This document shows positions 1 through 64,000 of a DNA stretch of 64,000 bases, piece by piece. Origin of the DNA: an uncultured Acidobacteriota bacterium. GTDB taxonomy: Bacteria; Acidobacteriota; Vicinamibacteria; Fen-336. Numbering within the stretch: the first letter of the stretch is position 1; every line of letters begins with the position of its first letter. Where the stretch lies: assembly GCA_963720545.1 (NCBI GenBank), contig OY970399.1, positions 544,001 to 608,000 of the forward strand, given 5' to 3'. The position numbers were made by a program, and so were the translations under genes. The notes beneath the pieces are model-generated. The model worked only from the letters and a program-made list of their open reading frames with translations. It was not told the origin of the DNA and made no database searches.

Positions 1-276
1 ATCCGCGCGGGCGATGGCACGCGCGAGGGGGTCGAACGAGGCCGGCTGGCCCGCAAGGACGGGGCTGCGCGCGACGAGCCGCGAGCTATAGAAGGCGTCG
101 CCGCGACCGCGGACCTGGACGAAAATGGTGTTGAGGCCGGCTTCGTGGGCGCGATCGACGATGTCGTCTACCGACTGCGGCGAGGCCAGCGCGGTGCGGA
201 CGATCCAGACCCCCCGGGTCTCCGGAACGGGAGCGGCCTGAAAGGCAGCCAGAAACAGGGCAAGTGCCGGGAACAT
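1..276 (-). CDS. Secreted glycoside hydrolase, YddW/GHL10 (DUF187) family; N-terminal part, runs off the window
   Basis: Not in the ORF track. Manual translation from ATG 276: MFPALALFLAAFQAAPVPETRGVWIVRTAL...AHEAGLNTIFVQVRGRGDAFYSS; signal peptide plus RGxW and N-T-I-F-V-Q-V-R-x-R-G-D-A-F-Y motifs typical of the family. Confidence 0.75.
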   Translation of the reverse strand, partial: MFPALALFLAAFQAAPVPETRGVWIVRTALASPQSVDDIVDRAHEAGLNTIFVQVRGRGDAFYSSRLVARSPVLAGQPASFDPLARAIARAD

Positions 277-329
277 AGCGGTTTGCGATGGTATCAGGGC
301 CCTTCACGGAAGCGCAAGTAAGCTAGCGC

Positions 330-350
330 ACTTAAAGTAACTCTTTAAGT
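330..350. promoter_or_regulatory. AT-rich palindrome, candidate operator in a divergent intergenic region
   Basis: ACTTAAAG-taact-CTTTAAGT, perfect 8-bp arms in otherwise GC-rich DNA. Confidence 0.45.
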
Positions 351-400
351 CGCCCCGACGCTCCCGGTTGCCCAAAACCTGCGTGCTATCATCCAGAGCG

Positions 401-1024
401 ATGAGGGTTTGGGCGCTTTTTCTCGCTGCAGCGGCCTTGGGGGCCCCGGCGCCCCCGCCAGGCGCCGCCGATTGGGCGCGCAAGATCGAACTGCGCCACC
501 GCGCTTCGGCCGACCTCACCGCGCGCTTCACCCAGACCTATCGTTCGAAGATGCTGGGCCGGCAGATCGTCGAAAAGGGCACGGTCACCATCAAGCGTCC
601 CGGCCGCATGCTCTGGGAATACCTCGAACCCGAAAAGAAGGTGTTCGTGAGCGACGGCCGGCAGATCTTCTTCTACGTGCCGGCCGACAAGCAGGTGATC
701 CGCCGTGACCAGCCGGGCGACAAGGGCGTGGCGCTCTCGCTGCTCTCGGGCCAGGCCGACCTGCTCAGCCAGTTCGACGTCGTTCTGGAGCAAAACGAGT
801 CGGGCGCGCCGCGGCTGCGGCTCACGCCGAAGAAGCCCGACCCCGAAGTGGAGCGGGTGTTTCTCGAGACCGATGCGCAGAACCGCATCACGGTGATCGA
901 CGTGAAGGACACGCAGGGCAACGAAAGCCGTTTCGCGTTCGACAACATCCGCGAGAACGTCGGCATCAAGGATTCGATATTCCGCTTCGTCGTCCCGAAG
1001 GGCGTCGAGGTGATCTCCGGATGA
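401..1024 (+). CDS. lolA: Outer-membrane lipoprotein carrier protein LolA
   Basis: Signal peptide; ARFTQ...KRPGRMLWEY..PEKKVFVSDG and C-terminal FRFVVPKGVEVI; ATG 401 follows an extended -10 box. Confidence 0.85.
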   Translation: MRVWALFLAAAALGAPAPPPGAADWARKIELRHRASADLTARFTQTYRSKMLGRQIVEKGTVTIKRPGRMLWEYLEPEKKVFVSDGRQIFFYVPADKQVIRRDQPGDKGVALSLLSGQADLLSQFDVVLEQNESGAPRLRLTPKKPDPEVERVFLETDAQNRITVIDVKDTQGNESRFAFDNIRENVGIKDSIFRFVVPKGVEVISG

Positions 1025-2841
1025 AGCTGGCGCGGTCCTTCTGCGTCGCGCTGGCACTGGCGGCCGCGGCCGGTTGCGCCACGAGCGCCGCGTTCCGCGC
1101 CGGCGAAAAGGCCGAGCGGCAGGGCCAGTTCGACAAGGCGGTGCTCGAGTACTCGAAGGCGGTCAAGGAGAACCCGGGCAACCTCACGTACCAGAAGATG
1201 CTGGAGCGCGCGCGCCTGCGGTCTTCCGAAGATCACGTCGCGTCGGCCCGCCGCCTCGAGGCGCGCGGCCTGCTCAAGGAGGCGCTCGACGAGCTGCGGC
1301 TCGCGAACGACCTGCGGCCCAGCGTGACGCTGGCGCAGGACATCGAGCGGCTCGAAACCATGCGCCGCGCCGGCATCGCGGCCTCGACGGTTGACGATGT
1401 CAAGCTCGAGGCGCGCGAACGCTCGTTCCCCGGTCTCGCCCTCGGCCCCGAGGCGCGCGAGCCGCTGGGACTGACGTTCCGCGGCTCGAGCCTGCGCGAG
1501 GCCTACGAGGCGCTGGGCCGTGCGGTCGGCGTCAACTTCGTCTTCGATCCCGACTACCGCGACACCACCGTCAACCTCGACCTGCGCGGCGCCTCCTTCG
1601 AACAGGCGCTGCTGGCGCTCGGCAACGCCGGCAAGACCTTCCATCGCGTCGGCGACGCGCACATGATGCTCGTCATCCCCGACACCGCCGACAAGCGCCG
1701 CGAGTTCGAGCGCCAGGTGGTGAAGACCTTCTTCCTCTCGAACGCCGACCTCAAGGAATCGGTCGACCTGCTGCGCATCGTGCTGGGCGCGCGGCGCGTG
1801 GCGCCGCTGCCCGGCGCCAACGCCATCACCATCAACGACACCCCCGAGAAGGTCGCGGCCGCCGAGCGCATCATCGACGTCATCGACAAGCGCCGTGCCG
1901 AGGTGGTGGTGGAAGTCGAGATCCTCGAGGTGAACCGCCAGAAGCTGAAGGAATACGGCATCGAGATCTCCTCGGGCATCGACGCCTTGCCCGGCATCGC
2001 GGGCCTCGCCTTCCCGCGCCAGGATCCCGCGAACCCGAACACCCTCGACCAGAACCCCTACCGCCGCTCCAACATCGTCATCAGCCAGCTGCCCGGCGTC
2101 ATCTACCGCCTGCTGCAGACCGACTCCGCCACCCGCATCCTCGCGAACCCGCAGATCCGCACCACCGAGGGCGAGACGGCGCAGGCGCGCTTCGGCGACC
2201 AGGTGCCGGTGCCGGTCACCACCTTCACGCCGCTCGCGACCGGCGGCGTGCAGCAGCAGCCCGTGACCTCGTTCGACTACAAGAACGTCGGCGTCAACAT
2301 CGACATCACGCCGCGCGTCCACCACGACGGCGAGGTCAGCCTGATCCTGAAGCTGGACATCTCCGCTGTCGGTCCGGCGGGTTTCCAGGGCCTGCCCACC
2401 TTCAACAGCCGCACGGTCACCAACCAGATCCGCCTGCGCGACGGCGAGACCAACATCATCGCCGGCCTCATCAGCGACACCGAGCGCAAGGCGATGCGCG
2501 GGCTGCCCGGGCTCGCCAGCCTGCCGTTCCTCGGCAAGCTGTTCGCGAACAACCGCGACGAGGAGATCCAGACGGACATCGTCATGACGCTGACGCCGCA
2601 CGTGGTGTCGCGCCCCAAGCTGAGCGTCGAGGACCTGCGCGCCTTCACGCTCGGCAGCGAAACCTCGCCGCTCCTCTTCGACGTGCCGGCCGTGCCTGCG
2701 CCGAGCGTGACGCCGCTGCCGGCGACACCGCGCATCGGCGGGCCTGCGGGCGACGAGCCGCGCCGCGCCGAGCCCATCCGCCCGCCGCCGCCATCGCCAA
2801 CGCCCGCGCCGACACCGACGCCGACTCCGGGCGATCGGTAG
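1021..2841 (+). CDS. Secretin (GspD/PilQ family) lipoprotein with TPR-like N-terminus
   Basis: Lipobox AAAGC; secretin motifs ILANPQIRT, GVNIDITPRV, LRDGETNIIAGLI, PGLASLPFLGKLF, LTPHVV; Pro/Thr-rich tail. Confidence 0.9.
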   Translation: MKLARSFCVALALAAAAGCATSAAFRAGEKAERQGQFDKAVLEYSKAVKENPGNLTYQKMLERARLRSSEDHVASARRLEARGLLKEALDELRLANDLRPSVTLAQDIERLETMRRAGIAASTVDDVKLEARERSFPGLALGPEAREPLGLTFRGSSLREAYEALGRAVGVNFVFDPDYRDTTVNLDLRGASFEQALLALGNAGKTFHRVGDAHMMLVIPDTADKRREFERQVVKTFFLSNADLKESVDLLRIVLGARRVAPLPGANAITINDTPEKVAAAERIIDVIDKRRAEVVVEVEILEVNRQKLKEYGIEISSGIDALPGIAGLAFPRQDPANPNTLDQNPYRRSNIVISQLPGVIYRLLQTDSATRILANPQIRTTEGETAQARFGDQVPVPVTTFTPLATGGVQQQPVTSFDYKNVGVNIDITPRVHHDGEVSLILKLDISAVGPAGFQGLPTFNSRTVTNQIRLRDGETNIIAGLISDTERKAMRGLPGLASLPFLGKLFANNRDEEIQTDIVMTLTPHVVSRPKLSVEDLRAFTLGSETSPLLFDVPAVPAPSVTPLPATPRIGGPAGDEPRRAEPIRPPPPSPTPAPTPTPTPGDR

Positions 2842-2861
2842 TACTCTCGGAGGCGACCGTC

Positions 2862-3134
2862 ATGCTCTCCCGCCTGCGCCACATCTTCACGCTGCTCACC
2901 GACCCGAAGATGCCCAAGCTGCCGCGCATCATCGTGCTGCTCGCGATCCTCTACGGGATCCTGCCGTTCGACTTCGTGCCCGATTTCGCGCCGGTCATCG
3001 GCTGGATGGACGACCTCGTCGTGCTGTGGCTCGGCATCCGCTGGCTGCTGAAGAGCGCCGCAGGGCGGCGAGGCGGCGACATCTCGCAGCCGCAGCCGGG
3101 CGTCATCGACACCACCGCCGAACGCCTTCGCTAG
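2862..3134 (+). CDS. DUF1232 (YkvA-like) small membrane protein
   Basis: YGILPFDFVPDFAPVIGWMDD motif; GGAGG Shine-Dalgarno. Confidence 0.85.
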   Translation: MLSRLRHIFTLLTDPKMPKLPRIIVLLAILYGILPFDFVPDFAPVIGWMDDLVVLWLGIRWLLKSAAGRRGGDISQPQPGVIDTTAERLR

Positions 3135-3214
3135 GCGCGCCCGCCCGGCACTCAGTCGTCATCGAGCTTGAGAGCAGGGAGGATATCCCGTATGCATGAG
3201 GGCGGAGGTGCGCT

Positions 3215-4015
3215 TTGCTCTTGCTCGCGATGGTCATGGTCGTAGCCCCGCTGGAAGTGGCCGCCGGCAACATGGTCCGCTGGTCGGTGCCGGGTACGAA
3301 GCGCTGTGCCGCCGGCAAGCGTTCCTGGGCGGCGCTGCAGGAAACCTGCTACTACCCGATCGACCTCGAGCAGGCCGCGGGCGTCCTGAGAGTGCGCCGC
3401 TACGGCGCCGGTGCTCCGGCCGCGGCAAGTGTCAAGGTCGTAGTGCCCGCGCCTGAGAAGCAGGACATCGTCCTCGAAGACATCCCGCAGGCCCACCCAT
3501 CCGCCGCCGATCGGCGCCGCAATGCACGCGACCAGGCTCTCGTCGCGAAGCTGTGGGTGAAGCGCGAAGGCCCGGCGCGCTTCACGCTGCCACTGGCGCC
3601 GCCGGCGAGTCCGCTGCCCGAAGGCAACGGCTTCGGCTCGATGTGGGTGTTCAACACCCCGCCGGGTTCGTCCGAACTGCACACCGGGGTCGATTACGCG
3701 CTGCCCGCCGGCACACCATTGAAAGCTGTCGCCGACGGCACGGTGGCGATCGCCGAGGATCTTTTCTTCGCCGGCAAGTCGGTCTTCATCGATCACGGTA
3801 ACGGCCTCGTCAGCATGTACTTCCACCTGTCGGAAATTCGCGTGCAGGCGAACCAGGACGTGAAGGGCGGCGAAACGATCGGCCTCGTGGGCGCAACCGG
3901 CCGCGTCACCGGCCCGCATCTGCACCTTGGCATTCGCTGGCACGGCCTGCGCGTTGACCCGCAGCTGCTGTTCGGCGACCCCGCGAAGATCCCGCCGGTC
4001 GAGACGCAGCCTTAG
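3215..4015 (+). CDS. M23 family metallopeptidase
   Basis: HTGVD, IDHGNG, YFHLS, GATGRVTGPHLH motifs; start codon uncertain. Confidence 0.9.
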   Translation: MLLLAMVMVVAPLEVAAGNMVRWSVPGTKRCAAGKRSWAALQETCYYPIDLEQAAGVLRVRRYGAGAPAAASVKVVVPAPEKQDIVLEDIPQAHPSAADRRRNARDQALVAKLWVKREGPARFTLPLAPPASPLPEGNGFGSMWVFNTPPGSSELHTGVDYALPAGTPLKAVADGTVAIAEDLFFAGKSVFIDHGNGLVSMYFHLSEIRVQANQDVKGGETIGLVGATGRVTGPHLHLGIRWHGLRVDPQLLFGDPAKIPPVETQP

Positions 4016-5301
4016 GCGACTTTTTCGATCTTCACCTTGCTGACGCGGTTCTTCTCGACGTCCACGACCGTCAGCCGGTAGCCGTCGGTCTCCACCACCT
4101 CCCCGCCGCGCGGCACCGAGCCGAGGCGGTCGAGCATGAAGCCGGCGACCGTCTCGAACTCGCTCGATTCGGGAACCGGCACCTGGTAGCGCTCGCGCAG
4201 TGTCGCGGCCGAGAGGGTGCCCTCGACGACCATGGCGCCGTCGCGCAGGCGCTCGACCGGACGCTCTTCCCAGTCGTGCTCGTCGTGGATCTCGCCGACG
4301 ATTTCCTCGAGCAGGTCCTCGAGCGTCACGATGCCCGCGACCGAGCCGTGCTCGTCGAGCACGATCGCGAGGTGGATGCGGCGCCGCTGCAGGTCCTTGA
4401 GGAGCGGACCGACCTTCTTGGTCTCGGGCACGAAGTGCACCGGCCGCAGCAGCTTGCGCAGCAGGATCGGCTCGTGGTGCTCGAGCACCGGCAGCAGGTC
4501 CTTGACGTAGACGACGCCGATGATGTTGTCCACCGACTCCTCGAACACCGGGATGCGCGAGAAGCCGCCCTCGATGATGGCGTTCGCGACTTCGGTGGGC
4601 GGCGTTGCGGCGTCGATCGCGAACACCTTCGGCCGCGGAATCATGACCTTGCGCACCGGCGTGTCGGAGAAGTCGAAGACGCTGTGGATCATCTCCAGCT
4701 CGCTCGCGTCGAGGACGCCTTGCTCCTTGCCTTCGCGAATCAGGTGCTTCAGCTCCTCATGCGAGACGAACGAGTTGCTCGGCGGGTTGCGGATGCCGAA
4801 CAGGCGCAGCACGGCGCGCGTCGAGGCGGTGAGGATGCGGATGAATACCTTGGAGGCCTGCGACAGCATCAGCAGCGGCCAGGAAACCACGAGCGCGGCG
4901 CTCTCGGCGTAGCGCAGCGCGATGCCCTTCGGCACCAGTTCGCCAATCGTCAGTTCGACGTAGACGATGCCCGCGCCGACCAGCACCGCTGCCGCCCACG
5001 GCAGGTGCGCAAAGTACGGGTTCGCCATGAGTGCCGGCTCGACGTGGCGGCTCGCGAGGTAGCCGCCGAGGAGGCCGGCGAGCGTTCCCATGAGCGTGAC
5101 ACCCATCTGCACCGTCGCCAGGAAAGAGTCGGGATTGTCCTGCAGGCGCTGCACGCGCAGGGCCGCCTTGCTGCCTTCGTCGGCGAGGGCCTGGATGCGG
5201 CTGCGCTTCGCGGAGATGACGGCGATCTCGGCGCCGGAGAAAAACCCGTTCCCCAGCAGGCACAACACGATAGCGATGATGAGAACGACGGGACCAGCCA
5301 T
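4012..5301 (-). CDS. Hemolysin/CNNM family protein (DUF21-CBS-CBS-CorC)
   Basis: NGFFSGAEIA, GELVPK, FSRIPV, VPETK, LDEHG..GIVTLEDLLEEIVGEI motifs. Confidence 0.92.
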   Translation of the reverse strand: MAGPVVLIIAIVLCLLGNGFFSGAEIAVISAKRSRIQALADEGSKAALRVQRLQDNPDSFLATVQMGVTLMGTLAGLLGGYLASRHVEPALMANPYFAHLPWAAAVLVGAGIVYVELTIGELVPKGIALRYAESAALVVSWPLLMLSQASKVFIRILTASTRAVLRLFGIRNPPSNSFVSHEELKHLIREGKEQGVLDASELEMIHSVFDFSDTPVRKVMIPRPKVFAIDAATPPTEVANAIIEGGFSRIPVFEESVDNIIGVVYVKDLLPVLEHHEPILLRKLLRPVHFVPETKKVGPLLKDLQRRRIHLAIVLDEHGSVAGIVTLEDLLEEIVGEIHDEHDWEERPVERLRDGAMVVEGTLSAATLRERYQVPVPESSEFETVAGFMLDRLGSVPRGGEVVETDGYRLTVVDVEKNRVSKVKIEKVA

Positions 5302-5442
5302 GTTTGGCGGTGATTCTAGCAGGCCGGGAAGGTCGCCTCCGGTTGTCAGCGGAAGCCCCCATTTGATAACTTGAGGCGTACCCTCACCTTTCCGCTATCC
5401 GCTTTCCGCACTGATGCTTACCTCGAACGGGGAGAGACTTCC

Positions 5443-6861
5443 TTGGCCAATGGCGAGATTTTCGACGTCACCATAGTCGGCAGCGGCCCGGGAGGCTACG
5501 TGGCCGCCATTCGGGCCGCCCAGATGGGCCTGAAGGCGGCGGTGGTGGAACGCGATCCGCTGGGCACCGGCGGCACCTGCCTGCAGCGCGGCTGCATCCC
5601 GACAAAGGCCCTGCTGCACACCGCCGACCTCTACGAGGACCTGAAAAACGGCAAGGAATTCGGCGTCCGCGCCGACAACATTGCGCTCGACATGGAAGCG
5701 CTGATGAACCGCAAGCAGCGCATCGTCCAGCGCCTCAGCAAGGGCATCGGCGGCTACTTGTTCAAGAAGAACGGCGTCAAGCTGTTTGCCGGCCAGGGGC
5801 GCCTCGAGAGTGCGCGCAGCGTCGTCGTCAAGGGCGAGGCCGGCGAGACGCGCATCGAGACGAAGAACGTCATCATCGCCACCGGTTCGCAGCCGAAATC
5901 GCTGCCGGGAATGGCGCCCGACGGCAAGTCGATCATGACCTCGGACGACATCCTCGAGATCAGGCACGTGCCGCGCAGCCTCACCGTCATCGGCGCCGGC
6001 GCCGTCGGCATCGAGTTCGCGTCGATCTTCGCGCGCTACGGTTCCGACGTGACGGTGATCGAGCTGCTGCCGCGGGTGCTGCCGCTCGAAGACGAGGAGA
6101 TCTCGGCCGAGGCGCAGAAGCAGCTCGGCAAGTACATGAAGATCTTCACCGGCGCCAAGACCGAGGGCGCCCTCAAGACCGTCAACGGCGTCGAGGTGGC
6201 GTTTCGCACCGCCGCCGGCGAGCAGAAGAGCGTCACCTCCGAGATCCTGCTGGTGGCCGTGGGCCGCGGACCGGTCACCGACGGCCTCAACCTCGAAGCG
6301 ACGAAGGTGGAGCTCGACCGCGGCTACCTCAAGGTCAACAACCTCATGCAGACCGCCGAGCCCGGCATCTTCGCGATCGGCGACGTGGTCACGATCGACG
6401 GGCCGCACCCGCAGCTCGCGCACGTCGCTTCGTTCGAGGGCATCGGCGTCGCCGAGCGCCTCGCCGGCAAGCCGACCGAGCCGGTCAACTACGATCGCGT
6501 GCCCTCCGCAACCTACTGCCGCCCCGAGGTCGCGGGCGTCGGGCTGACCGAGGCGGAGGCGAAGAAGCGCGGCTACGACGTCAAGGTCGGCCGCTTCCCG
6601 TTCGGCAACCTGGCGAAGCCGCGCATTCTCGGCCACGACGCAGGTTTCGTGAAGGTGGTGTCCGAGGCGAAGTACGACGAGGTGCTCGGCATCCACATCG
6701 TCGGCCCGCACGCGACCGACCTGATCTCGGAAGCCTGCGTGGCGCTGCGACTCGAAGCCACCACCGACGAGATCGCGAGGACCATGCATCCGCACCCGAC
6801 GCTGCCGGAGGCGCTCATGCAGGCCGCCGAGGCAGTGTACGGCCATGCGATAGATGCCTAA
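5443..6861 (+). CDS. lpdA: Dihydrolipoyl dehydrogenase (E3)
   Basis: GSGPGG, GGTCLQRGCIPTK redox disulfide, GAGAVG, HPHPTLPE; TTG 5443 preceded by GGAGAG. Confidence 0.95.
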   Translation: MANGEIFDVTIVGSGPGGYVAAIRAAQMGLKAAVVERDPLGTGGTCLQRGCIPTKALLHTADLYEDLKNGKEFGVRADNIALDMEALMNRKQRIVQRLSKGIGGYLFKKNGVKLFAGQGRLESARSVVVKGEAGETRIETKNVIIATGSQPKSLPGMAPDGKSIMTSDDILEIRHVPRSLTVIGAGAVGIEFASIFARYGSDVTVIELLPRVLPLEDEEISAEAQKQLGKYMKIFTGAKTEGALKTVNGVEVAFRTAAGEQKSVTSEILLVAVGRGPVTDGLNLEATKVELDRGYLKVNNLMQTAEPGIFAIGDVVTIDGPHPQLAHVASFEGIGVAERLAGKPTEPVNYDRVPSATYCRPEVAGVGLTEAEAKKRGYDVKVGRFPFGNLAKPRILGHDAGFVKVVSEAKYDEVLGIHIVGPHATDLISEACVALRLEATTDEIARTMHPHPTLPEALMQAAEAVYGHAIDA

Positions 6862-7912
6862 GCCCGCGGCCGGCCGGCTCGACACGGTGCAGCTGCTCGA
6901 GCTGTACCGCTTCATGAAGCTGAACCGCATGGTCGAGGAGAAGCTCACCAACCTCTACCGCCAGAACCAGGTGGTGGGCGGCCTCTACCGCAGCCTCGGG
7001 CAGGAGGCGTGTTCCGTGGGCAGCGCTTACGCGCTCGAGCCGGGCGACATCTTCACGCCTCTGATCCGCAACCTCGGCGCCATCTTCGTGCGCGGCGGCG
7101 AGCCGCGGCAGGTGTTCGCGCAGTACATGGCGCGCGCCGGCGGCCCGACCCGCGGCCGCGACCTCAACACCCACTTCGGCTGGCTGTCGCCGCAGGGCAG
7201 CATGCTGGCCGTGATCTCGATGCTCGGCGACATGGTCGCGATCCTCACCGGCGCGGTGCTCGCGGAGCGCATGCAGGGCCGCAGCACGGTGGCGCTCAAC
7301 TGGATCGGCGACGGCGGCACCTCCACGGGTGCCTTCCACGAGGGCTGGAACCTCGCCTGCGTGCAGAAAGCGCCGCTCGTGCTGATCGTCGAGAACAACA
7401 AGTGGGCGTACTCGACGCCGACGCGCCGGCAAATGGCGAACACCAACATCGTCGACCGCGCCGCGGGCTACGGCTGCGCCGGCGCCAGCGTCGACGGCAA
7501 CGACGTGCTCGCCGTCTACGAGACGACACGCCGCGCCATCGAGCGGGCGCGCGCCGGCGACGGTCCGACGCTCATCGAAGCCGACACCATGCGCATGCGC
7601 GGCCATGCCGAGCACGACGACATGAAGTACGTGCCGCCGGAGCAGATAGAGGAATGGCACCAGCGCGACCCGATCGCGCGCTTCGAGAAGCAGCTGCTGG
7701 ACGGCGCGGTGTGCACGCGCGCCGACCTCGACAGCATCGTCGCAACGCTCGACGCGCAGCTGCGCGAGGACGTGGCGTGGGCCGAGGCGTCGCCATTCCC
7801 GGAAGGCGAGACGGCGCTGGGCGGCGTGTACGGCGATCGCGAGACCGCCGACGCGACGCCGCTCATCGTCAGGGAGTTTCGGCGGCGCGCGGCCGAGGCG
7901 GGCGGCGGCTGA
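6854..7912 (+). CDS. 2-oxoacid dehydrogenase E1 alpha subunit (pyruvate or branched-chain)
   Basis: GQEA, TPP motif GDGG...ENN, RMRGHAEHDD. Confidence 0.92.
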   Translation: MPKPAAGRLDTVQLLELYRFMKLNRMVEEKLTNLYRQNQVVGGLYRSLGQEACSVGSAYALEPGDIFTPLIRNLGAIFVRGGEPRQVFAQYMARAGGPTRGRDLNTHFGWLSPQGSMLAVISMLGDMVAILTGAVLAERMQGRSTVALNWIGDGGTSTGAFHEGWNLACVQKAPLVLIVENNKWAYSTPTRRQMANTNIVDRAAGYGCAGASVDGNDVLAVYETTRRAIERARAGDGPTLIEADTMRMRGHAEHDDMKYVPPEQIEEWHQRDPIARFEKQLLDGAVCTRADLDSIVATLDAQLREDVAWAEASPFPEGETALGGVYGDRETADATPLIVREFRRRAAEAGGG

Positions 7913-8886
7913 TGGCGCTCCTCACCTACCTCGAGGCCATCCGCCTGGCGATGCTCGAGGAGATGGAACAGGACCCCCGGGTCTTCGTCATCGGCGAGGA
8001 TGTCGCGACCTACGGCGGGGCGTTCCGCGTCACCGCGGGGTTTCTCGACAAGTTCGGCGCGGCCCGCGTCATCGACACGCCAATCTCCGAAAACGCCATC
8101 GTCGGCGCCGCGATCGGCGCGGCGCTCATGGGCATGCGCCCGATCGCCGAGATGCAGTTCATCGACTTCATCGCCTGCGCCTTCGACCCGATCGTCAACT
8201 ACGCGGCCAAGAGCCGCTACCGCTGGGGCGGCGGCGTGCCGATCGTGATCCGCGGCCCGAGCGGCGGCGGCGTGCGCGGCGGCCCGTTCCACAGCCAGAA
8301 CCCTGAGTCCTACTTCATGAACGTGCCGGGGCTCAAGATCGTGGCGCCGGCCTTCCCTTCCGACGCGAAGGGCCTGATGACCGCGGCTATTCGCGATCCC
8401 GATCCGGTGCTCTATCTCGAGCACAAGTACCTCTACCGGCGCATCAAGGACGAAGTGGCCGAGGGCGAAATCGTGGTCCCGATCGGCAAGGCCAGGGTGG
8501 TGCGCGCCGGCGCCGACGTCTCGGTCGTCACCTATGCGGCCATGGTGCACGTCGCCATGGAGGCTGCGGAAGCCGCGGCCCGCGACGGCATCGACGTCGA
8601 GATCCTCGACCTGCGCACGTTGCTGCCGCTCGACGAGGAAGCGGTCCTGCAGACCGCGGCAAAGACCGGCCGCGTGATCCTGCTGCACGAGCCGACGCGC
8701 ACCGGCGGACCCGGGGGCGAGCTGGCGGCGCTCATCGCCGAGAAGGCGTTCGAGCATCTCGACGCGCCGATCGTGCGGGTGGCGCCGCCCGACACGCCGG
8801 TGCCCTATGCGCCGACGCTCGAGGACTTCTTCCTGCCGAATGCCGCCAAGCTCGGCGAGGCCATCCGGGCGCTGGCCCACTACTGA
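7912..8886 (+). CDS. 2-oxoacid dehydrogenase E1 beta subunit
   Basis: Starts MALLTYLEAI at a TGATG overlap; GEDV, DTPISE, EMQFIDF, FHSQ, LEHK motifs. Confidence 0.93.
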   Translation: MALLTYLEAIRLAMLEEMEQDPRVFVIGEDVATYGGAFRVTAGFLDKFGAARVIDTPISENAIVGAAIGAALMGMRPIAEMQFIDFIACAFDPIVNYAAKSRYRWGGGVPIVIRGPSGGGVRGGPFHSQNPESYFMNVPGLKIVAPAFPSDAKGLMTAAIRDPDPVLYLEHKYLYRRIKDEVAEGEIVVPIGKARVVRAGADVSVVTYAAMVHVAMEAAEAAARDGIDVEILDLRTLLPLDEEAVLQTAAKTGRVILLHEPTRTGGPGGELAALIAEKAFEHLDAPIVRVAPPDTPVPYAPTLEDFFLPNAAKLGEAIRALAHY

Positions 8887-8917
8887 CCTTGGTAGAATTT
8901 CGCTCTAAGGAGCCATC

Positions 8918-10384
8918 ATGACCGACGTGATCATGCCCCAGATGGGCGAGTCCATCGCCGAAGGCACGCTGACGCGATGGATGAAGAAGGTCGGCGACCG
9001 CATCGAGCGCGACGAACCGTTGTTCGAGATCTCGACCGACAAGGTCGACGCCGAGATTCCGGCGCCCGCGGCTGGCATCCTCACCGAGATCAGGGTCGAG
9101 GCCGGCGCCACGGTGCCCATCAACACCGTCGTCGGCATCATCGGCAGCGGCGATGCCGCCGCGGCGCCCGCGCCGCAAGCGCCGGCCGTCGCGCCCGCGC
9201 CGGCGGCACCAGCACCTCCGTCCGCGCCCACGGCTGCGCCCGCTCCTTCGGCCGCTCCCGCCGCGGCACCACCGGCTGCCGCGCCGCAAGGTGACGGCGC
9301 GTCCACGCCGCCACCCCAACGCGCTCCTGCCGCACCGGCCCCCGCGCCCCAGCCCGCTCAGGCAACAGCAGCCGCGCCGCCCACCGCGCCTGCCGCGCGC
9401 TCCGAAATGAGTGTCGACGAGCTGCGCCGCACGCGCTCCTCGCCGGTGGTCCGCAAGATCGCGTCCGAGTTCAACGTGGACATCAGCCAGGTCGAGGGCA
9501 GCGGCATTTCCGGCCGCGTCACCAAGCGCGACATCCTCAGCCACCTCGAGGGACGCCCCGGCACACCCGCCGGCTTTGACACCGGCGCCACGATGCCGCC
9601 CGCCACCGCGGCGACGTTGCCGCCCACGATGGGGCTCGGCGGCGACAGCGGAGAGACAGCGCCGTCCGCCATCCCTGCCTATCGCCCGGGCGAGCGCATC
9701 GAGGTCGTGCCGATGTCGCCCATCCGCCGCAAGACCGCCGAGCACATGACGCAAAGCAAGCGCATCTCGGCGCACGTCTCGACCGTGTGGGAAGTCGACA
9801 TGTCGCGCGTCGACCACTTGCGCCGCAAGCACGGCCCGGCCTACGCCGAGCGCTACTCCGTCAAGCTCACGTTCCTGCCGTTCGTGCTCAAGGCGACGCT
9901 CGACGCGCTCAAGGCGAATCCGGTGCTCAACACCAGCGTCGAGGGCGGCAACATCATCTACAAGAAGGACATCAACCTCGGCATCGCCGTGGCGCTCGAC
10001 TGGGGCCTCATCGTGCCCGTGATCCGCAATGCCGACGAGAAGAACCTGCTGGGGCTGGCGCGTGCCACCAATGACCTCGCCGAACGCGCGCGCGCCAAGA
10101 AACTCAAGGTGGACGAAATCCAGGGCGGCACCTTCACCATCACCAACCCGGGCGTCTTCGGCAGCCTGTTCGGCACGCCGATCATCAACCAGCCGCAGGT
10201 CGCGATTCTCGGCCTCGGCACCATCGAGAAGCGTCCGGTGGTGCGCGAAGACGCGATCGCCATCCGCACCATGGCCTACTTCGCCCTGACCTTCGACCAC
10301 CGGATCGTGGACGGCGCCGATGCCGACCGCTTCATGGCGCACCTCAAGAAGTCGCTGCAGGAGTTCGACGAAGGGAGCCTCTAA
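8918..10384 (+). CDS. Dihydrolipoamide acyltransferase (E2)
   Basis: Lipoyl domain EISTDKVDAE, Ala/Pro linker, subunit-binding domain GSGISGRVTKRD, catalytic DHRIVDG. Confidence 0.93.
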   Translation: MTDVIMPQMGESIAEGTLTRWMKKVGDRIERDEPLFEISTDKVDAEIPAPAAGILTEIRVEAGATVPINTVVGIIGSGDAAAAPAPQAPAVAPAPAAPAPPSAPTAAPAPSAAPAAAPPAAAPQGDGASTPPPQRAPAAPAPAPQPAQATAAAPPTAPAARSEMSVDELRRTRSSPVVRKIASEFNVDISQVEGSGISGRVTKRDILSHLEGRPGTPAGFDTGATMPPATAATLPPTMGLGGDSGETAPSAIPAYRPGERIEVVPMSPIRRKTAEHMTQSKRISAHVSTVWEVDMSRVDHLRRKHGPAYAERYSVKLTFLPFVLKATLDALKANPVLNTSVEGGNIIYKKDINLGIAVALDWGLIVPVIRNADEKNLLGLARATNDLAERARAKKLKVDEIQGGTFTITNPGVFGSLFGTPIINQPQVAILGLGTIEKRPVVREDAIAIRTMAYFALTFDHRIVDGADADRFMAHLKKSLQEFDEGSL

Positions 10385-10385
10385 G

Positions 10386-11072
10386 CTGCGCGCCCGCCGC
10401 CTCGGCCGCGTGCCCTACGCCGAAGGCCTGCGCCTGCAGGCGCAGCTGGTGGCGGAGCGCCAGCAGGACCTGGTCGAAGACACCCTGCTGCTCCTCGAGC
10501 ACGATCCGGTGTTCACTCTCGGCCGCAACGCGCGCAAGGAGCACGTGCTGTTCCCCGAGGAATGGCTGCGCGGCCGCGGCTTCGAGGTGTTCGAGTCCGG
10601 GCGCGGCGGCGACGTCACCTACCATGGCCCCGGCCAGCTGGTCGGCTACCCGATCTTCAAGCTGCCGCCCGCGCGCCGCGATGTGCACCGCTACGTGCGG
10701 GCGCTCGAAGACGTGATGATCCGGACCTGCGCCGCCTACGGAATCTCGGCGGGACGCGTCGCGGGAATGACGGGCGCCTGGGTCGGGGAGCAGAAGATCG
10801 GCGCCATCGGCGTGCGCATCGCCCGCTGGGTGACCTCCCACGGTTTCGCGCTCAACGTCAACAATTCGCTCGAGCCGTTTTCCCTCATTGTTCCGTGCGG
10901 CATCGCCGGCAAGGGTGTCACGAGCCTCGGCGCGCTGCTCGGCCGTGAAGAGCCGCTCGAGCGCGTGATGGACCGCATCGAGGAAAACGTCGGCGCGTTG
11001 CTGGCGCCCCGCAACGACGCCGACGCCGAGGCGGCTACCGAGACGGCGCGGCCGGCCGCAGCGCTGCGCTGA
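10386..11072 (+). CDS. lipB: Lipoyl(octanoyl) transferase LipB
   Basis: LLEHDPVFTLG, RGGDVTYHGPGQLVGYP, KIGAIG, SHGFALN, IVPCG; start uncertain (CTG 10386 or GTG 10410). Confidence 0.92.
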   Translation: MRARRLGRVPYAEGLRLQAQLVAERQQDLVEDTLLLLEHDPVFTLGRNARKEHVLFPEEWLRGRGFEVFESGRGGDVTYHGPGQLVGYPIFKLPPARRDVHRYVRALEDVMIRTCAAYGISAGRVAGMTGAWVGEQKIGAIGVRIARWVTSHGFALNVNNSLEPFSLIVPCGIAGKGVTSLGALLGREEPLERVMDRIEENVGALLAPRNDADAEAATETARPAAALR

Positions 11073-12411
11073 TTCGCTCCGCCAGCACCGCGGCGTCGGC
11101 GATGGCGGCGTTGATCGAGACACCGCGGCAGCCGTTGCCGCCGACGAACAGGGCGCCGCGGCTCGCTGCCAGCGCCTCGATGCGCGCGACGCGCGCGGTG
11201 TGGCCGGGCGCGTACTGCGGGATCCCGGCGCGATGCCGAAAGACGCGCACGAAGCGTGGCGCCGCGGTGATGCCCATGACGCGCCGCAGGTCGGAGCGCG
11301 CCGCGACCTCCAGCTCCTGGTCGGAAAGCTCGAGCACCTGCGGCGCCGCCGCCCCGCCGAGCATGGCGCGCAGCAGCGCGTGCCCGGCTGGGGCACGGTT
11401 CGCGAAGATCGCCGAATCCCAGAGCACCCCGAGGGTTTTCAAACCCTCGCCGCGGCCGGCGAGCACGCCGAAGCCGTCGAGCGGCCGCGACAGGTCGGCG
11501 CTGCGGTAACCGAGCGCCACCACCGCCACGTCCGCGGCGCCGATCGCCAACAGCTCCCGCGCGAGCAGCGCGTCGATGCCGGCGACCACCTCTGCGGCGG
11601 CGGCAGGCGGACAGCAGAGCGCAACGGCGTCGGCGACGAGCGTCTCGCCGGTGCGCAACTGCAGTCGGAAGCCGCCTTCCGGGCGGTCGATGTCGATGCG
11701 CGCAACCGCCGCTTTGGTGCGCAGCGCCGGGCCCACGCTGCGCGCCAGGCTCGCGGCGAGCGTCGCGACACCACCGCGCAGCGAGACCAGCCGGGCCCGG
11801 TGGCGGCCGCCGCGGCGGCGCGCCAGCATGCCGCGGAACAGGCTTCCGTGCTCTTGCTCGAGGCGGCAAAGTGCCGGGAACGCGGCGCCGCTCGACAGCT
11901 CGCGCGGGTCGCCCGCGAAGACGCCCGCCGCCATCACGTCGGCGATGGCCGCCGCTGCCTCCTCGCCCAGGCGCCGTGCGAGGAACGCGTGTACGGTCTC
12001 GTCGCCGCTTTCCGCCGACGCAGTGCCCCGGGGCACGAACGGCTCGCGCAGCAGGCGCAGCTTGCCGCGCGCGCTGAGCAGCCGGCTGCGGGCAAACGAC
12101 GCGGGCCCCGTGGGCACGCGATGCAGCTCCCGGCCGCGATAGACGTAGCGCCGCCGCGCGTTGGCGTTGCTCGATTCGATCGCATCCTCGAGGCCGAGTG
12201 CCGCGATCAGCGAGCGGGTGGCCGGCTGGTTGTCGAGCCAGCCGTTGGCGCCGGCTTCGACCGTGTAGCCGTCGGCCTCCAGGGTGCACAGCTTGCCGCC
12301 CGCGCCTTGCGCCGCTTCGAGCACCACCGCCGTGATGCCGCCCTGCGCCAGGAGGCCGTGCGCGAGCGCCAGCCCGGAGACGCCGCCGCCGACGATCGCG
12401 ACCCGTTTCAC
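11035..12411 (-). CDS. hemY: HemY-type protoporphyrinogen oxidase
   Basis: VAIVGGGVSGL FAD motif, EAGAN, GVFAGDP, GFGVL, IPQY..GH; last gene of the hem operon. Confidence 0.9.
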   Translation of the reverse strand: MKRVAIVGGGVSGLALAHGLLAQGGITAVVLEAAQGAGGKLCTLEADGYTVEAGANGWLDNQPATRSLIAALGLEDAIESSNANARRRYVYRGRELHRVPTGPASFARSRLLSARGKLRLLREPFVPRGTASAESGDETVHAFLARRLGEEAAAAIADVMAAGVFAGDPRELSSGAAFPALCRLEQEHGSLFRGMLARRRGGRHRARLVSLRGGVATLAASLARSVGPALRTKAAVARIDIDRPEGGFRLQLRTGETLVADAVALCCPPAAAAEVVAGIDALLARELLAIGAADVAVVALGYRSADLSRPLDGFGVLAGRGEGLKTLGVLWDSAIFANRAPAGHALLRAMLGGAAAPQVLELSDQELEVAARSDLRRVMGITAAPRFVRVFRHRAGIPQYAPGHTARVARIEALAASRGALFVGGNGCRGVSINAAIADAAVLAERISAALRPAAPSR

Positions 12412-12422
12412 TGGTGGGCGGC

Positions 12423-13814
12423 CTACACCGTCCGCGAAAAACCGGTGCGTGCCGAGGCGCCGCGGCGATACCGGTCGAACACCATGCAGACGTTGCGCAC
12501 CAGCAGGCGCCCGCGTTCGGTCACCGCCACCTCGGTGGCGTCGGGCGTCACCGCAACGATGCCGTCTTCGCTGAGCGCGCCGCGCAGCTCGGCCAGCTCG
12601 GCGGCGAAGTAGTCGCGGAACGACACGCCGAAGCGGCTCTCGACCGCGCGCGCCGCGACGCGAAAGTTGCACATCAGTTCCGCGATCACATGCCGCCGCA
12701 GCCGGTCGTCGGCGTCGAGGCGAAAGCCGCGCTCGATCGGGAAGCGGCCGCGGTCGAGCGCTTCGTAGTACTCGCTCAGCTTCTTAACGTTCTGCGCGAA
12801 CGCCCCGGAGACGTCGCCGATGGCGGAAACACCGCAGCCGACCATGTCCGGCGCGGGCCGCGTGGTGTAGCCCATGAAGTTACGGTGCAGGATGCCGGCG
12901 CGCGCGGCGATCGCGAGTTCGTCCTCCGGCACCGCGAAGTGGTCCATGCCGATCGCGGCATAGCCGGCGCCGAGGAAGCGTTCGCGCGCCATGAGGAAGA
13001 GCGCCATCTTCTCCTCGGCCGAGGGCAGCGCCTCTGGCGACAGCGTGCGCTGATGGCCCTTCATCCACGGCACGTGCGCGTAGGAATAGATCGCGGTGCG
13101 CTCCGGCCGGTTGCGCAACACGCTGTCGAGCGTGCGCGCGAAGCCGTCGCGGGTCTGCCGCGGCAGCCCGTAGATCAGGTCGACGTTGGTCGAGCGGAAA
13201 CCCGCGGCGCGCGCCTGCGCCAGCAGCGTCCAGGTTTCTTCCTCCGACTGGATGCGGTTGACCGCCTGCTGCACGGGCGCGTCGAAGTCCTGCACGCCCA
13301 GCGAAAGGCGGTTGAAGCCGAGGCGCCGCAGCGTATCGATGTGCTCGGCCGTGGTGACGCGCGGGTCCACCTCGATGGCCGCTTCGCCCTGCGGGTCGAG
13401 GTCGAAGTGCTGCGCGACCACGTCCTGCAGCTCCTGCATCTGCGCGGGAGCCAGGTACGTGGGGGTGCCGCCGCCCCAGTGATACTGCACCACGCGGCGG
13501 CGGCCGCCGAGTGCGCCGGCAAGCATCGCCAGCTCGCGGTGCAGGTAGCCGAGGTACTTTTCGGCCACCGAGCGGTTCTTGGTGATGATCACCATGCAGC
13601 CGCAGAAAGTGCAGCGCTCTTCGCAGAAGGGCAGGTGGAGGTAGAGCGACAGCGGCTGATCCGGTGCTCGCGCCGCGGCGGCCAGCTGCTCGCGGTATGC
13701 GGGCTCGTCGAACGCGCTGCTGAACTCGAGCGCGGTCGGATACGACGTGTAGCGCGGACCGGGCCGGTCGTAGGCCCGCAGCAGCTCCAGCGGCACGGCC
13801 GCGGCGGCGCTCAA
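12423..13814 (-). CDS. hemN: Oxygen-independent coproporphyrinogen III oxidase (radical SAM)
   Basis: GPRYTSYP, YLHLPFCEERCTFCGC, GGGTP, MDHFA, RNFMGY. Confidence 0.95.
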   Translation of the reverse strand: MSAAAAVPLELLRAYDRPGPRYTSYPTALEFSSAFDEPAYREQLAAAARAPDQPLSLYLHLPFCEERCTFCGCMVIITKNRSVAEKYLGYLHRELAMLAGALGGRRRVVQYHWGGGTPTYLAPAQMQELQDVVAQHFDLDPQGEAAIEVDPRVTTAEHIDTLRRLGFNRLSLGVQDFDAPVQQAVNRIQSEEETWTLLAQARAAGFRSTNVDLIYGLPRQTRDGFARTLDSVLRNRPERTAIYSYAHVPWMKGHQRTLSPEALPSAEEKMALFLMARERFLGAGYAAIGMDHFAVPEDELAIAARAGILHRNFMGYTTRPAPDMVGCGVSAIGDVSGAFAQNVKKLSEYYEALDRGRFPIERGFRLDADDRLRRHVIAELMCNFRVAARAVESRFGVSFRDYFAAELAELRGALSEDGIVAVTPDATEVAVTERGRLLVRNVCMVFDRYRRGASARTGFSRTV

Positions 13815-14887
13815 GCGCTCACCCGCTCGCTTTGCTCGCGCACCGCGTCCACCAGCACCTGCGCGTGATCGGGCGGCGTCATCGGCAGGATGCCGTGGCC
13901 GAGGTTGAAGATGTGTCCGCCGCCGGCGCGCGCGGCGGCCGCCAGCACGGCGGCGATGCGCTCACGGATCGCCTGCGGCGGCGCCAGCAGCACGGCGGGA
14001 TCGAGGTTCCCCTGCAGCGCCGGGCCGCGCCCGAGCTTCTGCCGCGCGTCGTCGAGGTCCACGCGCCAGTCCACCCCCACCACGTCGGCGCGCACGTCGC
14101 GCACCCGCGACAGCCGCCCGGCCGAGCCTTCGCCGGCATAGTAGATCCGCGGCGGGCTGGCACCTTGTGGACTGGCACTCGCCACGGCGTCCATCACCTG
14201 GCGCGCATAGGGAATCGCGAACGTCTCGTCGTCGTCCTTCGACAGGATGCCGGCCCAGCTGTCGAACAGCATCACCGCCTGCGCACCCGCCTCGGCCTGC
14301 GCCGCCAGCGACAGGGCCGCCGTCGCCGCGCAGATGGCGAGCAGGCGGTGCGCGGTGGCCGGGTCGTTGTAGAGGAGCGACTTCAGCGCAGCGAAGTTCT
14401 TCGTGCCGCCACCCTCGACGAGGTAGGCCGCGACGGTGAACGGCGCGCCGGCAAAGCCGATGAGCGGTACCGTTGGCGGCAGCGCGCCGCGCACCAGCCG
14501 CAGCGTCTCCAGCAGCCAGGGTGTTGCTTCGGCGGCGGGTGCGACGCGCAGCGTATCGACGTCGGCCGGCGTGCGGATGGTGCGCGCCAGCTTCGGTCCG
14601 GGGGCAAAAGCCACGTCAACCCCCATGCCCGGCAGGCCGATGAGAATGTCGGAGAAGACGATCGCCGCGTCCACGCCGAAGCGGCGGATCGGCTGCAAGG
14701 TCAGTTCGCAGGCGATCTCCGGGGTCTTGCAGCTCGTCAGGAAATCGTAGCGCTCACGCACCGCGCGGTACTCCGGCAGGTAGCGCCCGGCCTGGCGCAT
14801 CATCCACACCGGCGTGCGCGGTACGTCCTCGCCGCGGCACGCGCGCAGGAAGAGCGCGTCTTCGTGCTGGCTGCGCGGCTCACTCAT
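13811..14887 (-). CDS. hemE: Uroporphyrinogen decarboxylase
   Basis: PVWMMRQAGRYLPEY, FSDIL, IGFAGAPFT, QGNLDP, FNLGHG. Confidence 0.96.
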   Translation of the reverse strand: MSEPRSQHEDALFLRACRGEDVPRTPVWMMRQAGRYLPEYRAVRERYDFLTSCKTPEIACELTLQPIRRFGVDAAIVFSDILIGLPGMGVDVAFAPGPKLARTIRTPADVDTLRVAPAAEATPWLLETLRLVRGALPPTVPLIGFAGAPFTVAAYLVEGGGTKNFAALKSLLYNDPATAHRLLAICAATAALSLAAQAEAGAQAVMLFDSWAGILSKDDDETFAIPYARQVMDAVASASPQGASPPRIYYAGEGSAGRLSRVRDVRADVVGVDWRVDLDDARQKLGRGPALQGNLDPAVLLAPPQAIRERIAAVLAAAARAGGGHIFNLGHGILPMTPPDHAQVLVDAVREQSERVSA

Positions 14888-16184
14888 GGGCAATGCGCAT
14901 CGCCTCGGCGGCCGCCGCGACGGTTGCGTCGATCTGGGCATCGGTGTGGGCGATGGAGATGAAGTTGGCCTCGAACTGCGACGGGGCGAGGAAAAAGCCG
15001 CGGTCGAGCATCACGTGGAAGAAACGGCCATAGCGCGTGGCGTCGCTGGCCTTCGCCGAGGGCCAGTCGACGACCGCGTCTGCGGTGAAGAACAGCGTCC
15101 ACATGGACGCGGCGCGCTGGATGCGGCACGGCACGCCCTGTGCGGCGATGGCCCCCGCGATGCCCTGCTCGAGCCGCGCGCCGAGGGCTTCGAGCCGCGT
15201 GTAGAGATCGGGCATCGCGGCAATCGTGCGCAGCGTCGCGAGCCCTGCCGCCATGCCGAGCGGGTTGCCCGACAGCGTACCCGCCTGGTACACGGGCCCT
15301 TCCGGGGCCACCTGGCTCATCAGGTCGCGGCGCCCGCCGTAGGCTGCGACCGGCAGGCCGCCGCCGACGATCTTGCCGAGGGTCGTGAGGTCGGGCCGCA
15401 CCGAGAACCGCTCCTGCGCGCCACCGCGGCTCACGCGGAAGCCGGTCATCACCTCGTCGAAGATGAGGAGCGCGCCGTGCTCGTCGCACAGCGCGCGCAG
15501 ACCGCCCAGGAAGCCCGCGGCCGGCACGACCACGCCCATGTTGCCGACCACCGGTTCGACGATGAGCGCGGCAACCTTGCCGGGATTGGCGGCAAACAGC
15601 GCGGACACATCGGCGAGGTCGTTGAAGCGGGCGTTCAGTGTATCGCGCGCCGTGGCCGGCGTGACCCCGGGGCTGTCCGGCGTGCCGAAGGTCGCGGCAC
15701 CCGAGCCGGCGCGGATCAGGAACGAGTCGGCATGGCCGTGGTAGCAGCCCTCGAACTTGATGACACGATCCCGGCCGGTAGCCGCACGCGCCAGCCGGAT
15801 CGCGGACATGGTGGCCTCGGTGCCCGAGTTCACCATGCGCACCTTCTCGATCGCCGGCATGAGGCTCGTCAGCAGCTCGCCCATCTCCACTTCGAGCCGG
15901 CTCGGCGCGCCGAACGAGATGCCGGCCCGGGCTTGCTCACGCACCGCCGCAACCACCGCCGGGTGCGAGTGGCCCAGGATCATCGGACCCCACGAACCGA
16001 TGTAGTCGACGAGCGCCCGGCCGTCCTCGTCGAAGACCAGCGAGCCTGCGGCGCGGGCGATGAACCGCGGGCTGCCGCCGACTGCGCGGTAGGCGCGCAC
16101 CGGCGAATTGACGCCGCCCGGCAGCACCTTCCCCGCCCGCTCGAAGAGCAACTCGCTGGCGGTCGTTTCGCTCGCTTGCGTCAT
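14880..16184 (-). CDS. hemL: Glutamate-1-semialdehyde 2,1-aminomutase
   Basis: PGGVNSPVRA, NSGTEA, FEGCYHGH, FDEVMTGFR, GKIVGGG. Confidence 0.96.
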   Translation of the reverse strand: MTQASETTASELLFERAGKVLPGGVNSPVRAYRAVGGSPRFIARAAGSLVFDEDGRALVDYIGSWGPMILGHSHPAVVAAVREQARAGISFGAPSRLEVEMGELLTSLMPAIEKVRMVNSGTEATMSAIRLARAATGRDRVIKFEGCYHGHADSFLIRAGSGAATFGTPDSPGVTPATARDTLNARFNDLADVSALFAANPGKVAALIVEPVVGNMGVVVPAAGFLGGLRALCDEHGALLIFDEVMTGFRVSRGGAQERFSVRPDLTTLGKIVGGGLPVAAYGGRRDLMSQVAPEGPVYQAGTLSGNPLGMAAGLATLRTIAAMPDLYTRLEALGARLEQGIAGAIAAQGVPCRIQRAASMWTLFFTADAVVDWPSAKASDATRYGRFFHVMLDRGFFLAPSQFEANFISIAHTDAQIDATVAAAAEAMRIAHE

Positions 16185-16187
16185 GGT

Positions 16188-17171
16188 TCACGCCAGCAGG
16201 CGCGCAGCCTCCTTCGCGAAGTAGGTCAGGATCACGTCGGCGCCCGCGCGGCGGATCGCGATCAGCGACTCCAGCATGGCGCGTTCGCCGTCGATCCAGC
16301 CGTTGGCGGCCGCGGCGCGCAGCATCGCGTACTCGCCCGAGACGTGGTAGGCGCAGACCGGCGCCGCGAAGCGCTGCTTCACTCGCCAGATGACGTCGAG
16401 ATACGGGAGCGCCGGCTTCACCATGACGACGTCGGCGCCCTCTTCGAGATCGAGCGCCACCTCGCGCAGCGCTTCGTCGGAATTGGCGGGATCCATCTGG
16501 TAGCCGCGGCGGTCGCCGAAGGACGGCGTCGAGCCGGCGGCTTCACGAAACGGCCCGTAGAAAGCCGATGCGTACTTCGCCGCGTACGACACCAGCACCA
16601 CGTCGCTGCGTCCGGCGGCGTCGAGAGCGCGACGGATGACGCCGACGCGGCCGTCCATCATGTCGGAGGGCGCAACCACGTCGGCGCCGGCCTCCGCGTA
16701 GACGAGCGCTGCCTGCGCCAGCAGCGGCAGCGTCGCGTCGTTGTCCACCTCGACGCCGCGCGCATCCTCGTGCAGCGGCCCGCAGTGGCCGTGGTCGGTG
16801 TACTCGCACAGGCACACGTCGGCCCACAGCGACATCTGCGGCAACTCAACCCGCAGGGCGCGCAGCGCCGCCGGCACCGGCCCGTTCGGATCCCACGCCG
16901 CCGTCCCGTGCGCGTTCTTCGCGTCAGGGATGCCGAAGAGGATGACGCCCGGCACGCCGAGCGAGTGCAGCTCACGGCATTCCCCTAGCAGCAGGTCGAC
17001 GCTGAGGCGGTCGCAACCGGGCATCGCGCCGATGGGCACGCGCACGTTCTCGCCGCCGCACACGAACAGCGGCGCGATCAGGTCGCTCGGCGCGAGCCGC
17101 GTCTGCGCGAACATCCGGCGCAGCGTCTCGGTGCGCCGCAGGCGCCGCGGCCGCGACAGCGGATAGCTCAA
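16188..17171 (-). CDS. hemB: Porphobilinogen synthase (Zn-binding type)
   Basis: RPRRLR, DVCLCEYTDHGHCG, PSDMMDGR, FYGPFR, MVKPA; TTG start overlapping the hemD stop. Confidence 0.96.
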   Translation of the reverse strand: MSYPLSRPRRLRRTETLRRMFAQTRLAPSDLIAPLFVCGGENVRVPIGAMPGCDRLSVDLLLGECRELHSLGVPGVILFGIPDAKNAHGTAAWDPNGPVPAALRALRVELPQMSLWADVCLCEYTDHGHCGPLHEDARGVEVDNDATLPLLAQAALVYAEAGADVVAPSDMMDGRVGVIRRALDAAGRSDVVLVSYAAKYASAFYGPFREAAGSTPSFGDRRGYQMDPANSDEALREVALDLEEGADVVMVKPALPYLDVIWRVKQRFAAPVCAYHVSGEYAMLRAAAANGWIDGERAMLESLIAIRRAGADVILTYFAKEAARLLA

Positions 17172-17959
17172 TGGAGCCGCACCCTGCGACCTTCGATTGC
17201 GGCCATCACCGCTTCCGCCAGGCCGTCCACCGTGCGGCAGCGCGGTTCGACGTCGGCGGGCGCGCCCAGCGACGCGAGCGCTGCCGACGTCGTCGGCCCG
17301 ACACTGGCCACCACGGTCCTCTTCACAAGCACCCGAAGCGAAGCATCGTCGAACGCCGCGGCCAGTGAAAAGGCGGCGGACGGCGCAAGGAACGTCACCG
17401 CGGCGATCTCGCCGGCATCGAGCAGCGCGCGGAAGCGCCCTGTCTCCGCGGGCTCGGTGGCGCTGGTCGTGTAGGCAACCGGGTCGCAGACCGTGAAGCC
17501 CATCGCCTCGAGGCGCAATCGGAAGTCGGGAGCGGCGCGCTCCGAGCGCGGCCACAGCACCCGGCCGCGACCAACTGCGTCGAGAGCCGCCGCGAGCCCT
17601 GCCGCGCCCGCGTCCGGTGCCGCCACCACCACGTCCGGCGCGATGTCCTCGGCAAGCAGCGCTTCGGCAGTCGCCGGCCCGGCCGCCGCCACCAACGGGC
17701 GCTCGGCACATCGCGCCAGCAGCATCGTGAAGCCGCGGCCGCACGCAGCCGCAACCGCGCGCCGGCTCGTGAACGCGACGCTGCGGAACGTCGCGAGGTC
17801 GCGAAGCGCCGCGTCGAGCGGGGCGAAGTCGCCGGGCTCGCCAATGGCGGTGGCGGCAAGGGGAAACGGCGCCGCGCCGCGCCGCGCCAGCGCTTGCCAG
17901 AGCGGGCCGCCCGCGCCCTCGTCGCGGGTGATGACGACGATGGGCCGTGCCGCGTTCAT
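17168..17959 (-). CDS. hemD: Uroporphyrinogen-III synthase
   Basis: VITR, FTSRRAV, GPATA, AYTT, SVGPTT; position between hemC and hemB. Confidence 0.85.
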   Translation of the reverse strand: MNAARPIVVITRDEGAGGPLWQALARRGAAPFPLAATAIGEPGDFAPLDAALRDLATFRSVAFTSRRAVAAACGRGFTMLLARCAERPLVAAAGPATAEALLAEDIAPDVVVAAPDAGAAGLAAALDAVGRGRVLWPRSERAAPDFRLRLEAMGFTVCDPVAYTTSATEPAETGRFRALLDAGEIAAVTFLAPSAAFSLAAAFDDASLRVLVKRTVVASVGPTTSAALASLGAPADVEPRCRTVDGLAEAVMAAIEGRRVRLH

Positions 17960-18933
17960 CGTTCCACCGCCGCGGCCAGCGCAGGATTGGCGGCGTGCGC
18001 CGCGCGCACTTCAGAAAGGATGGCGCTGGCACCCTCGGCGAGCGCGCGGCCTCCAAGGACATCGCCGAACGCAACCGCAGCCGCCTCGCTCGTGACCTCC
18101 TCGACAGCACGCTGCCGCACCACTTGCTGTCCATTGACGCTTGCGACCATCGCATCGAGCTGCAGGCGGCCGTCCTGCCAGGTGCCCAGAGCGCCCACCG
18201 GCGCCTGACAGCCGCCTTCGACGCGATGGAGGAACGCCCGCTCGGCAGCCACCGCCAGGCGGGTCGGCCCATGGTCGAGCGCCGCGGCCAGCGCGCATGC
18301 GCGTGCGTCGCCGCTGCGCACCTGCACGGCAAGCGCCCCCTGTCCCGGCGCCGGCACGAAGTCACGCGCGTCGAGCAGCTCGCTCACACGCCGTGCGAGC
18401 CCCAGGCGCGCGAGCCCGGCCTGCGCCAGGATCACGGCGTCGCAGTCGCCGCGGTCGAGTTTCGCGAGGCGGGTCGGCACGTTGCCGCGCAGGTCGCACA
18501 CGCGCAGGTCGGGGCGGGCCGCGAGCAGCTGCGCGCGGCGGCGCAGCGACGACGTGCCGATGCGCGCGCCGCGGCCGAGCTGCCGCAACCCGCCGCCGGC
18601 GCGCGACACCAACGCGTCGCGCGGATCCTCGCGTTCCAGGATCGCGGCAAGCTGCAGGCCGGCGCCCGGCGCCGTCTGCAGGTCCTTGAGGCTGTGGACG
18701 GCGATGTCGACGCGCCCTTCTAACAGTGCATCCTCGATCTCGCGCGTGAAGACCCCCTGGGTGCCGATGGCGGCGAACGCCGCGGCGGCGGCCTGGTCAC
18801 CGGCGGTCCGGACGACGACCACCTCGATGCCGAGCCCAGGCGTCGCCTCCAGGAGCCGTTCGCGGACATGCCCGGCCTGCCACAAGGCCAGGGCGCTGCC
18901 GCGCGTGCCGAGCCGCAGCGCTGCGTCAGCCAA
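17956..18933 (-). CDS. hemC: Hydroxymethylbilane synthase (porphobilinogen deaminase)
   Basis: LGTRGSALALWQ, AVHSLKD, GTSSLRR, RGNVPTR, PAPGQG, GGCQAP. Confidence 0.96.
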   Translation of the reverse strand: MADAALRLGTRGSALALWQAGHVRERLLEATPGLGIEVVVVRTAGDQAAAAAFAAIGTQGVFTREIEDALLEGRVDIAVHSLKDLQTAPGAGLQLAAILEREDPRDALVSRAGGGLRQLGRGARIGTSSLRRRAQLLAARPDLRVCDLRGNVPTRLAKLDRGDCDAVILAQAGLARLGLARRVSELLDARDFVPAPGQGALAVQVRSGDARACALAAALDHGPTRLAVAAERAFLHRVEGGCQAPVGALGTWQDGRLQLDAMVASVNGQQVVRQRAVEEVTSEAAAVAFGDVLGGRALAEGASAILSEVRAAHAANPALAAAVER

Positions 18934-20200
18934 GGATGTCCTCGTGCTCGGGCGTGAGCCCGAACAACTCGTGTGCCGCGCGCAGCCGCGCGCTGCCCTC
19001 GGCGGTGCGCGGGTCGATGCCGCGCAACTGGCTGGCCGGTGCCTGCAGCAGTTTGTTGACGAGCGCACGCGTGAGCCGCTCGATGTCGCGGCGATGCTCG
19101 GCCGGGAAGCCCGCGAGGTGGCGCTCGACCTCGGCTTCGCGGATCGACTCGAAGCGTGCGCGCAGCCGGCGCTCGAACGGCGGCCGGCGGAAGCTCTCGT
19201 CCCACGCGACGAAGCGGCCGCACTCCTGCGCGACGATGTTCTCGACCTTGCGCACTTCCGCCTCGCGCAGGCTCTGGTTGCGGGCCACCACCTCACCGAC
19301 GTCGTCGATCGACACCAGCGTGACGCCGACGCCGTTAACCGCGGCGCCCGGTTCGACCGCGCGCGGCACCGAGACGTCGATCACCAACAGCGGCCGGCCC
19401 GCGCGACGCGACACGCAGCGATCGAGCGCGGCGCGGGTGAGCAGCGGCGCTTCGGTGCGCACGGCCACCAGCACCACGTCAACGTCGTCGAGGACCGTGT
19501 CGATGTCCTCGAGCCCGACGGCCCGGCCGCGCACTTCCCTGGCCAGGGCCTGCGCGCGCGCCGCGGTGCGGTTCGCGACATAGAGCGCCGCGGCACGCTT
19601 GTCGGCCGCGTGCAGCGCCAGCAGCCTGCCGGTCTCGCCCGCGCCGATCACCAGCACCTTGCGGCTCGCGAACCCGGCCGTGCCGCGCGCGGCGAGCGAC
19701 ACCGCGGCCGACGCCACCGACAAGGCGCCCCTGGCAAGCGCCGTTTCCGCGCGTCCGCGCCGTCCTGCGCCGAGCGCCGCGGCCACCAGCCGCTCGAGCC
19801 GCGGACCCGAGGCGCCCGCCGCACGCGACAGCGCCAGCGCGTCCTTCACCTGGCCGAGGATCTCGGTTTCGCCGAGGATCCGCGACTCGAGGCCGCAGGC
19901 GACTCGCAACAGGTGGCGGCAGGCCGCCTCATCCGAGGCACGCCGCGCCGCGGCTGCCAGGGCCTGCTCACGCTCGGCGCCGAGCGTGCGCGCGACGAAG
20001 CTGTCAAAGGCGCCGCGGTCCGGCGCGAATGCGTACACTTCCGCGCGGTTGCAGGTGCTGAGCACCAGCGCTTCGCGCCAGACGCCGGCCGCGATGCCCT
20101 CGCGCAGCAGCTCCTGCGCCGCGGCGGCATCACGCGCCGCGTGTTCGCGCAGTTCCACCGCCGCTACACGGTGATCGACGCCAAGAAGTTGAAGATCCAT
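18926..20200 (-). CDS. hemA: Glutamyl-tRNA reductase
   Basis: LSTCNRAE, GLES.ILGE..ILGQVK, IGAGETG, IDVSVPR. Confidence 0.93.
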   Translation of the reverse strand: MDLQLLGVDHRVAAVELREHAARDAAAAQELLREGIAAGVWREALVLSTCNRAEVYAFAPDRGAFDSFVARTLGAEREQALAAAARRASDEAACRHLLRVACGLESRILGETEILGQVKDALALSRAAGASGPRLERLVAAALGAGRRGRAETALARGALSVASAAVSLAARGTAGFASRKVLVIGAGETGRLLALHAADKRAAALYVANRTAARAQALAREVRGRAVGLEDIDTVLDDVDVVLVAVRTEAPLLTRAALDRCVSRRAGRPLLVIDVSVPRAVEPGAAVNGVGVTLVSIDDVGEVVARNQSLREAEVRKVENIVAQECGRFVAWDESFRRPPFERRLRARFESIREAEVERHLAGFPAEHRRDIERLTRALVNKLLQAPASQLRGIDPRTAEGSARLRAAHELFGLTPEHEDILG

Positions 20201-20328
20201 CCCTCTCGTACCCGTTCCTGCACGCGCGACCTCGTGGACGGTGGGCGCGTGTTCCAGGGCAAGCGCCCCGGAGTCCTTGCTGAGTTGACCTGCGAAGGAC
20301 CGTTAGAACGGCGGGGGGCGGGAGAAGA
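20201..20328 (-). promoter_or_regulatory. Structured hemA leader: three hairpins closed by pairing of the upstream ORF's last codons with the hemA initiation region
   Basis: Hairpins 20273-20300, 20256-20269 and 20221-20251; CCGUUCU (20305-20311) pairs with GGAACGG (20212-20218); UCUUCUC (20322-20328) pairs with GAGAGGG (20201-20207). Folded by eye. Confidence 0.55.
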
Positions 20329-20788
20329 GCGACGGCGTGAACGCGGCGCGTCTTGCCGAAATGGCGGAGACGACGCCCACGCGCGCATGTCGAAGCCGCG
20401 GCACCAGAAGCTGGGCGCGGCCAAGAAGCGCCGTGACCAGCAGGATGGTGGCGACGATCGGCGCGAGCGAGCCGGGAAGCAGGAAAATGCCGTCGGCGTT
20501 GGCAACAGAATCGACAGGTGGCGCCGCCACGCCAAGATGCAGCGCCACCACCAGTACGCCGAGCACGACCAGCTTGCGCGTGGAGAACGGACGGCCGCGG
20601 CGCCACAGTTCGCGCAGCGCGGCGACGACGGCAAGGGCCGCTCCCCAGCGCACGAAATCGAGCGCGCCGAAGTCGGCCCGGGCAATGCGCGAAAGAAGCA
20701 GCCAGACGTGGAACAGGACCAGCGGCACGCCGGATGCGGCGCCCGCGATCCACAACAACTTCCGGCCAGTCAAGGTCTTGCCAGTCAC
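20303..20788 (-). CDS. Four-helix membrane protein with C-terminal RPPP motif; candidate arrest/leader protein of the hem operon
   Basis: 161 aa, four hydrophobic segments, His27 and His84, ends LFSRPPPF-stop; fills the gap between the GAF gene and hemA. Confidence 0.7.
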   Translation of the reverse strand: MTGKTLTGRKLLWIAGAASGVPLVLFHVWLLLSRIARADFGALDFVRWGAALAVVAALRELWRRGRPFSTRKLVVLGVLVVALHLGVAAPPVDSVANADGIFLLPGSLAPIVATILLVTALLGRAQLLVPRLRHARVGVVSAISARRAAFTPSLFSRPPPF

Positions 20789-20800
20789 CTGCTGCCGACC

Positions 20801-21562
20801 TTACGACGCCGGAGTGCCCCGGTCAAGGCTGATCTGCCCCGGCTGGCGGCGCAGCTCGTCCACCAGCCGCGCGTTGCGCAGGGCCACCACCAGGAACTCG
20901 GCGATGGTTTCGCCGGTGGCCACGTCGTCGAGGCCGAAATCGTCGATCTGGTCGCTCTGCACGTCGATCGCCCCCACCACCTCGCCGCCGTCCATCAGCG
21001 GCACCACCATCTCGGAGCGCGTGTCGAGGACGTCGCGGCGATAGTCGGGGTCGCGGCGCACGTCGCTCACCACCTGCGGCGCGCGCTTGCGCACCGCGCG
21101 GCCGATGATGCCGGCAGCCGGGGCCTGCGCGCGTCCCGCCGACTGGCGGCTCACGCCCTCGCGTCCGGCCCACCGCCCGATCAGGACGCCATCGGTATCG
21201 AGCACGGTGACCGCGACCGAGTTGTAGTTCATCTTTTCCTGGATGGCGCGCGCCGCCTCCTGCATGAGCGCATCGGATTCGAGGATGGACGCGACCCGGT
21301 GGATGACCGAGTTGAGCATGGCCAGGTGGTCGGCGCGGCGCTGGTGGAGGCGCGACTGCGCCCGCAGCGCGGACACTTCCTCGCTGAGTTCACCCAGGCG
21401 CGCGAGCGCCAACCCGTCGGGCCCGCCGCCGGCCCTGTGCGTCGCCGGCCTGCGAACCGCCGGTGCGGCCCGCCTCGCCTTCTTCAGCGGGTTCCTCGTG
21501 GTCGTCTTCTTCTTCACCGCTTTTTTCTTCACCGCGGTCTTCCTGCTGGCGCGCGACTTCAT
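20801..21562 (-). CDS. Stand-alone GAF domain protein with Lys-rich N-terminus
   Basis: GIIGRAV...VSDVRRDPDY...TRSEMVVPL...VVGAIDVQSD...ALRNARL; ATGA overlap with ubiE. Confidence 0.85.
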   Translation of the reverse strand: MKSRASRKTAVKKKAVKKKTTTRNPLKKARRAAPAVRRPATHRAGGGPDGLALARLGELSEEVSALRAQSRLHQRRADHLAMLNSVIHRVASILESDALMQEAARAIQEKMNYNSVAVTVLDTDGVLIGRWAGREGVSRQSAGRAQAPAAGIIGRAVRKRAPQVVSDVRRDPDYRRDVLDTRSEMVVPLMDGGEVVGAIDVQSDQIDDFGLDDVATGETIAEFLVVALRNARLVDELRRQPGQISLDRGTPAS

Positions 21563-22308
21563 CGGGGTTTCTCCGCTCGGTAGAGATGGGCAATGCCGGA
21601 CGTCAGCGATTCCGCGGTGATGGCGGCGAATCCGTTGCGCTCGAGCAGCTCGCAGAAGCGCTGCGGCTCCGGGAACCGCGCGATCGACGACGGCAGGTAT
21701 TCGTAGGCCGAGCGGTCGCCGCTGACGAGCGCGCCGACGCGCGGCAGGACGTGGCGCGAGTAGGAACGGTACAAGGCACCCATGAGGCCGCGTGGGTTCG
21801 AGAACTCGAGTATCAGGAAGCGCCCGCCCGGGCGCAGCACCCGCGCCACCTCGGCCATGGCCTGCTCGAGACGCAGCACGTTGCGGATGCCGAACGAGAC
21901 ACACGCGGCATCGAAGGACGCTGCGGCAAACGACAGGTTCTCCGCATCGCCGCCGAGGAGCGTCGCACGCCCGGCGAGTCCGGCGCGTTCGAGCTTGCCG
22001 TGTCCCAGCGACAGCATCCCCGACGAAAGGTCGATGCCGGCGCCGGTGGTGCCGCCGGTCTTGCGCAGCGCTGCGCGCAGGACATCGGCGGTGCCGGTGC
22101 ACAGGTCGAGGAGTCGCTCGCCGTTTTGCAGTTCCAGCCGCTTCACCAGGCGCCGCCGCCAGCGCAGGTCGGTGCCGCCGGAGAGCAGGTGGTTGAGCAG
22201 GTCGTAGCGGTGCGCGATGCGGTCGAACATCGACCGCACGGCCGCTTTCTCGGGGGCGCCGGGCGTCGGACCGGGCAACACCGCCGACGAGCTCCTCACC
22301 ACGGCCAC
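21559..22308 (-). CDS. ubiE: Demethylmenaquinone methyltransferase (UbiE/MenG)
   Basis: MFDRIAHRYDLLNHLLS, LDLCTGTAD, FGIRNV, RVLRPGG, AYEYLPSSI. Confidence 0.93.
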   Translation of the reverse strand: MAVVRSSSAVLPGPTPGAPEKAAVRSMFDRIAHRYDLLNHLLSGGTDLRWRRRLVKRLELQNGERLLDLCTGTADVLRAALRKTGGTTGAGIDLSSGMLSLGHGKLERAGLAGRATLLGGDAENLSFAAASFDAACVSFGIRNVLRLEQAMAEVARVLRPGGRFLILEFSNPRGLMGALYRSYSRHVLPRVGALVSGDRSAYEYLPSSIARFPEPQRFCELLERNGFAAITAESLTSGIAHLYRAEKPR

Positions 22309-22315
22309 CTGCGAA

Positions 22316-23179
22316 TTATAGAAGGACGAGGGCGGTCACGGTGGCCGCAAGGTACAGGACGCTGATCCAGCCGTTCACGGTGAAGAACGCGGCGTTCACG
22401 CGCGACAGGTCGGAGGCGCTCACCAGGCTGTGCTCGTACACGAGCAGCAGCGCCACCAGCGCCACCCCGAGGAGGTAGGCGGGGTGCAGCGGATGGAACC
22501 AGTAGACCGAGGCGAGCGATGCCACCGCCAACACGTGCAGGCCGCGCGCGATCCCGAGCGCCGTCGCGACTCCGAAGCGTGCGGGCAGCGACCGCAGGCC
22601 GGCGCCGCGGTCGAAGTCGGCGTCCTGGCACGAATAGATGACGTCGAAGCCCGCCACCCAAAACAGCACGCCGAAGCCGACGAGGAACGGCACCACCGCG
22701 AAGCTGCCGCGGATGGCGAGCCATGCGCCGACGGGCGCAATCGCAAGTGCGACGCCAAGGACGAGGTGCGACAGCGACGTGAACCGCTTGGTATACGAGT
22801 AGCCGCAGACGATTGCCAGCGCCAAAGGCGCCAGCACTCCGCACAGCGGGTTGAGCGCGACCGCCGCTGCCACGAATGCCGCGGCCGACAGCGCCACGAA
22901 CAACCAGACATGCAGCCGCGCCAGCCGGCCCGACGGCAGCTCGCGGCCGCTGGTGCGCGGGTTGCGCGCATCGATGTCGTGATCGGCGAGGCGGTTGAAA
23001 CCCATGGCCGCGCTGCGCGCGCCGACCATGGCCACGACGATGAGCGCCACCTGGCGCAGCGTGACCCCGTTGCCGCCGGCAAGCGCCGCCGCCGCGAGCG
23101 CGAACGGCAACGCAAACAGCGAATGCGAGAAGCGGATCATCCGCCCGTAGTCGACGACACGCCCGCCGGCGGTGATCAT
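22316..23179 (-). CDS. UbiA-family prenyltransferase (MqnP-like)
   Basis: HSLFALPFA, ARSAAMGFNRLAD..ID..NPRT..RELP, YSYTKRFT, GFDVIYSCQD. Confidence 0.9.
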   Translation of the reverse strand: MITAGGRVVDYGRMIRFSHSLFALPFALAAAALAGGNGVTLRQVALIVVAMVGARSAAMGFNRLADHDIDARNPRTSGRELPSGRLARLHVWLFVALSAAAFVAAAVALNPLCGVLAPLALAIVCGYSYTKRFTSLSHLVLGVALAIAPVGAWLAIRGSFAVVPFLVGFGVLFWVAGFDVIYSCQDADFDRGAGLRSLPARFGVATALGIARGLHVLAVASLASVYWFHPLHPAYLLGVALVALLLVYEHSLVSASDLSRVNAAFFTVNGWISVLYLAATVTALVLL

Positions 23180-23193
23180 GGCCGCGCCTCGCG

Positions 23194-24378
23194 TCAGACG
23201 GGACGCGGGCGGGCTTCGCCGGACACCAGGAACTCGAACGGATCTCCCGGTGCCGTGTAGGCCGAGGCATGCACCAGCTGCGCGCGCTTGCCCGGCGCGA
23301 TGGTGCCGAGATCGTCGAGGCCGAGGGCGCTGGCGCCGGCCACGGTGGCCATGCGGACCAGCGTCTCGGCGCCGAGCGTCGGCACCGCGCGGCGCAGCGC
23401 GCCGATGTCGTCCATCAGGTCGAGTGTCGGCACGCTCGCGAGGCTGTCGGTGCCGATGCAGACGTTGATGCCGGCATCCACCATCTTCTGCACCGGCGGC
23501 AGCCCCACCTTGAGGTTGCGGTTGCTGCGCGGGCAAACCGCGATCGACACGCCCGACGCCGCAAGGTCCGCGACGTCGTCGTCGTCGGCCTGCGTGCAGT
23601 GCGCGGCGATCAGCTTCGGCCGCAGCACGCCGATCGAACGCAGGTACGCGACGGGGCTGATGCCGGGCGCCTGGAACGGCACCGGGCCGACGCGCCGCTT
23701 GAGGAAGTCGGACCAGTCGCCGTTGCCGGTCATGAAGAAGCGCATCTCGGCGGGCGATTCGGCGAGGTGAATGGTCGCCGGCGCACCCTGCGCCGACATC
23801 AGCGTGAACAGGTCGCGCGACACCGAGTGCGGCGCGTGCGCGCCCATCATCACGCGCACGTCGCTCTCGCCAAGCTCGGGGTCGAGCTGCGCCAGCCGTG
23901 CCAACGCCTTGTCGAGGACCGTCTTTGCCTGCGCCGGGTCCCAGCCGATCAGTTCGTAGAAGACGACCGCGTGCAGCGGCGAGTTGGCCAGCAGGTCGAG
24001 GTGCGCGAGCGTGTTGGAGATGTCGCCGACGGCGACCGTACCCGTCGTCTCCAGCGCGCGCAGCGCGTCCTGGACCTTGAGCCGCACCACCTGGGCGTTC
24101 TCGTCGCGGCGCGCGTCGATCAGGTTCTGCACCCACGGCACGAAGCCGAGCGAAAAATCGATGCGGTGGCGCAGGTGCGACAGCTCGATGTGGCAATGGG
24201 CGTTCACGAGACCGGGCAGGAGGACGCCTGGACCGAGACGGCGCACGGGTCCCTGCGGCTCCCCCGCCTCGCCGGCGAGGCCGACCCAGACCACGCGACC
24301 GTCCTGGACCGCCACCCGCCCGTTCGGCAAGGGCGGCCGATCCATCGGCACCACCCAGGACGACGTCAGTATCTGCAC
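23194..24378 (-). CDS. Metal-dependent amidohydrolase, probable aminodeoxyfutalosine deaminase
   Basis: PGLVNAHCHIELS, HAPHS, HLAES, CPRSN, GTDSLAS; substrate inferred from the mqn context. Confidence 0.75.
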   Translation of the reverse strand: MQILTSSWVVPMDRPPLPNGRVAVQDGRVVWVGLAGEAGEPQGPVRRLGPGVLLPGLVNAHCHIELSHLRHRIDFSLGFVPWVQNLIDARRDENAQVVRLKVQDALRALETTGTVAVGDISNTLAHLDLLANSPLHAVVFYELIGWDPAQAKTVLDKALARLAQLDPELGESDVRVMMGAHAPHSVSRDLFTLMSAQGAPATIHLAESPAEMRFFMTGNGDWSDFLKRRVGPVPFQAPGISPVAYLRSIGVLRPKLIAAHCTQADDDDVADLAASGVSIAVCPRSNRNLKVGLPPVQKMVDAGINVCIGTDSLASVPTLDLMDDIGALRRAVPTLGAETLVRMATVAGASALGLDDLGTIAPGKRAQLVHASAYTAPGDPFEFLVSGEARPRPV

Positions 24379-24454
24379 CGTCTCGAATGATAACGCTTCG
24401 AGCCGCGAACCGCGGCGCTATACTGGCGCGATTTCATCCATTGGAGGGCGAACA

Positions 24455-25402
24455 ATGTCAGCGTTCCGAGGCGTCTGGGCGGGCGCGGTGGTGGTGGCGT
24501 CAGCGGCCGCGTTTTTCACCTTGTCGCAGCCGGCTGCGGCGCAGGACTGGAAAGGCATGGGCCGCATCGAGGGCCGTGTCGTCGACGCCGACGGCAAGCC
24601 GGTCGTCGGCGCGGACCTGAAGCTCGAGCTCGTCGGCCGCGGCGCGGGCGCAACCGCGAAGACCGACAAGAACGGCCGCTGGGCGCTGGGCGGCATCGCC
24701 GCCGGCCGCTGGAACATCGACATCTCGGCGCCCGGATACAAGACCAGCAAGACCTACCTCGACCTGCACTCGGAAACGGAGCGGCCCAAGCCCCCGGTGA
24801 CCGTCCTCGAGAAGGACACTCCCACCGGACCGCCGCCGGAAGTGCTCGCTGCAGTGAAGGCGGGTGACGAAGCGTTCGCAGCCGGCAAGTTCCCCGAAGC
24901 GCGCGCCGAATACGAGAAGCTCCTCGCCATGCGCCCCGACCTCGCCGACACCCTGCACCTGCAGATCGCGCGCTGCTACGACCAGGAAGGCAATTTCCCG
25001 AAGGAGCTCGAACACCTCAAGGCGCTCATCGAGATCGACCCGACCAACAACAACTTCCGCTTCCTCGCCGGCCAGGTCGCGATCAAGTCGGGCCAGGTGG
25101 ACGACGGCCTCACGTTCCTGAAGGGCGTCAACGACTCGGGCGTCACCGACCCCAACGTCTTCTTCAACGTGGCTGTGCTGTTGCTGAATGCCGGGCGCAG
25201 CGACGACGCGGTCGTCTACCTCACCAAGAGCATCACCCTCGACCCCAACTACGCCGACGGCTACTTCCAGCGGGGCCTCGCCTACATCGGCGCCGGCAAA
25301 ACGGCCGAAGCCCGCGCCGACCTGGAAAAATTCATCGCCCTCGCCCCCGCCGACTCGCGAGCCGACATGGCGAAGAAAGCTTTGGAGCAACTGCCGAAGT
25401 GA
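24455..25402 (+). CDS. Secreted protein with carboxypeptidase-regulatory-like domain and TPR repeats
   Basis: Signal peptide; GRIEGRVVDADGKPVVGA...KTDKNGRW; TPR-like helices such as DPNYADGYFQRGLAY; GGAGG SD. Confidence 0.8.
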   Translation: MSAFRGVWAGAVVVASAAAFFTLSQPAAAQDWKGMGRIEGRVVDADGKPVVGADLKLELVGRGAGATAKTDKNGRWALGGIAAGRWNIDISAPGYKTSKTYLDLHSETERPKPPVTVLEKDTPTGPPPEVLAAVKAGDEAFAAGKFPEARAEYEKLLAMRPDLADTLHLQIARCYDQEGNFPKELEHLKALIEIDPTNNNFRFLAGQVAIKSGQVDDGLTFLKGVNDSGVTDPNVFFNVAVLLLNAGRSDDAVVYLTKSITLDPNYADGYFQRGLAYIGAGKTAEARADLEKFIALAPADSRADMAKKALEQLPK

Positions 25403-25507
25403 AGCGCATCGGGATTGTTCAGCGGCAGTAGGAGTGTTGCGAGGAGACTCTTCGCGCTCTGCCGACGACATGGAGCGCTCAGAGAAACGGGCCGGGAGGC
25501 GGCGGGG

Positions 25508-26653
25508 CTACTGGATGACGGGGAGTTCGACGCGGACGCCGGGGGCGAGGGTCTTCTGCTTCACCGGCGGGGCAGTCCAGCAGTAGGGGTCGCCGACGAT
25601 TTCGTAGTTCATGGTGCGGCGCTTGGGGACGAAGCCGGCCACCTGGATGTTGCGGGCGATCTCGGCTTCGGTGAGGCGGAAGTGGGCGCCGGCGGCCGAG
25701 ACCACGTTCTCCTCGATCATCAGGCTGCCGAAGTCGTTCGCGCCGAAGCGCAGCGAGATCTGGCCGATCTTGCCGCCCTGGGTCACCCACGAAGCCTGCA
25801 CGTTCTCGAAATTGTCGAGCATCACCCGCGCGACCGCGAGGGTGCGCAGGTACTGGAACGAAGTGAGCTCGTCGCCGGCGATCGCGGTGTTGGAGGGCTG
25901 GAAGGTCCAGGCGATGAACGCGGTGAAGCCGCCGGTTTTGTCCTGCAGCTCGCGCAGGCGGATGAGGTGTTCGATGCGCTCCTCGAGCGTCTCGACGTGG
26001 CCGAACATCATGGTGGCGGTGGTGCGCAGGCCTTGTGCGTGGGCCACTTCCATCACTTCGAGCCAGTCGGCGGTGGTGCCTTTCGCGATGCCGATCACCC
26101 CGCGCACGCGATCGGAGAGGATCTCGGCGCCGCCGCCGGGGATTGAGTCGAGGCCCGCGCCGATCAGGCGCCGGACGGTCTCGCCGGTCGAGAGGTTCGA
26201 CACCTTGTTGATGTGCTTCACCTCGGTTGGCGACAGGCCGTGGATCCAAAGCTGCGGGTACTTGCCCTTCATCCAGGCGAAGAGCTCCTCGTAGAACTCG
26301 ATACCGAGGTCGGGGTGCAGGCCGCCCTGCAGCAGGATCTGCCGGCCGCCGAGCGCGATCGTTTCCTCGATCTTCTCGCTCAGCTGCTCCTTCGTCAGCA
26401 AATAGCCTTCCTTGTCGGGAAGGTCGCGGTAGAAGGCACAGAACGAGCACTGCGCGGTGCACACGTTCGTGTAGTTGATGTTGCGGTCGATGATGTAGGT
26501 GACGCGGCCTTCGGGGTGCAGCCGCTCGCGCACCGAGTCGGCCAGCTGGCCGAGCGACAGCAGGTCGGCGTCGCGCAGCAGCTCGAGCCCTTCGGCGGCG
26601 CTCAGCCGCTCCCCCGTGTGGACTCTCGCCGCTATCGCCTCAAAGCTCGCCAT
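25508..26653 (-). CDS. mqnC: Cyclic dehypoxanthine futalosine synthase (radical SAM)
   Basis: IDRNINYTNVCTAQCSFCAFYR, LQGGLHP, PGGGAEIL, QASWVTQG, FGANDFGS.M.EENVV. Confidence 0.92.
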   Translation of the reverse strand: MASFEAIAARVHTGERLSAAEGLELLRDADLLSLGQLADSVRERLHPEGRVTYIIDRNINYTNVCTAQCSFCAFYRDLPDKEGYLLTKEQLSEKIEETIALGGRQILLQGGLHPDLGIEFYEELFAWMKGKYPQLWIHGLSPTEVKHINKVSNLSTGETVRRLIGAGLDSIPGGGAEILSDRVRGVIGIAKGTTADWLEVMEVAHAQGLRTTATMMFGHVETLEERIEHLIRLRELQDKTGGFTAFIAWTFQPSNTAIAGDELTSFQYLRTLAVARVMLDNFENVQASWVTQGGKIGQISLRFGANDFGSLMIEENVVSAAGAHFRLTEAEIARNIQVAGFVPKRRTMNYEIVGDPYCWTAPPVKQKTLAPGVRVELPVIQ

Positions 26654-27429
26654 AGAACCTCAGGGGCGGTACTTGCCGAATGACGCCCACGGCCCGCGCC
26701 CGCCCGTAAAACTCCAAAAGCCCCGCGTACTCTTCGTCCCCGAGGCGGAACCTGATGTTGTCCCGCAGGTAGGCTTCCTTCACCTTCGCCTCGAGCCCGG
26801 CCATGCCATTGTATCGCGCGGCTATGGCGGGAATCTCCACCAGGCCTCGCGCAGCGGCGCCGCCGAGGCCGGCCAGTTGGCCGCCGGTCACGGCCCCCGG
26901 GCGGCCCGCCCAGAAGGCGTAGACGAAAGGCAGGCCAGTCAGCTCTTTCCAGGCGCTGCCGAAGTCGAGGACCTCGGCATCGCCACGGTACGCGAGAGCG
27001 GTGTCGCCGATGACGAGCGCCGCGTCGGCTCGTTGCAGCATGGCGTCCACATCCGGCGCGACGGTGACCGTGTCGGTAGGCCGTGACGCCCTTCGCGGCG
27101 AGCAGCACGCGCAGCAGCGCGACGCTCGTGCGGCTCGAGATGTCGAGCGCGACGCTGCGAATCGAGGTGACCGGCCGGCGGTGGTAGAGGCACACCGAAC
27201 GCACGGCGCCGCGGCTTGCGATGCCGATGCCCTTGACGATGGCGTAGTCGCCATTCGCGTATTCGATCGACGGGATCGTGCCGAGGTCGATGGTCCCGCC
27301 GTGCAGCGCGTCGGCGATCCGCGAAGGGATCTCGCGCACCAGCTCGAAGCGGGTGTCGGTGTCGAGGCCGGCGAGGAGGGGTTCGACGTTGAGGTACGAG
27401 ACGGCCCCCAGCCGGACGACGCCGCTCAC
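26640..27429 (-). CDS. mqnA: Chorismate dehydratase MqnA; one frameshift near 27080
   Basis: LGAVSYLNVEPL, GAVRSV, SSRTSVAL in one frame, then ADAALVIGD, WKELTGLPFVYAFW in the next. Confidence 0.85.
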
Positions 27430-28537
27430 CACTCCTTGACGATGTTGAAAACGGTGTCGCGCTCGACGGGACGGCGGCCCGCCTCGCGAATCAGCCGGCA
27501 CAGCTCGTGGACCGTCAGCATCTGCGCCGTCGGCGCACCGGCGTCGTGCGCGATCTTCTCTTCCGTCACCGTGCCGTCGAGGTCGTCGGCGCCGAACGAC
27601 AGGCCCACCTGCGCGAGGCGCGGGCCGATCATGATCCAGTAACGACTTGATGTGCGGGATGTTGTCGAGCATCAGGCGGCCGACGGCTATCGCCTTCAGG
27701 TCGTCGAAGCCGGTCGTCTCCGGCGCCTTCACGGCGGGGGCTTCCCACGGCTGGAACGCGAGCGGGATGAAGGTGACGAAGCCGCCGGTCTCGTCCTGCA
27801 GCGCGCGCAGCTTCACCAGGTGGTCGACGCGGTCCTCGACCGACTCGATGTGGCCGTAGAGCATCGTGCAATTGGTCGGGATGCCGAGTTGGTGCGCGGT
27901 GCGGTGCACGTCCAGCCACTGCTCGGCGTCGGCCTTGCCCTTCACGATCTTGTTGCGCGTTTCCTTCGCGAAGATCTCGGCGCCGCCGCCGGGCATCGAG
28001 TCGAGTCCGGCCGCGTGCAGCTCGGTGAGGACGTCCTTGACCGGTTTCCGGTAGAGGCGATGGAAGAAAAAGATCTCGACCGCCGTGAACGCCTTGACGT
28101 GGATCTGCGGGCGGATCTTCTTGATGCCGCGCATCATGTCGAGGTGGTAGTCCCAGGTGAGCCCGTTGTGCAGGCCGCCAACGATGTGCACTTCCTTCAC
28201 CGGCGCCGGCAGCTTGTCCACGGTCGCGAAGATCTCGTCGAGCGACATGGAATAGGCGCGCGGGTCGTCCTTCGGGGTTGCGGAGAAGGCGCAGAAGTCG
28301 CAGGTGGCGACGCACACGTTGGTGTGGTTGATGTGGGTATTCCACACGAAGTAGCCGACGTCGCCGTGGCGCTTCTCGCGCACGTGGTTCGCGAGCGCCC
28401 CCAGGCCGAGCAGGTCGTGGGTGTTGTAGAGGGCGACCCCGTCCTCGAAGGTGAGGCGCCGGCCGAGGAGCACCTTCTCCCGGATGGGCTCCAAACCCTT
28501 GTCGCGCAGTGTGCTCTCCGCTAGCGTAAGGCTCATG
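27426..28537 (-). CDS. mqnE: Aminofutalosine synthase MqnE (radical SAM); one frameshift near 27641
   Basis: HINHTNVCVATCDFCAF, EVHIVGGLH, KAFTAVE, MLYGHIE; removing one base restores HIKSYWIMIG...FGADDLDGTVTEEKIAHDAGA. Confidence 0.88.
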
Positions 28538-28561
28538 TTTCTCCGTAACTTGGCGAGATAG

Positions 28562-30377
28562 ATTATCACTGCGGACCGCTTCACCGACCTGCGGTCGTTC
28601 CTCGACGCGCTGCGTGCCGACGGGGATCTGGCGGTGGTCGAAGCACCGGTCGACCCACGCCTGGAGGCGGCCGAAATCCACCGCCGCGTGATCGCCGCAG
28701 GCGGGCCAGCGCTGCTCTTCACGAACCCGAAGGGCGCCGACTTTCCGCTGGTTACGAACCTGTTCGGCACCGCGCGGCGCGCGGAGCGTGCGTTCGGGCG
28801 CAACGCCGCGCCGTTCATCAAGCGCGCGGTGGAGCTGGCGCAGACGGCGCTGCCGCCGACGGCGGCGAAGCTGTGGAGCGCGCGCGATGTGCTGAAGGGC
28901 GCGGCGCGCATCGGAATGAAGCGGCGCCGCGCCGGAGCGGTGATTGAGAAGTGGGCGGAGACGCCGCGGCTCGACCGGTTGCCGGTGCTCACCTGCTGGC
29001 CTGAAGACGGGGGTCCCTTCGTCACGCTGCCCCTCGTCCTCACAGCGCATCCCGACGGCCACGGCACGAACCTCGGCATGTACCGGCTGCAGGTGCACTC
29101 GCCGTCCGTGACCGGCATGCACTGGCAGATCGGCAAGGGCGGCGGCTTCCACTACGCCGTCGCGGAAGCGCGCGGCGAGGCGCTGCCGGCCACCGTGTTC
29201 CTCGGCGGTCCGCCGGCGCTGATCCTGGCGGCGATCGCGCCATTGCCCGAGAACGTGCCCGAGCTGATGCTCGCGTCACTCATCGCCGGCGAGAAGCTCG
29301 AGACGATCGCCGGCCACGGGCCGCACCCGCTCATCGCCAATGCCGAGTTTGCGCTGATCGGCTCGGTGCCGCCGCGCGTGCGCCGGCCCGAGGGCCCGTT
29401 CGGCGACCACTACGGCTACTACTCGCTGCAGCACGACTACCCCGTCTTCAACCTCAGCCGCATCGCGCATCGCAAGGACGCGATCTATCCGGCGACCGTC
29501 GTCGGCAAGCCGCGGCAGGAAGACTTCTTCATCGGCGACCTGCTGCAGGAGCTGCTGTCGCCGCTCTTCCCGCTGGTGATGCCCGGCGTCCTCTCGCTGT
29601 GGTCGTACGGCGAGACCGGCTACCACTCGCTCGCCGCGGCGGTGGTGCGCGAACGCTACCGGCGCGAGGCGATGGCGAGCGCCTTCCGCATCCTCGGCGA
29701 AGGCCAGCTGTCGCTCACCAAGTTCCTGCTGGTCACCGACCGCAGCGTGAACCTGAAGGACTTCCCCGCAACGCTCGACCCACATCCTGGAGCGCACGCA
29801 GCCGCAGACCGACCTCTACTTGTTCTCGAACCTGTCGATGGACACGCTCGACTACACCGGCCCACGGGTGAACGAGGGTTCGAAGGGCGTGTGGCTCGGC
29901 CTCGGCGATCCGGTGCGCCAGCTGCCGCGCGCGTTCTCTCCGTCTGCCGACGTGCCGCGCGGCTTCCGCGACGTGCGAGTGTTCTCTCCCGGCTGCCTCG
30001 TCGTGGGCGGCCCGCCGCACGCGGAGGAAGAGGGGGCCGCGCAGCGGCTGGCCGAGTCGCAGGCTTTGGACGGCTGGCAACTCGTGGTCCTCACCGACGA
30101 ACCGGCGCGAGCGGCGAAGAGCGCGATGAACTTCCTTTGGACCACCTTCACGCGCTTCGAACCCGCCCGCGACGTCCACGCCCGCAGCCGGACGCTGGCC
30201 GGCACTCACGTCAGTTTCGAGTTCCCCATCGTCATCGACGCCCGTCTCAAGCCCGGTTTCCCGGCCGAACTCTTCTGCAATCCGGACACGGCCCGCACGG
30301 TCAGTGACCGGTGGCTTGAATATTTCCCGGCAAAAAACGTTTCAATGGGTGACTCGGACGCAGCCCATCTCGACTGA
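28562..30377 (+). CDS. UbiD-family decarboxylase (MqnL-like); one frameshift near 29780, start uncertain
   Basis: FTDLRSFLDAL, NLFGT, DGGPFVTLP, NLGMYR, EGPFGDHYGYYS, VVGKPRQED; continues DTLDYTG after a frameshift. Confidence 0.85.
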
Positions 30378-30420
30378 CATCCGGACAAATGTCAGGAAAT
30401 GTTAAATGGACAGAAAACCC

Positions 30421-30448
30421 TTGTCTTGATTGGAGTTACGGCTAGACT
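30421..30448 (+). promoter_or_regulatory. Putative sigma70 promoter of the M23-cax genes
   Basis: TTGTCT-16 bp-TAGACT in an AT-rich intergenic region. Confidence 0.45.
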
Positions 30449-30485
30449 CCCCCGGGTTCGGCGGTCGTAAACCCCAGACAAAATC

Positions 30486-31703
30486 ATGATCAGAAAGCGC
30501 AGCGCCATCGGGGCGCTTACCGGCCTTTTGTTGTTTCCCACCGGCAAGGTGGGGAATGTGGATCTCCCGGTCCCGGCAGCCGCGCTGCCGATCGCCGCGC
30601 TGAACGTCGTGGCAGGCGTCATCCCCCGCAACTCCACCTTGTCGGCGGCGCTGCAGCCGGCCCTCGAACCGGGCGACATCCACCGCCTCGTGGACGTCGC
30701 CCGGCCGGTCTACGACCTCGCGCGCGTCTCCGTCGGCCACCCGTTTCGCGTCGCGACCGACGCAGAAGGCATCTTCCGCGCGTTCAGCTACGCGATCGAC
30801 GAACTGAAGACGCTGCGCGTGCAGGAAGCGCAGGGCGAACTGCACGCGGAGATCGTCAGCCGCGACTACGAGAAGGCCACGAGCGTCGTCTCGGGCACCA
30901 TCGACTCCAGCCTGTTCCTGGCCGTGAGCCGCGCCGGCGAAGAAGACCAGCTCGCCGTCGACCTTGCCGACATCTTCGCCTGGGACGTCGACTTCAACAC
31001 CGAGATCCAGGCGGGCGACTCGTTCCGCGTCGCCGTGGAGAAGCTGACGCTCGACGGCGAGTTCAAGCGCTACGGGCGCATCCTTTCGGCCGAGTTCGTG
31101 CGCGGCACGCGGGTGCTGTCCGCGGTGAGCTTCGGCGACGACAACGCCGGTGCCACGCCTTCCTACTACTCCGCCGACGGCAAGCCGCTGCGCAAGGCGT
31201 TCCTGCGCTCGCCACTCAAGTTCACGCGCATCTCGTCGGGCTTCGGCTCACGCATGCACCCGATCCTCGGCTACCGCCGGGCGCATCCGGCCGTCGACTT
31301 CGCGGCGCCCACCGGCACGCCGGTGATGGCGGCCGGCAACGGCGTCGTGCTGCTCGCCGGCCGCAGCGGCGGGCTGGGCAATGCCGTGCGCATCCGCCAC
31401 CCCAACGGTTACGAGACGATCTACGGCCACCTCTCGCGCATCTTCGTGCGCCAGGGAGATCACGTGTCGCAGGGCGAGCGCATCGGCGCCGTCGGCCAGA
31501 CCGGCCTCGCCACCGGCCCGCACCTCGACTACCGCATGGTGAGCCGCGGGGTCTACCTCAACCCGCTGCGCGTGGTGCTGCCGTCGGCCGAACCGATCCC
31601 CGACGTGGAGCGGGCCCGTTTCGACGCGGTGGCGCGCGAGCGCATGGCGCTCCTCGACGGAGCCAGCGCCGGCGCCGCCGCTTCGCACATCGCCGCCCGC
31701 TAG
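30486..31703 (+). CDS. M23 peptidoglycan endopeptidase, MepM/Csd3-like
   Basis: IFAWDVDF..EIQAGDSF, FLRSPLKFTRISSGFG.RMHPI, HPAVDFAAP.GTP, YGHLS, GLATGPHLDY. Confidence 0.9.
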   Translation: MIRKRSAIGALTGLLLFPTGKVGNVDLPVPAAALPIAALNVVAGVIPRNSTLSAALQPALEPGDIHRLVDVARPVYDLARVSVGHPFRVATDAEGIFRAFSYAIDELKTLRVQEAQGELHAEIVSRDYEKATSVVSGTIDSSLFLAVSRAGEEDQLAVDLADIFAWDVDFNTEIQAGDSFRVAVEKLTLDGEFKRYGRILSAEFVRGTRVLSAVSFGDDNAGATPSYYSADGKPLRKAFLRSPLKFTRISSGFGSRMHPILGYRRAHPAVDFAAPTGTPVMAAGNGVVLLAGRSGGLGNAVRIRHPNGYETIYGHLSRIFVRQGDHVSQGERIGAVGQTGLATGPHLDYRMVSRGVYLNPLRVVLPSAEPIPDVERARFDAVARERMALLDGASAGAAASHIAAR

Positions 31704-31721
31704 TTAGACTGCCGGCCGCAC

Positions 31722-32792
31722 ATGGCCCACACCATCCTGCGCCTGCTCGTCGTGTTCGTGCCGATCACCATCTGGCTCGGCGTGAGCCACGCCTCGCCGT
31801 CGGCGATCTTCATCTGCGCCTGCCTTGCGATCCTGCCGCTCGCCGGCCTGATGGGCGAAGCCACCGAGAACCTGACGCACCACACCGGCCCGGGCATCGG
31901 CGGGCTGCTGAACGCCACCTTCGGCAACGCCGCCGAGCTGATCATCGCCTTCATGGCGCTGCGCGCCGGCGAGGTCGAGATCGTCAAGGCCTCCCTCACC
32001 GGCTCGATCATCGGCAACATCCTCATGGTGCTCGGCTTGTCGATGTTGGTCGGCGGCTGGCGGCGCAAGGAGCTGCGCTTCAACCGGCTGTCGGCCGAGA
32101 GCGGCAGCAGCATGATGGTGCTGGCGGTGGTCGGCCTGGTGATCCCCGCGATCTACGCGACCGTCACCCACCACGTCTCCCCCGGCCACATCGAGTCGCT
32201 GAGCCTCGACATTTCGTGGATCCTGCTCGCGACCTATGGCGCCAGCCTGCTGTTCACACTGCGCACCCACAGCGAGCAGCTCGAGCCGGAGGACAACGCC
32301 GACGTCGCCGTCGAGCTGGCCGGCCACGGCTCGGTGTGGTCGGTGCGCAACAGCCTGCTGGTGCTGTTCGCGGCGGCCGTGGTCATCGGCGTGGTGAGCG
32401 AATACCTGGTGGAGGCGGTCGACGCCGCCGGCCAGGCGCTCGGCCTGCGCAAGGTCTTCATGGGCGTCATCGTGGTGGCGCTCGTCGGCAACGCCGCCGA
32501 GCACTCGACCGCCGTGCTGGTCGCTGCCAAGGGCAAGATGGATCTGGCCCTCGGCATTGCGCTCGGCTCGTCGATGCAGATAGCACTGTTCGTGGCGCCG
32601 GTGCTGGTGATCGCCGGGCACTTCATGGGCACGCCCATGGGTCTCGAATTCACCATCCTGGAGGTGGTGGCGGTGTTCCTGTCGGTCGGCGCCGCCACCT
32701 TGCTGGTGCTCGACGGCAAGACCAACTGGCTGGAGGGCTTCCAGCTGCTCGCCATCTACGCGATCCTGGCCTTCGCCTTCTATTTCGTGTGA
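31722..32792 (+). CDS. Calcium/proton exchanger (CAX family)
   Basis: GGLLNATFGNAAELI, GSIIGNIL, VGNAAEH, GSSMQIALFV, NWLEG. Confidence 0.93.
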   Translation: MAHTILRLLVVFVPITIWLGVSHASPSAIFICACLAILPLAGLMGEATENLTHHTGPGIGGLLNATFGNAAELIIAFMALRAGEVEIVKASLTGSIIGNILMVLGLSMLVGGWRRKELRFNRLSAESGSSMMVLAVVGLVIPAIYATVTHHVSPGHIESLSLDISWILLATYGASLLFTLRTHSEQLEPEDNADVAVELAGHGSVWSVRNSLLVLFAAAVVIGVVSEYLVEAVDAAGQALGLRKVFMGVIVVALVGNAAEHSTAVLVAAKGKMDLALGIALGSSMQIALFVAPVLVIAGHFMGTPMGLEFTILEVVAVFLSVGAATLLVLDGKTNWLEGFQLLAIYAILAFAFYFV

Positions 32793-32807
32793 TTCCCGGT
32801 CGACCGT

Positions 32808-33302
32808 TCAGCGCAGGGTGAGGAGAAGCTCGTCCAGTTGCGCGAACGTCTCGACCATCGCATCCGCCGCCCCGGTGCCGGCGGCGTCGAGAGCTTCCTT
32901 CGAGGAATAGAGCTCGTGCATGACCAGCAGCGTCTTGTCACGCTTCTCCTCGAACGTCACCGTGGTGACAGGCCCACCCTCACCACCTTCCTCGTTGGTC
33001 CACACGAGGCGCGAGTGCGGTGTCACTTCGAGGTAGGTGCCGAAGAACGCCATGGCATCGGATTCGAACTCGAGACGGTACTTGCCCCCGACCCGAACGT
33101 CCATCTCACAGGAACGCAGGGACATGCCCATCGACTTCGGCGCCCACCACCGCGTGAACAGCTCGGGCTTGGTCCACGCCTCGAACACGATGCGCGCCGG
33201 CCCGTTGAAGGTTCGTGTGACGACCATCTCACGTTCGGACTTCCGTTCCACCGTCGTGGGGTTATTCATGGCGACAGGCTCACTTTCTGTTCTTGCGTTC
33301 AT
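32808..33302 (-). CDS. SRPBCC/AHSA1 domain protein
   Basis: VVTRTF..PARIVFEAWTKPEL..RWW, DVRVGGKYR, YLEVTPHSRLVWT. Confidence 0.88.
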   Translation of the reverse strand: MNARTESEPVAMNNPTTVERKSEREMVVTRTFNGPARIVFEAWTKPELFTRWWAPKSMGMSLRSCEMDVRVGGKYRLEFESDAMAFFGTYLEVTPHSRLVWTNEEGGEGGPVTTVTFEEKRDKTLLVMHELYSSKEALDAAGTGAADAMVETFAQLDELLLTLR

Positions 33303-33645
33303 TGACCTTCTCCTTCCGTTTCAGTCCCTCAACAACCCTGTCCAGCTCGTCGAAGCGTGCGTCCCAGAACTGGCGATACCTCTCGATCCATGCCGCTTCT
33401 TCCTCCAGCCGGCGCACGCCGAGCCTGCAGGTCCGCACGCGCCCGACTTTCCTGGTAGTGACGAGCCCCGCCCGCTCCAGGACCAGGACGTGCTTCTTCA
33501 TGCCGGTCAGGGTCATGCGGAACTTCGCGGCAAGCCCCGTGATCGAAGCATCCGCGCGCCCGAGCTGCTCCAGGACGCCGCGCCTCGTGGCGTCCGAGAG
33601 CGCGGCGAACGAGGCATCGAAGCCGGTCCGGATATACTGAACCAT
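33280..33645 (-). CDS. ArsR/SmtB family transcriptional regulator
   Basis: FAALSDATRRGVL, KHVLVLERAGLV..RKVGRVR.C; start at 33645 (MVQY) or 33657. Confidence 0.9.
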   Translation of the reverse strand: MVQYIRTGFDASFAALSDATRRGVLEQLGRADASITGLAAKFRMTLTGMKKHVLVLERAGLVTTRKVGRVRTCRLGVRRLEEEAAWIERYRQFWDARFDELDRVVEGLKRKEKVNERKNRK

Positions 33646-33660
33646 ATGGTTCAGCATATC
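33631..33660. promoter_or_regulatory. 30-bp palindrome centred on the ArsR start region; probable autoregulatory operator
   Basis: GATATaCTGAACCAT-ATGGTTCAGcATATC, one mismatched pair. Confidence 0.75.
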
Positions 33661-33746
33661 ACGCACGGGCTGGCGGCATGCAACGGGAGACCGAGGGTGC
33701 GCTGCGAGGTGGCACGACCCTGTGAACGGGCCTACACTGTCTGCAG

Positions 33747-34472
33747 ATGAAACGCGCCGCTGCCGCTGCCGCCGTGCTGCTCCTGAGCGCCCCGCCGCAG
33801 GCGCCGGGCGAGGTCAACGTCAAGACCACCGGCGACCTGGTCAGCGTCAGCGCGCGCAAGGCCTCGATCACCGAAGTGCTGCAGAGCCTCGCGCACAGCA
33901 CCGGCATGACGGTGGAGTTCGAGGGCCAGACGCCGCGCACGCCGGTAGACATCACGGTGGTGGATGAGCCGCTCGTGACCGCCGTCGACCGCGTGCTCGA
34001 GGGCTCGGGCATCGACTATGCGTTCACCATGGACCAGACAGAGCGCAAGGTTGTGAAGCTGCTGCTGCTGAGCCGCTCGCAGCCGGCAGCCGGCGGGACG
34101 CGCCCGCCGGGCTCGCGTCCGCCCGTGATCCACCAGCTCAACAACAACCCGGACGACGAGGAAGAGCAGGACCTGGGCGACGCCGACGACAACATGCCGA
34201 TGGACCAGTTCCAGGAACAGCAGATGATGGAGCAGCAGCAACAGGAAGCACCGGCGCCGCCGGTGCCGACGCTGCCCGGAGCGCAGGCTGGGGTTCCCAA
34301 CCCCGGGCTTCCGCCCGCCCCCGCGACCGGGCCAACGCCGCTGCCGCAGGAAACGCCCCGGCTCCCCACTTACCAGCCGTTCGCCACGCCGGCGCCCGCG
34401 GTACCGGCCGCACCACCGGCGCCCACGCCGGCTCCGGCGCCAACCCCAACGCCGAGCAACCAGCACAACTGA
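33747..34472 (+). CDS. Hypothetical secreted protein with secretin-N/STN-like region and acidic, Gln/Pro-rich tail
   Basis: Signal peptide; VSVSARKASITEVLQSLA..TGMTV resembles secretin N0 domains; low-complexity C-terminus. Confidence 0.6.
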   Translation: MKRAAAAAAVLLLSAPPQAPGEVNVKTTGDLVSVSARKASITEVLQSLAHSTGMTVEFEGQTPRTPVDITVVDEPLVTAVDRVLEGSGIDYAFTMDQTERKVVKLLLLSRSQPAAGGTRPPGSRPPVIHQLNNNPDDEEEQDLGDADDNMPMDQFQEQQMMEQQQQEAPAPPVPTLPGAQAGVPNPGLPPAPATGPTPLPQETPRLPTYQPFATPAPAVPAAPPAPTPAPAPTPTPSNQHN

Positions 34473-34487
34473 CGACCGGCGGTCCGG

Positions 34488-35138
34488 CTAGTTGTTGGGC
34501 GGGTCCGGCGAACTCGAGTTGTTCGGCTGATTGGGTGTGGTCGGGTTGTTGGGCGAATTGGGTGAGTTGGGGGAGTTGACTCCGGGCGCGTTGGGGATGC
34601 CCGTTCCCCGGCCGACGACACGCGGCTGGCCGGCCACGAACGTCCACTCCTCGTAGCGGCTGCGGCCGTTGAAGATGCGCAGGCTCTCGCCCTTCTTGGT
34701 AGTCGCGACGCCGGCAATGGCGCCGAATTCGCCGCTGCCCGCGCCGACGCCCGTGGGCGGCTGCGGCGCGCCCTGCGAGAGCACGCTGCGGCCAAGGCCC
34801 TCGCGGCCGGCGTCGCCGCCGCCCGGCGGAGCAAGCATCTGGCCGGGCGCGATGCGCTTCCAGTTGCCGTCCTTGGCGAACGGATCCTTGTAGGCGCGGC
34901 GCAGGAACTTGCCCTTCACCAGCACCTCGAGTGTGGTGGGCACCGCACCGTTGTTCTTCGCCTGGTAGCGCTCGATCGCGCGCGCGATCTCGTTGCCGCG
35001 GAACAGCAGTTCCTGCTCGCGATCGTCCTGGATCACGTACTTCCAGCCCGGCAGCGCCGCCATCAACGCCACCGACATGATCGCAACCGCGACCATCAGC
35101 GCGAGCAGCGAGACGCCGCGCTCGGCGGTGCGCGTCAC
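34488..35138 (-). CDS. Pseudopilin-like protein lacking Glu5
   Basis: ERG-VSLLALMVAVAIM class III signal; REQELLFRG, FLRRAYKDP, Y.EW.F; Asn/Pro-rich tail. Confidence 0.8.
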   Translation of the reverse strand: MTRTAERGVSLLALMVAVAIMSVALMAALPGWKYVIQDDREQELLFRGNEIARAIERYQAKNNGAVPTTLEVLVKGKFLRRAYKDPFAKDGNWKRIAPGQMLAPPGGGDAGREGLGRSVLSQGAPQPPTGVGAGSGEFGAIAGVATTKKGESLRIFNGRSRYEEWTFVAGQPRVVGRGTGIPNAPGVNSPNSPNSPNNPTTPNQPNNSSSPDPPNN

Positions 35139-35803
35139 GGCTCGTTGGCCGATGCGGCCTGACTCTGGCCTTGGACTGTCTTCTTCTCGGCGCCGGCGCG
35201 CTTGATGACTCTGGTGACGTAGGCGCGGGTTTCCTTGTAGGGCGGCACGCCGCCGTGGCGCTGCACCGCGCCCGGGCCGGCGTTGTAGGCGGCGAGCGCC
35301 TTCGTCATGTCGCCCTGGTAGAGGTCGAGCAGCTGCCGCAGGTAGCGCGAGCCGCCGTCGATGTTCTGCGCGGCGTCCAACGAGTTCGCGACGCCGAGCG
35401 AAGCCGCGGTACGCGGCATCAGCTGCATCAGCCCCTGCGCGCCCTTGCTCGAAACTGCGGCGGGCTGGTAGTTCGACTCGACGGCGATCACGGCGAGCAC
35501 CAGGCTCGGGTCGAGGCCGTGGCGCTTCGCCGCCTTGCGCGCGAGCGCGCGGATCGCTTCGGGGCCGCTGCCCGCCGGAGCATCGCGCAGGATCTCCTCG
35601 TAGACTTCGTCCGGCAGGAAGCCCTCGAATTCGCCGAGCGCCATTTCCATCTCGCCGCCGCCGGCCAGCGACAGCAGCGCCTGCCCGGACACGACCCGAT
35701 GCGCGTCGATCTTCAGTGTCGAGCCGTTGCGGAAGACAGCGATCTCCGCGCGCGCCGGAAGCGCGGCCGCGAGGCACGCCGCGAGGAACAGAAGGCGCTT
35801 CAT
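35135..35803 (-). CDS. Lytic transglycosylase (SLT domain)
   Basis: AVIAVES, SSKGAQGLMQLMP, ALAAYNAG, PPYKETRAYV. Confidence 0.93.
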   Translation of the reverse strand: MKRLLFLAACLAAALPARAEIAVFRNGSTLKIDAHRVVSGQALLSLAGGGEMEMALGEFEGFLPDEVYEEILRDAPAGSGPEAIRALARKAAKRHGLDPSLVLAVIAVESNYQPAAVSSKGAQGLMQLMPRTAASLGVANSLDAAQNIDGGSRYLRQLLDLYQGDMTKALAAYNAGPGAVQRHGGVPPYKETRAYVTRVIKRAGAEKKTVQGQSQAASANEP

Positions 35804-35810
35804 TCGGCCG

Positions 35811-36569
35811 CTAGTTGATGAACAGGTCGGTCGTGCCGGTGACGCCGTTCGCCGTGGTGGCGTGGATGATCACGGTCTTCTGCGGCTCCTCGCGCGCGTA
35901 GCGGGTGCGCAGCGTGACGGACGCCTGGCCGTTGCTGTCGGTGAAGATGAAGCCGCCCGGGATCTCCTCGGTGCCGCTGCCTTCGGCACTGAAAGTGACA
36001 GGAACGCCCGCGAGGAAGTTGCCCGCAGCGTCGGTGACCGTGGCGGTGATGGTCGAGACGCGGGCGTCGGTGGGACGGATGCGGAGCGGGTCGACGCTGA
36101 CGCTCACCCGCGTGGCGCTGGTGTTGCCGATGAGTACACCGTTGCCGCCGCTGCTGCCGCCAGTGCCAGGGGAGGCCGACGGATCGGGGTTGGGCACGTT
36201 GCCGCCCCCGCCCAGGTTGGCCGTGGCCGAGCCGGAAAACGCGGTGATCCCGGCCGTGCCGGAGCGGCCGTCGGACGTCAGGTTGACGCGCGCGACGCCG
36301 TCGTTGGTCTTGCCCTGCTCATCGATCCGGCCGAGGGTAGTGAAGAACTGCACAACCGTGCCGTCGGCCACCGGCGTGTTGGTGTTGGCCTCGATCACGA
36401 TGGCCGAGATCGTCGAGGTGCACCCGTTCGAACAGATGAAAGTGGGGTTCGCAAACAGCGACATCGCCGAACCCGCGGGTGCCGTGAGGATCGCCTGGTG
36501 GCAGGCCCAGGCCGAGACGGCCAGCACGGCTGCCGCCAGTAGGTTCTTTCCCAGAGTCATTCGCTTCAA
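35811..36569 (-). CDS. Lipoprotein with bacterial Ig-like (Big_1/invasin-type) domains
   Basis: Lipobox AWAC; STITATVTDAAGN..AGVPVTF, TDSNGQASVTL. Confidence 0.75.
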   Translation of the reverse strand: MKRMTLGKNLLAAAVLAVSAWACHQAILTAPAGSAMSLFANPTFICSNGCTSTISAIVIEANTNTPVADGTVVQFFTTLGRIDEQGKTNDGVARVNLTSDGRSGTAGITAFSGSATANLGGGGNVPNPDPSASPGTGGSSGGNGVLIGNTSATRVSVSVDPLRIRPTDARVSTITATVTDAAGNFLAGVPVTFSAEGSGTEEIPGGFIFTDSNGQASVTLRTRYAREEPQKTVIIHATTANGVTGTTDLFIN

Positions 36570-38908
36570 TGCTGCACCTCGAGCCGGGCCGAGATCGGCA
36601 TGACCGGCTGTTTCGGTCCGGTGCCTGTCTCGAGAGTCAGGCCCTGGACGACAACTTCCACATTACCCGGTTGCAGGCCCTGCACGCGCAGGGTTGCGAT
36701 CGACCCCGAACCGGAGGTTCCGGACGCACGCGTGAACTTCACCGTGGCGGTGCCGTTGCCGATCACCTTCTGGACGCCCACCGACTGGCCGTCGAGTGTG
36801 AGGAGCGAGCCGGCGGCGACGTCGGTGAGGCTGACCTTGTCGGGATCGAAGCGCAGGGTGAGGTTGACGACGCGCACGTCCTGCGCGGACATCACCACGA
36901 CGTCGAGGTTCGCCACCTCGCCCACCGGCAACACGCGCTCCGACGGGCTGATACTCGCCGCGATCTCACTGCCGGCCGGTACCGGCGGCGCCTGCGGCTC
37001 GGCATCGGCCGGTTCGATCACCTGCTGGCCTTCCGCCGGCGCTGGCTCCGTGCCGAACAGCGGCTGGGCCGGTGCCGCCGCCTGCGGCGGCGCAGGCTCG
37101 AGCGGTGGCGGCACCGAATCGGGCGTGGCAGGCGCTCCGGGCGGGGTCTCGAGCGCCTTGTCCGATTCCTCGCCGCCGAAGCGGTTGGGATGGACCGAAC
37201 GCATGCGCACCACTTCTTCCGTGCCGGTCGAGAGCGCGACCAGGTCGTCCTCAGTAACCTTGGGGGCGCGCACCAGGTGCGGCGTGAGCGAAATGATGAC
37301 TTCGCGCGTGGTCTTCTTCTTTTCGGTCGGGCTCAGCAGCTTGCTGAGCAGGGGCACGCCCGCAAAGCCGCGGAAGCCCTCGGATTCCTGGGTTTGCAGC
37401 AGGCCGCCGATGTAGGTCGTCTCCCCGTCGCGGAGGCGCAGGACGCCGCTCACCTGCCGGGTGAGAAAGGACGGGATGAGCGTGCCGTTGCCCACGTCCT
37501 GCTTGGTGCCGAGCAGCGAGAACTCGGCGTTCATCTCGAGGGCGATCTCGCTGTTGGCGCTGATCTTCGGCGTCAGGTCCATGGTGATGCCGACGTTCCT
37601 GAACTGGAACGAAGTGGTCGGCTGGAAGCTGGCGCCGCCCGCGGGCGTGCCCACCGGCTGCGAATAGAAGGTCGTGACCGGGATCGGGATCTCTTCACCG
37701 ATCTTGAGCGTCGTCTTCTTGCCTTCTGCCGCGCGCAGGCGCGGCGCGGCGAGGATCCTGGTCGTGGAGTCGGTCTGCAGGAACTTGGCCGTGAGGGTGG
37801 ACGGGATCTTGAGGATGAAGTCGGCGAGGTTCAGTGACGAGAGCAAATGGGCGCGTACGTTGGTGAAGCCGGAGGCGTCCACTTCGCCGGTGGCGCCGGT
37901 CGGCGAGAGCGTCGACGACGCCTCGTAGTTCGAGAGGCGCAGGCCGTAGTCGCGCAGCTTGTCGCGGTTGATCTCGATGATCTCGACTTCCACCAGCACC
38001 TCGCCCTTGGCCTTGTCGTTGGCGTTGATAATGCGCTCCGCCATCGCGATCTTGTCGGGCGTCGCCACCACCGTGATCGCGCCGGTCGCCGGGTTGGCGG
38101 TCGCCTTGGTGATGCCGGTGAGCGACTTCACCTGCTGCAGCACCTCCGCGGCTTCGGCGTTGTCGAGGTAGAAGGTCTGGATCACCAGGTCGTCGTAGAC
38201 GCGGCGCTTGGCCGGTGACTCGGTGGCGACGATGATGGTGTTGGCGTCGATGACCTTGTAGAAGAGCCTGTTGGTGAAGGTGACGCGGTCCATGGCTTCG
38301 ACGAAGGTGAGGCCGCGCAAGTCGATCGTGACCCGCTTGTCGGCGCGGTAGTCGGGGTCGATGAGGATGTTGACGCCCGACAGCTTCGAGAGCGTCTCGA
38401 ACACCTTGTTGATCGGCGTGTCGGTGATCTTGAACGAGATCGGCACGTTGCTGCGCGGCGAGAGGAACGGCTGGCTGGCCGGCGCGACTTTGCTCTTCAT
38501 CTCGTGGTAGTTGGCGCGGCGGTCCAGCTCGGCCTGGCGGCGCGCGAGCCGCTGCTTGGCGATGATGAGGTCGTCCGATGCCGACTTGTTGGCGGGGTCG
38601 TACTTGGAGGCGATCTCGAGTTCGTCGATCGCCTTCTCGAGCTCGTCGGCCGCCATACGCTTCTTCGCTTCGGCGAGGTGGAAGCGGCTCGCCTGGATGC
38701 GGGCGTTCTCGAGCGCGAGCTTGTAACCGATGTTGTCGGGGTCCTCGTCGAGCGCGCGCTGGTAGCGCGCCACCGCGAGGTCCCAGTCGGCCTTCTTTGA
38801 CGCGCTCTGGCCCTGACGGTAGGACCTGGACGCCGCGCAGGCACCGAGCGACACGGCCAGCAGGACCAGGGCGACGGCTCGCGCGGCGCGTCTCATGTCT
38901 AGTCTCAT
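36566..38908 (-). CDS. Secretin (GspD-like) lipoprotein with C-terminal cohesin-like domain
   Basis: Lipobox LGAC; ILAAPRLR, NVGITMDLTP, LRDGET.YIGGL, LTPHLV; C-terminal LTLRFDP...GSGSIATL beta domain. Confidence 0.88.
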   Translation of the reverse strand: MRLDMRRAARAVALVLLAVSLGACAASRSYRQGQSASKKADWDLAVARYQRALDEDPDNIGYKLALENARIQASRFHLAEAKKRMAADELEKAIDELEIASKYDPANKSASDDLIIAKQRLARRQAELDRRANYHEMKSKVAPASQPFLSPRSNVPISFKITDTPINKVFETLSKLSGVNILIDPDYRADKRVTIDLRGLTFVEAMDRVTFTNRLFYKVIDANTIIVATESPAKRRVYDDLVIQTFYLDNAEAAEVLQQVKSLTGITKATANPATGAITVVATPDKIAMAERIINANDKAKGEVLVEVEIIEINRDKLRDYGLRLSNYEASSTLSPTGATGEVDASGFTNVRAHLLSSLNLADFILKIPSTLTAKFLQTDSTTRILAAPRLRAAEGKKTTLKIGEEIPIPVTTFYSQPVGTPAGGASFQPTTSFQFRNVGITMDLTPKISANSEIALEMNAEFSLLGTKQDVGNGTLIPSFLTRQVSGVLRLRDGETTYIGGLLQTQESEGFRGFAGVPLLSKLLSPTEKKKTTREVIISLTPHLVRAPKVTEDDLVALSTGTEEVVRMRSVHPNRFGGEESDKALETPPGAPATPDSVPPPLEPAPPQAAAPAQPLFGTEPAPAEGQQVIEPADAEPQAPPVPAGSEIAASISPSERVLPVGEVANLDVVVMSAQDVRVVNLTLRFDPDKVSLTDVAAGSLLTLDGQSVGVQKVIGNGTATVKFTRASGTSGSGSIATLRVQGLQPGNVEVVVQGLTLETGTGPKQPVMPISARLEVQH

Positions 38909-39432
38909 CAGTTACCCTTCAACGGAATTCGACGCGGCAGCCCGGAGAGCAGGTCCTGGACATCGATGGATTCTAGGTTGATACGGACGACCTTCACCCG
39001 GTTCGCCACGGTTTCGCCCACTCCCCCGGTGAGTACCTCGTTGTGGTCGGTCATGAATATGGCCTTGCGCACCCCGGAGCGCTCCGCCGACCCCACGTAC
39101 TTGAGGTTCAGGGGCGGGAGGGGGGTGGGCGTCGGCACGGCCGGGGTGAGGGATTGGGCGTCCGGCAGCTGCGCGACCACCGGCGCAGGCGGCTGATAGT
39201 ACTCGAAGACGTTGCGCTTGCCCGCGCCGGCGGGGTCGCGCAGCGCCTTGGCCCGGTCGAGGCCGATCGCGGGAACCCCGGCGGGACGGACGGCCGCGGC
39301 GCGGCGGGTGGTGGCGGGCGTTACCGACGCCGCGGTGCGCGGCGCCGGGGCGCTGCCCGGTCCGAACCAGACCCAGAGGGCCACGAGCACCAGCAGTATG
39401 GCGATCGCCGGCAGGCCCCAGCGCTTCACCAT
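38908..39432 (-). CDS. PilP/GspC-like accessory protein
   Basis: N-terminal [29 protein letters not shown]; position between pilins and secretin. Confidence 0.6.
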
Positions 39433-39845
39433 TCGTTGTACGGCTTGCCGTTCAGGCCAACCGCCTCCGAGGTGCTCTTGATGTCGTAGATGCCGACCTG
39501 CGTCGACAGCGGATCGTCGGCTTCTGCCTCGGCGGGCACCTGCGTCCACTCGGTCGAGGTGGTGATGGGGTCGCGCGGCAGCTCGCGCAGGTAGCCGGCG
39601 TCGACCAGCGCCTGCAGCGACTCGGGATACTTGCCCTTGTCGGCGTGATAGTGGTCGATCGTGTCGCGCAGGCGGTAGAGGTTCTCACGCAGCACCGCTT
39701 CCTTCGCCTGGATCACGGAGTTGCGGTAGTTGGGCAGCGCGATGCCCCACAGGATGCCCATGATCGCGATCACTACGATCAGCTCGAGGAGCGTGAAGCC
39801 CGCCTCGCGGCCTGACTTCGCCATGGCCATCGGCATCGGCATCAC
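39426..39845 (-). CDS. GspG-like pseudopilin
   Basis: [46 protein letters not shown]. Confidence 0.9.
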
Positions 39846-40324
39846 CACTGGTCGTATCTCGAGCCGTCGAGCGCCTTGGCGTGGCTCTTCGAGCGCACGT
39901 CCCAGACGTTCTGGCCGCACCAGGACGTGGCATCAGAGTCGTCCTGGTAGCAGCGCATGTCCCACTCGTTGCTGCGGGTGACCGGGTCTTCCGGGATGCG
40001 GCGCAGGTACTTGAGCTTCTTGTCCACGGCGCCGACGCGATCGACGCCGTTCACCAGGATGTCGAGCGTCGGCGGGTAGCCCTCGCTGCCGAGCTTCACG
40101 TCGGTGCCGCCGATGAGGCCGCGGTCCACGTCGTCCTTGTAGCGGTCGATGGCGGTGCGCAGCTCGCGCAGCGTGCGGCGTAGCTCGATCTCACGCTCGC
40201 GCTTCGCGGCCACCCCGGCCATGGGCAGGATCGCGGAGGCGAGGATCGCGAGCACCGCTGCGGTCGCGATCAGCTCGACGAACGTCAAGCCACGCTCCCC
40301 GCTACGCTGCCGCGGGCGCATCAC
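39842..40324 (-). CDS. GspG-like pseudopilin
   Basis: [45 protein letters not shown]. Confidence 0.9.
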
Positions 40325-40887
40325 GAAACCACCGGCGCACGGAAGAAGGCGCTCACCTTCATCTCGAGCTTCGCGGGCGCGCCGTCGCCACCGGCGAGCC
40401 GCAGCTCGTCCACCGACACGAAGTGCTCGGAGCGGCGCAGCGCCTCGAGGAATGCGACCAGCGAGGTGTAGTCCCCCTCCACCGGCATCGTGATCTCGAA
40501 GGCGTCGATGGGCGCCGCCTCCACCGGTTTCTCGTCGAACTTCCAGGTGGGCACGGTGACACCGCTCTGCTGGGCGATGCGGCGGATCTCGTTGATGGTC
40601 GCGAGCATCTCGGGGTCGCGCGCCGCGGCCACTTCGCCGAGAAAGCGCGCCTCGTCACGGATGTTGGCGGCGCGTGTCTGAACCACGGAGCGGCGCGCCT
40701 GCTGCTGGTCGCGCAGCGACTGCACTTCCTGGCGCAGCGCGGCCAGCCGCACGCTGCGGCTGCGGCTCTCGAGCGAGCGCGGCAGCGTGTAGAAGAAGAA
40801 CCCGATGCCGTTCAGCACCAGCAACGCGAGGCACAGGAACAGGGCCAGCTTTGCCTGGGTCGAGAGTCCGAGGCGCGAGGTGGTCAT
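40321..40887 (-). CDS. PilO/GspM-like protein
   Basis: TM, coiled coil, then ITMPVEGDYTSLVAFLEAL..SEHF. Confidence 0.8.
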   Translation of the reverse strand: MTTSRLGLSTQAKLALFLCLALLVLNGIGFFFYTLPRSLESRSRSVRLAALRQEVQSLRDQQQARRSVVQTRAANIRDEARFLGEVAAARDPEMLATINEIRRIAQQSGVTVPTWKFDEKPVEAAPIDAFEITMPVEGDYTSLVAFLEALRRSEHFVSVDELRLAGGDGAPAKLEMKVSAFFRAPVVS

Positions 40888-41501
40888 CGGCCCCTTCCCG
40901 GACGCGGCGCCTGCGGCGGCGGGGTTGCCTGCGCAGCCGCAGGAGCTGCCGCAGTGGCGTCGGCACGATACTCGACCGCGTAGGTGAAGGTCTTTTCGTC
41001 TTCCGTCTGGCCGAAGTCGATCGGCGTCGGCGTGACGAAGAAGGGCTGCGCCTCGAGGTTGCGGCCGAACTTCTCGACGTCGTCGAGGTTGTGGGCGGCG
41101 CCGCTCAGCGTCAGGAGCACCCGGCCGCCCTTCAGCTCGGGGGAGATCGAAGCCAGGCGCGCGCCGCCGGGCAGCGCCGCTTCGAGCCGCGCGAGCAGCA
41201 TGGGCCAGTCGAACACACGCCGATCGACGATGTTCTTGAGGCTGCTCCAGCGCGCGCCGGTGGCGGAGTCGAGCGCTTCCGCGGGCGCCGCTGCCAGCTG
41301 CGCGCGCAGTTGCGATGCCTCGTTGTCGAGGCGCGCGAATTCCTGCACCGACGCCGAGGTGCTCTGCGGCATGACGCGCAGCAGCGAGGCAACGTGCAGG
41401 AGCGTCAGCCCCATGAGGAAGAGCGCCAGCAGCGCGACCAGCACGCCGGGAATGCGCTGGTTGCGAAACGGCGCAGCCGCGAGGTTGACGGAGAGCTTCA
41501 C
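40884..41501 (-). CDS. PilN-like protein
   Basis: VNLA..PF, TM, coiled coil, W..LL..LE..LP..ARL.SI, F..NLE..PFF. Confidence 0.8.
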   Translation of the reverse strand: MKLSVNLAAAPFRNQRIPGVLVALLALFLMGLTLLHVASLLRVMPQSTSASVQEFARLDNEASQLRAQLAAAPAEALDSATGARWSSLKNIVDRRVFDWPMLLARLEAALPGGARLASISPELKGGRVLLTLSGAAHNLDDVEKFGRNLEAQPFFVTPTPIDFGQTEDEKTFTYAVEYRADATAAAPAAAQATPPPQAPRPGRGR

Positions 41502-42465
41502 CGCGCGACGCTCCGCGAAACCACCAGTGCCGTGGCGGCCGCGAGCTCGGTCGTCGGCAGGTTGCGATCGCCGAACGGCCACGGGTCGAGCGGGCGCGCC
41601 GCGACACCGAGCACTTCGGTGAGGGCGTCGAGCGGCACCTGGGGCGCGATGAGGCGCACCCATGCGGCGCTCAGTCCCCACCCCTCGAGGCGCTCGCGGT
41701 AGTAAATGAGCGTGCTGCCGATTTCGCGGAACAGAGCCTGGGCGTCGGCGACCGCCGTGGCGTCGAGCGTGCGGACCAGCAGCGGACGCCCGGCGCGGAA
41801 GATGCTGAGCGACACCCAGCCGACGTCGCCGTTCAGCACCAGCACGTCACTGTTGGCGATGCCGCGGTCGAACACCCAGTCGGCGAGCGTGAGGCTCGAG
41901 ATCTCGACCCGGCCGGGGTTGAGGCCGACCGATTCGCAGGCTTCCTCGTAGCCGCGGATCACCGACTCGAGCACCACGACCGCCAGCACGCCGTCGGCCA
42001 GCGAGCCCATCGGCGAAAACGAGACGCGCGCCTCGCGGATGTCGAAAGGCACCGCCTTCTTGAGCCGGAACCGCACCAGCTCGCCCAGCCCCGACTCCCC
42101 CGCCGCCGCCAGTTCGACGCCCGACACGATGGCGATGCGCGCCACCGGGTCGGGCAGCACGATGCCGACGCGCCCGCGGTCGGCCGAGCCGACCTTTTCG
42201 AGCAGCCGCTGCAGCGTCTCCACCAGCTGCTTGCGGTCGAGCACGTTGGGCTCGCTCATCGACAGGCGCAGCACGCCGCGGTCGAGCTCGGCGATGCCGG
42301 CGGCGCCGAAGCGCGCCTCGGCGCCGAAGCGGCCGACGCGCAGGGCGCGCAGCGTGCGCACGCCGAACTCGAGCGCGAGGCCCGGCGGCTCGGGTGCCGT
42401 CAGCCAGTTGAGGAAGCCGCCGCGCCTCTTCTCCTCGACGATCGGGGTGGTCGGCTGCGTGCCCA

Positions 42466-42466
<1 letters not shown>
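41498..42466 (-). CDS. PilM-like actin-fold protein
   Basis: VLPDPVARI, VRFRLKKAVPFD, YEEACE..GL.PG.V; position before pilN. Confidence 0.75.
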
Positions 42467-44089
<1,623 letters not shown>

Positions 44090-44091
44090 CG

Positions 44092-45306
44092 CTAGTGGCT
44101 CACCGAGCCCTGCAGGTTGGAGATCGCCTGGAACATCGGCAGGTAGACGGAGAGGATGATCGAACCGACGCCGACCGCGAGCAGCACCAGCACCACCGGC
44201 TCCACGAGCGCCAGCACCCGCGCGATCATGGTGTCGAGCTCTTCGTCGTAGAAGTCGGCGACCGCCAGCAGCATGTCGGAGAGGGCGCCCGTCTGCTCGC
44301 CGACCTTCACCATCTCGAGCGTCATGTTCTCGAACATACCGGTCGATTCGAGCGCCTGGGTGAGGCTCCTGCCCTCGCGCACCTGCGGTGTGGCCGCGAT
44401 CACCGCGGCGGAGATCGCCCGGTTACCCACGGCGCCGGCCGCCACCTCCAGCGCGGTGACGAGCGGCAGGCCGCCGGAGAGGAGGGTCGCGAGCGTGCGG
44501 CTCAGCTGGCTCGACGCGTACATCTGCATCATGCGGCCGAGAAACGGGGTGCGCAGCAGCGCGCGGTCCACCTTCGCCACCGAGCCCGGCTGCCGCAGCC
44601 AGTACCAGACGGCGACGAACACCACCACCAGCACCGCCAGCACCCAGAAGATGCGCGCGCCGAGGAATGCGGCGACCCCGAGGATGGCGCGCGAGAACGC
44701 CGGCAGCTCGACGTTGAGGCCGGTGTAGAACTCCTGGAACTTCGGCAGCACGCGCAGCACCAGGTAACTGCCGAGCACGATCATGAGGGTGATGACGGCG
44801 ATCGGGTAGACGGCCGCGGACACGGCCTTCTTGCGCAGGCTCTGCGTGACCCGCGTGTACTGGACGTAGCGGCGCAGCACTGTTTCGAGGCTGCCCGAGC
44901 GCTCGCCCGCGACCAGGCTCGCCGAGAAAACCGGCGGATAGAGAGCGCCTTCGGCGGCGAACGCATCCGACAGGGACGCGCCCGAGCGCACACGGTCGCG
45001 CACGGCGGCGAGCGAACGGCGGAAGACCGGATCCTTCTGGCGTTCGAGGATGACGTCGAGCGACTGGTAGAGCGGCAGGCCGGCCTTGAGGAGTGCCGCG
45101 ATCTGCTGGCTGAAGATCAGGAGCGTGTCGGTCTTGACCCGCTTGCGGGTCAGCTCGAACGAGCCGAACGCCATGCCCTTGCGTACGCCGAGAAGATAGA
45201 GGCCCTGTCCTTCGAGTTCCGAGCGCAGCGCGCCTTCGTCAGCGGCGGAGAAGGTTCGCTCCACCACCTCGCCTGTAGGCATGCCGATCTTGCAGACGAA
45301 CTCCAT
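44092..45306 (-). CDS. GspF/PilC inner-membrane platform protein
   Basis: LLKAGLPL, GERSGSL, SAAVYP, VGEQTGAL, LVEP, VYLPMF. Confidence 0.92.
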   Translation of the reverse strand: MEFVCKIGMPTGEVVERTFSAADEGALRSELEGQGLYLLGVRKGMAFGSFELTRKRVKTDTLLIFSQQIAALLKAGLPLYQSLDVILERQKDPVFRRSLAAVRDRVRSGASLSDAFAAEGALYPPVFSASLVAGERSGSLETVLRRYVQYTRVTQSLRKKAVSAAVYPIAVITLMIVLGSYLVLRVLPKFQEFYTGLNVELPAFSRAILGVAAFLGARIFWVLAVLVVVFVAVWYWLRQPGSVAKVDRALLRTPFLGRMMQMYASSQLSRTLATLLSGGLPLVTALEVAAGAVGNRAISAAVIAATPQVREGRSLTQALESTGMFENMTLEMVKVGEQTGALSDMLLAVADFYDEELDTMIARVLALVEPVVLVLLAVGVGSIILSVYLPMFQAISNLQGSVSH

Positions 45307-45397
45307 GGCCTCGCTTCTGTTTATGCGCCGACGTCTGTTTAGACGCACGACCGCGCCCGGAGATCATAACATCGCTAAGGGCCGACGGCTAAACAAC

Positions 45398-46081
45398 TTA
45401 AACAGGGTCGATGAACTTGTAGCCGGAGCCGTGGATGGTGAGGATATAGCGCGGTTCGCTGCCGCTGTCGCCGATCTTGGCGCGCAGCTTGGCGATGTGG
45501 GTGTCGACCGTGCGGGTGGACGGATAGTTCTCGTAGCCCCAGACGTCCTCGAGCAGCTGTTCGCGCGAAACGGTGTCGCCCTTGCGCTCGATGAGATACC
45601 GCAGCAGCTCGAATTCGCGCGGCGAAAGGTCGAGGAGCTCGCTGCCGCGCTTCGCCTTGTAGCCCTCGAAATCGATCTCGATGTCGGCGAAGCGGTAGCT
45701 GGCGAGCCGCTTGCGGTTCTCGGTGCGGCGCAGCACGGCGCGTACCCGCGCCAGCAGCTCCCGGATCGAGAACGGCTTGGTGACGTAGTCGTCGGCGCCG
45801 AGCTCCAGCCCGACGACCTTGTCCACCTCCTGGCCGCGCGCGGTGAGCATCAGGATGGGGGCCTCGAAACCCTCTCCCCTCAACGTCTTGCAGACTTCCA
45901 GGCCGGACAGCTTGGGCAGCATGATGTCGAGGATCAGCAGGTCCGGCTTCTGGCTGCGCGCCTTCTCGATGCCTTCCGCACCATCGACGGCCGTGACCAC
46001 TTCGTAGCCTTCGAACTCGAAGTTGTCCCGCAGTCCCAGGATCATGTCCGGCTCGTCTTCGACGATAAGAATCTTGGTCAC
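45398..46081 (-). CDS. OmpR/PhoB family response regulator
   Basis: ILIVEDE, LDIMLP, MLTA, GADDYVTKPF, RTVDTHI..LR.K. Confidence 0.95.
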   Translation of the reverse strand: MTKILIVEDEPDMILGLRDNFEFEGYEVVTAVDGAEGIEKARSQKPDLLILDIMLPKLSGLEVCKTLRGEGFEAPILMLTARGQEVDKVVGLELGADDYVTKPFSIRELLARVRAVLRRTENRKRLASYRFADIEIDFEGYKAKRGSELLDLSPREFELLRYLIERKGDTVSREQLLEDVWGYENYPSTRTVDTHIAKLRAKIGDSGSEPRYILTIHGSGYKFIDPV

Positions 46082-47682
46082 GCTTTCTCCTCGACGCTTG
46101 CCATCGGGCCGGCCGATGGGTGTGTGGGCTCGCCGACCGGATCGTCGGCGCGCCTTACGGGTAATACCAGCGTGAACGTGCTCCCCTTGCCGGGGGTGCT
46201 GTCCACTTCGACGCTGCCGCCATGAGCATCCATGATATGGCGAACGAGGGAAAGGCCGAGGCCGCTGCCCTTGGTTTCGTGGATCAGGCTCGACTCGACC
46301 CGGTAGAACTTCTCGAAGATCTTCTTCTGCTCGCCGCGCGGGATGCCGATGCCGCGGTCGGCCACGGCGATCTCGATGCGCTCGCCGCTGCGGCGCGCGG
46401 TGATCTCGATCTGCTTGTCGTCGCCGCTGTACTTGATGGCGTTGTTGATCAGGTTGATGAGCGCCTGCGCCAGGGCGTCGGGGTCGACCTCGGTCTCGGG
46501 CAACGGCTCGAGCGCCACCGCCAGGCGGAAGCCCTGCTGCTCGATCGGGAAGCGGTACGACTCGACCACGTCCTCGATTACCCGGGCGGGATCGCCGGTG
46601 ACGAAGCTGTATTCCTTGCGGCCCGCCTCGATGCGCGAAAAGTCGAGGATGTTGTTGATCAGCTGGGTGAGGCGCTGGCTCTCCTTGTTGATGATCCGGT
46701 AGTACTCGTGCGCCTTGCCGTCCTTCGTCACGCGGCCCATCTCGAGGGTCTCGGCGAACAGGCGGATGAGCGCCAGCGGCGTCTTCAGCTCGTGCGAGAC
46801 GTTCGCGACGAAGTCGCTCTTGAGGCGCGAGAGCACCAGCTCGCGCTTCACGTTGTTGTAGGCGATCCACAGTGCCGTGCCGAGCAGGATGTCGAGGAAC
46901 AGGATGAGAGCCGTCTGGCCGAGCGCCCAGCGCCGCACCTGGATGGCGATCGGCCCCTGGCGGTCGCGCAGCTCGAGCACGATGCCGCGGAAGGACGGCA
47001 CGGTCAGCGTGCGGCGCACGTCCCACTCGTCGCTGCTGGACGGCGCGTTTTCGTAGAGCACCTCGTCGCCGCCCACCTCGCGCGCGCGCAGTATCCAGTG
47101 GCCCTCGGCGGTGGGCGCCTCGCGTTCGAAGTACTTGTGCAGCAGCGTGCCGTGGGCATAGTCGTGCGAGAAGCGGAAGCGCAGCATGCCGCTGAACAGG
47201 CCGGTCGGCAGCATGATCGAGTCCTCGATCTCGCTGCGCGGCCCGGCGGCCACCGCCATCGCCTCGCTCAGGAACTCGTCCACCTGCACCGGCGTGCCCG
47301 ACCAGCGTTCGTTCGGCGGGCGCTTGGATGCGGCCTCGATGCGGATGCTCTCGAAGGTGTCGGGATCCCAGCCGGCGGCGCCGAGCGCCTGGCGGATGAC
47401 GTGCGCATCGGCATCGAGCAGCGCCTCGACGCCGATCGCTTTCGCTGCCGCCACCGCCTTGTCCTGGGCCAGTTGCTCGAGGTCGCGCTCGTGGTACTGC
47501 AGGATCTTCTCCGCCTCGCGCAGCCGCGCCGCCTTCTGCGCCTCGGCCTGCTTCGGCACCGAGTTGAGCGTCACGAACGAGAGCGCCGCGGACGGGATGA
47601 AGACCGCGAGCGCCAGAAGGACCAGCAGGCGGCGCTTGTGGCGGTCGCTTCCGCGGCCCGGGTCGGTGATTCGGCCGGTCAT
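46078..47682 (-). CDS. Membrane sensor histidine kinase
   Basis: Two TMs; SHELKTPL H-box, NLINNAIKY, DRGIGI, GSGLGL, GKGSTF. Confidence 0.95.
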   Translation of the reverse strand: MTGRITDPGRGSDRHKRRLLVLLALAVFIPSAALSFVTLNSVPKQAEAQKAARLREAEKILQYHERDLEQLAQDKAVAAAKAIGVEALLDADAHVIRQALGAAGWDPDTFESIRIEAASKRPPNERWSGTPVQVDEFLSEAMAVAAGPRSEIEDSIMLPTGLFSGMLRFRFSHDYAHGTLLHKYFEREAPTAEGHWILRAREVGGDEVLYENAPSSSDEWDVRRTLTVPSFRGIVLELRDRQGPIAIQVRRWALGQTALILFLDILLGTALWIAYNNVKRELVLSRLKSDFVANVSHELKTPLALIRLFAETLEMGRVTKDGKAHEYYRIINKESQRLTQLINNILDFSRIEAGRKEYSFVTGDPARVIEDVVESYRFPIEQQGFRLAVALEPLPETEVDPDALAQALINLINNAIKYSGDDKQIEITARRSGERIEIAVADRGIGIPRGEQKKIFEKFYRVESSLIHETKGSGLGLSLVRHIMDAHGGSVEVDSTPGKGSTFTLVLPVRRADDPVGEPTHPSAGPMASVEEKA

Positions 47683-47718
47683 GTCCTGCCGGTCAGAGTA
47701 ACACCGTTGACGGCGGCG

Positions 47719-49506
47719 CTAGACCCGGTAGCGGTAGAACACGGCGGTGACGATCTCGCGGGTGAGGAGCGCCGCCTGCGCGGCCACGATGGCGCAGACG
47801 GACAGGCGCGCGGCGGTCGTCTCGAGGGACCAGAACCGCAGGAAGCCGTCGGCGGCCAGCAGGCCGACAATCGGCGCAAGCGCCGGCAGGTAGCGCACCT
47901 CGAGCGGCGACACCAGCGCCGGCAACAGCAGGGCCAGTGCGCCCAGGGCGTAACCGCGCACGGCCGGGGGCATTCGGCGCCACGAGCCGCCGGCGAGGCC
48001 AAGCACCGCGAGGGCGACGATCGGCAACCCGAGGCCGCCGGCGACGCCGTGGGACTGGCGGACGAGCGCGCCGAGAAAGCCCGAGACCTCGGCCGTCCCC
48101 TGGCCGCCGCCTTCGAGGAGCCGCGGCGCCTGCGCCGCGATCATGCCGAAGAAGTGCGCGTAGTAGAACGCCGCAACCAGAAAGCCGGCGGCGGTGCCAA
48201 GGAGGCGGGCGCCGCGTGCGTTCGCACGATCGGCGACCGTCATGCCGATGACGACCGCCACCAGCACGATGAGGCTCGACAGGTGCGCGGTGGCCGCGAC
48301 CGCAACCAGCAGCGCGCCAACGGCCGCGTGCGGCTTCGCCGCGAGCCACCAGGCGAGCAACATCGCCGTGACTGCCTGGCCGAAAATGTTCGAGAGGTTG
48401 CCGAACGAGTAGAGCGATACGGTCAGCGGGAGGAGCTGCACTGCCGCAACACCCAGCACGCCCGCGATGCCGAGCGTCCGCCCGAACGCACGGATCAGCA
48501 CAGCGGCCCCAAGCAGCGAGGCGAGTGCCGCTCCCCACCGCACGAGCGCCACCCGCTCGACGCCAGGGCCGTCGAACGGCAGCAGCGCCGCGTAGAAGGA
48601 GACGCCGTAGGGGAAGCGAAACGGCTGCGCGTGCTGCGTTTCGCTCGTCGGGAACCACTCGCCGCGCCCCAATCGTTCGAGCTTGTTGGCGTGGAACAAG
48701 GCGTCGCTCACCACCATGCTCGGGTGCATCGCCGCGACCACATGCACGGTCGCGGCGAGCGCCATGGCCGCAAACGCGCCGCGCGCGATCGCCGTTCCCT
48801 GGCTGCGCATCCAGATGGCGATGAGGGCGGCGAGCGCAGCGCCGGCGGCGATCTCGGCGCACGCGGTCCAGGCGTAGGCGGAGCGGACCAGCCCGTCGCT
48901 CCAGACGGCGGCGGCCTCGACAGCGATGCCGCCCACGGCCCACATCGCGGCTGCCGGTGGTGAGAACCCGCCGGCGAGCGCGGCCGCGAGCACGCTCAAC
49001 GCCGCGACCAGGAACACCAGCAGCACCTCGAAGGGCAGCGCGCCGCGAGCGGCGAAACCGAGCTTCACGCGATCGACCAGCACGCCGCGTGTGCGGTCTT
49101 CGGTGCGCAGCACCGACGGGCGCAGCGTGATCGCGAGGCGTCCCGGCACCGCCGGTGCCGCGATCTCGAAGCGGCCGACGAACCGTCCGGCCGGGATCTC
49201 GCCGAGCGGCGCGCCGTCGGCCAGCACCGCGACCGCTCCCTGGTGGCCGCGAATTCGCACTTCGAGAGAGTACGGCGCAGCGGGCAGGTTGCGGAACCGG
49301 AACGATGCCTCCGCGCGCGACCAGCGCATCGGATCCTTGCCGGGAACGAGCTCGCGCGGGTTGAGGCCGGTGGCGAACGCGTCTTCGCTGCCGTGGCCCG
49401 GCTCGGCGCTCGGCAGGCCGCTGTACGCGTGCACCAGCCACGCAGCGAGCGCCGCCGCAGCGAGCGCGGCCGCCGCGGCCGCGAGGCCCCGTTGCATGTG
49501 CGTCAC
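47719..49506 (-). CDS. Polytopic membrane protein, possibly GT-C glycosyltransferase-like
   Basis: More than 10 hydrophobic segments, periplasmic beta domain, SDALFH...PYGVSFY loop; function tentative. Confidence 0.55.
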   Translation of the reverse strand: MTHMQRGLAAAAAALAAAALAAWLVHAYSGLPSAEPGHGSEDAFATGLNPRELVPGKDPMRWSRAEASFRFRNLPAAPYSLEVRIRGHQGAVAVLADGAPLGEIPAGRFVGRFEIAAPAVPGRLAITLRPSVLRTEDRTRGVLVDRVKLGFAARGALPFEVLLVFLVAALSVLAAALAGGFSPPAAAMWAVGGIAVEAAAVWSDGLVRSAYAWTACAEIAAGAALAALIAIWMRSQGTAIARGAFAAMALAATVHVVAAMHPSMVVSDALFHANKLERLGRGEWFPTSETQHAQPFRFPYGVSFYAALLPFDGPGVERVALVRWGAALASLLGAAVLIRAFGRTLGIAGVLGVAAVQLLPLTVSLYSFGNLSNIFGQAVTAMLLAWWLAAKPHAAVGALLVAVAATAHLSSLIVLVAVVIGMTVADRANARGARLLGTAAGFLVAAFYYAHFFGMIAAQAPRLLEGGGQGTAEVSGFLGALVRQSHGVAGGLGLPIVALAVLGLAGGSWRRMPPAVRGYALGALALLLPALVSPLEVRYLPALAPIVGLLAADGFLRFWSLETTAARLSVCAIVAAQAALLTREIVTAVFYRYRV

Positions 49507-49534
49507 GGCCGAGGAGTCTATCCTTAGTGCTCCC

Positions 49535-50008
49535 ATGGCCACGCCGCAGAAAGAAGGCGAACAGCCGATCGCCTCGAACCGCAAGGCGTTCTTCAACTAC
49601 GAGATTCTCGACCGGCTCGAGGCCGGCATCGTGCTGCGCGGCACCGAGGTCAAGTCGATCCGCAGCACCGGGCTCAACTTCGTCGACGCCTATGTGCTGC
49701 ACAAGAACGACGAGATGTTCCTGATCGGCGCGCGCATCAACCCCTACAGCCACGGCAACCTCGCGAACCACGACACCGAGCGCACCCGCAAGCTGCTGCT
49801 GAAGCGCCGCGAGATCCGCAAGATCGGCGGCAAGGCCGCGGAGCGCGGCCTCACCATCGTGCCGCTGCGCGCCTACTTCAAGAACGGCAAGGTCAAGGTG
49901 GAGATCGGCCTCGCGCGCGGCAAGAAGAGCCACGACAAGCGCGCCGCGATCAAGAAGCGCGACATCGACCGCGACACCGCCCAGGCAGTGCGCGAACGGC
50001 GACGCTAA
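49535..50008 (+). CDS. smpB: SsrA-binding protein SmpB
   Basis: NRKAFFNY, EAGIVLRGTEVKSIR, RTRKLLL, GLARGKK.HDKR. Confidence 0.97.
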   Translation: MATPQKEGEQPIASNRKAFFNYEILDRLEAGIVLRGTEVKSIRSTGLNFVDAYVLHKNDEMFLIGARINPYSHGNLANHDTERTRKLLLKRREIRKIGGKAAERGLTIVPLRAYFKNGKVKVEIGLARGKKSHDKRAAIKKRDIDRDTAQAVRERRR

Positions 50009-50009
50009 A

Positions 50010-50416
50010 TCATCGACGGATTGGCTCTCCGTCCCCATCCAATCCGTCGATTTCCGTTCTTTCGTTCCCCAGGCGCTTGCGTCAGCGTTCGTTCCCGCCC
50101 GACGTCTCAGGGTTCCTTGCGCTGACCCGTTTTCCCGAGGAGCTCAACGCTTGCGCTGCGACCGAGGGATCCACTGTGTCCGGACACAGTGGCTTCACTG
50201 AGCCCGAACGTCCCGCGCGCTGGACCACTCGCCGGCCGCAGTAGCAGGAGATCGGGGACGGTGGGTCCTTCGGGCCAGCGCAAGGGGCCCTCGGGACTTC
50301 GAGAGGGCGGCGAGTGATTGGTCAAACGGACGCTGGCGCAAGCGCCTGGGGAACGAGATAACGGACCAACGGAAATCGACGGATTGGATGGGGACGGGGA
50401 GCCAATCCGTCGATGA
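50010..50416 (+). repeat. 407-bp nested inverted-repeat element (structured RNA or MITE/REPIN-like)
   Basis: 49-bp terminal IRs 50010-50058/50368-50416 (48/49); second IR 50062-50093/50325-50356 (30/32); inner stems; central perfect palindrome 50171-50192. Confidence 0.85.
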
Positions 50417-50418
50417 CG

Positions 50419-51348
50419 TCAGGACTTCGTGGCGAGTTCGTGCGCCAGGCGGATCGCGGCCAGCATGCTGCCGTGGTCGGCGACGCCGCGAGAGACGATG
50501 TCGAAGCCGGTGCCGTGATCGACCGACGTGCGGATGAACGGCAGGCCGAGGGTCACGTTCACCGACTCGCCGAACGCCGCGAGCTTCACCGGGATCAAGC
50601 CCTGGTCGTGGTAGTTGGCGATGACGGCGTCGAACTCGCCGGCCTGGGCGCGCGCAAACACCGTGTCGGCCGGAAACGGACCGCTCACCTCCAGGCCCGC
50701 AGCGCGCAGCCGTGCCACCGCCGGAACGTGCCGTTCCAGCTCCTCCCTGCCGAACAGCCCGCCTTCGCCGGCGTGCGGGTTGAGCCCGCACAAGGCGATG
50801 CGCCGTTGCGGCGCGCCGAATTTCGGCAGCTCGCGGTGCAGCAGCCGTGCGAGCCGCTCGATCTCCGCGGCGGTGACGAGCGCCGGCACCGCAGCCAGCG
50901 GGGTGTGGATGGTCAGCAGCGCCACCCGCAGCCCGCCACCGACGAACATCATTGCGTAATCGCTGACGCCGGCCGCCTCGGCGAGCAACTCGGTGTGCCC
51001 CGGCCAGGGATAGCCGGCGGCCCGAAGCGATTCCTTGTTGAGGGGCGCCGTCGCGATCGCATCGAGGCGCCCGGCAAGCGCATCGCGCGCCGCGGCCAGC
51101 ACCGACTCGGCCGCGATCCGGCCGCCGGCCGCGCTTGCAACGCCTGGCGTAACCGAGGCACCGTCGACAGCAACGATGCGCACCGCTGCGGGCAGACGGA
51201 TCGCGAACTGTCGGCAGGCCGCGTCAACGAAGCTCGGCGGCGCGTAGAGGTGGTACTCGGCGTCCGGCAACTGCGGTGCGGCGAGCGCCTTCACCACCAC
51301 CTCGGGTCCGATCCCCGCGGGATCGCCGGCGGTGATGCCGATCCTCAA
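50419..51348 (-). CDS. pdxA: 4-hydroxythreonine-4-phosphate dehydrogenase (PdxA family)
   Basis: GDPAGIGPE, TAPLNK, GHTE, LNPHAGE, YHDQGLIP, RTSVDHGT. Confidence 0.93.
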   Translation of the reverse strand: MRIGITAGDPAGIGPEVVVKALAAPQLPDAEYHLYAPPSFVDAACRQFAIRLPAAVRIVAVDGASVTPGVASAAGGRIAAESVLAAARDALAGRLDAIATAPLNKESLRAAGYPWPGHTELLAEAAGVSDYAMMFVGGGLRVALLTIHTPLAAVPALVTAAEIERLARLLHRELPKFGAPQRRIALCGLNPHAGEGGLFGREELERHVPAVARLRAAGLEVSGPFPADTVFARAQAGEFDAVIANYHDQGLIPVKLAAFGESVNVTLGLPFIRTSVDHGTGFDIVSRGVADHGSMLAAIRLAHELATKS

Positions 51349-51449
51349 TCGTCTTCCCCGCCCGCCTCGTCCTGCTTTCTGGTCATGGTCAACCTGGCGC
51401 GATTTGTAGCACGCGCCGAAGCGACCGCACAAGGGAACGAGCGGCGCCG

Positions 51450-52424
51450 CTACGCGCGGATAACATCGAGCAGGCTCTCGAACGAAAGCGGCTTGTAGGT
51501 GTTGCCACGCACATCGAGGCGGGTGCGTTCCGCGGCCTCGGCGAGTGCTATTGCCAGCGGTCCCAGCCGGCCCTCTGTGAGGGGTCGAAGCCTGCCCTCG
51601 AGGTCGCAGTTGACCAGTGTGTCGGCCGCGGCGCCGGAGTGCAGGGCGGCGATATCCCTCAGCAGCGAACGCAGGGCGGCGAGCGCAACCAGCGGATCGT
51701 CGTTGTCGGCGAGGCTGTCGGCTGCCGCCATCGCCGCAAACGGGCTCGCGCCCGCCGCCGCGACGGTCTCGACGGCGGAGAGTGCCGTCTCGCGCGCGTC
51801 CATGTAGCCGTCGGTGTCGAACGAAAGAGCACGGCCGATGCTGCCGGCGCTGACCACGGCGCGCAGGCGCGCCTCGGGAGCCGCAACCCCGCGCGCGCGC
51901 AGAAACGCCTCGACCTGTTCGCTCGCGAGGGCGGTGGCGCGCAGCGTCTGGCAGCGCGAGCGAATGGTGGGCAGCAGCCGGTCGGGCTCGGCCGTCACGA
52001 GCAGGATCCGCGAAGTGAACGGCGGCTCCTCGAGGCTCTTGAGGAACGCGTTCTGCGCCTGCTCGGTCATCAGGTGCGCATCGTCGATGACGAACGCTCG
52101 GGTCTTCGCCTCGAAGGGACGCGACTGCACCTCGCGCACCAGGTCGCGCACCGCCTCGATCTTGATCGAGGCGGGCGCCGGTTCGACCAGAAAGAAGTCG
52201 GGGTGCATGCGGCGTGCGACCCGGTCGCAGGCCTTGCAGGCACCGCACGCGTCGCCGCTGCCGGTCTCGCACAGGAACGCCCGCGCCGCCTCGAGCGCCA
52301 GCGTGCGCTTGCCGATGCCCACCGGGCCGCAGAGCACGAGTGCCGGCGGCGTGCGAGAGCGGCGCTGCGCGCGCAGGAAGAAGTCCTTGAGCCGGTCGTG
52401 GCCGACGATGGCGCTAAAGGCCAT
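51450..52424 (-). CDS. holB: DNA polymerase III delta-prime subunit
   Basis: GPVGIGK, CGACKAC, HPD, NAFLKSLEEP, LLPTIRSRC; follows tmk. Confidence 0.92.
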   Translation of the reverse strand: MAFSAIVGHDRLKDFFLRAQRRSRTPPALVLCGPVGIGKRTLALEAARAFLCETGSGDACGACKACDRVARRMHPDFFLVEPAPASIKIEAVRDLVREVQSRPFEAKTRAFVIDDAHLMTEQAQNAFLKSLEEPPFTSRILLVTAEPDRLLPTIRSRCQTLRATALASEQVEAFLRARGVAAPEARLRAVVSAGSIGRALSFDTDGYMDARETALSAVETVAAAGASPFAAMAAADSLADNDDPLVALAALRSLLRDIAALHSGAAADTLVNCDLEGRLRPLTEGRLGPLAIALAEAAERTRLDVRGNTYKPLSFESLLDVIRA

Positions 52425-53037
52425 CGCCGTCTACACCGACGCCCTTCTCCCGCAACACCGCGGTCACCTGCGCGAACACCTGCTCGGCGGTGCCCGAGCC
52501 GTCGAGCGTGCGCCAGCGCTCGGGTTCCTCGGCCATCATCTCGAGATAGCCATCGCGCACCCTCTGGTAGAACCCGAAACGCTCGGATTCCATGCGGTCG
52601 CGCGCGCCGCGGTCGCGCACCCTCGCAAGGCCGGTCTCGACCGGCACGTCGAGAAAGATGTTGAGGTCCGGCAGCAGGCCGCCGGTGGCGAACTCGGCAA
52701 CGGCACGCAGTGTCGGCAGCGGCACGCCGCGGCCGTAGCCCTGATAGGCAAGCGACGAGGCGACGTAGCGGTCGGAGATGACCGGCTTGCCGGCCGCGAG
52801 CGCGGGGCGCAGCACTTCGTCCACGTGCTGCGCGCGATCGGCGAAGTAGAGCAGCACCTCGGTGGGCACGGCGAGGTGCTCGTGGCCCGGGTGCAGCAGC
52901 ATTTCGCGAATGGCCCGGCCAAGGACGGTACCGCCCGGCTCCTTGGTGACGAGCACGCCGGGGCCGAGCGCCGCTGCGAGGCGGCGGGCCTGGGTGCTCT
53001 TGCCGCTGCCTTCGACTCCTTCGAGGACGATGAACAT
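52414..53037 (-). CDS. tmk: Thymidylate kinase
   Basis: FIVLEGVEGSGKSTQ, EPGGT, DRAQH, SDRY..SSLAYQG. Confidence 0.96.
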   Translation of the reverse strand: MFIVLEGVEGSGKSTQARRLAAALGPGVLVTKEPGGTVLGRAIREMLLHPGHEHLAVPTEVLLYFADRAQHVDEVLRPALAAGKPVISDRYVASSLAYQGYGRGVPLPTLRAVAEFATGGLLPDLNIFLDVPVETGLARVRDRGARDRMESERFGFYQRVRDGYLEMMAEEPERWRTLDGSGTAEQVFAQVTAVLREKGVGVDGDGL

Positions 53038-53076
53038 CTTCGCCGGCGATTCTATAGGCGCGCGGCGCCAGGCGGG

Positions 53077-54132
53077 TCAGGTCGGCAGGCGGAACACGAG
53101 CCCGACGCGGCACAGCATGATCTCGTCGCCGTCGCTCAACGGGTTCATGACGCCGTTCGCGACCCGCTGGCCGTTGATGAAGGTGCCGTTCATGGCGCCG
53201 ATCTCCTCGGCGAGGAAGAAGGCGGTGTCGCGGTGGATGAGGCGCGCGTGGCGCCTCGAGATGTTGCGGCTGTTCTCTTCCTTGCTGAGGTCGACGTCGG
53301 GATGGGTGTTGGTGACCGAGTCGAACCGGCCGAGCAGCGACTCGTTCTTGACCACCGGGTACTGGTGGCCGGTGTTCTTCGAGACGAGGAACGCGGCCGG
53401 TGCAGGTTCCGCCACCACTCTGGCTACGCCAACGGCAGTGGCAACCGCGGCTGCGGGCCGTTCGGGCGGCGGCGCCAGCACCGGCATTTCTTCAGCCAGC
53501 GAGCGCAGCGCGGCCACCGCGGCCGTGCCGCGGCCGGCGGGCCCGCTGGCCGGCGGCTCGACCGGCAGCACCACGGCGACCCTGCCCCGCTGGGGTGCGG
53601 GGGGCGGCGCGGGCGGCGCCGCGGCTTGCGCGGCGACGGCAGCCGCAGCCGGCAGCGGTACGGGCACCGGCACCGGTTCCGGCGCCAGCACCGGCGGCGG
53701 CAGCGGCAAGGGCGGCGGCGCCGCGACCGGCTGCTGTTCCTCTGGTTGCTTCTGCGTCCCCATCTGCTCGAGCAGCGCGTTCATCTCGCGCAGCCGGATC
53801 GAATACTTGCGCAGCATGCGCACGGCGATCTCCGGGTTCGAGCGCAGCATCTCGCCGAAGGTCTCGCCGTTGATCGCGATCAGCGCCCCGTCCTCGGCCA
53901 TCTCGGCCTTGGCGGAGCGCGGCGCGCGCTCCAGGATAGTCATCTCGCCGAAGAAGTCGCCCTTCTCCATCAGCGACACCTGCACTTCGGCGCCGCCCTT
54001 CACTGTCTTCTTGATCGAGACGAGCCCCGACTGCACGATGAACATCGTGTCGCCCTCGTCGCCCTCGTGGAAGAGCACTTCACCCTTCTTGTGGCGGGTC
54101 AGGAAGCGGGCAAATGGGCTGCGGTCGGCCAT
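53077..54132 (-). CDS. Cyclic-nucleotide-binding domain plus FHA domain protein
   Basis: LFHEGDEGD, GDFFGEM...PRSA cNMP motif; Pro/Ala linker; LGR...ISRRHA...NGTFING FHA motif. Confidence 0.9.
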   Translation of the reverse strand: MADRSPFARFLTRHKKGEVLFHEGDEGDTMFIVQSGLVSIKKTVKGGAEVQVSLMEKGDFFGEMTILERAPRSAKAEMAEDGALIAINGETFGEMLRSNPEIAVRMLRKYSIRLREMNALLEQMGTQKQPEEQQPVAAPPPLPLPPPVLAPEPVPVPVPLPAAAAVAAQAAAPPAPPPAPQRGRVAVVLPVEPPASGPAGRGTAAVAALRSLAEEMPVLAPPPERPAAAVATAVGVARVVAEPAPAAFLVSKNTGHQYPVVKNESLLGRFDSVTNTHPDVDLSKEENSRNISRRHARLIHRDTAFFLAEEIGAMNGTFINGQRVANGVMNPLSDGDEIMLCRVGLVFRLPT

Positions 54133-54160
54133 TAGGAAGTGCGCGAAAGTCTAGCGCTTT

Positions 54161-55543
54161 TCAGGCGGCGGGATCGTTGAGCACGGCGCGTTTCGACACC
54201 TCGCGGCGTAGCGTTTCCAGGAAGGCGCCGAAGCGGTGCGCGATCTGCACCAGCGCCGGCAGGCTCGCGCACTTCAGGAGCTCGATGTAGAACTGCTCGA
54301 AACCGGCCCAGTCGCGGTACATGAGCCGGGTCATGCGCGTGTCGTAGAAAGACGAAACCGCGGTCTTGAGCGCCGGCACCTCGGCCGGGTCGCGGCGCAC
54401 CTCGAAGGCGCGCAGGATCGCGACCAGCTCGCGCAGCGACTCGGCGAGCGCCACCGACTCCTCGCGGCGCGTCACGAAGTCGGGAAAGATCTCGCCGCCC
54501 GAGGCCTTGGGGTCGAAGGCCTGCGCCAGCTGCACGATCGACTGCTGGAAGCACGCCTTGAGGATGCCGTGGCTGTTTTCGACGCGGGCGCGCACGGTCT
54601 GGGCGTGGCGGAAGGACGCGATGTCGAGGAGCTCGGTCTGCAGCACCTTGCGCAGCTCGAGCGGCATCGAATAGATGAAGGCGTCGTAAACGCCGTAGAG
54701 CGGATCTTCCTTGGCGAGCGTCCCCATGATGCGCCGCTCGATGTTGGCGAGCAGCTGCCTGGTTTCGGCGGTCACCAGTGCAAACACCAGCACCGTGTTC
54801 TTGAGGTCGGCTTCGGCGAGATGCCTGGGGTCGGCGAATTCCAGGTAGCGCAGCAGGCGGAAGAGCTCGAGGAACACGCGCGCCGCGTTCTTGCGGTCGG
54901 AAGCGCTGAGGATGCCGCGGATGGTGGTGGCGAGCACGCGGTTGGTGATGCGGTCGTGGATCGGCTTCCATTTCTGCTCGATGAGCAGTGCGATCAGCGG
55001 GTGGCGGCGGGTCTCGCGGTCCACGAGCCGGCCCACGGAGGCGAACGCCGCGTACGGCAGCTGCGAGAGCCGCACCAGGTTCGCGAGCAGCGTGTGGATG
55101 TCGTCGAACGATTCGCGCAGCTGCACGAGCCCGGCCTCGGGCGTCGTCTGCCGCGCGAACAACGGTACCGCCGCTTCGCCGGGCTCGCCGCGCTTCATCG
55201 CGATGGCGCCCTCGACGAAGCGGCCGAAGCGCGCCTTGTCGAGGCCCTCGTCGCGCGCGATCGAGACGCACAGCTTGGTGACGCGCACCACTACGTTATC
55301 GACGAGGCGCAGCTCCTCGGTCCAGTTGCGCAGCGCCAGCTGTTGGGCATCGCGGTCGGAGATCGGCTGGTTGCGGATGCGGAAGAAGCGCTCGAGACTG
55401 CGCAGCCACATCTCGAGCTCGAGGAGCTCGGCCGCCTTGCCGGAGGCGCTGGCGGCTTCCATCCACGAACCGAGGCGGCTCTTCAGGAACTCGGAGCGCA
55501 CGTTGCGCGCACCGTTGCGGACGGCGGGGGGCATTGCCGGCAT
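54161..55543 (-). CDS. Hypothetical alpha-helical cytoplasmic protein
   Basis: Long ORF with protein-like composition filling the gap; no recognised motif; start 55543 or 55534. Confidence 0.75.
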   Translation of the reverse strand: MPAMPPAVRNGARNVRSEFLKSRLGSWMEAASASGKAAELLELEMWLRSLERFFRIRNQPISDRDAQQLALRNWTEELRLVDNVVVRVTKLCVSIARDEGLDKARFGRFVEGAIAMKRGEPGEAAVPLFARQTTPEAGLVQLRESFDDIHTLLANLVRLSQLPYAAFASVGRLVDRETRRHPLIALLIEQKWKPIHDRITNRVLATTIRGILSASDRKNAARVFLELFRLLRYLEFADPRHLAEADLKNTVLVFALVTAETRQLLANIERRIMGTLAKEDPLYGVYDAFIYSMPLELRKVLQTELLDIASFRHAQTVRARVENSHGILKACFQQSIVQLAQAFDPKASGGEIFPDFVTRREESVALAESLRELVAILRAFEVRRDPAEVPALKTAVSSFYDTRMTRLMYRDWAGFEQFYIELLKCASLPALVQIAHRFGAFLETLRREVSKRAVLNDPAA

Positions 55544-55595
55544 TATCGCAAACGGCCCACCCCCGCGCGGTGTGATGCGGGTGACGACGTGATGC

Positions 55596-55629
55596 AAAAC
55601 GGGGGCGGCCGTGATGCGGCGCGCCCCCG
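55596..55629 (-). terminator. Putative intrinsic terminator after the TonB-dependent receptor gene
   Basis: GC-rich hairpin 55600-55629 followed by TTTT on the minus strand. Confidence 0.6.
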
Positions 55630-55658
55630 CGGGACAGCTTGTGATCTGCGACGGAGCC

Positions 55659-57995
55659 CTAGAACTGGGCGCGCAGCTCCGCGCTCACCGAACGCTTCAT
55701 GAGGTCGCCGAAGATGTGCTGCTGGATGGTCTCGTTCGCGAGGTTCGTGCCCTTCAGCACGGTCGTGAACTTCCCGTCGGCCCACTTCACGCCGACGAGC
55801 GCATTCAGCATCGTGTAGGAATCGGTCTGCCCCCAGAACTGCTGCTGGAGGACGTCCGTCCAGAACGCCTTGTCCACGTAGTTGGCCGAGACGTTGCCGA
55901 ACACCCGCCGGCCAGCCCAGTTGAGGTTGGCGTTGAAGCGGTTCTTCGCCGGTATGCCGACTTCGCCGATCGGATAGCGGATCTGGCCGGTCGCCTCGTC
56001 GAGGATCTTCGGCGTCTGCTGGTACGAGTAGTTGAGGCCGAACGACCAGACGCTGTCGATGCGCTGGTCGAGCGAAGCCTCGACGCCTCGCTGGCGCAGC
56101 GGCCCTAGGTTCAGGTAGGTCGAGACGGTACGCGGCAGCGTCGGCAGGATCCGCGCCTGCACCAGGAAGCCGTAGAGCGGCCCCGGAATGCCGGTCTCGC
56201 CCGAGTTCGCAGGTGTGTAGACGTCGAAGCCCGGGCCGCCCGTCGGAAAACTGAGCCCCGGCGTGATCGGCGTGAAGTTGATGTTGTCGTCGGTGTCGTT
56301 CTGGTAGAGCGCCAGGCCGAGCGTCGTGTTGTTGAACGAGCCGGTGTAGCTCAGTTCATAAGCCTTCACCGACTCTTCCTTGAGGTTCGGGTTGCCGATG
56401 TTGTTGACGATGAGGCGCACCGGAGAAGTCGGCACCAGCGGCACGAGGCCGAGCGCCGAGGGCGGCAGCTGCCCGATCGAGACCAGGAACGGAATCTGCT
56501 GGCGCAGCGGTGCCAGGTTGAAGGGCGCAACGCCTGGCGCGAAGATCTTCTGGTCGAGGAAGTTGTTGACTGGCGAGGGCGAGCGGAACGCCTTGTTGAA
56601 CGAGACGCGGAACGCATGGTCCGGCGACGGCTTGAACATCACCGTGGCGCGCGGCGAGAACACCACGTTGTCGATGTTGCCAAACTTGTCGGCGCGGCCG
56701 CCCAGCGAGATGCGGAAGCGATCCTTGAAGTACTCTTCCTGGAAGTAGGCGCCGAACTCGTTGCGATCCTCGGCGCGCGGCGTCAGCGTGATCTCGAACT
56801 GGTTGCGGCGCGCGTTGCCGCCGTACGAGAGAATGTGCTGGCCGCCGATCACGCGCGAGTGGCCGACCTCGATGTCGAAGGTCTTGGTGTTGAAGTTGAG
56901 CGCCACCGGCTGCAGCGTCGTGGGATCGGTGAGCAGCAGGTTCGGCGCGTCGGCGTTGAGCGCGTTCAGGAACGTCGCGATCTTCAGCGCGCCCTTCGTG
57001 TAGCCGACGCGGCCATACGCGAGATACGAACCGCTTTGCAGGTCGAACGGACCGATGCCGGTGTGGACGATGCCCTCGGTGCCGGCGTAGCCCGCCGAAT
57101 ACGAGAGGTGCGCGCCACCCGCGAGTTCCTGGTCGAGGCGCGCCTCGAACTTGGGCTGGCTGGTGCCGGTGTTCTGGAACGCCGTGCCCGGCGCGCCGCT
57201 GCCGTCGATCGGGTAGGGCGCGCCTCCCGTCACCACGCGCGCGTCGAGAGGATGATGGCTGATCGGCACGATGCCGACAGGGCGCGCGTACGCGTCGGAG
57301 TTGAAATAGCCGGCCGAAAGGCGGAACGAGAGCGTGTCGCTCGGCGCGCGCGCGATGGTCGCGCCCAGGCCGTAGAGCGTGCCGTTGCCCTTGCCGGCGA
57401 GCGAGCCGGCGTCGCGGTTGATGGTCCCGATCTGCGCGCTGAGGTTGACGCCCTGCGACTCACGCGGCGTCTTGGTGATGATGTTGACGACCCCCGACAG
57501 GGCGTTGGCACCCCACACCGCCGAAGCCGGGCCGCGCACCACTTCGATCTGCTTGATCTCGTTCGAATTCGTGGGCACCAGGTCCCAGAGGACCAGGCCG
57601 AAGAAGTCGAGGTACAGCGAGCGTCCGTCGAGCAGCACCAGCTGCGAGGTGGCGAGCGTGGAGGTGGCGCCGCGGCTCGACAGGTTGACGTCGCGCGCGG
57701 ACGTCTGGATGACGTTCATGCCCGGGACGCTGCGCAGCAGGTCGCCGAAGTTCGTCGACGGCGCCGCGTTGATGGTCTCGGCGCCGATGACGCTGACCGT
57801 GGCGGGGGCGTTGATGAGTGTCGTCTCCACCTTGGACGCGGAGACGATGACCGTCTCCTCGCGGCTCACCTGCCCGGTTTCGTCGGACTTCGTCTGCCCC
57901 GCCTGCGGCGAGGGCGAGGCCTGGGGATCCTGGCCAAACGCCGGGCCCGCAGCGAGGGCGGCAATCGCCAGCATGGCAAGAAAATGAGCATTCAT
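55659..57995 (-). CDS. TonB-dependent receptor
   Basis: Signal peptide; TonB box ETVIVSAS; plug IEVVRGPASAVWGANALSGVVNIITK; NPNLKEE; C-terminal Phe. Confidence 0.93.
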   Translation of the reverse strand: MNAHFLAMLAIAALAAGPAFGQDPQASPSPQAGQTKSDETGQVSREETVIVSASKVETTLINAPATVSVIGAETINAAPSTNFGDLLRSVPGMNVIQTSARDVNLSSRGATSTLATSQLVLLDGRSLYLDFFGLVLWDLVPTNSNEIKQIEVVRGPASAVWGANALSGVVNIITKTPRESQGVNLSAQIGTINRDAGSLAGKGNGTLYGLGATIARAPSDTLSFRLSAGYFNSDAYARPVGIVPISHHPLDARVVTGGAPYPIDGSGAPGTAFQNTGTSQPKFEARLDQELAGGAHLSYSAGYAGTEGIVHTGIGPFDLQSGSYLAYGRVGYTKGALKIATFLNALNADAPNLLLTDPTTLQPVALNFNTKTFDIEVGHSRVIGGQHILSYGGNARRNQFEITLTPRAEDRNEFGAYFQEEYFKDRFRISLGGRADKFGNIDNVVFSPRATVMFKPSPDHAFRVSFNKAFRSPSPVNNFLDQKIFAPGVAPFNLAPLRQQIPFLVSIGQLPPSALGLVPLVPTSPVRLIVNNIGNPNLKEESVKAYELSYTGSFNNTTLGLALYQNDTDDNINFTPITPGLSFPTGGPGFDVYTPANSGETGIPGPLYGFLVQARILPTLPRTVSTYLNLGPLRQRGVEASLDQRIDSVWSFGLNYSYQQTPKILDEATGQIRYPIGEVGIPAKNRFNANLNWAGRRVFGNVSANYVDKAFWTDVLQQQFWGQTDSYTMLNALVGVKWADGKFTTVLKGTNLANETIQQHIFGDLMKRSVSAELRAQF

Positions 57996-58076
57996 ACGGG
58001 AGCCTCCTGGAGGCGGCGCGGGGATTGGTGCGGCTGGTTCGTGAAAATGGCTATCGACGGCGAGACGGTAGCACAG

Positions 58077-59516
58077 CTACCCCCGGGCGGAAAGAGCCGC
58101 GAGGAGGGCCTCGTGCAGGCCGCCGAAGCCGCCGTTCGACAAAATCGCAACGGCGTCCCCTGCCCGGCATTCCGCCTCCAGCGCCGCGACGATATCGGGC
58201 ACCTTCGCGATGAAGTCGGCGGGCGTGCCGCGGCTCGCCACCGCCGCCGCCAGCTCCGTTTCGGAGATGCGTTCCTGCGGCGGCACCTTGCCGGGCAGGT
58301 GGGCGCCGGCGACGAAAACCCGGTCGGCGCCGGCGAGGGCGCTCGCGAAGTCGTCGGCGAACACGCGGGTGCGCGACGTGTAGGAGCGCGGCTCGAAGAC
58401 CGCGATGAGTCTGCCCGGGCTGTTCGCAGCCGCCATCGTCGCCCGCAGCGCCTCGAGCGTGGCGCGCACTGCCGTCGGGTGATGGGCGAAGTCGTCATAA
58501 ATGAAGACGCCACCAGGCGTGCCGCGCAGCTCGAGGCGGCGCTTCACGCCGCGAAAACTGCGCAGCGGCCCTCGCAGCGCCTCGGGCGCAACCCCGGCCG
58601 CCTGGGCCGCCGCAATCGCCGCGAGCGCGTTGCGGACGTTGTGCGCGCCGGCCATGGACACGGTGAACTCCCCCAATGGCGAGCCGTGATGCACGAGGCG
58701 GAACGAGGTGCCGGATGCCGTGGCGCGCAGGTCGTCGGCGCGCCAGTCGGCGGCGTCGTTGCCGCCTCCGGCGCCGACTTCACCAAGCGCGAACGTCTCC
58801 ACCCGACAGCGGGCGCGTGGCAGCAGCTCGCGCACCGCGGGCGACTCGACGCCGGCGATCAGCAGCCCGCGTCGCGGGATCAGGTCGATGAGGCGGGTGA
58901 AGGCGAGCTTCACCGAGGCGAGGTCGGGGTAGATGTCGGCGTGGTCGAATTCCACGTTGCCGAGGATTGCGACCTGCGGCCGGTAGTGCACGAACTTGGG
59001 CCGCTTGTCGAAGAAGGCGCAGTCGTACTCGTCGCCCTCGATCACGAACTCTTCGCCTTCGCCGAGCCGATAGCTGCGCGCGAAGTCGTTGGCGATGCCG
59101 CCGATCAAGAACGACGGCGCCCGCCCGGCGCGGTCGAGCGCGTGCGCCAGCAGGCTCGTGGTGGTGGTCTTGCCGTGGGTGCCGGCCACCACGACCGCAC
59201 GCCGGCCGGCGGCGCCGATGAAGGCATCCCCCAGCAGCGCCGCGCCGCTCGTCATCGGCTGGCCGCGGTCGAGCACCACCTCCACCTCGGGGTTGCCGCG
59301 CGACAAGGCGTTGCCGATCACCACCAGGTCGGCGTCCCGGGGCACGTTGCCTTCGGCGTACGGCGTGCGGATCTCGATCCCCAGCTCGCGCAGCTGTGTG
59401 GACATCGGCGGATAGACGTCCTGGTCGGAGCCGGTGAGGATGTCGCCGCGTTCGCGCAGCAGGCCGGCGAGGCTCGCCATCGCCGTGCCGCAGATGGCGG
59501 CGACGTGGATCTTCAC
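58077..59516 (-). CDS. mpl: Murein peptide ligase Mpl (MurC family)
   Basis: ICGTAMASLA, VYPPMS, GTHGKTTT, EGDEYD.AFFDKRPKF, DDFAHHPTA, SNGGFGG. Confidence 0.92.
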   Translation of the reverse strand: MKIHVAAICGTAMASLAGLLRERGDILTGSDQDVYPPMSTQLRELGIEIRTPYAEGNVPRDADLVVIGNALSRGNPEVEVVLDRGQPMTSGAALLGDAFIGAAGRRAVVVAGTHGKTTTTSLLAHALDRAGRAPSFLIGGIANDFARSYRLGEGEEFVIEGDEYDCAFFDKRPKFVHYRPQVAILGNVEFDHADIYPDLASVKLAFTRLIDLIPRRGLLIAGVESPAVRELLPRARCRVETFALGEVGAGGGNDAADWRADDLRATASGTSFRLVHHGSPLGEFTVSMAGAHNVRNALAAIAAAQAAGVAPEALRGPLRSFRGVKRRLELRGTPGGVFIYDDFAHHPTAVRATLEALRATMAAANSPGRLIAVFEPRSYTSRTRVFADDFASALAGADRVFVAGAHLPGKVPPQERISETELAAAVASRGTPADFIAKVPDIVAALEAECRAGDAVAILSNGGFGGLHEALLAALSARG

Positions 59517-60472
59517 GGCGCAGCGTCCTTGAGGGTGAGGGTGACGGCCGCTTCGGTGACTGCGAACGACGCACGGCCGGAGGCTTCGCAGTAGAGCCGC
59601 GCCGCGCAGCCGAGCGGCAGGGTCAGCGCCGCGCTCGTCGTGTGGCCGGTGGCAAGCCCGACCGCCACTGGCCCTGCGAACCACGACAGCGAGTCCTCGA
59701 TCACGTCCTCGAGCGTGTAGCCGGCGTCCGGCGCGGCCTGGCAGCCCGGCATCTGGCCGAAGACGACGCCGCGCACGCCCTCGAAGGCGCCGGCTTCGCG
59801 CAGTTGCAGCAGCATGCGGTCGATGCGGTACGGCGGCTCGTTCACGTCCTCGAGCAGCAATATCGTTCCCGCCGGATCGGGCTTGAGGGCCCATGGCGTG
59901 CCACAGGCCGCGGCGAGGATCGCAAGACAGCCGCCTAGCAGCCGCCCGGTGGCACTTCCTGGGCGCAGCCCGAGCAGGTCGCCGGAATCACTGCGGTACG
60001 GCTCGCCGCTGCCGAAGAGTGCGTGCTGCAGCGAGTCCCGGTGCCAGCGGTCTTTCGCGAGGTCGCCCGCGACCATCGGCCCGTACAGGCTCACGATGCC
60101 GGCGCGATTCAGCGCCAGGTGCAGCCAGGTGAGGTCGCTGCAGCCGAGCAGGATGCGCGGCGGCTCGAAGAGGCGCGGATCGAGGTGGCGCATCAGCGAG
60201 CCCGCGCCGGCGCCGCCGCGCGCAGCCACCACAGCCTTCGCCCCGGCGACACCGCCGAACGCCCGCTGCAACTCGGCGCCACGGCTTGCGATGGTGCCGG
60301 CCGTGAAGAGGTGGCGCTCGTTGCGCAGCGCGCTCTTGTCAATGCGCAGGCCGAGGGCGGTGAGCGCTGCGACACCCTGCGCCAGCAGCGTCTCGTCATA
60401 GACGCCGGAAGGCGCGCACACGACGACGGTGTCGCCTTGCTGGAGCGCCGGCGGCTTGCGCCACGCCTTCAA
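59513..60472 (-). CDS. ldcA: LD-carboxypeptidase (S66 family)
   Basis: APSG, ARGG.G, GCSD nucleophile motif, LEDVNE..YRIDRML, GH. Confidence 0.88.
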   Translation of the reverse strand: MKAWRKPPALQQGDTVVVCAPSGVYDETLLAQGVAALTALGLRIDKSALRNERHLFTAGTIASRGAELQRAFGGVAGAKAVVAARGGAGAGSLMRHLDPRLFEPPRILLGCSDLTWLHLALNRAGIVSLYGPMVAGDLAKDRWHRDSLQHALFGSGEPYRSDSGDLLGLRPGSATGRLLGGCLAILAAACGTPWALKPDPAGTILLLEDVNEPPYRIDRMLLQLREAGAFEGVRGVVFGQMPGCQAAPDAGYTLEDVIEDSLSWFAGPVAVGLATGHTTSAALTLPLGCAARLYCEASGRASFAVTEAAVTLTLKDAAP

Positions 60473-61566
60473 TAGCCGCCCCGCGAAGCGATCTCCGCGG
60501 CGAGCGTGAGGCTCTCCGCGCGGCCGGCCGCGGCGCGCGCACGCGCCGGGTTAGGCTCCTCATGCGGCAGCGCGAAGCGTTCCTTGAGCGCGCGTATGCG
60601 GCGCAGCGACGCGTCGAACGGCTTCGGCGCCAGCGTTTCCGATTCGGCGGCGCGCACCAGGCCCTCGATGGCCGCCACCTGCACGTCCATGGTCGCGCAC
60701 ACCGGCAGCACGTCGCAGCCGGCCGCAGCCGCGGCCACCGCGGCGGTCGCCGGCTTCCAGCGCTTTGCGATCGCTTTCATCTCGAGGTCGTCGGAGACGA
60801 TGACGCCCGCGTAACCCATTTCGCGGCGCAGCAGGCCGTCGATGAGCCGCGGCGACAGCGTCGCCGGCATGGTCTCGTCGTACTCGCGGACCAGCACGTG
60901 CGCCGTCATGATCGAGGCGGCCTGCGCAGCCACCATGTCGCGAAACGGCCGCAGCTCGATGTCTTCGATACGGCCGCGAGAGTGCTCGATCGACGGCAGG
61001 TCGAGGTGCGAGTCGACGTCGGTGTCGCCGTGCCCGGGAAAATGCTTCGCGCACGACGCGACCCCGCCGCCTTCGAGGCCGGCGCTGAACGCAACGCCGA
61101 GCTTCCCCACCATCTCCGGGACGTCGCCGAACGAGCGATCCCCGATGACCGGGTTTTTCTCGTTGGTGTCGACATCGACCACCGGCGCCATGTCCCAGCG
61201 GATGCCGCAGGCCCGCAGCTCCACCGCCAGCGCGGCGCCGAACTCCCGTGCCAGCCGCTCGTCGCCGATGCGGCCCAGCGCCCGCAGCGGCGGCCATTCG
61301 GTCCAGGGCGAACGCAGCCGCGCCACCCGCCCGCCCTCCTGGTCCACGGCGATCAGCAGCGGCAGGTCGGCGCCGGCGCGGCGGTTCAGGTCCTGAAGTT
61401 CGCGGCAGAGCGCAGCCAGCTGCTCGGGGGACACCACGTTGCGGGCGAACAGGATCACGTGGCCGACGCCGAACTCACGGATCAGCGTTTTGACGTCCGC
61501 CGACGGGTCGGGTCCGTGGAAGCCCACCATCACCCGCTGCCCGACGCGCCTCACCAGGTCGCGCAC
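60469..61566 (-). CDS. nagZ: Beta-N-acetylhexosaminidase (GH3)
   Basis: ILFARN, DQEGGRVARL, KHFPGHGDT.VDSH, MTAHV, SDDLEM. Confidence 0.93.
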   Translation of the reverse strand: MRDLVRRVGQRVMVGFHGPDPSADVKTLIREFGVGHVILFARNVVSPEQLAALCRELQDLNRRAGADLPLLIAVDQEGGRVARLRSPWTEWPPLRALGRIGDERLAREFGAALAVELRACGIRWDMAPVVDVDTNEKNPVIGDRSFGDVPEMVGKLGVAFSAGLEGGGVASCAKHFPGHGDTDVDSHLDLPSIEHSRGRIEDIELRPFRDMVAAQAASIMTAHVLVREYDETMPATLSPRLIDGLLRREMGYAGVIVSDDLEMKAIAKRWKPATAAVAAAAAGCDVLPVCATMDVQVAAIEGLVRAAESETLAPKPFDASLRRIRALKERFALPHEEPNPARARAAAGRAESLTLAAEIASRGGY

Positions 61567-61568
61567 GT

Positions 61569-62042
61569 TCAGCCAGCGAGGCGGCGGCGGACGGCTTCGT
61601 TCACCTTCTTGCCGTCGGCCGGCTTGCCCGCTGCCGCGAGCGCCGCCAGCGCCGCCTTCATCACCTTGCCCATGTCTTTCGCGGTCGCCGCTCCGGTCGC
61701 GGCGAGCGCCGCCGCAACCGCGGCCTCGATCTCGGCGTCGGAGGCGCCTTCGGGCAGGTACTCGCGCAGCACCTTGACCTCGGCTTCCTCCTTTACGACG
61801 AGCTCATTGCGCGCGGCAGCGCGGAACTGCTCGGCGGAGTCCTCGCGCTGCTTGATGAGCGCCTGCAGCACCTTCTGCGCCTCGGCGTCCTCGAGCGGCG
61901 CCATCTTCTCGATCTCGCGGTTCTTGAGCGCGGCCTTCGCCATGCGCAGCACGCTGAGCCGCGCAGCGTCCTTGCTCTTCATCGCCGCCGTCAGGTCGGC
62001 GGCTACACGCTCGGTGAGGCTGATGGTGACGTTGAGGGCCAT
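61569..62042 (-). CDS. GatB/YqeY domain protein
   Basis: AMKSKD..RLSVLRM, KQREDSAEQF, YLP, KDMGKVM. Confidence 0.92.
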   Translation of the reverse strand: MALNVTISLTERVAADLTAAMKSKDAARLSVLRMAKAALKNREIEKMAPLEDAEAQKVLQALIKQREDSAEQFRAAARNELVVKEEAEVKVLREYLPEGASDAEIEAAVAAALAATGAATAKDMGKVMKAALAALAAAGKPADGKKVNEAVRRRLAG

Positions 62043-62061
62043 GGCGAGAGTATATCGGCCT

Positions 62062-62610
62062 TCAGAAGAGCTTCCTGTGCAGCTCGGGCGACGCCAGCAC
62101 CACGTCGCGGACGACCTCCACCCAGGTGTCGCGCGCGCCTTGCGGCAGCACATGGTGCGCGATCTTCTTCTCGGCCAGCAGCGAGTCGACGAGCTCGTCG
62201 ATCGAACGCATGAAGAACTGGTCCGTGTCGCGGAAGCCGTCGTCCCGCCCCGGCCCGGAGAGCGGCACCTTGAAGAGCAGGTCGTAGCTCTTCATCCAGT
62301 AGTCGACGAAGCGCTCGATGCCCTTCTGTCGGCCGCAGGCGAGCACCATGTAGGCGTAGTTGTCGAGCACGCTGCGGTCGCACACGACCACCTGGTGGTG
62401 CGCCGCCGAGCGGATCTCCTCGGCCACCTGGGTGGTGAGGATCCAGGTCTGCGCGTCGCGCGAAGTCTTGCGGTTGATCGGCAACGGCGAGAGCCGCGCC
62501 ACTTCCTTGACGATGTCCACGTGGATGTCGCGGCGCTTCAGCAGGGCCGCGACGTCGTAGCAAAGCGTCGTCTTGCCGACGCCGTGCGAGCCGATGAACG
62601 CCAGTTTCAA
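62062..62610 (-). CDS. P-loop NMP-kinase-like protein (AAA_28, NadR/Ttd14-like)
   Basis: GSHGVGKTT, EVAR, VVCDRSVLDNYAY, YDLLF. Confidence 0.75.
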   Translation of the reverse strand: MKLAFIGSHGVGKTTLCYDVAALLKRRDIHVDIVKEVARLSPLPINRKTSRDAQTWILTTQVAEEIRSAAHHQVVVCDRSVLDNYAYMVLACGRQKGIERFVDYWMKSYDLLFKVPLSGPGRDDGFRDTDQFFMRSIDELVDSLLAEKKIAHHVLPQGARDTWVEVVRDVVLASPELHRKLF

Positions 62611-62617
62611 GTGCGCG

Positions 62618-64000
62618 TCAGCTCGCGGTGTCGGCGGAGCGGGCCTTGCGGTAGAGGACGTAACAGATGAAGAGGAACGTGGCGAGCCCGAACAGCGAGC
62701 TCGCGAGCAGCGACGCCGGCAGGTGGCGGCCGAGGTTCAGCAGTTCGCCGGCGCGCTGCACCCGCGGATGGTCGAACTGCAGCAGCGCGTAGACGAGGCC
62801 CATCAGCGATCCGCCTGCGATCAGGCCGGAGCTGAAGAGCACGCCCGGGCCCGCGTCCGACTCGACGTCGCTGCCGCGCTTGCGATCGACGAGTGCCCGC
62901 ACCAGGCCGCCGGCGAACACCGGCGCCGTGGATTCGAGCGGCAGGTAGACGCCGACCGCGAAAGCGAGGGACGGCACGCCGATGATCTCCATCAGCACCG
63001 AGATGAAGACGCCGATCATCACCAGCCCCCAGGGCAGCTGCCGTGTCAGGATGCCGTCGATCACCAGGCTCATGAGCCGCGCCTGCGGCGCCGGCGCCTT
63101 CTGCGAGCCAATGCCCTCGACCACCTGGTAGTGCACCGCGCCTTCTGCGTCGGCCAGGTACTTGCCGTTCGGCACGCCGGGAATGCCGCCCACCGCGCGG
63201 CGGAAATAGGATCGGCCGTCGGGGCCGGCTTCGCGCGCGGCACCGGGATCGGGCGGCAGGCGGAAGTCGAATTGCGCCGGCACGGTGCGCGACAGCGCCC
63301 GGTTCATCAGCATCACCGTGCCGCCGATGAAGAAGACGCAGGTGACGACGCCGACGACGAGGGCAACCTGTTGCTTCCACGGCGTCGCGCCCACCAGGTA
63401 GCCCGCCTTCAGGTCCTGGCTGGTGGTGCCGGCGTTGCTCGAGGCGATGCAGACGACGGCGCCGATCGCGAGCGCCGCCGCCGTCTCCTGGTGGCCGGTG
63501 CGGCCGAGCAGCACGAAGATGACGCAGGTGCCCATGAGCGTTGCGATCGCCATGCCGCTGATCGGGCAGTTGGACGAGCCGACCTCGCCGGTGATGCGCG
63601 AGGCGACCACGGAGAAGAAGAAGCCGAACAGCACGATCAGCACCGCGGACAGCAAGCCGACATTGAGCTGCGGCACCAGCGTCATGACGAGCGCCAGCGC
63701 CGCGGAGCCGACCAGCACCACCGAGATCGGGATGTCGCGCTCGGTGCGCTTGCCACCGGCCTTGAAGAAGCCGGAAGACTTGCGCAGGTCGGCGAACGAG
63801 GCGCGGAACGAGTCGATGATGGTGGGCAGCGCCTTGGCGAGCCCGATGATGCCGCCCGCCGCCACCGCGCCCGCGCCGATGTAGCGGATGTAGTAGTTCC
63901 AGATGTCGTCGGCGCTCATCGCGCCGATCAGGATCGGCGCCGGGTAGAGGACCGCGGCGCGGCCCTCGCCGAACAGCGCTATCGCCGGAATCAGCACCAG
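62618..64000 (-). CDS. OPT-family oligopeptide transporter; C-terminal part, start outside the window
   Basis: IRYIGAGAV, GSSNCPISGM, AGTTSQDLKAG.LVGATP..QQ, APQA.LM, FAVGVYLP, SGLIAG. Confidence 0.92.
   Translation of the reverse strand: MVLIPAIALFGEGRAAVLYPAPILIGAMSADDIWNYYIRYIGAGAVAAGGIIGLAKALPTIIDSFRASFADLRKSSGFFKAGGKRTERDIPISVVLVGSAALALVMTLVPQLNVGLLSAVLIVLFGFFFSVVASRITGEVGSSNCPISGMAIATLMGTCVIFVLLGRTGHQETAAALAIGAVVCIASSNAGTTSQDLKAGYLVGATPWKQQVALVVGVVTCVFFIGGTVMLMNRALSRTVPAQFDFRLPPDPGAAREAGPDGRSYFRRAVGGIPGVPNGKYLADAEGAVHYQVVEGIGSQKAPAPQARLMSLVIDGILTRQLPWGLVMIGVFISVLMEIIGVPSLAFAVGVYLPLESTAPVFAGGLVRALVDRKRGSDVESDAGPGVLFSSGLIAGGSLMGLVYALLQFDHPRVQRAGELLNLGRHLPASLLASSLFGLATFLFICYVLYRKARSADTAS

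Follow-up and report, generated by a model that had tools for sequence, protein, structure and literature searches.

A conserved four-helix membrane protein ending in R-[P/A]-P-P as a candidate heme-responsive arrest leader in Acidobacteriota

Within the analysed window, a 64,000-nt stretch of contig OY970399.1 from an uncultured Acidobacteriota bacterium, a heme biosynthesis operon is encoded on the minus strand. Its first enzyme gene, hemA (glutamyl-tRNA reductase; 18926..20200, ATG at 20200), was assigned by Pfam and by the NCBIfam model TIGR01035 (324 bits against a cut-off of 210), and is followed by hemC, hemD, hemB, hemL, hemE, hemN and hemY (11035..18925, minus strand), which were assigned by Pfam or, for hemY, by NCBIfam (TIGR00562, 239 bits). 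Both collections therefore agree with the gene order hemA-C-D-B-L-E-N-Y after the leader that was proposed in the first-pass annotation of this DNA. Immediately upstream on the same strand lies a gene of 161 codons with a GTG start and a TAA stop (20303..20788), hereafter the leader gene, for which a four-helix inner-membrane protein is predicted. The translated product ends in SLFSRPPPF-stop, and a spacer of 102 nt (20201..20302, minus strand), with the sequence GAGAGGG directly 5' of the hemA ATG, separates it from hemA; the size of the reading frame, its SRPPPF-stop ending and its distance to hemA, all noted from the first, were confirmed from the sequence and its coordinates. The spacer is the presumed site of coupling, and hemA the presumed first regulated gene. 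The GC content at the three codon positions of the leader (0.735/0.525/0.809) is like that of real genes in the vicinity and differs from that of the overlapping frames, which shows that the leader ORF is a genuine gene.

The leader protein of the window has no family match in Pfam or NCBIfam. Among 32 members of the family built around it, Pfam gave only scattered weak matches, each in one or two members, and the family profile found nothing below E = 0.1 among PDB sequences; an ESM Atlas search with the leader returned only nameless Acidobacteriota clusters. By these sequence comparisons, the protein belongs to an uncatalogued family of Acidobacteriota. The family extends over eight GTDB families of the phylum with a patchy distribution: it is present in 19 of 401 genomes sampled from the phylum and in 2 of 30 from the GTDB family of the window itself. 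One genome (G016) possesses two paralogs, one preceding ccsA-hemA and the other preceding a gene for a 7-helix membrane protein. Six weak matches (L009, L010, L011, L014, L015 and L034) turned out to be other proteins and were excluded from all counts, and two further genomes with family matches (L061 and L062) stand outside the count of 27 loci used below. A search for related loci by a single-protein scan of genome contigs found no relative. A search of RNA runs returned one metatranscriptome, with 7% of the sampled words, as contigs only.

The AlphaFold2 model of the leader protein, of moderate confidence (mean pLDDT 71.7), contains four helices at residues 5-37, 42-64, 70-88 and 98-123. 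The last of these (helix 4; 20420..20497, minus strand) ends 34 residues before Arg157, in line with the four helices and the distance of about 35 residues between the last helix and RPPP that were initially estimated. Across the 32 homologs, the charge counts are positive at the N-terminus (+3.2), in loop 2 (+2.8) and in the C-terminal tail (+4.5), all assigned to the inside, and close to neutral or negative in loop 1 (+0.4) and loop 3 (-1.7), assigned to the outside. Taken together with the helices, this charge pattern places His27 in helix 1 (codon 20708..20710, minus strand) and His84 in helix 3 (codon 20537..20539, minus strand) in the outer halves of helices running from inside to outside, each about two thirds of the way along; the earlier suggestion that both residues lie near a common outer face is thus borne out by the homologs.

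Both histidines are invariant in all 32 sequences, as the initial proposal required, and are separated by 57-59 residues in every homolog. Trp48 is likewise invariant (32/32), and Arg47 is present in 30 of 32 sequences and replaced by Lys in the others; both residues are predicted at the outer interface. Two invariant histidines on separate membrane helices at similar depth correspond, at the level of sequence, to the pattern of the bis-His heme b class. Structure comparisons of the leader model matched no heme protein: Foldseek returned no match at E <= 0.001, and the matches from VIA-align were limited to generic helical hairpins with Z <= 6.8. It should be noted that the window protein has no Cys. 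With 161 residues and four predicted helices, it falls within the range of known RAPP-like leaders, which are secretory or membrane proteins of less than 300 aa.

Only six alignment columns are invariant among the 32 sequences, namely His27, Trp48, His84, Arg157, Pro159 and Pro160, and three of these belong to a C-terminal R-[P/A]-P-P motif, in which the second position is either Pro or Ala. The motif is present in all 32 aligned homologs, which share 20-47% identity with a single exception at 85%. Among 55 further database homologs, 54 have R[A/P]PP within 8 residues of the C-terminus, and the only one without it is a truncated fragment of 102 aa on a contig of 519 nt; all four additional family loci resolved later also have the motif. 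Its distance to the C-terminus ranges from 1 to 10 residues. In the window protein it is 1 residue, as Arg157-Pro-Pro-Pro160 (CGC CCC CCG CCG; 20309..20320, minus strand) is followed by one Phe codon and the stop. The motif conforms to the RAPP-type arrest core, R-[A/G, partly S/D/P]-P-[P/G] near the C-terminus. Across the loci, this site is encoded with every one of the four Pro and six Arg codons, and this synonymous variation indicates that the conserved entity is the peptide, on which selection at the motif, judging from the alignments, acts.

The position of the motif relative to the membrane is also maintained: 49-55 residues (median 51) separate a reference column in helix 4 from the Arg in the 32 sequences. 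The cytoplasmic linker between them (residues 124-156 in the window protein; 20321..20419, minus strand) keeps its length and varies in sequence, and outer loop 3 is variable in length, with 11-28 residues between the second His and helix 4. Pro130 appears nearly invariant in the alignment, but its distance to the motif varies, and we consider it an alignment effect in a Pro-rich tail rather than a conserved residue. Both features that the first-pass annotation had singled out for verification in this region, the terminal RPPP/RAPP and its distance to the last helix, are therefore held in the aligned homologs.

A GC content of 69% favours codons for Arg, Ala and Pro, and the RPPP ending might in principle be a functionless compositional feature of a GC-rich genome. 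Such a chance origin is unlikely given the rarity of the motif genome-wide and its invariance between homologs down to 20-30% identity: R[APG]PP occurs 63 times among 4257 candidate ORFs of the same genome and lies within 10 residues of the C-terminus in only 8 of them, and it is retained in 32/32 and 54/55 homologs despite synonymous codon changes. We hold this explanation to be extremely improbable. A point against a dedicated arrest site is that RPPP equally represents a common type of polyproline site that depends on EF-P. As described in section 7 of PMC12992588, the arrest sequences of ApdA, ApdP and CruR have RAPP as their core, the RPPP variant partly retains arrest in ApdA and in E. 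coli, and earlier screens cited there recovered RxPP with G, A, S or P at the variable position. For ApdP in Bacillus subtilis, the same paper reports that changing RAPP to RPPP leaves arrest almost intact (2.4 vs 1.9 units), and states that this class of motifs is strongly avoided in proteomes. By analogy with these proteins, we infer that the ribosome is arrested at the RPPP of the leader.

The genomic context of the family was compared in 27 loci. The upstream genes are mutually unrelated, whereas a gene on the same strand begins 46-192 nt downstream of the leader in all 27, which is the arrangement typical of RAPP-type leaders, whose genes immediately precede, in the same orientation, the gene under their control. 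In seven loci, the leader is followed by a heme biosynthesis operon extending from hemA to hemH or hemY; four of these operons begin directly with hemA, and three with a CcsA/HemX-like gene (PF01578) followed by hemA. In another 11 loci, the adjacent gene encodes a TonB receptor. Ten receptors are full-length, and all ten score best against TIGR01785 or TIGR01786, the heme/hemoglobin types, with 150-254 bits, although none reaches the curated cut-offs of these models (317 and 324 bits). The same proteins score 72-113 bits against the siderophore model (where scored) and 35-102 bits against the B12 and copper models. We take the signature of heme receptors to be the FRAP/NPNL boxes with a His between them; a FRAP box is present in two of the ten receptors and FRAP...NPDL in one, and a His between the FRAP and NPDL boxes in none of the ten. 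PhuR is the top solved relative for one receptor (1e-25), and the colicin I receptor is that for a second one, with PhuR ranked third there. In terms of sequence scores, the downstream receptors resemble the heme type more than the other curated types, yet fail the curated membership test.

In nine loci, the gene directly after the leader encodes a 7-helix membrane protein of no known family. Searches with this protein found no family match and no PDB sequence match, its ESM Atlas neighbours are all nameless, and Foldseek found only weak 7-helix look-alikes (E >= 0.02); one query against the genome of the window did not find it there. The same protein also follows heme-type-like TonB receptors in four loci, and its suggested connection to heme derives from this position. 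Judged by gene neighbourhood, with synthesis operons in 7/27 loci and receptors nearest to the heme/hemoglobin type in 11/27, the family is linked to heme genes. The first-pass annotation had named loss of the histidines or of RPPP in homologs and absence of linkage to heme genes as findings that would speak against it, and neither was observed.

These neighbours bear on the nature of the signal. An RxPP arrest leader could respond to iron or another metal bound by the two histidines, to membrane or redox state, or to the efficiency of its own insertion. Indeed, His is able to bind metals, the known ligand-responsive RAPP leaders, CruR and CutF, all sense copper in the accessible accounts of them, published surveys tie RAPP leaders to TonB receptors and metal genes, and the receptors downstream of the family are below the heme-receptor cut-offs and mostly devoid of heme-receptor motifs. 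However, the family has no Cys or Met motif, and its only two conserved histidines are both buried in helices. Copper is further disfavoured by the receptor scores (35-74 bits with copper-receptor models against 150-254 bits with heme models), and iron by the expected direction of the response, as low iron should lower heme synthesis rather than raise it. Moreover, either metal would leave unexplained the complete hemA-to-hemH/hemY operons behind the same sensor in seven loci. In none of the 27 loci is the leader followed by a Sec or YidC gene, and this speaks against a leader that solely monitors insertion in the manner of MifM. Altogether, a non-heme signal appears rather unlikely to us.

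We further searched for an RNA-level device connecting the leader to the downstream gene. In-silico blocking of the stall zone gave no consistent rise in the accessibility of the ribosome-binding site, and pairing between the stall zone and the Shine-Dalgarno region was no better than for other segments of that gene (median percentile 0.27; <=0.1 in 2 of 23 loci). The leader-hemA region of the window folds with z = -1.18. Spacers that are rich in C and poor in G (C/G 2.5-4.6) were observed in only 6 of 21 scored loci, and a scan for promoters and terminators found nothing above shuffled sequences. Upstream of several receptors there are GCGGAG sites to which Pro codons such as CCUCCG are complementary, but this pairing was not upheld by the ranked control. 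These data lend no support to a model in which the stall zone masks the downstream ribosome-binding site.

These RNA results are compatible with the possibility that the leader protein acts without downstream control, as a working heme-handling membrane protein, for example a small b-type heme carrier or a partner of HemX, of the receptor or of the 7-helix protein, in which RxPP tunes its own synthesis via EF-P or has another role. In favour of this possibility, the entire four-helix body is conserved and not only the tail, most known arrest leaders are shorter and cross the membrane fewer times, and membrane proteins of the HemX type adjust HemA abundance post-translationally (PMC5801465). 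On the other hand, RxPP is the sole invariant feature outside the helices, kept within 1-10 residues of the stop and at a constant spacing to helix 4 in a tail that otherwise varies freely, a pattern expected of a device that depends on the exit tunnel and on force rather than of a binding tail. The avoidance of this motif class in proteomes, strong according to PMC12992588 and seen here as 63 occurrences in 4257 ORFs of the own genome, and the first and co-directional position of the leader in 27/27 loci also weigh against it. The roles of leader and of working protein are mutually compatible; as a full explanation that dispenses with downstream control, we consider it fairly improbable.

The best explanation of these observations, with in our estimate an even chance of being correct, is that the protein is a heme-responsive arrest leader, analogous but unrelated to CruR and CutF. 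Its stalling, its binding of heme, the direction of the response and the route to the downstream gene are our inferences. The leader would be inserted co-translationally as a four-helix inner-membrane protein with both termini inside, and the ribosome would stall at Arg157-Pro-Pro-Pro160 in a RAPP-like manner, with R-P-P in the P site and Pro in the A site. At this point, about 35 residues would occupy the exit tunnel, and helix 4 would be just entering the membrane. A ribosome parked at the 3' end of the leader would permit expression of the downstream genes, possibly by keeping the hemA ribosome-binding site open or by blocking Rho. His27 and His84, together with Arg47 and Trp48 at the outer interface, might bind heme in the nascent chain, and the heme-dependent packing or insertion of helix 4 might then pull on the chain and release the stall, so that plentiful heme would lead to less heme synthesis in the window and to less heme uptake in relatives. 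The complete scenario, a co-translational sensor in which nascent helices 1 and 3 ligate heme before helix 4 has cleared the ribosome, the force of packing frees the RxPP arrest, and both heme synthesis and uptake are set in this way across Acidobacteriota, is plausible, with somewhat less than an even chance of holding in full.

Known controls of heme supply include transcription factors, proteolysis of HemA and HemX, and little is known of how bacteria outside the model groups adjust the synthesis and uptake of heme to their needs. If the proposal is true, the leader would be the first arrest peptide that answers to an organic cofactor through the folding of a membrane protein, and a single sensor family would set heme synthesis, through hemA operons, and uptake, through a TonB receptor and a new 7-helix inner-membrane protein, across Acidobacteriota. 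Ligand sensing by arrest peptides of the RAPP class, demonstrated for copper, would thereby extend to heme and to a polytopic membrane sensor. The family offers a directly testable post-transcriptional route for the control of heme, and the leader, with two histidines, one motif and one spacer, is a compact mutable system for studying how the binding of a cofactor puts force on a ribosome. In addition, the clade of heme-type receptors and the 7-helix membrane protein are candidate components of heme uptake.

The first-pass annotation knew of no described heme-responsive arrest peptide, and a literature search, with most subscription journals outside its reach, likewise found none. In the 2025 survey of RAPP and RGPP proteins (PMC12992588), the main text does not contain the word 'heme', and neither hemA nor cytochrome c assembly genes are among its top 30 classes of genes downstream of RAPP. 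This survey extracted RAPP and RGPP only, so RPPP members such as the window leader are outside its range; RAPP-bearing members of the family may be listed, uncommented, in its supplements.

The closest functional parallel is CruR of Bordetella pertussis (Bp2923, DUF2946/PF11162), which, as described in PMC9426467, is likewise a small envelope protein encoded first in its operon; its C-terminal RAPP-type motif lies only a few residues short of the stop codon, and the spacing between this motif and the sensor motif is fixed. The CruR operon continues with a TonB receptor and an inner-membrane protein, a parallel to the order of leader, receptor and 7-helix protein, and its ligand relieves arrest and switches the downstream genes off, the logic that we propose for the new family. 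No member of the family matches PF11162 at E <= 0.1 (0/32), and the window protein does not match it at E <= 1, which indicates that there is no sequence relation to CruR. CruR is exported by means of a signal peptide, contains a CXXC site for copper, its ligand, and has been shown to depend on Rho (PMC9426467), whereas the family is predicted to have four helices with two intramembrane histidines, no Cys motif and no cleaved signal peptide, and its presumed ligand is heme. CutF of Rhodobacter capsulatus, another DUF2946 protein, provides a second parallel: according to bioRxiv 10.1101/2025.02.05.636593, ribosomes that stall at a C-terminal PPP repeat while the protein is being exported co-translationally govern expression of the following gene, with the result set by a sensor within the nascent chain, as proposed here. 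[quoted passage not shown]

ApdA, ApdP, ApcA, SecM and the surveyed RAPP/RGPP proteins (PMC12992588) resemble the family in that they are small secretory or membrane proteins with an R-A/G/(P)-P-P/G core close to the C-terminus, are encoded ahead of the gene that they regulate, and have a patchy phylogenetic distribution. Unlike the family, those leaders monitor Sec/YidC or precede metal genes. The Sec/YidC monitors SecM, MifM, VemP and ApdA/P precede localisation factors, whereas the family precedes hemA, ccsA-like, TonB receptor or 7-helix genes. MifM of Bacillus subtilis is reportedly a membrane-inserted leader that controls YidC2 and in which the pull of membrane insertion relieves the stall. 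The distance of about 35 residues between helix and stall site in the window protein fits this principle, although MifM differs in having a single helix, another arrest sequence and YidC2 as a target, and no insertase gene follows the family. Finally, HemX of Staphylococcus aureus and Bacillus is a membrane protein from the hemA operon that restrains both HemA and the synthesis of heme (PMC5801465), and a HemX/CcsA-like gene is located between leader and hemA in three loci. HemX belongs to PF01578, lacks an arrest motif and acts on the abundance of HemA, and it is unrelated to the leader.

The leader is encoded on the reverse strand (window 20303..20788) by an ORF of 161 codons, which starts with GTG, ends with Ser-Arg-Pro-Pro-Pro-Phe-stop and is separated by 102 nt from the hemA start codon (20200, same strand). 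Codon-position GC contents of its frame (0.735/0.525/0.809) resemble those of real genes in the window, which has 69% GC, and differ from those of the overlapping ORFs. The hemA assignment relies on Pfam and TIGR01035 (324 bits versus a cut-off of 210), and the genes further downstream are hemC, hemD, hemB, hemL, hemE and hemN (Pfam) and hemY (TIGR00562). The first-pass annotation, which proposed a heme-sensing ribosome-arrest leader, thus described correctly both the ORF with its terminal SRPPPF and the hemA-C-D-B-L-E-N-Y operon. On the upstream side (window 20801-22308, reverse strand), a GAF-domain gene ends 12 nt ahead of the leader GTG and is itself preceded on the same strand by a ubiE/COQ5-type methyltransferase gene. 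No promoter-like site was found between these genes and the leader, so all three may share a transcript.

The leader protein matches no model in Pfam or NCBIfam. Three relatives were retrieved by a word-indexed search and ten by phmmer run exhaustively against 1.8 billion representatives; six-frame searches of related genomes supplied more, and alignments of 18 and then 32 sequences were built. Although every aligned sequence but one is only 20–47% identical to the window protein, six columns of the 32-sequence alignment are invariant, namely His27, Trp48, His84, Arg157, Pro159 and Pro160 (numbered as in the window protein). Position 158 is occupied by Pro in 21 sequences and by Ala in 11, so that the family ends in R-[P/A]-P-P, with RPPP in some members and classical RAPP in the others. 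Homologs at four loci that escaped our first pattern (L013, L029, L032 and L033) also end in RPPP or RAPP. A profile search of a collection of 5.8 billion proteins added 55 further proteins, 54 of which carry RAPP (52) or RPPP (2) at most eight residues from the C-terminus, although most of the set belongs to one subgroup ending in LKDRAPPxxx and the 54 are not independent observations; the remaining one is a fragment of 102 residues encoded on a 519-nt contig. Conservation of both histidines and of the terminal motif, as anticipated in the first-pass annotation, is therefore found across the family. Six weak matches, which proved to be different proteins, were discarded. Judging from source names and Atlas neighbours, the family belongs to Acidobacteriota, Vicinamibacteria among them, and is patchily distributed there: of 401 genomes drawn from the phylum, 19 (in eight GTDB families) encode the leader, as do two of 30 others from the GTDB family to which the window belongs.

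ApdA, ApdP and CruR share RAPP as their arrest core, on which ribosomes stall with RAP occupying the P site and Pro the A site, and systematic mutagenesis has demonstrated that the Arg and the first Pro are essential (PMC12992588). When Ala is replaced by Pro to give RPPP, ApdP keeps nearly all of its arrest in B. subtilis (2.4 versus 1.9 units), the change is partly tolerated in E. coli and in ApdA, and earlier random screens recovered RxPP with G, A, S or P at the variable position (PMC12992588 and work cited therein). In the leader family, the motif draws on all six codons for Arg and all four for Pro across 23 loci, and this synonymous variety indicates that selection acts on the amino acids. 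The rare Pro codon CCT is over-represented in the R-x-P-P motif (window 20309-20317), accounting for 13 of 60 Pro codons there, compared with a share of 8.6% in those genes overall (p = 0.0015 by a binomial test on 23 loci that are related to one another). The 4257 candidate ORFs of the genome that contains the window hold only 63 occurrences of R[APG]PP, and in eight ORFs the motif lies within 10 residues of the end. This rarity agrees with published work in which such motifs are depleted from proteomes and enriched at the C-termini of small envelope proteins (PMC12992588). Other ORFs of this genome ending in RPPP or RAPP within 10 residues of the stop, e.g., with RLRARRPPPA, are located at G000:C1:3722510-3723256 (+), 455558-455863 (+) and 1602310-1602708 (+); some may be further arrest-type leaders and others spurious ORFs.

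An AlphaFold2 model of the leader (32 homologs, mean pLDDT 71.7) contains helices at 5-37, 42-64, 70-88 and 98-123, a tail helix at 135-149 and a coil at the end, which puts the end of helix 4 at 34 residues ahead of Arg157; structure searches with the model gave no significant relative. The distance from a helix-4 column (Pro105 in the window protein) to the motif Arg is confined to 49–55 residues (median 51) in the 32 sequences, a constancy that agrees with the first-pass proposal, while the span from His84 to helix 4 across the outer loop ranges over 11–28 residues, the tail sequence is likewise free to vary, and 1–10 residues separate the motif from the stop. The exit tunnel holds about 30–40 residues, so with Pro159 in the ribosomal P site, helix 4 would have just cleared the tunnel, the position at which, according to force-profile studies, membrane insertion pulls hardest on the nascent chain. 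Mean net charges (N-terminus +3.2, loop 1 +0.4, loop 2 +2.8, loop 3 -1.7, C-tail +4.5) give an N-in, C-in topology with both histidines in the outer half of inside-to-outside helices, on the outer side as previously predicted. The two are 57–59 residues apart in all 32 sequences, and helix 2 carries at its outer end Trp48 and Arg47, the latter present in 30 of 32 sequences and replaced by Lys in the other two. Heme b sites are usually recognised in sequences by two invariant histidines in separate helices at the same depth, with Arg/Trp at the nearby interface, and the leader residues match this pattern at the level of sequence.

Among the 27 loci examined, including the window, the next gene always lies on the same strand 46–192 nt downstream, whereas the upstream genes vary (QueE, aminotransferase, PGDH, Zn peptidase or MalQ; the GAF-domain gene in the window). 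Leaders head heme biosynthesis operons in seven loci. hemA comes directly first in four of them (the window, L017, L022 and L024), and in the other three (L002/L035, L003/L036 and L019/L039) a CcsA/HemX-like gene (PF01578; L035:2642-3466, L036:2508-3368 and L039:10722-11531 (-), respectively) precedes hemA-hemC and, later, hemE, hemN and hemH, with hemD and hemL additionally called in L035. This arrangement resembles the hemA-hemX pairing of Firmicutes, but here the membrane gene precedes hemA. The hemA gene at L044:2494-3802 (+) is split over two frames, as is, at L050:5109-5894 (+), the gene for the seven-helix membrane protein described below, owing to either a frameshift or an assembly error.

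A TonB-dependent receptor follows the leader in 11 of the 27 loci (ten read full-length, one at a contig end). All ten full-length receptors score best with the heme/hemoglobin models TIGR01785 or TIGR01786 (150–254 bits), well above siderophore, B12 and copper models and under the curated cut-offs of 317 and 324 bits. The FRAP/NPNL boxes with an intervening His that characterise heme receptors are scarcely represented: a FRAP box occurs in only two of the ten, FRAP...NPDL in one and a His between the boxes in none. Among solved structures, the best match of one receptor is PhuR (1e-25) and that of a second is the colicin I receptor, with PhuR third, the matches lying mainly in the plug domain. 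Of the curated types, the receptors come closest by sequence to heme receptors, without being members by the curated test. Homologs of the leader are thus linked to heme-related genes, as the first-pass annotation expected.

In nine further loci the next gene encodes a highly conserved membrane protein of 236–242 residues, with invariant blocks that include H40-L-x-W-W, TYGxGTxTEA, PLAQG, RLSG and LPGIGG. Copies of its gene lie at L052:9139-9864 (+), L041:5040-5747, L048:8002-8709 (-), L049:7942-8661 (-), L053:2549-3271 and L029:676-1407 (-). The protein has no relative in Pfam, NCBIfam or PDB, and its model (pLDDT 78.3, about seven helices) has no significant relative in structure searches; one query found no copy in the window's genome. 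A protein about 50% identical to it follows the receptor in four of the ten receptor loci, and a receptor-like gene lies downstream of it in one locus, making it a candidate inner-membrane partner of the heme-type receptor. One related genome, G016, has two leader paralogs, one before ccsA-hemA (L003/L036) and the other before the seven-helix protein (L013/L053), suggesting that one sensor type is wired to both synthesis and uptake.

The leader is most economically read as following the logic of CruR but with heme as its ligand, whereby a stall at the motif would keep the downstream genes on and heme would release it. Heme itself is one signal expected to reduce heme synthesis as well as uptake via a heme-type receptor; iron would be expected to act oppositely on the two. 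Given the fixed 49–55-residue spacing, heme binding would release the stall via packing or insertion of helix 4. As for the RNA, the LFSR codons are paired with the hemA GAGAGGG in the minimum-energy fold predicted for the window's leader-hemA junction, but the z-score of this fold is only -1.18. Blocking the ribosome-covered zone in silico did not consistently expose the next start in 22 loci, and the stall zone paired with the SD region no better than other segments of the same genes did (23 loci, median percentile 0.27, with two loci no higher than 0.1). A Rho site is expected to be C-rich and G-poor, and such spacers (C/G 2.5–4.6) were seen in six of 21 scored, all of 46–55 nt and from one genus, and not in the other fifteen. 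Every computational test able to refute the first-pass interpretation left it standing, with stalling, heme binding and the coupling route as its predictions.

In CruR, copper relieves the arrest via a CXXC at a fixed distance from RAPP, and Rho then terminates transcription before the receptor gene (PMC9426467), whereas copper has the opposite effect in CutF, bringing about a stall at PPP by which a stem-loop covering the next ribosome-binding site is melted (bioRxiv 10.1101/2025.02.05.636593). CruR and CutF belong to DUF2946, to which our family has no relation (no match among 32 members at E <= 0.1); its members also lack a Cys motif and are polytopic instead of exported. The 2025 survey, which extracted RAPP and RGPP only, located such small proteins upstream of many gene classes, above all TonB receptors and copper genes; its main text does not mention heme, and hemA and cytochrome c assembly genes are absent from its 30 listed classes, although RAPP-bearing members of our family may be listed unremarked in its supplements (PMC12992588). 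In open-access papers and preprints, neither an arrest peptide responsive to heme nor a leader preceding hemA was found. Compared with these systems, the arrest principle is already known, and what is new is the sensor family, its architecture and its presumed ligand.

Follow-up and report, generated by a model that had tools for sequence, protein, structure and literature searches.

A candidate arrest-peptide leader ahead of hemA and of probable heme-uptake genes in Acidobacteriota

Bacterial control of hemA is exerted mainly by transcription factors and proteolysis. The hemA gene considered here lies in a 64,000-nt stretch of DNA (the window, to which all coordinates refer) from an uncultured Acidobacteriota bacterium (Vicinamibacteria; Fen-336; assembly GCA_963720545.1, OY970399.1, positions 544,001-608,000), and it is preceded on the same strand by a small ORF that ends in RPPPF. 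Does this ORF act as a leader whose translation governs that of hemA? A first-pass annotation had suggested that it does, with the RPPP codons pairing with the hemA start, closing a junction of three hairpins, and a stalled ribosome opening it again.

The hemA locus and the leader family

The window contains the following features around the ORF.

20303-20788, minus strand: leader ORF of 161 aa with four hydrophobic helices, ending in SLFSRPPPF; start codon GTG; no Pfam family
18926-20200, minus strand: hemA, glutamyl-tRNA reductase (Pfam GlutR_N, Shikimate_DH and GlutR_dimer), heading the putatively regulated cluster
11035-18934, minus strand: hemC, hemD, hemB, hemL, hemE, hemN and the protoporphyrinogen oxidase gene, packed tightly after hemA
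20798-20826, minus strand: candidate sigma-70 promoter, TTGACC-17 nt-TAAGGT, ending 9 nt 5' of the leader GTG

The spacer between leader and hemA is 102 nt long, and the ferrochelatase gene lies outside the hem cluster, at another place in the genome. Directly upstream of the leader, behind ubiE, is a GAF-domain gene with a Lys-rich N-terminus (20801-21561, minus strand); its stop codon and the candidate -10 box overlap. This box matches at 3/6 positions, and a stricter promoter scan did not list the leader promoter. Among the family loci described below, a sigma-70-like pattern was found upstream of the leader in 21/79, compared with 0/79 windows inside the leader and 0/81 spacers. Since the pattern precedes leaders and is absent from spacers, leader and hemA are probably cotranscribed, on a transcript that would be near-leaderless at the leader. 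Neither promoter scan lists an internal hemA promoter, and no intrinsic terminator pattern was found in the spacer. One RNA-library contig of low depth spans 20314-20591 only and is informative about neither transcript ends nor expression. Four runs over 20050-20900 contained four substitutions, none of them within 20180-20345. Seven other leaders (L022, L023, L030, L037, L045, L055 and L093) carry an ATG 6-8 nt past the -10 box, which suggests that these are translated leaderless. Two strong Rho RNA-binding domain matches (G000:C1 at 2933546 and 786079) and a weak one were found in this genome.

A profile search with the leader was positive in 75/401 genomes of the class and 18/401 of the phylum. 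After duplicates were merged, the 96 hits gave 81 distinct loci from 29 genera; L009, a weak match, was dropped. Homologous proteins in databases include some labelled Vicinamibacteria. All 81 leaders carry R[PAG]PP near the C-terminus, 1-14 residues before the stop (59 RPPP, 20 RAPP and 2 RGPP), as do 72 of 74 database proteins of the family at their ends. The motif is no artefact of the search, since a profile built on residues 1-109 alone, which lacks it, recovers 80/81 loci. Internal R[PAG]PP is scarce: 1690 crude gene calls of this genome contain 1942 Pro-Pro pairs, of which 7 belong to such a motif. Every locus has a co-oriented downstream gene, behind a non-coupling spacer of 46-232 nt. 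The distribution is patchy, and 28 of 30 hemA loci of relatives have no leader within 1.5 kb. Two genomes hold two copies each, one of the synthesis-operon type and one of the uptake type (L003 and L010 in G016, L027 and L047 in G386). Short tandem repeats with 6-7 nt units occur in the leader-receptor spacers of L040, L059, L067 and L085. Unrelated ORFs of 109-154 codons in L223 and in L124, L133 and L136 reach LFSRPPP, then a stop within a few codons and then a start; they are probably other RPPP leaders, and the one in L223 has a CXXC-like motif.

The terminal motif and two conserved histidines of the leader map to these codons.

20309-20320, minus strand: R-P-P-P arrest-motif codons; putative P-site 20312-20314 and A-site 20309-20311, placed by analogy
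20708-20710, minus strand: His27 codon, first helix; candidate heme ligand; His in 78/81 loci
20537-20539, minus strand: His84 codon, end of the third helix; candidate heme ligand; His in 81/81 loci

According to the available text of two papers, the third motif residue occupies the P-site when RAPP-type peptides stall (PMC10987492), and ApdP A132P, which has RPPP, retains arrest (PMC12992588). Besides the histidines, Trp48 (80/81 loci) and Arg47 (76/81) are conserved. The separation between His27 and His84 is kept at 56-59 residues, and His84 stands 77-80 residues (interquartile range) ahead of the P-site Pro. From the end of the last hydrophobic helix to this Pro there are about 35-40 residues across the family, roughly one tunnel length, and the linker ahead of the motif keeps its length while its sequence varies. 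The charge distribution suggests that both histidines lie toward the outer face of the membrane. Cysteine is absent from the leader of this window and from the family consensus, and 0/100 family members match Pfam DUF2946 at E ≤ 0.1.

The predicted leader model is of moderate quality (pLDDT 73), and Foldseek returned no match to it at E ≤ 0.001. No fold is assigned: the best result of a wide search, a designed helix bundle (Z 7.0, rmsd 4.4 over 113 residues), falls in the generic range. Atlas searches placed the leader (mostly Acidobacteriota) and a 242-aa membrane protein described below in unnamed clusters only; DUF6412, at 0.82, is the closest cluster with a name and serves just as a lead. 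By its sequence features, the leader belongs with the RAPP class and is neither a Sec/YidC monitor nor a DUF2946 protein, and we consider it very probably an arrest leader that controls the next gene.

Downstream genes and a probable link to heme

What, then, would such a leader control? The next gene encodes a TonB receptor in 48 of the 81 loci and the 242-aa membrane protein in 14; it is ccsA-hemA in 10 and hemA in 9. Neither secA, secDF, yidC nor any other sec gene is next in any of them (0/81). The long loci of the ccsA-hemA class carry ferrochelatase and oxidase genes further downstream. For the receptors, the best NCBIfam models were heme/hemoglobin receptors in 6/6 tested and in a fusion, at scores far below the cut-offs, and the best solved-structure match was the colicin I receptor, followed by PhuR. 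A motif resembling FRAP/NPNL was discarded as a diagnostic, its pattern being present in only 3 of the longer receptor sequences.

The 242-aa protein has no Pfam or NCBIfam match. Where a gene of similar size behind the receptor was compared, in 5 longer receptor loci, it encodes this protein in 4/5, and in another locus the two are fused. Instances are L044:1708-2436 (minus strand), L104:5331-6056 and L106:5639-6343, with the receptor fusion in L096. We regard the protein as a candidate inner-membrane heme transporter.

The genomes with uptake-type loci often seem to be without heme synthesis: 42/62 have no GlutR_N match and 40/62 no ferrochelatase match, compared with 89/401 without GlutR_N in the class sample as a baseline; as the genomes are assemblies, an absent match is not a proven gene loss. 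Within family f11, any GlutR_N match occurs in 14/29 genomes with a leader-receptor locus vs 37/38 others (35/36 after leaving out the unpublished genomes G244 and G383). Genus g27 (e.g. G038-G055), with a GlutR_N match in only 2/18 genomes, has the leader ahead of the 242-aa protein without an adjacent receptor; its spacer, about 50 nt, folds up as a single long hairpin that carries the RAPP codons close to its tip. Nine genomes (G041, G101, G103, G254, G256, G260, G266, G310 and G388) have only a divergent GlutR_N match (E ~1e-25 to 1e-28), and most of them also have divergent ferrochelatase-like matches (E ~1e-21 to 1e-28), the two in many cases lying some 8 kb apart; these pairs are possibly a separate tetrapyrrole cluster.

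Predicted pairing of the leader end with the downstream start

We then turn to the RNA between leader and hemA, in which the following elements are predicted, with pair probabilities (P) taken from five fold windows, three shorter and two longer.

20315-20335, minus strand: 5' strand of the closing helix (anti-SD), Pro-Ser-Leu-Phe-Ser-Arg-Pro codons; the register shifts with the fold window
20197-20218, minus strand: hemA initiation region, 3' strand of the closing helix; SD GAGAGGG at 20201-20207, AUG at 20198-20200
20273-20300, minus strand: spacer hairpin 1; core pairs P 0.97-1.0, two outer pairs 0.35-0.71
20253-20272, minus strand: spacer hairpin 2; 8 bp, vs 5 bp in the first-pass annotation; P 0.78-1.0
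20221-20251, minus strand: spacer hairpin 3; P 0.96-1.0 in free folds
20182-20208, minus strand: weaker local hairpin of the SD with hemA codons 5-7, forming once the 5' strand is blocked

The segments named in the first-pass annotation all lie where it had placed them on the minus strand. The two closing helices it had drawn, helix A (20322-20328 with the SD) and helix B (20305-20311 with 20212-20218), are each complementary at 7/7 positions when G-U pairs are allowed, and its three spacer hairpins proved robust, mostly with P 0.96-1.0 in the five windows. The closing helix itself was borne out as a pairing of the leader 3' end with the hemA start, but not in that register, since enforcing both A and B costs 6.7 kcal/mol over the best fold. 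For helix A, P is 0-0.03 in the shorter windows, whereas in the longer two, six of the seven pairs have 0.56-0.8. For helix B it is at most 0.31, since 20308-20312 favor a small local hairpin formed with 20299-20303. The best 166-nt fold pairs 20331-20335 with 20197-20201 (over the AUG), 20325-20329 with 20203-20207 and 20319-20322 with 20211-20214, and in short folds the SD and AUG are covered by the Pro-Ser-Leu-Phe codons. The RPPP codons, which had been described as complementary to the hemA start, reach only bases 5' of the SD, while the SD itself is paired by the Ser-Leu-Phe-Ser codons before them.

How much of this pairing is specific to the locus? Against shuffled controls the spacer alone stands out, with 6/1000 dinucleotide shuffles folding as well, but the whole region, with z -1.43 and 14/200 shuffles as good, is no more stable than chance. 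The start region has 13.2 of 19 bases paired to the upstream coding end, a value reached by 8/250 ordinary same-strand gene pairs of this genome, and also by 57/200 synonymous recodings and 73/200 shuffles of the leader 3' end. The pairing here is tied to the peptide, since the C/U-rich Leu-Phe-Ser-Arg-Pro codons produce it under most synonymous choices; the idea that the RNA lends support independent of the protein motif thus fails at this locus. Its P-site Pro codon is CCG, not CCU. No Rfam covariance model matched 20180-20345 at E ≤ 5. Relatives close enough for spacer covariation were not obtained: a metagenome protein scan confirmed 0/596 pattern matches, and a DNA-pattern scan (119 matches) gave no family member among the matches listed.

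A stalled ribosome would have a footprint of about 20299-20329, which overlies the 5' strands of the closing helix. Blocking the footprint lowers the predicted cost of opening hemA -16..+3 from 16.0 to 11.4 kcal/mol, and to 9.4 with the upstream part also blocked, a drop of 6.6 kcal/mol matched by 5/250 ordinary gene pairs. Relative to ordinary genes, the cost moves from the 85th to about the 40th-58th percentile and not to zero. The secM-secA-like arrangement proposed at first fits in its geometry and in this falling cost, but the start would be only partly exposed, because the SD would then pair with hemA codons 5-7 instead. With a terminating ribosome the predicted drop is the same as with a stalled one (11.5 vs 11.4 kcal/mol). 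Moreover, if an unrelated hairpin is blocked in the longest window, the cost falls just as far (9.4 vs 9.4).

The family as a whole gives a clearer picture. The median number of start-region bases paired with the leader end is 9.5, compared with 5.4 for synonymous recodings, 5.2 with shuffled spacers and 1.0 for ordinary gene pairs (n=250). The native sequence beats its own recodings in 65/81 loci (25/29 genera), and its pairing exceeds that with shuffled spacers in 65/81 loci and 25/29 genera as well; the loci are related by descent, so P values are overstated, and the downstream gene starts were picked by eye. Pairing is maximal at the R-x-P-P codons and near zero in the spacer. The hemA-adjacent loci, the class of this window, are the weakest, with only 5/9 beating their recodings, and in a cross-locus test of the receptor class the own start region did no better than those of other loci (25/48). 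Blocking lowers the opening cost by at least 2 kcal/mol in 41/81 loci with one footprint and in 52/81 with the footprint and upstream part, vs 39/250 ordinary pairs; 19/81 loci show no drop with one footprint.

A silent preference is seen at the P-site Pro codon, which is CCU in 36/81 loci (17/29 genera) and so gives an anti-SD CCUCC. As controls, the first Pro of Pro-Pro is CCU in 72/1942 cases (3.7%) in the genome, 12/84 (14%) in neighbouring genes and 2/21 inside leaders. The helices that hide the SD are specific to lineages: two receptor-linked genera-level sets, one of 6 loci and one of 5, have CUCCGC/GCGGAG; ten genomes of a single genus have GUCUCGCG/CGCGAGAC (pairing in 91% of cells, two-sided changes in 2/8 pairs); and this locus has CUCUU with GAGAG. 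Covariation is thin, with few compensatory changes, as the pairs are mostly invariant within each lineage. The junction of three hairpins belongs to this locus only, and what recurs is the anti-SD/SD closing helix. A conserved three-hairpin RNA family was accordingly rejected: 10/19 hemA/ccsA loci were aligned, at 47% column identity, and had no common layout. SD occlusion is supported at the family level and not by the fold of this locus alone; the predicted anti-SD stem over the stall footprint has backing across the family, and at this locus it is no better than recoded controls. We regard SD occlusion as probably a main output of the leader.

Rival readings, known systems and a proposed mechanism

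Could the fold have no regulatory role at all, arising by chance from GC-rich Pro-coding sequence of an ordinary membrane protein next to a G-rich SD? The modest whole-region z of -1.43, the failure of this locus to beat its own recodings and the lack of conservation of the junction all speak in that direction. Against it stand the pairing in excess of all three controls (recoded, spacer-shuffled and ordinary-gene) across the family, the CCU bias at a silent site, and a terminal motif that stays invariant on a linker of fixed length and variable sequence, so that chance is a very improbable account. An arrest leader acting mainly on transcription is a different matter: the stalled ribosome would shield a C-rich Rho site, the hairpins would serve as pauses and SD pairing would be secondary. 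Around the motif, here as in all four classes, there is an excess of C over G of 0.17-0.25 per base, Rho is encoded in the genome, CruR-bfrG operates through Rho (as far as the available text of PMC9426467 goes), and a single switch could serve a nine-kilobase operon. The C excess, however, is largely a consequence of the Pro codons, and the predicted folds show a structured region; the spacer lacks an intrinsic terminator pattern, and neither the silent CCU bias nor the lineage-specific anti-SD helices would be expected from a Rho site alone. Rho as the main route is thus unlikely, though the two outputs can coexist.

The signal is a separate issue. An arrest leader with SD occlusion might respond instead to iron or another metal through its histidines, to Sec/YidC insertion, or to EF-P or proline supply. 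Streptomyces RAPP leaders with four helices and histidines have been proposed as metal sensors (PMC12992588, in its available text), EF-P and the proline-rich end are involved in CutF arrest (bioRxiv 2025.02.05.636593, likewise), and the substrate of the receptors here is only putative, given the sub-cut-off scores and the colicin I receptor match. On the other hand, the targets that could be identified all belong to heme synthesis or cytochrome c assembly, or are receptors of genomes mostly without hemA; sec or yidC is the next gene in none of the 81 loci; and 22/81 leaders have RAPP or RGPP, motifs termed refractory to EF-P in the EMBO J text seen. Some other signal is therefore improbable, if less so than the route through Rho, and heme is the likely one, a call we make slightly less firmly than that on SD occlusion.

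According to the available text of PMC10987492 and PMC12992588, SecM-secA, ApdA, ApdP and uDF_RQH-secDF2 share with the present leader a small localized protein with terminal R-x-P-P and a gene behind it on the same strand; in these systems a stem, of the kind predicted here, hides the SD of that gene and overlaps the stall site. Their targets are sec or yidC, whereas those here are heme supply genes; the leader here has four helices and two conserved histidines, and its predicted stem encloses 100 nt of spacer hairpins. CruR of Bordetella pertussis, as described in the accessible part of PMC9426467, is similar in being a ligand-binding leader (putatively so here) with a terminal RAPP-class motif and a long spacer, upstream of a TonB receptor, where ligand lifts the arrest and turns supply off, as it may here. 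CruR has a signal peptide, a CXXC for copper and DUF2946, and uses Rho; the present leader has neither Cys nor DUF2946, and is predicted to form an anti-SD helix. In Rhodobacter capsulatus, CutF-cutO likewise has a proline-rich terminal stall that opens an SD-hiding stem-loop (bioRxiv 2022.11.11.516240 and 2025.02.05.636593, in the portions available). CutF, however, is an exported DUF2946 protein in which copper induces the stall and turns the gene on, whereas the ligand here would release it.

The motif here is mostly RPPP, whereas the EMBO J survey, in the text seen, extracted RAPP and RGPP; the RPPP class escapes surveys restricted to those two. The 10 text-searchable supplement files of PMC12992588 do not mention hemA, heme, glutamyl-tRNA reductase, cytochrome c biogenesis or RPPP. 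A search of the openly accessible literature found no paper in which an arrest peptide controls the synthesis or uptake of heme.

The reading that we favor, by a modest degree of belief, is that the leader is a RAPP-class arrest peptide controlling translation of heme operons, with heme releasing the stall through His27 and His84. The ribosome would stall with Pro159 in the P-site once all four helices have left the tunnel. Sitting over the anti-SD strand, it would make the hemA start cheaper to open, and hemA and the genes behind it would be translated. When heme is plentiful, it would bind the nascent membrane bundle at His27 and His84, and the folding or pulling of the bundle would release the stall and let the ribosome terminate. 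The closing helix, held at this locus by the three spacer hairpins, would then re-form and hemA initiation would fall. Since a terminating ribosome also opens the closing helix, briefly, the output would be set by dwell time. The specific proposal that the nascent four-helix protein binds heme on the ribosome, and thereby releases the RPPP stall that holds the hemA or importer start open, is put forward tentatively.

The leader most likely turns heme supply on by means of a self-pausing ribosome, in a group of soil bacteria and ahead of synthesis or probable uptake genes. The analysis also names a probable heme importer pair, the receptor and the unannotated 242-aa protein, in lineages seemingly without heme synthesis, and the family offers a compact test case for a membrane-bound cofactor pulling on a stalled ribosome. 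If the proposal is true, this would be a heme-sensing translational feedback switch made from an arrest peptide, which one phylum would use twice over, to control synthesis in prototrophs and uptake in likely heme auxotrophs.
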